This document shows positions 1 to 5,661 of a stretch of DNA of 5,661 nt, in pieces (within the stretch, counting starts at the first letter, position 1; every line of letters begins with the position of its first letter). The notes below the pieces were generated by a model, which had not been told where the DNA came from, did no database searches, and worked only from the letters and a program-made list of their open reading frames with translations. The stretch is from a virus (lineage: Duplodnaviria > Heunggongvirae > Uroviricota > Caudoviricetes). The translations under genes were made by a program, and so were the position numbers. Location of the stretch: IMG/VR virus record IMGVR_UViG_648276656_000007, positions 1-5,661 of that record. One strand, 5' to 3'.

Positions 1-2
1 TC

Positions 3-161
3 ATCCGTTTAACTCCGTGGTTAATGGGTGCAACTATTTTCTGTTGGGCAGTGCATGAGACGCTATTTGACCTGGCTGGTCAGTGGATGAAACAACAGAT
101 AAAGAAAAGGCGGGCAACTCGCCTGCCTGTCCTGATTTGTACACACTCATTTTCCGACTGA
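3..161 (+). CDS. Possible 3' end of a plus-strand accessory gene entering from the left edge (frame 3, open from position 3, stop TGA 159..161); hypothetical.
   Basis: Hand translation of frame 3: IRLTPWLMGATIFCWAVHETLFDLAGQWMKQQIKKRRATRLPVLICTHSFSD*. It is open from the window edge and protein-like, with a hydrophobic stretch followed by a basic tail. It cannot be distinguished from chance without the upstream sequence. Confidence 0.2.
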   Translation: MRLTPWLMGATIFCWAVHETLFDLAGQWMKQQIKKRRATRLPVLICTHSFSD

Positions 162-284
162 CAATTTACATAGCCAAAACGCTATCAAATCTGACAGTCT
201 GCTTTGAGCGAAAAGTGGACATTAGAGTTACAAAAGCAAGTTTAAATCATCCAAAATATTACAATGTCCTTATCTATCTGATAT

Positions 285-313
285 CGTTATGATAAAAAGC
301 TCCTGAATATAAT
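285..313 (+). promoter_or_regulatory. Candidate sigma70-type promoter for the membrane-protein gene: consensus -10 TATAAT at 308..313 with a weak -35 (cgttat / ttatga region, 285..292).
   Basis: Perfect TATAAT hexamer 22 nt upstream of the ATG and 8 nt upstream of the AGGTGG RBS, within AT-rich upstream DNA. The -35 match is poor, so strength and reality are uncertain. Confidence 0.3.
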
Positions 314-320
314 CGATAGT

Positions 321-326
321 AGGTGG
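321..326 (+). promoter_or_regulatory. Shine-Dalgarno sequence AGGTGG for the membrane-protein gene (ATG at 335).
   Basis: AGGTGG with 8-nt spacer to the ATG; read directly. Confidence 0.55.
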
Positions 327-334
327 TTATTTCC

Positions 335-712
335 ATGAAATCAATTTTAGAGGTTTTTACTCAAGGAAATACTAAAGAAAAACTGGCTGTTATCGCCGAT
401 CTCACAACCATTGCGGGAATATCGATTGCAACTATTATTGCTGGTTTGTTAACCCTAGTTGCAAAAACAGATAAACTAGATGTTGGAAATCTGTTTGGAG
501 TTGTCATAATATCTCTGCTCGGATTGGCTGGTGTTTGCTGTTTTGTGGCCTTATTTATTTGGGTTATAACCCAAATGTCTAAACCATGGGGAACACCTCG
601 GGGGGTTCAGCCCTTAGTTAAGTGTGCTATTTCCCTTATCTTTATCTGTATGTTTTTGCTGGCTGTCTTTACATTTTATGATTTTATTTCCTCGATGAGC
701 ATACGCTATTGA
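335..712 (+). CDS. Hypothetical small integral membrane protein, about 125 aa from ATG 335 (the ORF track's 129-aa version starts at GTG 323), with three predicted transmembrane helices; accessory (moron-like) gene.
   Basis: ATG at 335 is preceded by AGGTGG (321..326) at 8-nt spacing, which makes ATG 335 a better start than GTG 323. Three hydrophobic stretches of about 25 residues: LAVIADLTTIAGISIATIIAGLLTLVA (about nt 383..463), LFGVVIISLLGLAGVCCFVALFIWVI (about 491..568) and LVKCAISLIFICMFLLAVFTFYDFI (about 611..685). The TGA stop at 710..712 is followed 20 nt later by a perfect hairpin terminator. A 126-codon open frame in roughly 30-40% GC DNA is unlikely by chance. I do not recognise a named family. 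Confidence 0.65.
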   Translation: MKSILEVFTQGNTKEKLAVIADLTTIAGISIATIIAGLLTLVAKTDKLDVGNLFGVVIISLLGLAGVCCFVALFIWVITQMSKPWGTPRGVQPLVKCAISLIFICMFLLAVFTFYDFISSMSIRY

Positions 713-731
713 ATATAAAATCAGCCCCATA

Positions 732-767
732 AATTAAAAGAGACCTTCTATAAGGTCTCTTTTAATT
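732..767. terminator. Bidirectional intrinsic terminator: perfect 16-bp inverted repeat AATTAAAAGAGACCTT / AAGGTCTCTTTTAATT (732..747 and 752..767) with 4-nt loop CTAT; T-tract on the plus strand and, by symmetry, on the minus strand.
   Basis: Read directly from the sequence. The GC-containing core stem AGAGACCTT/AAGGTCTCT is flanked by A4 upstream and T4 downstream on both strands. It lies 20 nt after the stop of the plus-strand membrane-protein gene and 15 nt after the stop of the candidate minus-strand small ORF. It is also the first U-tract terminator encountered by minus-strand transcription reading out of gene G. Confidence 0.6.
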
Positions 768-781
768 GAATTACTATCCTA

Positions 782-934
782 TTAATCCAGAGAATCTTTA
801 TCATCACAAAACAACAAACATTGGAGATAATTAATAAACCAATCATCCTCAAAATCATCTTTATCTTTTACAAAGCGAGTATCAGCATTAATTCTAACAT
901 CAAGTCTAGAATGAAGCATTTTATGTATCTTCAT
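782..934 (-). CDS. Candidate small acidic ORF of 50 aa from ATG 934..932 (45 aa if from ATG 919..917), convergent with the membrane-protein gene; hypothetical.
   Basis: Minus-strand translation MKIHKMLHSRLDVRINADTRFVKDKDDFEDDWFINYLQCLLFCDDKDSLD with TAA stop at 784..782, 15 nt before the palindromic terminator. The frame is open for about 50 codons in ~28% GC sequence, where stops are frequent. No convincing Shine-Dalgarno; it is below the ORF-track length cut-off. Read by hand. Confidence 0.25.
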   Translation of the reverse strand: MKIHKMLHSRLDVRINADTRFVKDKDDFEDDWFINYLQCLLFCDDKDSLD

Positions 935-1085
935 GCAGCTTGCGCGCTTTATCTCGTTTTTTGTAGGTGGTGTACTATCTCTAAATGACTATTTATATGG
1001 TGTAAGACTACTGACTTTAGAGGGCTATGATCTACATAGTTCATCTAACCATTATTCTCCAAATAAACTATACAACATCCGCTTC

Positions 1086-1127
1086 TGGCACAGAGCGGAC
1101 TGTCAGATTAGGCTTTACTCTGTGCCA
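1086..1127. other. Stem-loop / inverted repeat: 10-bp perfect stem TGGCACAGAG (1086..1095) / CTCTGTGCCA (1118..1127) with a 22-nt loop, 23 nt downstream of the G stop on the operon transcript, with no flanking U-tract.
   Basis: Read directly; all 10 base pairs are complementary. There is no T-tract on either side, so it is not a canonical intrinsic terminator. It could be a 3' mRNA-stabilising hairpin or a protein-binding or recombination site at the junction between conserved phage DNA and the AT-rich segment. Confidence 0.4.
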
Positions 1128-1149
1128 TAGATATGTAAGCTAATACAAC

Positions 1150-1677
1150 TTATTGCGGCATTTCCGGCCATTCAGGATTTGCAGGATCCACACGACTGAC
1201 CAGAACGCTGTAGCGTTCCCATGATTCCAGTCGGCTACGCTCCTCATCTGTTGCCATGTTCAGTCTGACCGCGCGCTCCAGCGGCAAAATCACGGATTCA
1301 GCATCTGCAAGAAGTCTGGCTTTCCGGTTTTGTGCCTGCTGCTGCAATTCCTCTGCCGTATAAATGCGTTTAATCACTTTGCCGTCCTTAAACATCCAGC
1401 CCCCTGAAATGTCCGCCCGTCGGTTAGCAGTAATATCCGCCACTTCAACAACACTTAATCCATCCGGTCTGATAGCTGTCACATCCTTTTCCACATAGCG
1501 GATAATATTATCTTTGTCGTACGCTATTTTTATCGTGTCATCAGCAAAATACTTTTGTTCTTCGTACCAGTTCTTACCATCTTCTGAAAAAAACCAGACA
1601 ACATCAAAACCCTTTGTCAATTGATATTGTTCAACCGTTTTTGGATTACCCGCCGTAATATTTTTTAAATGCTGCAT
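1150..1677 (-). CDS. G: Tail fibre assembly chaperone (P2 gpG / Tfa family), 175 aa.
   Basis: [43 protein letters not shown]...[42 protein letters not shown]. The C-terminal [20 protein letters not shown] motif is characteristic of phage tail-fibre assembly proteins, and 175 aa is the P2 gpG length as I recall it. It lies immediately downstream of H, with an AGGT Shine-Dalgarno-like element 7 nt before the ATG (1677..1675). Stop TAA at 1152..1150. Confidence 0.93.
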
Positions 1678-1680
1678 AAA

Positions 1681-4440
1681 TTATACCTGCGCCACGTTAT
1701 ACCATGTCCCGTTAATGTATTTCTGAACCGGTCTGTAATATACACCACCAATGTTATCGGCAGAGTTTGAGCCGGTATCCTGAACAATAATGCCGGAATA
1801 TACACACCCGGACGGTGCCTGATGTGTCCATGTCATGCCATTGTTAGCAGGTTTGTATGTGGCAGCACCACCAAGCCGGATATCCCGGACATAGCGGGAA
1901 TCAAAGTTACCGTAATCCGAGGGATTAACACGCCCCGTAATATTTATGGTTTTATTACTTTGAATACTTCCCGAGACAAAGCGCATAACATGGACGCTAT
2001 TAGCATAAACATCCAGATTACCATCACCATTTTGTTTAAAGCCCGTGTCATTATCACCCAAAACAATCGAATTACCGCCAAGAGCACTGGATGTTCCTAT
2101 ACCCAGAGCACCATTCAATTGACCACCAGATAACGGCAGTGCACCGACATCTCCCGCTGTAGGTTTTCGCGTTGTGGTATAAAACTCAGACCAGTCAGCC
2201 TCGAATCCGTAACCGTCACGAGCAGAACGATAAAAAATACCGCCGTTCTTATAATTAACGCGGAACTGGGCGGCGGGACAACTTCCTTCACCGATATTAA
2301 AATGAAGAATTAACGTTGATGCCCCACCAGTAGTTGCGTTATAGGCTCCGCTACTCCAGCTCCACCCAACGGCTTTATCATTCGCAACGGTGTCTCCTGT
2401 TTTTCCTGAAGCAAATGCACCAATATTTTTCGGCGTCAGGTTAATATCTGATGTTCCATCAAACGAAACGTTATTAATTTTACGGGCTGTTTTCAGCTTT
2501 GTTGCTGTCGCCGCATTGCCGGACAGTTCACCAGAAAGGCCAGCACTGAATGTCTGTTTCGCGCCCCATGTCTGGGCTTCGTCAATGATTGGTACTCGTC
2601 TTGCTGTGATCGTGCGGCTTCCCGGATTTCCTGAAATACGCACCATAAAAAATCGGTAGTTCGCTTTACTTACAGTGCTGCGCCATACATGCATTGAGCG
2701 CCCCGTACCGGAATCATCACTCGGACCAACTGCGATGTTTATCAGGTTGCCATCAATGACGCCCCAGTCCATACCGTCGGGAATATTGGTCATATTATCC
2801 AGCCTAACGGTTATCAGACTGCCCGGCACAAAATCGTAGGTCTGCCAGTCCAGGTTGGTGAGCTTTGCCACAGCACCGCCGATACCCAGATTCAGGGGAA
2901 GTGAATACGAGGTGTAGACTTCCCGCCATTCGCTCCATGAGCTGCCGGTAAAGACGCGCTCAAAGGTGCGGCCTTTAAGGGTTGTACCTGTTCCGGCAGT
3001 TGTATAACGCTGCCATACATTAACACCATCAAACCGCCTCAACACTTCCAGAATGCCGAGTACAGTCACGCCGTTTCCGTCCAGTACTGGACCGTTGGTC
3101 GCTTTACCTGTAACGCTGTAAATACCTGGTGAGGTTACATCATTCAAATCACCTTCGTAATAACGACTCTCTGACTGATGACCGACTCTTAACCACGGTT
3201 CCCACTGCGGATTTGATGCATCCCAGCTTGCCGCAAGGCAGCGGACATACATATTTCCACGGCGAGTGGTATAACGTTGCGTTCTTCCATAATTCCCGCC
3301 TTCGAGGATCTCAAGCGTCCCCTGAGCAAAGCCACCTTCCTCTGGATAATTGAGTTCATATGAAGCTATAGCCGAGCTACTGTTACGCCATAAACCAAGA
3401 TGTTCGGCGGATCCAAGCGTATTCAGGTCTATAGTCGTACTCAAAGGGCGGGTAGCTGATTGAGTGTGACGCCATACGCCCCACGGACCATCAGTGCCAT
3501 TCCACTTATTGGCGAGTTTACGCATGTATACATTGCCGTCTCTTGTGGTAAAGCGTTGCGTACCTGCAAAATTGCCGGCAGCAAAAACCTCAAGCACACC
3601 GACAGCATTATCTTCCGGGAAGTTTTTCTCCAGTGTTGCGTTAGTTGAGGTAGCTTTAGACCAGATCCCTAGATAAGCCTTAACGGGACCAAATGTATTC
3701 AGGTCAGCATCAAGCGGCATTTCGCCATTGTTTTTCATAAACGTCAGGCTGGTAACGCCAACATTGTCCAGAAAAGCGCCCTTATCTGGAATATCGCCAC
3801 CGTTCTGGTCTTTCTGCATACGTTTTTCAGCATTGTCATAGGCTGCTTTTACTGCCTTTGGCGTTGCTGCCAGCTTTTCACTGGTGCTGTTTGTTGCACT
3901 GCTTAACTGAGTAAAACCTTTTTCTGTCAGCGTGGCGTCAGGATGGCGACGGGACTGCTCATGCTCTGCGATTTTGTCATCGACGTAATCCTGCGTCGCC
4001 ATCACTGTGCTGGCATCAATACTCAGTTCAACGGACGCCACGTTACTGACAATAATGACCATGCGGCAGGTCTGCGCACGTCCGGAGCCTTCAGCCAGTT
4101 CAGGCTTATAACTTTCTGCCATGTTAGCGACCGCAATCAGTGTTCCGGCATCGTCATACAGACCAAGTTCACGCATCCAGAAGCCGCCCACTTCTGGCGG
4201 TACAACCAGTTCAGCCACGATATAGTTTTTATTCTTATTATCCACGCTGACTTTATTCAGAGCGTGACGCCAGACCTCATGCACCAGTTTCGTCTGACCG
4301 GCATCCGGCACCGGCAATTTGCCATTACCGTCACCCACGGCCATTGCAGACAAGTTTACTTTTTTCCCGCCGGGGACAGTGGCGGCAGCCAGCTTTGCGG
4401 CTCCGGCAGTAGTGATAACGGTTTTAAATTTCGTGCTCAT
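1681..4440 (-). CDS. H: Tail fibre protein H (P2 gpH-like), 919 aa, mosaic: conserved N-terminal baseplate-attachment region, three tandem ~93-aa central repeats, conserved P2-H-type C-terminus.
   Basis: Uninterrupted 919-codon ORF. The N-terminus MSTKFKTVITTAGAAKLAAAT...GGFWMRELGLYDDAGTLIAVANMAESYKPELAEGSG and the C-terminus ...LGGNSIVLGDNDTGFKQNGDGNLDVYANS...NFDSRYV...RPVQKYINGTWYNVAQV match my recollection of P2 gpH. It sits between I and the chaperone G as in P2. The TAA stop at 1683..1681 is 3 nt before the G start. Confidence 0.93.
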   Translation of the reverse strand: MSTKFKTVITTAGAAKLAAATVPGGKKVNLSAMAVGDGNGKLPVPDAGQTKLVHEVWRHALNKVSVDNKNKNYIVAELVVPPEVGGFWMRELGLYDDAGTLIAVANMAESYKPELAEGSGRAQTCRMVIIVSNVASVELSIDASTVMATQDYVDDKIAEHEQSRRHPDATLTEKGFTQLSSATNSTSEKLAATPKAVKAAYDNAEKRMQKDQNGGDIPDKGAFLDNVGVTSLTFMKNNGEMPLDADLNTFGPVKAYLGIWSKATSTNATLEKNFPEDNAVGVLEVFAAGNFAGTQRFTTRDGNVYMRKLANKWNGTDGPWGVWRHTQSATRPLSTTIDLNTLGSAEHLGLWRNSSSAIASYELNYPEEGGFAQGTLEILEGGNYGRTQRYTTRRGNMYVRCLAASWDASNPQWEPWLRVGHQSESRYYEGDLNDVTSPGIYSVTGKATNGPVLDGNGVTVLGILEVLRRFDGVNVWQRYTTAGTGTTLKGRTFERVFTGSSWSEWREVYTSYSLPLNLGIGGAVAKLTNLDWQTYDFVPGSLITVRLDNMTNIPDGMDWGVIDGNLINIAVGPSDDSGTGRSMHVWRSTVSKANYRFFMVRISGNPGSRTITARRVPIIDEAQTWGAKQTFSAGLSGELSGNAATATKLKTARKINNVSFDGTSDINLTPKNIGAFASGKTGDTVANDKAVGWSWSSGAYNATTGGASTLILHFNIGEGSCPAAQFRVNYKNGGIFYRSARDGYGFEADWSEFYTTTRKPTAGDVGALPLSGGQLNGALGIGTSSALGGNSIVLGDNDTGFKQNGDGNLDVYANSVHVMRFVSGSIQSNKTINITGRVNPSDYGNFDSRYVRDIRLGGAATYKPANNGMTWTHQAPSGCVYSGIIVQDTGSNSADNIGGVYYRPVQKYINGTWYNVAQV
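2911..3708 (-). repeat. Three in-frame tandem coding repeats of about 93 aa (about 279 nt) inside tail fibre gene H (protein residues about 245-337, 338-430, 431-510).
   Basis: Each unit starts with DLN(T/D) and carries the motif G(V/T/I)LE(V/I)...G..(T/W)QR(F/Y)TT(R/A)..(N/T).Y.R....W.....W..W. Examples are GVLEVFAAGNFAGTQRFTTRDGNVYMRKLANKWNGTDGPWGVW, GTLEILEGGNYGRTQRYTTRRGNMYVRCLAASWDASNPQWEPW and GILEVLRRFDGVNVWQRYTTAGTGTTLKGRTFERVFTGSSWSEW. Residue-to-nucleotide mapping was checked at Y390 = 3273..3271. Repeats 1 and 2 are also recognisable at the DNA level. Confidence 0.7.
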
Positions 4441-4450
4441 TGTTTCTCAC

Positions 4451-4981
4451 TTATCCGGGATAAACAGTAATAACATCACCATCACAGACCACACCGCCTG
4501 TATACAGATAGCCGGGAATGTCCTGGATAATGTTCAGACCGATAAGGTGGCGACTTGCGGGTTTGGCATCGGCAATCAGCCGTTCCATTTCCAGATACAT
4601 TTCCTCTGTGATACCGCTTTCCAGCACGCCGATATCAAGGCGAAAGGTTCCGGCCGGGTCGTTTGTCTCCCACCATTCCTTTACATTAATGAGATAGCCG
4701 AGCGGCTCCACCACACGCCGGATTGCACCTATAGTGCCTTTATGACAGTGGATGAAATAGGCATCGCGGATAACGGCGCGTTTTGTCGCTTCCGGCCACT
4801 TTTCATCCCACCTGTCGACCGAAAACGCCCACGCCAGCCACGGCAGCAGATTTGCCGGACAGGTATCCGGGTTCCACAGCTCACGAATACTGACCGGCGT
4901 TTTTTCAATTTCCGCACAGGCTTTTGCGGCAGCAACTTCAAGCGGTGATGAGCCGGTCGGCAGCAGGCGCGAATCACTCAT
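4451..4981 (-). CDS. I: Tail/baseplate protein I (P2 gpI-like), 176 aa.
   Basis: ORF MSDSRLLPTGSSPLEVAAAK...DGDVITVYPG, 176 aa, which is the length I recall for P2 gpI. A GGAGG Shine-Dalgarno (complement of 4987..4991) sits 5 nt upstream of the ATG at 4981..4979. The start overlaps the J stop (ATGAGTGA), as expected for translationally coupled P2 late genes. The TAA stop at 4453..4451 lies 10 nt before the H start. Confidence 0.9.
   Translation of the reverse strand: MSDSRLLPTGSSPLEVAAAKACAEIEKTPVSIRELWNPDTCPANLLPWLAWAFSVDRWDEKWPEATKRAVIRDAYFIHCHKGTIGAIRRVVEPLGYLINVKEWWETNDPAGTFRLDIGVLESGITEEMYLEMERLIADAKPASRHLIGLNIIQDIPGYLYTGGVVCDGDVITVYPG
4974..4981 (-). promoter_or_regulatory. Overlapping stop/start junction ATGAGTGA between J (stop TGA) and I (start ATG), indicating translational coupling.
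   Basis: On the minus strand the I start ATG (4981..4979) and the J stop TGA (4976..4974) overlap in different frames; read directly. Confidence 0.6.
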
Positions 4982-5661
4982 CCGAGCCTCCGGTCACGAC
5001 GCGGTATTCGGTACAGAAAGACGCCTGCGTACTGTCAAGCACGATGTCAGCCAGCGGTGCAGCCAGTTCGACACGCTGCACGCCTTCCACATGCAAAGCG
5101 GCATAAATGGCAGACAGACGGATATCGCGCCCCAGCCGGTGCTGTGCCGTGATGTACGCTTCCAGTTTTTTCACGGCGGCAGCGCGGATGGGTTCGCTTT
5201 CGGGACCAGGGTAAAGGTAAAGCGTGGCGTTTATCTGGTATTCAACAATGGCGGCAGACTGCACGGTCACACGGTCTGCCACCGGTCTGACGTCCTCGCC
5301 ATTCAGGGCGTTACGCACCACGGCCAGCAGGTCTTCGGATGCGACACCGTTATTTTCACGTGACAGCACAGAGATGGTGACACAGGCCGGAGACGGACTG
5401 GTGACAGAGATATCCGCGACACGCCCGTCGGCACTGCGACCATGATACTGATAGGCTCCCACCGACCCGGCGACGCTTAAGCCTTCAAACGCCTGCTGAA
5501 TACGCAGACGATAATCGGTGTCAGACTCCATCACTGCCGGTGTCGGCGGGATAGTCGAATCATCTGCCGGGGTGATAATCAGGCGCGAGGTGTTGTAATT
5601 AGCACCAATCACATCAAGGTCATTACCGGCAGCACAGGCCAGCATCACCGCCCGTGCGGCC
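4974..5661 (-). CDS. J: Baseplate assembly protein J (P2 gpJ-like), 5'-partial. The reading frame stays open to the window edge at 5661, so the true start lies beyond the window; stop TGA at 4976..4974.
   Basis: Long minus-strand ORF (at least 228 codons) in GC-rich, coding-like sequence, directly upstream of and overlapping a gpI-like gene in the conserved P2 order J-I-H-G. The in-frame codons upstream of the track's first Met (5649..5660) have no stop. P2 gpJ is about 300 aa from memory, consistent with a truncated N-terminus. Family assignment is from gene order and recalled sequence character, not a search. Confidence 0.85.
   Translation of the reverse strand, partial: AARAVMLACAAGNDLDVIGANYNTSRLIITPADDSTIPPTPAVMESDTDYRLRIQQAFEGLSVAGSVGAYQYHGRSADGRVADISVTSPSPACVTISVLSRENNGVASEDLLAVVRNALNGEDVRPVADRVTVQSAAIVEYQINATLYLYPGPESEPIRAAAVKKLEAYITAQHRLGRDIRLSAIYAALHVEGVQRVELAAPLADIVLDSTQASFCTEYRVVTGGSDE

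Follow-up and report, generated by a model that had tools for sequence, protein, structure and literature searches.

A repeat-bounded Z/fun cassette with a deleted ATPase gene and a candidate membrane-level phage-exclusion protein in a P2-like Escherichia coli prophage

The stretch of DNA analysed here (5,661 nt, hereafter the window) includes, at positions 1–1149, the Z/fun accessory slot of a P2-like Escherichia coli prophage in full, reaching from the start codon of FI to the stop codon of G. The AT-rich cargo between the inverted repeats of this Z region is a horizontally acquired cassette, and we give even chances to a reading in which the cassette, having lost an ATPase gene by deletion, retains a stand-alone protein that excludes phages at the level of the membrane. 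The anatomy of the cassette is secure; an anti-phage function of its 125-aa protein is a guess from context. The hotspot itself is already known, and the cargo family is uncharacterised.

The limits of the slot were set by genes of the tail operon. The FI start codon lies at 4..2 on the minus strand, preceded by a ribosome-binding site (GGAG, 13–16), and the alignment with P2 (NC_001895) and P2-EC67 over the FI start reads ...GGAGTTAAACGGATGA; the annotated sheath coding sequence in loci L001, L002 and L003 stops 3 nt inside the match. With G at 1150–1677 on the other side, the placement of the island between G and FI by a first-pass annotation was confirmed, and the P2 annotation has fun(Z) in this position. 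The first-pass annotation had also described the locus as a known site of anti-phage systems, in agreement with Vassallo et al. (2022; PMC9519451), in which it is the second defence-enriched P2 hotspot. The first-pass view that the island ran off the left edge, with further genes of the system beyond, proved wrong: as the window begins at the FI start codon, the entire interval is visible and the island does not leave the left edge, and the partner gene was instead deleted, its decayed 3' end being located at 839–1019 (−). The features delimiting the slot are as follows.

2–4, minus strand: ATG start codon of FI (tail sheath), left limit of the Z/fun interval
28–127, minus strand: PF late promoter region (P_F), P2 annotation transferred by alignment
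188–222, plus strand: right inverted repeat of the Z region, a cassette border, AATCTGACAGTCTGCTTTGAGCGAAAAGTGGACAT, pairing with 1078–1109
1072–1149, no strand: backbone 3' of G including the left inverted repeat arm at 1078–1109, shared by E. coli genomes and P2-like phages
1078–1109, no strand: left inverted repeat arm, the right cassette border, TCCGCTTCTGGCACAGAGCGGACTGTCAGATT
1150–1677, minus strand: G, tail fibre assembly (chaperone) gene, from the ORF and the annotation of homologous loci, right limit of the interval

The drop in GC content reported in the first-pass annotation is real (33.8% in the cargo at 226–1071 vs 50.7% at 1150–5661, where the lowest 846-nt segment had 42.8%), but its boundary is not the G stop codon at 1150; it falls at ~1072–1109. 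The segments on either side of the cargo, 1–225 and 1072–1149, each have 45% GC and are conserved P2 backbone rather than cargo. Positions 1–225, with 90–95% identity in more than 70 P2-like phage records, contain the right inverted repeat as well as the P_F late promoter and the beginning of FI; the annotation of P2, carried over by alignment, put the P_F transcription start at ~28–30 and an Ogr-type activator site at ~71–97, and a terminator scan and folding identified a terminator-like hairpin with a T-run at 98–127, upstream of P_F. About 900 genomes of E. coli share the right-hand segment, as do many P2-like phages. Canonical P2 (NC_001895) aligned solely at 1–219 and 1072–1109, and P2-like phage records in general matched only the flanks (at most 25% of the query). 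The cargo showed no sequence relationship to the 528-aa Fun(Z), and the possibility that it is the known fun(Z) was set aside. Variable cargo between conserved flanks, a pattern that the first-pass annotation had proposed to look for, was found among complete E. coli genomes: the flanks matched ~900–1,205, whereas the membrane-protein gene was present in 64 of 5,426, and the locus occurs in three arrangements, two of them represented by the deletion derivative (at least 26 complete genomes) and a third in which the membrane gene is kept and everything past the hairpin is swapped.

The arms at 188–219 and 1078–1109 are 81% complementary, and both match the left and right inverted repeats annotated in GenBank for the Z regions of P2-EC67 and P2-EC45. 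Homology between loci with differing cargos ends just past GGACAT in the right repeat. The border site was also found at cassette edges in P2 and in loci L002 (two copies), L009, L017, L019 and L037, and copies of it separate the tandem cassettes of L002 and L037. A small tyrosine recombinase of ~200 aa, encoded at 7384–7986 in L037, is recurrently linked to cassettes in other genomes, and the window has no recombinase gene. The cassette may have come in via recombination at the ~35-bp border sites, the catalyst probably being the ~200-aa tyrosine recombinase linked to such cassettes elsewhere. An invertible element, considered on the strength of inverted repeats and a recombinase of FimB size, was rejected: in each locus whose flanks were aligned, namely 8 solo loci, 18 carrying DUF6650 and those of version c (over 1–752), the cassette points the same way, and there is therefore no evidence of inversion.

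Within these borders the following features were recognised.

262–297, plus strand: conserved promoter core, a candidate from cross-genus conservation, its function inferred
335–712, plus strand: intact gene for a predicted inner-membrane protein of 125 aa, from the ORF and the PGAP annotation of near-identical loci
732–767, no strand: terminator-like hairpin, bidirectional, from a perfect inverted repeat of 16 bp around a 4-nt loop, separating the two convergent genes in the ancestral cassette
839–1019, minus strand: pseudogene remnant of a Sll1717-family P-loop ATPase gene (556 aa when intact), keeping its last ~60 codons, from identity and residue alignment
1023–1098, plus strand: sequence that, where the cassette is intact, lies upstream of the start codon for the ATPase, joined by the deletion to the 3' remnant

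In Enterobacter and Serratia the intact cassette consists of two convergent genes, encoding the 125-aa membrane protein and the 556-aa ATPase, with the hairpin between them. As judged by comparison with such loci, a deletion of ~1.6 kb in this prophage lineage removed the ATPase and left its last ~60 codons, which have since decayed. Homology with L009, L017, L019 and L037 is colinear over 197–1019 and 1023–1098: positions 713–1019 have 84% identity to L017 6379–6685, and 1023–1098 have 80–82% identity to L017 8285–8360, L019 2588–2663 and L009 8282–8358, so that the remnant is truncated at its 5' end with the junction at ~1019–1023. It has an in-frame TAG at 991..989, where residue alignment to the ATPase C-terminus gives a tryptophan replaced by a stop, and its own stop codon is lost. 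The full-length orthologue (L017 6505–8175) matched NF047389 (E = 1e-61) and, weakly, the model of a validated anti-phage ATPase, and a homologue on an E. coli plasmid had a DefensePredictor score of 14.7. The segment 839–1019 itself is a pseudogene and not a full-length member of NF047389, the P-loop domain being absent from the window. No intact ATPase was found in an E. coli P2 context; the E. coli homologues (75% nucleotide identity) were all plasmid-borne and had no membrane gene beside them.

The gene at 335–712 was confirmed as the sole supported gene on the left of the window, on the plus strand and with its own ribosome-binding site (AGGTGG, 320–325), candidate promoter and terminator, all as the first-pass annotation had it. 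Its orientation is opposite to that of the tail genes, and its promoter points away from the late tail operon. The promoter core, which includes a −10 hexamer (TATGAT, 288–293) and a dyad, ATATC-N11-GATAT, that may be an operator, is 86–94% identical across E. coli, Enterobacter, Serratia, Yersinia and Pectobacterium, compared with 27–71% for the flanking non-coding DNA; a consensus promoter scan did not pick the candidate promoter. The hairpin at 732–767, kept in Enterobacter and Serratia, has a folding energy of −19.4 kcal/mol on the plus strand (z = −7.2), and no shuffled sequence folded as well. RefSeq labels the 125-aa product a hypothetical protein (for example WP_000836023.1 from strain A30, in which the locus is ~98.5% identical), and it matched phrog_4155 with E = 2.6e-82. 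Three hydrophobic spans were identified, lysine and arginine being enriched in the N-terminus and in loop 2, and an AF2 model (pLDDT 80.7) has helices at residues 13–44, 50–81 and 91–120. The predicted topology is thus that of an inner-membrane protein whose N-terminus and loop 2 face the cytoplasm.

The remaining ORFs were discounted. An ORF at 782–934 (−) of 50 aa, considered as a partner gene or toxin, is the tail end of the ATPase pseudogene read out of context. The one at 83–292 (+), which matched phrog_11095, coincides with the terminator and the promoter at P_F, and in P2 its frame is disrupted by an indel of 2 nt. Those at 821–988, 933–1130 and 1027–1143 (+) are antisense to the remnant or in backbone DNA; 933–1130, the one of these three plus-strand ORFs scanned against protein families, had no match. 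Rfam gave no RNA gene in 1–1300 at E ≤ 1.

Homologues of 120–130 aa formed ~31 clusters at 50% identity, with Asp22 and Gly28 invariant, and even distant members with as little as 25% identity retain the length and architecture. The ORF was intact in every genus examined, with dN/dS of 0.19–0.29 at dS of 0.5–0.8; over all comparisons between genera dN/dS was 0.19–0.48. The gene is real and, by these substitution patterns, under purifying selection. The E. coli copies are 96–99% identical, so recent spread, not selection, could explain its intactness here, and the dN/dS of 0.64 between the window and version b is based on only 12 changes. Nine P2-like contigs in IMG/VR had versions b or c only. 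A tblastn search with the protein had no match in 50,697 phage records (INPHARED), and a scan of GTDB species representatives gave one locus, in Pectobacterium. The unit of gene and promoter has at least six different neighbours across 11 contexts, namely an ATPase, DUF6650, a recombinase with DUF5677, a 276-aa protein with DUF4145, an AIPR protein and a retron-type reverse transcriptase. No ATPase accompanies it in Yersinia, Pectobacterium or Thermomonas, nor in the other P2 hotspot, between gpA and gpQ, where the homologue is 49% identical.

In HMM searches of the kind proposed in the first-pass annotation, the 125-aa protein matched nothing in PADLOC, Pfam or NCBIfam. PDB sequence and fold searches likewise gave no specific match for it. 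The best PADLOC match of the window protein (2TM model, E = 0.89) was insignificant, as was a PycTM match (E = 0.005) in one of 33 family members; the protein was not among the entries that could be searched in the Vassallo and DefensePredictor supplements, and homology searches gave no sequence link of the family to phage resistance. Since no known defence system was matched, an anti-phage role is suggested only by position and context. The membrane protein would act alone, expressed during lysogeny under its own promoter, and would protect the lysogen from other phages by acting at the membrane, either by blocking genome entry (superinfection exclusion, as with T4 Imm, P22 SieA and HK97 gp15) or by membrane collapse on infection. 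More tentatively, proteins of the phrog_4155 family could be unrecognised stand-alone anti-phage or exclusion factors, encoded on a unit moved between both P2 hotspots and other islands by the ~200-aa recombinase at ~35-bp sites.

With its larger partner lost from the cassette, the remainder could be an inactive orphan. In this reading the two genes form an abortive-infection system in which the ATPase would be the sensor and the membrane protein a pore-forming or depolarising effector; the gene would then be inert after the deletion and just not yet decayed. In its favour, Enterobacter, Serratia and a metagenome contig have both genes together in a single cassette bounded by the repeats, a sensor, NTPase or other, is often coupled to a transmembrane effector in defence systems already described (Rousset 2022), and the E. 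coli copies are too alike to prove selection since the deletion. We consider this unlikely. The two genes face each other, each under its own promoter and with a terminator hairpin in between, which is not the co-transcription of a sensor–effector pair, and the many neighbours of the membrane gene, together with its occurrence where the ATPase is missing, do not amount to conserved co-occurrence. The ATPase for its part stands alone on E. coli plasmids, and the deletion derivative has spread to its 26 or more complete genomes, with the third arrangement again retaining the membrane gene. Simple decay, in which the 125-aa ORF persists only through recent insertion, seems more doubtful still: half of the cassette is a pseudogene and the locus is rare, but against it stand an ORF that is intact across genera at low dN/dS, remote homologues that hold the same length and architecture, and a promoter core more constrained than the adjoining DNA.

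A non-defence gene of lysogenic conversion, altering host physiology (envelope stress, transport, colonisation, or resistance to toxins or colicins), is also improbable in our judgement. The neighbours are mostly defence-like or mobile-element genes (AIPR, retron reverse transcriptase, STAND-like ATPase, DUF4145, SLATT, toxin–antitoxin), and no metabolic or virulence partner recurs. On the other hand, P2 hotspots also hold partitioning systems and cytolethal distending toxin, the original GenBank label of Z-region ORFs was putative lysogenic conversion protein, and the protein has no defence-family signature.

P2-like prophages were present in about one-fifth of the complete E. coli genomes searched, and the two P2 hotspots supply a sizeable share of the anti-phage repertoire of this species. 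The window offers a clean case, with both limits defined, of the less studied of the two. It illustrates that hotspot cargo can be a degraded system, which annotation pipelines and positional inference would overcall. The small membrane-protein family outlives such decay and recurs in both hotspots, making it a candidate that is cheap to test; if the protein were not protective, the locus would be an ordinary decayed moron. The border sites and the linked small recombinase offer a handle on cassette swapping and, if true, the recombinase reading would name the long-postulated recombination machinery of Z/fun.

Among known systems, the cassette resembles P2 fun(Z) and the Z-region ORFs of P2-like coliphages (Nilsson et al. 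2004; GenBank AJ5126xx) in its position between G and FI and in having the same inverted repeats; like other Z/fun cargo it is AT-rich and variable between otherwise similar prophages, and its gene, like fun(Z), is transcribed in the direction leading away from P_F. The 125-aa cargo is nevertheless unrelated to those ORFs and to Fun(Z), as the tblastn search of phage records also indicated. A small, phage-encoded inner-membrane protein with several predicted helices and no enzymatic features, and a stand-alone moron with its own promoter and terminator in a temperate phage, are traits that we take to be those of T4 Imm, P22 SieA and HK97 gp15 as well; no sequence or specific fold homology to these was found, and Imm has two helices rather than three. 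A class I holin, with three transmembrane segments and a highly charged C-terminal tail and encoded in a lysis cassette, was rejected: the C-terminus (SSMSIRY) has a single charge, the gene is in the Z/fun slot and not next to lysis genes, and the PHROG holin match had E = 0.18. RexB (with RexA) and the 2TM/4TM effectors of CBASS, retrons and Pycsar are similar in being short, all-helical and at times located beside a putative sensor of NTPase or reverse transcriptase type, but unlike them the 125-aa gene is not in an operon with a sensor and its partner is not conserved. The remnant aligns residue by residue to the C-terminus of Sll1717-family ATPases (NF047389), which are distantly like the DefensePredictor-validated DS-41; its orthologues of full length fit the model of the family and are predicted to act in defence. 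It differs from them in comprising ~60 C-terminal codons with a stop inside and no ATPase domain in the window. Integron-like arrays are set apart by attC sites, which those of the window do not resemble in sequence, by an IntI recombinase unlike the ~200-aa enzyme and by the inverted orientation of the sites flanking the cassettes here, where no recombinase is encoded; the logic shared with them is that of a ~35-bp delimiting site, tandem copies and a small tyrosine recombinase linked elsewhere.

The P2-like tail genes in the window, and what lies between the tail-fibre assembly gene G and the tail sheath gene FI, were as follows:

4974-5648, minus strand: P2-like tail gene J, cut
4451-4981, minus strand: P2-like tail gene I
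1681-4440, minus strand: P2-like tail gene H
1150-1677, minus strand: P2-like tail gene G
839-1019, minus strand: remnant of an ATPase gene
335-712, plus strand: gene for a predicted membrane protein, the sole convincing gene within the G-FI interval

Alignment to P2 (NC_001895) and P2-EC67 identified the start of the window, ...GGAGTTAAACGG-ATGA, as the ribosome-binding site and start codon of FI, and in annotated full-length E. coli matches the tail sheath CDS ended 3 nt within the match. The entire G-FI interval therefore lies within the window, and the presence of a complete Z/fun slot is well supported. The first-pass annotation had placed an AT-rich island at Z/fun from its position, which was borne out by G on the right, the FI start at the left end and the annotated occupancy of this slot by fun(Z) in P2; its proposals that the island ran off the left edge and that further genes of a system lay beyond the window were not, as the whole interval is already visible. 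The drop in GC content that it reported left of G was real (33.8% in 226-1071 against 50.7% in 1150-5661, with no 846-nt window rightward of G below 42.8%), but the boundary is not at the G stop codon, since 1072-1149 is still P2 backbone. Conserved backbone comprised 1-225 and 1072-1149, each of 45% GC; a megablast search of 50,697 phage records with 1-1149 matched 78 P2-like phages, exclusively at 1 to ~225 and ~1072 to 1149, and 1205 complete E. coli genomes also matched 1-1149. Positions transferred from the P2 annotation put the transcription start of the late promoter P_F, ahead of FI, at ~28-30 and its activator site at ~71-97. A 69-amino-acid ORF at 83-292 (plus strand; phrog_11095, E = 1.7e-25) lies across this promoter together with the activator site and a terminator. 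Its frame is broken in P2 by a 2-nt indel; it was rejected as probably a propagated mis-annotation, and several P2-like phage records annotate hypothetical proteins overlapping it.

At the other side of the interval, G (1150-1700 region) and its downstream spacer were just ~78% identical to P2-like contigs with the same cargo gene, and GC content dipped to 34% at 1501-1700, from the 3' end of H into the 5' portion of G. Together these indicate a probable tail-fibre/chaperone mosaic at G/H, independent of the Z-locus cargo.

The 335-712 gene is labelled hypothetical protein in RefSeq (for example, WP_000836023.1 of strain A30; the A30 locus and the window share 98.5% identity), as in all 52 E. 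coli contigs carrying the exact window protein. The protein matched phrog_4155 (function unknown; E = 2.6e-82) and had no match in Pfam, PADLOC or NCBIfam. When 1.84 billion representatives were scanned exhaustively with HMMER, 31 clusters of the family were recovered, all single-domain and of ~120-130 amino acids, with an N-terminal motif G-x-AKERLAVIAD and invariant Asp22 and Gly28 at the start of helix 1. Hydropathy analysis gave three spans (~20-43, 53-81 and 94-118), and AlphaFold2 with a 33-sequence alignment (pLDDT 80.7) gave three long helices preceded by a short N-terminal one; fold searches returned only generic helical bundles. Lysine and arginine residues cluster at the N-terminus and between the second and third spans (loop 82-93), which would fit an N-in, C-out topology. 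Upstream, a 36-nt core (262-297) with the -10 hexamer TATGAT was 86-94% identical across five genera, compared with 27-71% for the surrounding non-coding DNA, and was also better conserved than the coding region. A dyad within it, ATATC-N11-GATAT, suggests a putative operator for a regulator. The gene is followed by a perfect 16-bp hairpin (732-767; z = -7.2).

Positions 197-1019 had colinear counterparts in Enterobacter ludwigii, Serratia marcescens and a metagenome contig (84-87% identity); in these loci a convergent gene of 556 amino acids faces the membrane gene across the same hairpin. It encodes a Sll1717-family P-loop ATPase (NF047389, E = 1e-61) with weak matches to nSTAND proteins and to the DS41_1 anti-phage model. 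Homology of the window to this intact cassette ends at ~1019 and restarts at 1023-1098, the counterpart of sequence upstream of the ATPase start codon, showing that ~1.6 kb has been deleted. The remaining ~60 codons (839-1019, minus strand) match the C-terminal end of the ATPase position by position, with TGG changed to TAG at 991..989 and the stop codon lost; a 50-amino-acid ORF at 782-934 is thus a spurious product of this decayed remnant. An ATPase homologue (WP_000026497.1, 75% nucleotide identity) was found on plasmid pECO-6357 (2817-4490 of the compared locus) and 23 other E. coli plasmids, carried without the membrane gene beside ParDE and VapBC modules, and DefensePredictor lists it among its predicted novel defence genes, with log-odds of 14.7.

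The membrane gene was present in 64 of 5426 complete E. coli genomes, always on the chromosome and never on plasmids, and in nine IMG/VR P2-like contigs, and was absent among INPHARED phage isolates. Its Z-locus arrangements in E. coli were:

Arrangement a: window type (8 genomes)
Arrangement b: window type plus a DUF6650 cassette (18 genomes)
Arrangement c: 1-752, then a ~194-amino-acid tyrosine recombinase and a DUF5677 protein, joined in the hairpin loop (~35-40 genomes, most remaining matches)

The ATPase deletion is identical in arrangements a and b and therefore happened once; no intact ATPase was found in an E. coli P2 context. In E. coli LS4 (arrangement b) an IS21-like ISEc12 insertion (4060-6044 of that locus) truncates G; this prophage is defective, yet has kept its Z-locus cargo.

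Two inverted repeat arms, 188-219 and 1078-1109 (81% complementary, 12 identical terminal bases), bracket the cargo; GenBank Z-region records by Nilsson and colleagues annotate them as the 'right' and 'left inverted repeat'. The same ~35-bp site, CTGACAGTCTGCTTTGAGCGAAAAGYGGACRT, is present at every cassette border, and it borders differing cargos in P2 (fun(Z)), P2-EC67 and Enterobacter, Serratia and Pectobacterium islands; immediately past its GGACRT, homology between unlike cargos ends. The right arm also has a dyad of its own, TCCGCT-N10-AGCGGA. Stacked cassettes are separated by tandem direct copies of the site, two of which in LS4 flank the extra DUF6650 cassette between P_F and the window-type cassette. 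A tyrosine recombinase of ~194-200 amino acids (PF00589; copies 91-93% identical) was found beside the membrane-gene cassette in three contexts independent of one another, among them the E. coli P2 Z locus of arrangement c, and is a candidate site-specific recombinase for swapping Z-region cassettes. Positions were:

~35-bp site, window: 188-222 and 1078-1109
~35-bp site, LS4 (L002): 2203 and 3100
~35-bp site, contig L037 (three copies): 4870, 8032 and 9803
~35-bp site, locus L004: ~450
Tyrosine recombinase, all outside the window: 4735-5319 (E. coli Z locus, L003); 3732-4334 (Enterobacter, L017); 7384-7986 (L037)

Elsewhere the neighbours of the membrane gene and its promoter differ from place to place: a convergent 276-amino-acid protein and a DUF4145 protein in Yersinia, a relaxase and integrases within an integrative element in Pectobacterium, an AIPR protein on a metagenome contig, and Tad2-like and Sequestin genes in a Thermomonas prophage region. 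In the other P2 hotspot, flanked by gpA and the portal gene, a P2-like prophage in GCA_032192255.1 carries a 49%-identical homologue (5001-5378 of locus L031); a retron-type reverse transcriptase lies 1.3 kb away from it. A 42%-identical homologue adjoins nucleotidyltransferase and SLATT genes.

Taken together, the findings give good support to a horizontally acquired cassette with repeats at its borders, from which the ATPase has been lost and in which a small, autonomously expressed gene for a membrane protein is retained. For the protein we favour a stand-alone phage-exclusion factor that, acting alone, would exclude phages at the membrane level, because the unit is autonomous and outlasted the ATPase, because it occurs at each of the two P2 defence hotspots as well as in further islands rich in defence genes, and because there is a precedent in small membrane proteins of phages that prevent genome entry. 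The product might alternatively be an effector of abortive infection orphaned from its system; across the contexts compared, the membrane gene had no conserved partner. It might also be a conversion gene unrelated to defence, or a functionless remnant; as judged by dN/dS between genera (0.19-0.48, with dS reaching 0.8), 335-712 is a genuine gene on which purifying selection acts.

The cargo itself is one modest uncharacterised gene and a pseudogene, and the locus would carry more weight if the membrane protein proved protective or the linked recombinase drove cassette exchange. The Z/fun hotspot and its inverted repeats are already published, and the cargo is uncharacterised. Z/fun has been described as a second defence-enriched P2 hotspot and as the source of three systems in the same study (Vassallo et al., 2022; PMC9519451), the other, gpA-gpQ, having been analysed by Rousset et al. 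(2022). Like fun(Z) in P2, the 335-712 gene is transcribed away from P_F.

Follow-up and report, generated by a model that had tools for sequence, protein, structure and literature searches.

A small three-pass membrane protein encoded as cargo in the Z-region of a P2-like prophage, with a plausible role in phage defence

The DNA analysed here (the window, 5,661 nt of an IMG/VR virus record assigned to the Caudoviricetes) raises the question of why a gene for a small membrane protein stands among phage tail genes, on the strand opposite to them, and what its product might do. The gene occupies positions 335–712, and an earlier note, made from the sequence alone, had proposed it as a candidate superinfection-exclusion or abortive-infection effector.

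Position of the gene and nature of its protein

The gene lies in the Z-region of a P2-like prophage. On the minus strand the window carries a partial P2-type tail gene J (4974–5648), tail gene I (4451–4981; Tail_P2_I), the P2-type tail fibre gene H (1681–4440), and the tail fibre assembly gene G (1150–1677; Pfam Caudo_TAP, E = 7e-34). The RefSeq annotation of a 98.6%-identical E. coli locus shows sheath gene FI on the same strand, with its start at window position 4 and the rest of it to the left. This placement of G and FI identifies positions 5–1149 as the Z-region, a recognised acceptor of horizontally acquired genes (PMC3091744), and the 125-aa gene sits in the fun(Z) slot between the two, antisense to the late genes. 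In P2 itself the occupant of the slot is fun(Z), which likewise runs against the late genes and bears the annotation [quoted passage not shown]. The features that mark Z-region cargo (Nilsson et al. 2004, as represented in the AJ5126xx GenBank records and in papers citing that work) include a place between G and FI of a P2-like phage, which the gene occupies, and AT-rich composition, which is equally evident here: GC content is 0.28–0.40 over positions 200–1100 vs. 0.46–0.59 in H, I, and J. An Rfam search of positions 1–1300 returned no match.

The open reading frame at 335–712 (plus strand) encodes a genuine inner-membrane protein with three transmembrane (TM) helices, of the WP_000836023.1 type and belonging to PHROG 4155. 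Its product had been put at roughly 125 aa, and it is 125 aa long from an ATG start. An in-frame GTG at 323 was considered as an alternative start codon and ruled out; it is not conserved in the relatives, all of which start from the ATG with MK(S/T)I. Among relatives 59–94% identical, dN/dS is 0.15–0.5, and this purifying selection identifies a genuine coding gene. The three TM helices proposed in the earlier note are borne out both by hydropathy and by structure prediction. Hydropathy peaks in 19-residue windows fall at about residues 23–43, 53–79, and 97–115, with Kyte-Doolittle values of 2.2–2.8 and summed Hessa free energies of −0.6 to −3.3 kcal/mol. AlphaFold2 run with 64 relatives places three long helices at 13–44, 50–81, and 91–120 (pLDDT 73.9); with 17 close relatives the model was poor (pLDDT 61.5). 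Lysine and arginine are more frequent on the N-terminus and loop 2 than on loop 1 and the C-tail in 64/64 aligned sequences (mean K+R of 6.2 vs. 1.8). By the positive-inside rule, this excess predicts an N-in/C-out topology in which the N-terminus and loop 2 would be cytoplasmic and loop 1 and the C-terminus periplasmic. The C-tail comprises 6 residues and has a net charge of about +1.

The family to which the protein belongs has no name. Residues 1–125 match positions 5–129 of the 129 in the PHROG 4155 profile (E = 2.6e-82), whose annotation reads “function unknown”. Scans of the protein and 37 relatives against Pfam, NCBIfam, and PADLOC returned nothing significant, in keeping with the earlier statement that the sequence belongs to no named family; the best match in PADLOC-DB 2.0 was a 2TM effector model at E = 0.89, which leaves the protein outside the defence models of that database. 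An exhaustive profile search retrieved 56 cluster representatives of 69–183 aa (most 110–135), and in nearly all of them the match spans most of the query; the close homologues (59–98% identity) all come from Enterobacterales and are labelled “hypothetical”. A scan of genome contigs gave matches from one species. Remote homology searches, which the earlier note had suggested as a check, revealed neither a housekeeping or structural phage homologue nor a known exclusion protein: a sequence-profile search of the PDB gave only chance-level matches (E >= 0.017), and Foldseek comparison of the pLDDT 73.9 model with the PDB and BFVD gave no match at E <= 0.001. The protein is not mentioned in the literature searched by RefSeq accession and by Sll1717, nor in the DefensePredictor supplements.

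Conservation within the family is centred on the N-terminal 32 residues, at G11, L17, D22 (98%), G28 (100%), and S30 (98%), and also includes an aromatic residue at position 100. The four cysteines (C68, C69, C97, and C105) and the aspartate in helix 1 (Asp22) that had attracted attention are all present, yet emphasis on the cysteines is misplaced: they are kept in 2–4 of 50 distant members and are not conserved beyond close relatives, unlike Asp22. Position 100 is serine in all E. coli copies, tryptophan in 88% of distant relatives, and phenylalanine, tryptophan, or tyrosine in close relatives.

Signals, boundaries, and history of the cassette

The gene is provided with expression signals of its own. 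A Shine-Dalgarno sequence, AGGTGG, can be read at 321–326 (plus strand), 8 nt 5′ of the ATG, as claimed earlier, and is partly kept in relatives as AGGTTG or AGATGG. Farther upstream, a conserved block of 37 bp, CAATGTCCTTATCTATCTGATATCGTTATGATAAAAA (262–298, plus strand), is a probable promoter/operator region, kept in 11/11 aligned loci, including one in which the protein is only 59% identical. The consensus −10 hexamer cited in the earlier note fared less well. The sequence TATAAT is indeed present at 308–313 (plus strand), but it has no usable −35, is absent from the output of a promoter scan, and is not conserved, its position reading AAT-TAAC in Pectobacterium, Serratia, Yersinia, and other loci. 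A better candidate for the −10, judging by its conservation, is TATGAT (288–293, plus strand), because it lies inside the block kept in all contexts; for this block, too, the promoter scan reported nothing, and it has no recognisable −35. Downstream of the gene, the perfect hairpin described earlier is found at 732–767, with a 16-bp stem and a 4-nt loop. It may act as a bidirectional intrinsic terminator; it scores −19.4 kcal/mol (z = −7.2) on the plus strand and folds equally well on the minus strand. The hairpin is conserved in six loci with compensatory double changes in 3/12 pairs.

Inverted repeats delimit the cassette on both sides. The right boundary repeat (188–222) matches the “right inverted repeat” of AJ512683 and contains a hairpin unit, GTCTGCT-N10-AGTGGAC (197–220), together with the motif GAGCGAAAAGTGGACAT (206–222), which is kept upstream of the gene in the Serratia, Klebsiella, Enterobacter, and Yersinia loci. 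The left boundary repeat (1075–1112) corresponds to what the AJ5126xx records annotate as the “left inverted repeat” and contains the hairpin unit GTCCGCT-N10-AGCGGAT (1077–1100, minus strand). The two arms (188–219 and 1078–1109) are 81% complementary and match the repeats annotated in AJ512681, AJ512683, and AJ512685, so that the gene has the flanking repeats of Z-region cargo. Each arm carries the unit GTCCGCT-N10-AGCGGAC, which recurs at every cassette junction in Z-regions with several cassettes. The gene belongs to an AT-rich cassette that has its own upstream block, Shine-Dalgarno sequence, and hairpin and is bounded by Z-region inverted repeats. This agrees with its earlier description as a self-contained moron: the unit is autonomous and AT-rich, lies at an accessory locus of the prophage, and is transcribed against the late operon. 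We hold the gene, the membrane protein, and the cassette, taken jointly, with high confidence.

The cassette also contains the relic of a second gene. Positions 842–1018 (minus strand) encode the last 59 codons (aa 498–556 of 556) of an ATPase (tblastn, 85% identity, E = 2e-26). Since only these codons are left and homology to intact ATPase loci stops at about 1018–1020, the partner gene has been deleted in the window. This history, written in the ATPase stump and in the Z-region inverted repeats, had been overlooked in the earlier reading. An open reading frame at 782–934 (minus strand) was considered as a separate small gene and ruled out, being the read-through tail of the ATPase relic.

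Where it is intact, the partner is a 556-aa ATPase encoded convergently to the membrane-protein gene, at a distance of about 127 nt and with the hairpin 732–767 common to both genes. Such pairs were found in Serratia, Enterobacter, Klebsiella, and another lineage, with differing outer flanks. The ATPase matches “P-loop ATPase, Sll1717 family” (NF047389) with 209.5 bits, and P2 Fun(Z) matches the same model over its full length with 209.3 bits, which identifies the deleted partner as a Fun(Z)-family gene. Weak similarity of the 556-aa ATPase extends to nSTAND1 and to DS41_1; DS-41 has been validated as a defence system that consists of one gene (PMC13092281).

A tyrosine recombinase (194–200 aa, 91–93% identical) adjoins the ATPase in the islands, and in E. 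coli Z-regions of the S88 type it follows directly after the hairpin; the homology of S88 to the window breaks within the hairpin loop. The simplest history that we infer is that a single island, consisting of the boundary repeat, the membrane-protein gene, the convergent ATPase gene, and the recombinase gene, entered the Z-region and that two different deletions in E. coli then each removed the ATPase gene and each spared the membrane-protein gene.

In E. coli the gene occurs in 64/5,426 complete genomes, in 63 of the 64 as near-full-length copies; the Z-region flanks are matched in about 1,200. An IS5-family element disrupts one copy. Three arrangements were found: the gene alone with the ATPase stump, as in the window; the gene with an added DUF6650 cassette, in strains that include an O25:H4 isolate; and the S88 type, in which the gene is accompanied by the recombinase and a DUF5677 gene. 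A tblastn search of 50,697 isolated phage genomes with the protein and two distant relatives found none, for which the low-complexity filter is not responsible; prophage-derived contigs in IMG/VR do carry the gene. Among the E. coli variants dN/dS is 0.64, a value derived from only 12 changes. This ratio, Ser100, the IS-disrupted copy, and absence from isolated phages would together be consistent with a decaying relic.

Phage exclusion and competing explanations

The genomic contexts of relatives suggest a possible role in phage defence. At least seven contexts have the membrane protein but no ATPase. A Yersinia relative has a DUF2971-like partner gene and no ATPase, and a Pectobacterium relative likewise lacks the ATPase. 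Rahnella and Citrobacter relatives lie in the Q-A hotspot of P2/186-like prophages. Defence genes cluster in hotspots of mobile elements, and the Q-A hotspot of P2-like prophages has been defined as a defence hotspot (PMC9122126). Other relatives lie in the Z-slot of another P2-like phage, beside a serine invertase gene and the sheath and tube genes; in a lambdoid moron region, adjoining a RelA_SpoT-like gene; and in a defence island with TIR-CHASE2, PIN, Abi_alpha, and MmeI genes. Across unrelated contexts the neighbours are overwhelmingly of defence or conflict type (HEPN_AbiV, HEPN_RiboL-PSP, FRG, TIR, PIN, Abi_alpha, and MmeI, in addition to the RelA_SpoT-like gene and the Fun(Z)-family ATPase) and are not metabolic or virulence genes. 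This repeated occurrence in prophage and defence hotspots makes a role in defence plausible. Guilt by association of this kind is a weak form of evidence.

Our best explanation is that the lysogen produces the protein, which would act alone at the cytoplasmic membrane to exclude phages, either by blocking the genome entry of a superinfecting phage or through abortive infection at the level of the membrane. Its functional core would be the conserved N-terminal motif, predicted to be cytoplasmic, together with the first half of helix 1 (G11, L17, D22, G28, and S30). We give this explanation as a whole, cassette gene and exclusion role included, a probability of roughly 0.4. The exclusion function taken separately is a tentative proposal drawn from genomic context, and it falls somewhat short of even odds. 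A broader generalisation is possible but doubtful: the family of ~120-aa proteins may constitute a stand-alone, membrane-embedded anti-phage protein, recognisable by its cytoplasmic N-terminal motif and by an Asp-Gly-Ser triad in the first half of helix 1. Such a protein would be passed between P2-like, lambdoid, and island hotspots and, needing no soluble sensor, would keep phage genomes out or depolarise the membrane; it would represent a new family of single-gene exclusion proteins. Its cassettes would be shuffled by a small tyrosine recombinase acting on the GTCCGCT-N10-AGCGGAC hairpin repeats.

One alternative is that the protein serves lysogenic conversion outside phage defence, altering host transport, envelope stress, or colonisation to the benefit of the lysogen. 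Moron architecture at a known cargo site would fit such a function, and so would retention of the gene in extra-intestinal pathogenic lineages, including S88 and the O25:H4 strain CU568-3; the sequence itself contains no defence-specific feature. We nevertheless consider this alternative unlikely, as the neighbours described above, in contexts unrelated to one another, are overwhelmingly of defence or conflict type.

A second alternative is suggested by the paired loci, namely that the protein is an orphaned accessory subunit, which normally works with the convergent Fun(Z)/Sll1717-family ATPase, perhaps as its membrane effector or anchor, and which is in the window an inert leftover still awaiting decay. 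The ATPase stump still present in the window fits this account, as do the short distance and the single hairpin shared by the pair in four lineages, and so does the kinship of the ATPase with P2 Fun(Z), a member of its family, and more distantly with the validated defence gene DS-41 (PMC13092281). Loss of function would also accord with the replacement of the conserved aromatic residue by S100, the dN/dS within E. coli, and the IS-disrupted copy. Moreover, the three most similar lineages other than E. coli all have the ATPase adjoining, which leaves room for a functional link. Presence of an obligate two-gene system of TM protein and ATPase, which the paired loci had raised, would predict that the two genes occur together. 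However, tblastn with the ATPase (E <= 1e-5) found 270 plasmid records, 73 at 80–90% identity and 186 below 60%, whereas the membrane protein has 0 matches in 72,556 plasmid records, and SEG low-complexity masking is not the cause. Co-occurrence is thus not obligate, and an obligate two-gene system was rejected on these ATPase-only plasmids and on the single-gene nature of Fun(Z). Neither P2 Fun(Z) nor DS-41 depends on a second gene, and members of the membrane-protein family in turn stand alone in the other contexts listed above. The paired genes are convergent and do not form an operon, and they probably spread as one island with the recombinase, in which case the recurrence of the pair reflects a single event rather than repeated selection. 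Finally, both of the proposed independent deletions took the ATPase gene and left the membrane-protein gene in place. The 125-aa protein is probably not half of a two-gene system, and we regard the orphaned subunit as rather improbable.

The protein might also be an orphan immunity protein that protects against a pore-forming bacteriocin or some other toxin aimed at the membrane. Immunity proteins to pore-forming colicins of the E1 type are ~110–115 aa long with three TM helices in an N-in/C-out orientation, and their genes have their own promoter and are convergent to the neighbouring gene. The size and the predicted topology of the 125-aa protein agree with this type. Against it, the protein and 37 relatives have no match to a colicin or microcin immunity family in Pfam or NCBIfam, and no bacteriocin or toxin gene adjoins in about 15 contexts, so that this explanation is very improbable. 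A holin-like lysis or membrane-permeabilising function, as the resemblance to class I holins noted earlier might suggest, can be dismissed: three TM helices, a class I-like size, and a weak PHROG holin match (E = 0.18) speak for it, but the predicted topology is the opposite one (N-in/C-out in 64/64 relatives), the C-tail is short with a net charge of about +1, the gene is antisense to the late genes with no endolysin or spanin gene nearby, and GTG 323 is not conserved, hence there is no dual-start motif.

Comparison with known systems

Comparison with characterised systems places the exclusion proposal in context. PHROG 4155, to which the protein matches over its full length, is its family, and as this family is without an assigned function it adds no mechanism. 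E1-type colicin immunity proteins differ both in family match and in adjacency to a colicin gene. Class I holins of the lambda S type share three TM helices and a size of ~105–125 aa with the protein. Those holins, such as lambda S105, are oriented N-out/C-in. This orientation and a charged cytoplasmic C-tail are, by prediction, lacking in the 125-aa protein, and in no context examined does its gene lie in a lysis cassette under late transcription.

With TM effectors of abortive infection, such as RexB and those of CBASS, retron, and TIR systems, the protein has in common that it is a small multi-pass membrane protein whose family lies beside NTPase, TIR, or HEPN defence genes in hotspots of mobile elements. 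The difference is that the 125-aa protein has no constant sensor partner, and its nearest partner, the ATPase, is widespread without it.

Superinfection-exclusion morons of temperate and lytic phages, such as HK97 gp15, T4 Imm, and P22 SieA, are small inner-membrane accessory proteins of a resident phage that act on the entry of incoming DNA, and some membrane superinfection-exclusion genes sit within tail-gene regions. The likeness to the 125-aa protein lies in its being a small inner-membrane accessory protein. No sequence or fold similarity to these morons is detectable, and they are defined by phenotype, whereas the 125-aa protein is known from its sequence.

The most direct comparison by position is with P2 fun(Z). 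Both are nonstructural cargo in the slot between G and FI, antisense to the late operons, AT-rich, and associated with Z-region repeats. The products differ entirely: Fun(Z) is a soluble P-loop ATPase of 528 aa (Sll1717) with no sequence similarity to the 125-aa protein, and the relative of Fun(Z) in the window is the deleted partner gene rather than the membrane protein. The comparison nevertheless joins the classical P2 fun(Z), the Sll1717 NCBIfam family, and the widespread plasmid-borne ATPase as one family, and it shows the turnover of cargo at the Z-slot, where an island arrives and deletions then remove parts of it. Should expression of the gene have no phenotype, the protein would be one more hypothetical membrane protein and the window an ordinary P2 tail region. 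If instead the protein excludes phages, the cargo of P2-like prophages would gain a compact single-gene family of membrane defence, and the less-studied Z-region hotspot would be as informative as the Q-A hotspot, which has already been mined for defence systems. Set beside these systems, the 125-aa protein is uncharacterised prophage cargo at the P2 Z-region, with a well-supported gene and cassette and with a role in defence that its genomic surroundings make plausible.

The membrane-protein gene in E. coli and its relatives

Position 100 of the membrane protein (codon 632-634 in the window) is Ser in all E. coli copies, while Trp occupies it in 88% of distant relatives and Phe, Trp or Tyr in close relatives. 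A single T-to-C change at the second codon position separates the E. coli codon, TCC, from the TTT/TTC of close relatives, and the Ser may attenuate or retune the protein. Across 64 genomes, a disrupted copy was seen just once: in E. coli MSI001 an IS5-family element, ISKpn26, interrupts the 3′ part of the gene (L006, 5036-6367). The gene is also retained in E. coli S88, whose P2-like element (NC_011742, 2168174-2184627) consists solely of the tail module, V to D plus ogrK, flanked by trhP and a GTP pyrophosphokinase gene. Head, lysis and replication genes are absent from the stretch examined there, and the element represents a defective remnant or else a tailocin-like cluster.

Neighboring cargo and the ATPase family

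The window holds a 3′ relic of the gene for a 556-aa Sll1717/Fun(Z)-family P-loop ATPase, amounting to its last 59 codons (842-1018, minus strand). Because the original stop codon of the relic has been lost, an ORF that forms part of it (782-934, minus strand) reads on into a 50-aa artefact. Fun(Z) of P2 is the classical T5-exclusion gene. It matches NCBIfam NF047389, the Sll1717-family P-loop ATPases, over its full length with 209 bits (NC_001895, 15675-17261, complement), and it thereby belongs to one family with the 556-aa ATPase borne on plasmids and islands (locus L013, 6505-8175). Plasmid-borne copies are named “DNA repair protein” or “hypothetical protein” in the PLSDB gene table; the 556-aa ATPase is a distant relative of the validated DS-41 defense gene.

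Other Z-region cargo adjoining the membrane-protein gene includes a DUF6650 protein in strains such as an O25:H4 isolate (L002, 2316-2792) and a DUF5677 protein in the S88-type arrangement (L005, 9127-9969), both uncharacterized and with no match in PADLOC. The convergent neighbor in Yersinia enterocolitica is a 276-aa protein (L010, 6528-7358) with a weak match to DUF2971 (E = 0.008), and a DUF4145 protein comes next. A system labeled “2971” (DS-45), its label presumably taken from DUF2971, was validated as defense in the DefensePredictor study (PMC13092281).

Flanking stretches of the window

Upstream of FI, each half of PHROG 11095 is matched by one of two overlapping plus-strand ORF fragments (24-161 and 83-292) that differ in frame, which suggests that window positions 24-292 are a conserved stretch that is frameshifted or non-coding. 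A G+C-rich hairpin at 108-131 is terminator-like on both strands. Tail fiber H (919 aa; 1681-4440, minus strand) is of P2 type at its N-terminus (Phage_tail_fib, Phage_fiber_2) and has weak matches to T4 gp37-like domains at its C-terminus; two of its internal segments, …GNFAGTQRFTTRDGNVYMR… and …GNYGRTQRYTTRRGNMYVR…, are alike.

Repeats at cassette junctions and a recombinase

Hairpin-type repeats of the form GTCCGCT-N10-AGCGGAC, which fall into two sequence subtypes, are present at every cassette junction in P2 Z-regions. They lie at 197-220 (plus strand) and 1077-1100 (minus strand) in the window, at 2197-2220, 3052-3075, 3094-3117 and 3975-3998 in the DUF6650-carrying Z-region, and at six sites in comparison locus L031; the half-motif GAGCGAAAAGCGGACAT also occurs upstream of the membrane-protein gene in non-phage islands. 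A tyrosine recombinase of 194-200 aa frequently adjoins, with 91-93% identity between E. coli S88 and Enterobacter and other islands. Together, the repeats and the recombinase look like an integron-like cassette exchange system.

Follow-up and report, generated by a model that had tools for sequence, protein, structure and literature searches.

Gene H and its neighbours

The window, the whole stretch of 5,661 nucleotides that was analysed, carries a tail fibre gene flanked by genes for a baseplate protein and a fibre chaperone:

1681..4440, minus strand: tail fibre gene H (ORF call), 919 aa
1150..1677, minus strand: gpG, tail fibre assembly chaperone (PF02413, E=7e-34), 75% identical to P2 gpG
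4451..4981, minus strand: gpI baseplate protein (PF09684, E=2e-54), which provides synteny context

Pfam matches to the neighbours place H in the order J-I-H-G with a Tfa chaperone gene downstream, the arrangement that characterizes P2 gpH-type fibres. Within H itself, Pfam models matched at aa 1-151 (PF12571), aa 170-210 (PF03406) and aa 680-754 (gp37_C). The gene is 98% identical at the nucleotide level to H of Peduovirus P22H1 and P24C9 and of phages 10W and 11W. An ORF at window positions 323-712, a candidate cargo ORF, was without a match in PADLOC. H serves a P2-like (Peduovirus) E. coli prophage as its receptor-binding tail fibre, and is a long mosaic fibre of the kind originally reported from the Yersinia phage L-413C.

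Mosaic structure relative to P2 gpH

The original prediction contrasted the 919 aa of H with about 670 aa for P2 gpH, and this was accurate (P2 gpH, NP_046775, has 669 aa). It further described P2-like ends of roughly 240 and 130 residues, separated by an inserted 279-aa repeat block. Both ends are indeed related to P2, with limits that differ from those expected:

3829..4440, minus strand: P2-type N-terminal tail-collar (baseplate attachment) region, aa 1-204; 86% identity to P2 gpH 1-204; PF12571, E=5e-58
1684..2133, minus strand: C-terminal region (last 150 aa, aa 770-919) related to P2 gpH 472-669; 39% identity, E=6e-32; weak PF20744 match

Because similarity to P2 stops at aa 204 and resumes at aa 770, the 565-aa centre of H (aa 205-769) takes the place of a 267-aa centre in P2 gpH (aa 205-471). 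No similarity was found between these two segments, and the central shafts are not collinear. The difference is thus a replacement rather than an insertion, and the H centre holds, in addition to the repeats, a linker, a domain designated X, a fibre repeat and a Mu S′-like segment. A gain of 298 aa in the centre and a loss of 48 aa in the C-terminal part give the net difference of 250 aa; that this lies close to the 279 aa of the repeat block is an arithmetic coincidence. H and P2 gpH share synteny, gpG and both termini, whereas P2 gpH contains no knob domain (see below), as the knob HMM found no match in it. Sequence comparison assigns H to the P2 H locus family, as an L-413C-type mosaic rather than the P2 prototype.

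Three repeat units in the shaft

A self dot-plot of the H protein gave its strongest diagonals at offsets of 93 and 91, in agreement with the predicted period, and "DLN" anchors recur at aa 246, 338 and 431. The units are:

3439..3714, minus strand: knob unit 1 (U1, A-type), aa 243-334; 45% identical to U2 (z=31.6); z=7.8 against R2 pyocin Knob2; knob HMM envelope 244-332
3160..3438, minus strand: knob unit 2 (U2, A-type), aa 335-427; similar to U1 and to R2 Knob2; envelope 336-426
2881..3159, minus strand: knob unit 3 (U3, B-type, divergent), aa 428-520; linked by hhalign of A- against B-type and by PHROG positions in common with U1; envelope 429-513

The block spans window positions 2881-3714 (aa 243-520), slightly wider than the 2911-3708 (aa 245-510) originally proposed. 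Self-blastp of whole H returned the identity match alone, and the units were compared instead by segment-wise Smith-Waterman alignment with shuffled controls. U1 and U2 scored 182 against 26.7 +/- 4.9 for shuffles, over 77 columns. Pairwise similarity of U3 was weak (z=3.5 to U1, z=2.4 to U2), and an HMM built from the two sequences U1 and U2 detected it marginally (conditional E=0.02). The prediction of three consecutive, clearly related units of about 93 aa therefore holds for their number and for the first two, and fails for U3 at the level of pairwise comparison.

The third unit was connected to the others by profiles built from the units of 9-14 homologues. In hhalign, U1/U2-type and U3-type profiles aligned in register over 71 columns (probability 88%, E=3e-6), and U1 and U3 matched identical positions of phrog_3971 and phrog_6614. 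The units have in common the pattern D-L-N...N-x-P...G-x-L-E-V...Q-R-Y-T-T...R...W-x-x-W, which holds the invariant residues R65, W78 and W81 (unit alignment numbering), and their predicted strand patterns are identical. By these tests U3 is the same domain as U1 and U2, although as a sequence it is related to them at profile level only.

The repeat does not extend to the DNA. TRF found none in H when run on the window, and the best blastn match between U1 and U2 covered 51 nt at 72.5% identity; a DNA-level repeat was rejected. With almost no DNA identity between them, the units offer no substrate for unequal crossing-over.

The units are pyocin knob domains

No Pfam or NCBIfam model covered H aa 243-625, and phmmer of aa 236-626 (knobs plus X) as a single sequence against the PDB found no chain, Mu included; only the unit profile reached pyocin knobs. 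A profile of 14 units aligned with chain residues 138-211 of the R2 pyocin fibre 6cl6 (E=1.3e-9), a stretch that an offset estimate assigns to Knob2, and more weakly with residues 64-120 in Knob1. The profile also matched the R1 fibre (6cl5), the F2-pyocin side fibre (25ve) and Pa193 gp47. Compared individually with R2 Knob2, U1 and U2 gave z=7-8 and U3 gave z=0.7, so that U3 belongs to the knob family through the profile only. Homologues are named "pyocin knob domain-containing protein" by NCBI, and the unit profile finds 8188 cluster representatives.

The weak pairwise scores of U3 (z=2.4-3.5) are what would be expected if the units were no true repeat, resembling each other by chance in a compositionally biased, beta-rich fibre. 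Given the U1/U2 score, the profile-profile alignment, the match to solved knobs and the thousands of family members, we give this explanation almost no weight.

The units also lie where knobs would be expected, in tandem in the shaft, with the PF12571 collar on one side and the distal gp37-like modules on the other. A monomer model of moderate confidence (mean pLDDT 68) predicts the fold of the solved knobs, in which long loops connect the 5-6 strands of an antiparallel sheet. The H shaft contains three pyocin knob domains in a row.

Among the closest known parallels are Knob1 and Knob2 of the P. aeruginosa R1 and R2 pyocins (PDB 6CL5, 6CL6, 6CU2; Buth et al. 2018). Like H, these fibres belong to P2-type contractile tails, carry their knobs in tandem in the shaft, are followed by a chaperone gene, and vary mainly in the knobs and C-terminal domain. 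They differ in having two knobs of about 83 aa, whereas H has three (perhaps four) of about 93 aa, and in continuing into an iron-containing shaft and lectin-like foot, where H continues into domain X and Mu/T4-type distal modules.

Modules flanking the knobs

The remainder of the fibre is composed of the following parts:

3742..3939, minus strand: fibre repeat and linker common to phage Mu fibre S, aa 168-233; phmmer against PDB, 5yvq and 8ju3 residues 110-176, E about 1e-14
2566..2880, minus strand: domain X, a compact beta domain of 105 aa, aa 521-625; located after the two or three knobs of most homologues
2428..2565, minus strand: "GNAATATKL...FDG" fibre repeat segment, aa 626-671; repeated in the fibres P0044 and P0069; 98-100% conserved among relatives
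2137..2427, minus strand: Mu S′-like / T4 gp37_C-like segment, aa 672-768; 8ju3 residues 321-417, 165.6 bits; PF12604
1684..1890, minus strand: distal tip, aa 851-919; swapped among close relatives; matches the C-termini of 9cuy_c and 5yvq

Phage Mu S/S′ (5YVQ, 8JU3) thus matches H strongly at aa 168-233 (56 bits) and aa 672-768 (166 bits) and has a related C-terminal tip, but shows no match to the knob and X region and has a different baseplate-attachment domain. As for domain X, hhalign rejected it as a knob at the sequence level and Foldseek gave no significant match; it is possibly a cryptic fourth knob-like domain.

Knob number is fixed in the H lineage

The knob cassette of H occurs in 334 of 5426 complete E. 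coli genomes (6%). Every one of the 36 complete close relatives in IMG/VR, like every sequenced Peduovirus long-H gene, carries three knobs, no more and no fewer, at positions matching those in H. Within this lineage, knob number is fixed at three. Architectures were taken from a search of representatives and from IMG/VR loci, as the homologue search gave mostly short partial proteins.

The lineage includes gpH of the Yersinia phage L-413C (913 aa, NC_004745), 76% identical to H over its full length. Its gene and the 919-aa H genes of Peduovirus P22H1 and P24C9 and of Escherichia phages 10W, 11W and PhiR44 occupy the same place in J-I-H-G, with the domain order of H and three knobs at the same positions. 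Between L-413C and H, identity is 98-99% at aa 1-151 and 626-850, while the knobs (48%, 66% and 47%), X (71%) and tip (46%) represent different alleles. The L-413C protein binds Y. pestis cells (PMC7460101), and that paper quotes Garcia et al. 2008 as describing it as a four-part mosaic relative to P2.

Beyond this lineage knob number varies, with 2-11 copies per protein among the top 150 members of the unit-profile family and 0 to 3 among P2-type H genes. Such variation, together with the similarity between 250 and 279 aa, is what a recent tandem triplication inserted into a P2-collinear H, giving an unstable array, would lead one to expect. We consider that origin very improbable. At the DNA level the units have next to nothing in common; as proteins, U1 and U2 reach only 45% identity and U3 is related only at profile level; and the whole centre is non-P2. 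H genes with 0, 1 or 2 knobs have them at different positions and belong to a group whose N-terminus is less similar to that of our H, and the 36 close relatives are uniform. Furthermore, the A-A-B-X cassette is also found in the non-P2 fibres P0044, P0048, P0059 and P0047; P0075 is a P2-type fibre with two knobs, and P0069 has three after a P2-type centre. The same A-A-B order in unrelated fibre backbones argues that the duplication is ancient.

Exchange of knob and tip alleles

Comparison of close relatives revealed blocks of divergence that coincide with single modules. PhiR44_1 and YpM_22 differ from H in U3 only (75-76% aa identity), and 569R9 differs in U1 and U2 only (78-81%). The divergent blocks, aa 432-529 and 257-429, end near unit borders, and aa 626-850 stay 98-100% identical in the relatives with swapped knobs. 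The tip falls to 44-46% in relatives in which aa 626-850 are 98-100% identical; a divergent distal region had been correctly foreseen. The swapped knobs had dS of 1.0-1.7 and dN/dS of 0.08-0.18, whereas dS in the neighbouring domains was 0.0-0.2, rising to 0.39 at aa 152-242. L-413C was left out of conclusions on dN/dS, as indels put its codon comparison out of register.

Knob alleles, and not knob number, vary, and they are swapped by recombination at knob borders. The proposal that tandem beta-rich modules are recombination hot spots was therefore right about recombination and wrong about its product, unit number being unchanged. Low dN/dS in the swapped knobs fits old alleles under purifying selection and does not by itself point to selection for new specificities. 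Variation lay somewhat more often outside predicted strands than within them (OR 1.9, p=0.013), which bears on a binding role only indirectly, as the same would be expected of any globular domain.

What the knobs may do

Taken together, these data are probably best accounted for by an H of L-413C type that carries an old, portable three-knob cassette, fixed in number, exchanging alleles, and with a presumed stiffening and glycan-binding role. Two A-type knobs from an ancient duplication and one divergent B-type knob form the cassette, and X comes after it. If the solved R1/R2 pyocin fibres are a guide, each knob would fold as a five- or six-stranded antiparallel sheet, and in the homotrimer the sheets would pack round the three-fold axis with loops pointing outward. 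The baseplate-attachment domain and the distal tip would then be separated by three (perhaps four) globular beads. Whole alleles of single knobs are exchanged between prophages by homologous recombination in conserved flanks. The knobs may stiffen the trimer and help to nucleate it, and the loops that they turn outward may make lateral, low-affinity contacts with glycans (LPS); with the separately exchangeable tip (aa 851-919), such contacts would determine specificity and control how the fibre is oriented at the cell surface. The sequence data show what the domains are, how they are arranged, that the gene is a mosaic and that alleles are exchanged; the geometry of the trimer and any part in binding are inferred.

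A less probable but substantial alternative is that the knobs are purely architectural, serving as folding nuclei and as spacers that lengthen and stiffen the fibre, with specificity residing only in the tip and chaperone and allele diversity reflecting neutral hitch-hiking. Because of the double hydrophobic core of knobs, Buth et al. suggest that they function in folding, and the low dN/dS in swapped knobs is compatible with this alternative. The tip is swapped independently, and in the P2-like phage P88 host range was mapped to the distal C-terminal hypervariable region (PMC5285337). In addition, on Y. pestis both L-413C, with knobs, and P2 vir1, with none, depend on the terminal GlcNAc of the LPS core (PMC3182234), which indicates that this receptor class can be used without knobs. 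For the same reason, the altered host range relative to P2 that had been suggested for H does not imply a change of receptor class. Hitch-hiking, however, does not readily explain why divergent blocks match knob borders next to a segment (aa 626-850) that is 98-100% identical with dS near 0, a pattern that suggests selective retention of knob alleles. In R-pyocins, moreover, diversity is greatest in Knob2 and the C-terminal domain, and Knob2 binds ligand mimics (Buth et al. 2018); a knob-like prism of the K1F endosialidase binds sialic acid. We therefore favour the reading in which the knobs, by analogy with these proteins, may contribute to glycan binding or fibre orientation.

A more far-reaching version, which we regard as unlikely though worth stating, would treat X as a diverged knob and each of four beads as an exchangeable glycan-recognition unit, with U1+U2, U3 and the tip forming a combinatorial specificity code reshuffled at knob borders. 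If true, the host range of long-H Peduoviruses would be set by several lateral sites in addition to the tip.

The three-knob finding is real but ordinary, since the knob family is known and widespread, this type of mosaic fibre was already described, and the cassette is present in 6% of complete E. coli genomes. It brings little fundamental novelty: the family has solved structures and an NCBI name, the mosaic was published for L-413C, and the gene is nearly identical to those of sequenced phages. The per-knob allele map (U1+U2, U3, tip) nonetheless supplies clean natural chimeras with which the part played by shaft knobs in P2-like host range can be tested, a question relevant to the engineering of tailocins and P2-based delivery particles and to diagnostic phages for Y. 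pestis.

Tail fibre H and its three central units

The window comes from a P2-like (Peduovirus) E. coli prophage; its tail genes and the modules of the fibre protein H are listed below.

Tail genes of the window and modules of H (window positions, or aa of H)
4974-5648, minus: baseplate J, partial
4451-4981, minus: I
1681-4440, minus: tail fibre H, 919 aa
1150-1677, minus: fibre-assembly chaperone G
aa 168-233 (3742-3939), minus: Mu S-like linker
2881-3714, minus: block of three knobs (U1-U3), between the linker and X
aa 243-334, minus: U1
aa 335-427, minus: U2
aa 428-520, minus: U3
aa 521-625, minus: domain X, 105 aa
aa 626-671, minus: 'GNAATATKL' fibre repeat
aa 672-768 (2137-2427), minus: Mu S'/gp37_C-like segment

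Sequenced Peduoviruses match the entire window at 95-97% identity across 85% of its length, and H alone is 98% identical in nucleotides to its counterparts in Peduovirus P22H1 and P24C9 and in Escherichia phages 10W and 11W. A search of 5426 complete E. coli genomes found the centre of H, at a minimum coverage of 80%, in 334; this type of fibre has been described before and sequenced widely. The knob cassette also occurs on E. coli plasmids, which account for 34 of its 440 matches (e.g. NZ_CP109878.1, 44399-45568, a 49-kb record) and may be phage-plasmids with the same fibre module.

Separately, positions 1-1150 hold AT-rich cargo (GC 0.31-0.40 vs. about 0.5 for tail genes) between gpG and the tail sheath gene, the site of the P2 fun(Z) moron. 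The full region was found in only 26 of 5426 complete E. coli genomes. Its single ORF (plus strand, 323/335-712, 125-129 aa, three hydrophobic segments; hypothetical protein WP_000836023.1 in RefSeq) had no significant Pfam match (weak DUF418, E=0.058, below cut-off) and no PADLOC match, and could encode a lysogenic-conversion or superinfection-exclusion membrane protein.

The original prediction placed three consecutive, clearly related ~93-aa units at 2911-3708, corresponding to aa 245-510 of H. A BLOSUM62 self dot-plot gave offsets of 93 and 91 as the top two off-diagonals, and a DLN motif recurs at aa 246, 338 and 431. U1 and U2 are clearly related (45% identity, local score 182 vs. 26.7 +/- 4.9 for shuffles, z=31.6), while U3 is only weakly similar to the other two (z=3.5 and 2.4) and joins them at the profile level: U1 and U3 match identical profile positions in two PHROG families, and hhalign of U1/U2-type against U3-type units from homologues gave 88% probability (E=3e-6, in register, 71 columns). 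A joint alignment left R, W and W invariant within the pattern D-L-N...N-x-P...G-x-L-E-V...Q-R-Y-T-T...R...W-x-x-W. By these sequence comparisons U3 is the same domain as U1 and U2, although its weak pairwise scores make 'clearly related' too strong a description. No repeat among the units was present in the DNA of the window, and the repeat is therefore real, ancient and confined to the protein level.

The units are pyocin knobs

Pfam and NCBIfam hold no model for the three units, although partial homologues are annotated at NCBI as 'pyocin knob domain-containing protein'. Searching all PDB sequences with a profile of 14 units identified the R2 pyocin fibre PA0620 (6cl6, E=1.3e-9), with a strong match at chain residues 138-211 (estimated as Knob2) and a weaker one at 64-120 (estimated as Knob1); the R1 fibre, an F2-pyocin side fibre and Pa193 gp47 also matched. 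U1-U3 belong to a known, structurally solved family of very large size: 8188 representatives of 50% identity clusters match at E<=1e-3, and 1271 of them reach E<=1e-10. The top 150 of the 8188, by a total-score ranking that favours many copies, carry 2-11 per protein, most often 3-5.

A composite centre replaces that of P2 gpH

P2-type ends were expected to span roughly 240 and 130 residues, with the 279 aa of repeats inserted between them. The ends are indeed P2-like, with different boundaries: the 669-aa P2 gpH aligns only with H aa 1-204 (86% identity) and 770-919 (P2 472-669, 39% identity; 48 aa shorter in H). The 565 aa of H 205-769 thus stand in place of the 267 aa of P2 205-471 rather than interrupting them, and it is a coincidence that 279 aa comes close to the 250-aa difference in length. 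The knob search found no knob in P2 gpH. The replaced centre is composed of several module types, two of them strongly similar to Mu fibre S/S', which makes H a mixture of P2-, Mu- and T4 gp37-type modules. As quoted in PMC7460101, Garcia et al. (2008) described L-413C gpH as a four-part mosaic in which the N-terminal 207 and C-terminal 137 aa are P2-like and the middle is not. The mosaic of H is the same one, and L-413C gpH is collinear with H (76% identity).

Domain X follows the knobs in most homologues. Its model is confident (pLDDT about 90) and Foldseek gave a high probability with a non-significant E; profile-profile comparison with knob alignments gave no match. X is possibly a fourth knob-like bead whose sequence has diverged.

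Knob number changes by module replacement

Distant relatives (Citrobacter, Leclercia, metagenomic) carry one A-type (U1/U2-like) and one B-type (U3-like) knob, then X. The A-A-B-X order of H recurs in unrelated fibre backbones (P0044, P0048, P0059, P0047); in addition, P0069 has the A-A-B triplet without X after a P2-type centre, and the P2-type fibre P0075 carries two knobs. The spread of these arrangements implies that the A-type duplication is old and that the cassette is portable.

Among 72 complete IMG/VR H ORFs that share at least 82% identity with H in the N-terminal domain, 30 had no knob, five had one, one had two and 36 had three. In all 36 the knobs occupy the same positions (244-332, 336-426, 429-515), and total length (870-928 aa) varies only through downstream modules. 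Lineages therefore differ in unit number because whole modules were replaced, and not through the array expansion or contraction originally envisaged.

Shorter P2-type H genes with one or two knobs lie at six IMG/VR loci (L054, L068, L076, L079, L085, L057). Those of 608-621 aa have a single knob at about aa 329-400 and one of 700 aa has two (333-414 and 434-514), so the P2 H backbone has acquired knobs at more than one site.

Alleles are exchanged knob by knob

The prediction of a mosaic with tandem beta-rich modules and active recombination was borne out. Measured against H, PhiR44_1 and YpM_22 differ essentially in U3 only (75-76% aa identity), 569R9 in U1 and U2 (78-81%), and P24B2 in all three knobs. 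L-413C and P24A7b alleles are more divergent (U1 48%, U2 66%, U3 47%, X 70-71%). Residues 626-850 are 98-100% identical in these relatives except P24A7b, whose distal half also differs. Divergent blocks (aa 432-529 and 257-429) end near unit borders. Swapped knobs have a dS of about 1.0-1.7 and a dN/dS of 0.08-0.18, whereas dS in neighbouring domains is 0.0-0.2 (reaching 0.39 in aa 152-242); these knobs are old alleles brought in by recombination, not products of in-situ positive selection.

The distal tip (aa 851-919, window 1684-1890) is a module exchanged independently: relatives with 98-100% identity over the 225 aa before it have 44-46% in the tip itself. Among solved structures the tip best matches the C-terminus of a 'short tail fiber' (9cuy_c, 68.8 bits), then Mu S.

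Possible roles of the knobs

By analogy with pyocin structures, each knob's sheet would be buried on the three-fold axis of a homotrimer with its loops exposed, forming beads along the shaft. The knobs would assist nucleation of trimer folding and, with the distal domain, would contact surface glycans at separate points in space and so orient the fibre. We propose such lateral binding tentatively, because variation is found in the knobs and tip, as it is in the knobs and C-terminal domain of R-pyocins (Buth et al. 2018); a knob-like prism in K1F endosialidase also binds sialic acid (Buth et al. 2018). The main alternative, a purely architectural role, is favoured by the low dN/dS of the knobs, by the shared need of P2 vir1, which lacks knobs, and L-413C, which has three, for the terminal GlcNAc of the Y. 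pestis LPS core (PMC3182234), and by the mapping of P2-like P88 host range to a distal C-terminal hypervariable region (PMC5285337). Variation was modestly enriched outside predicted strands (OR 1.9, p=0.013), which agrees with exposed loops and suits either explanation.

We are confident in the structural and evolutionary description of H, in which domain identity, architecture, mosaic boundaries and knob-wise allele exchange are observed directly. Its novelty is mild and lies in the knob-by-knob allele map and a possible cryptic fourth knob.
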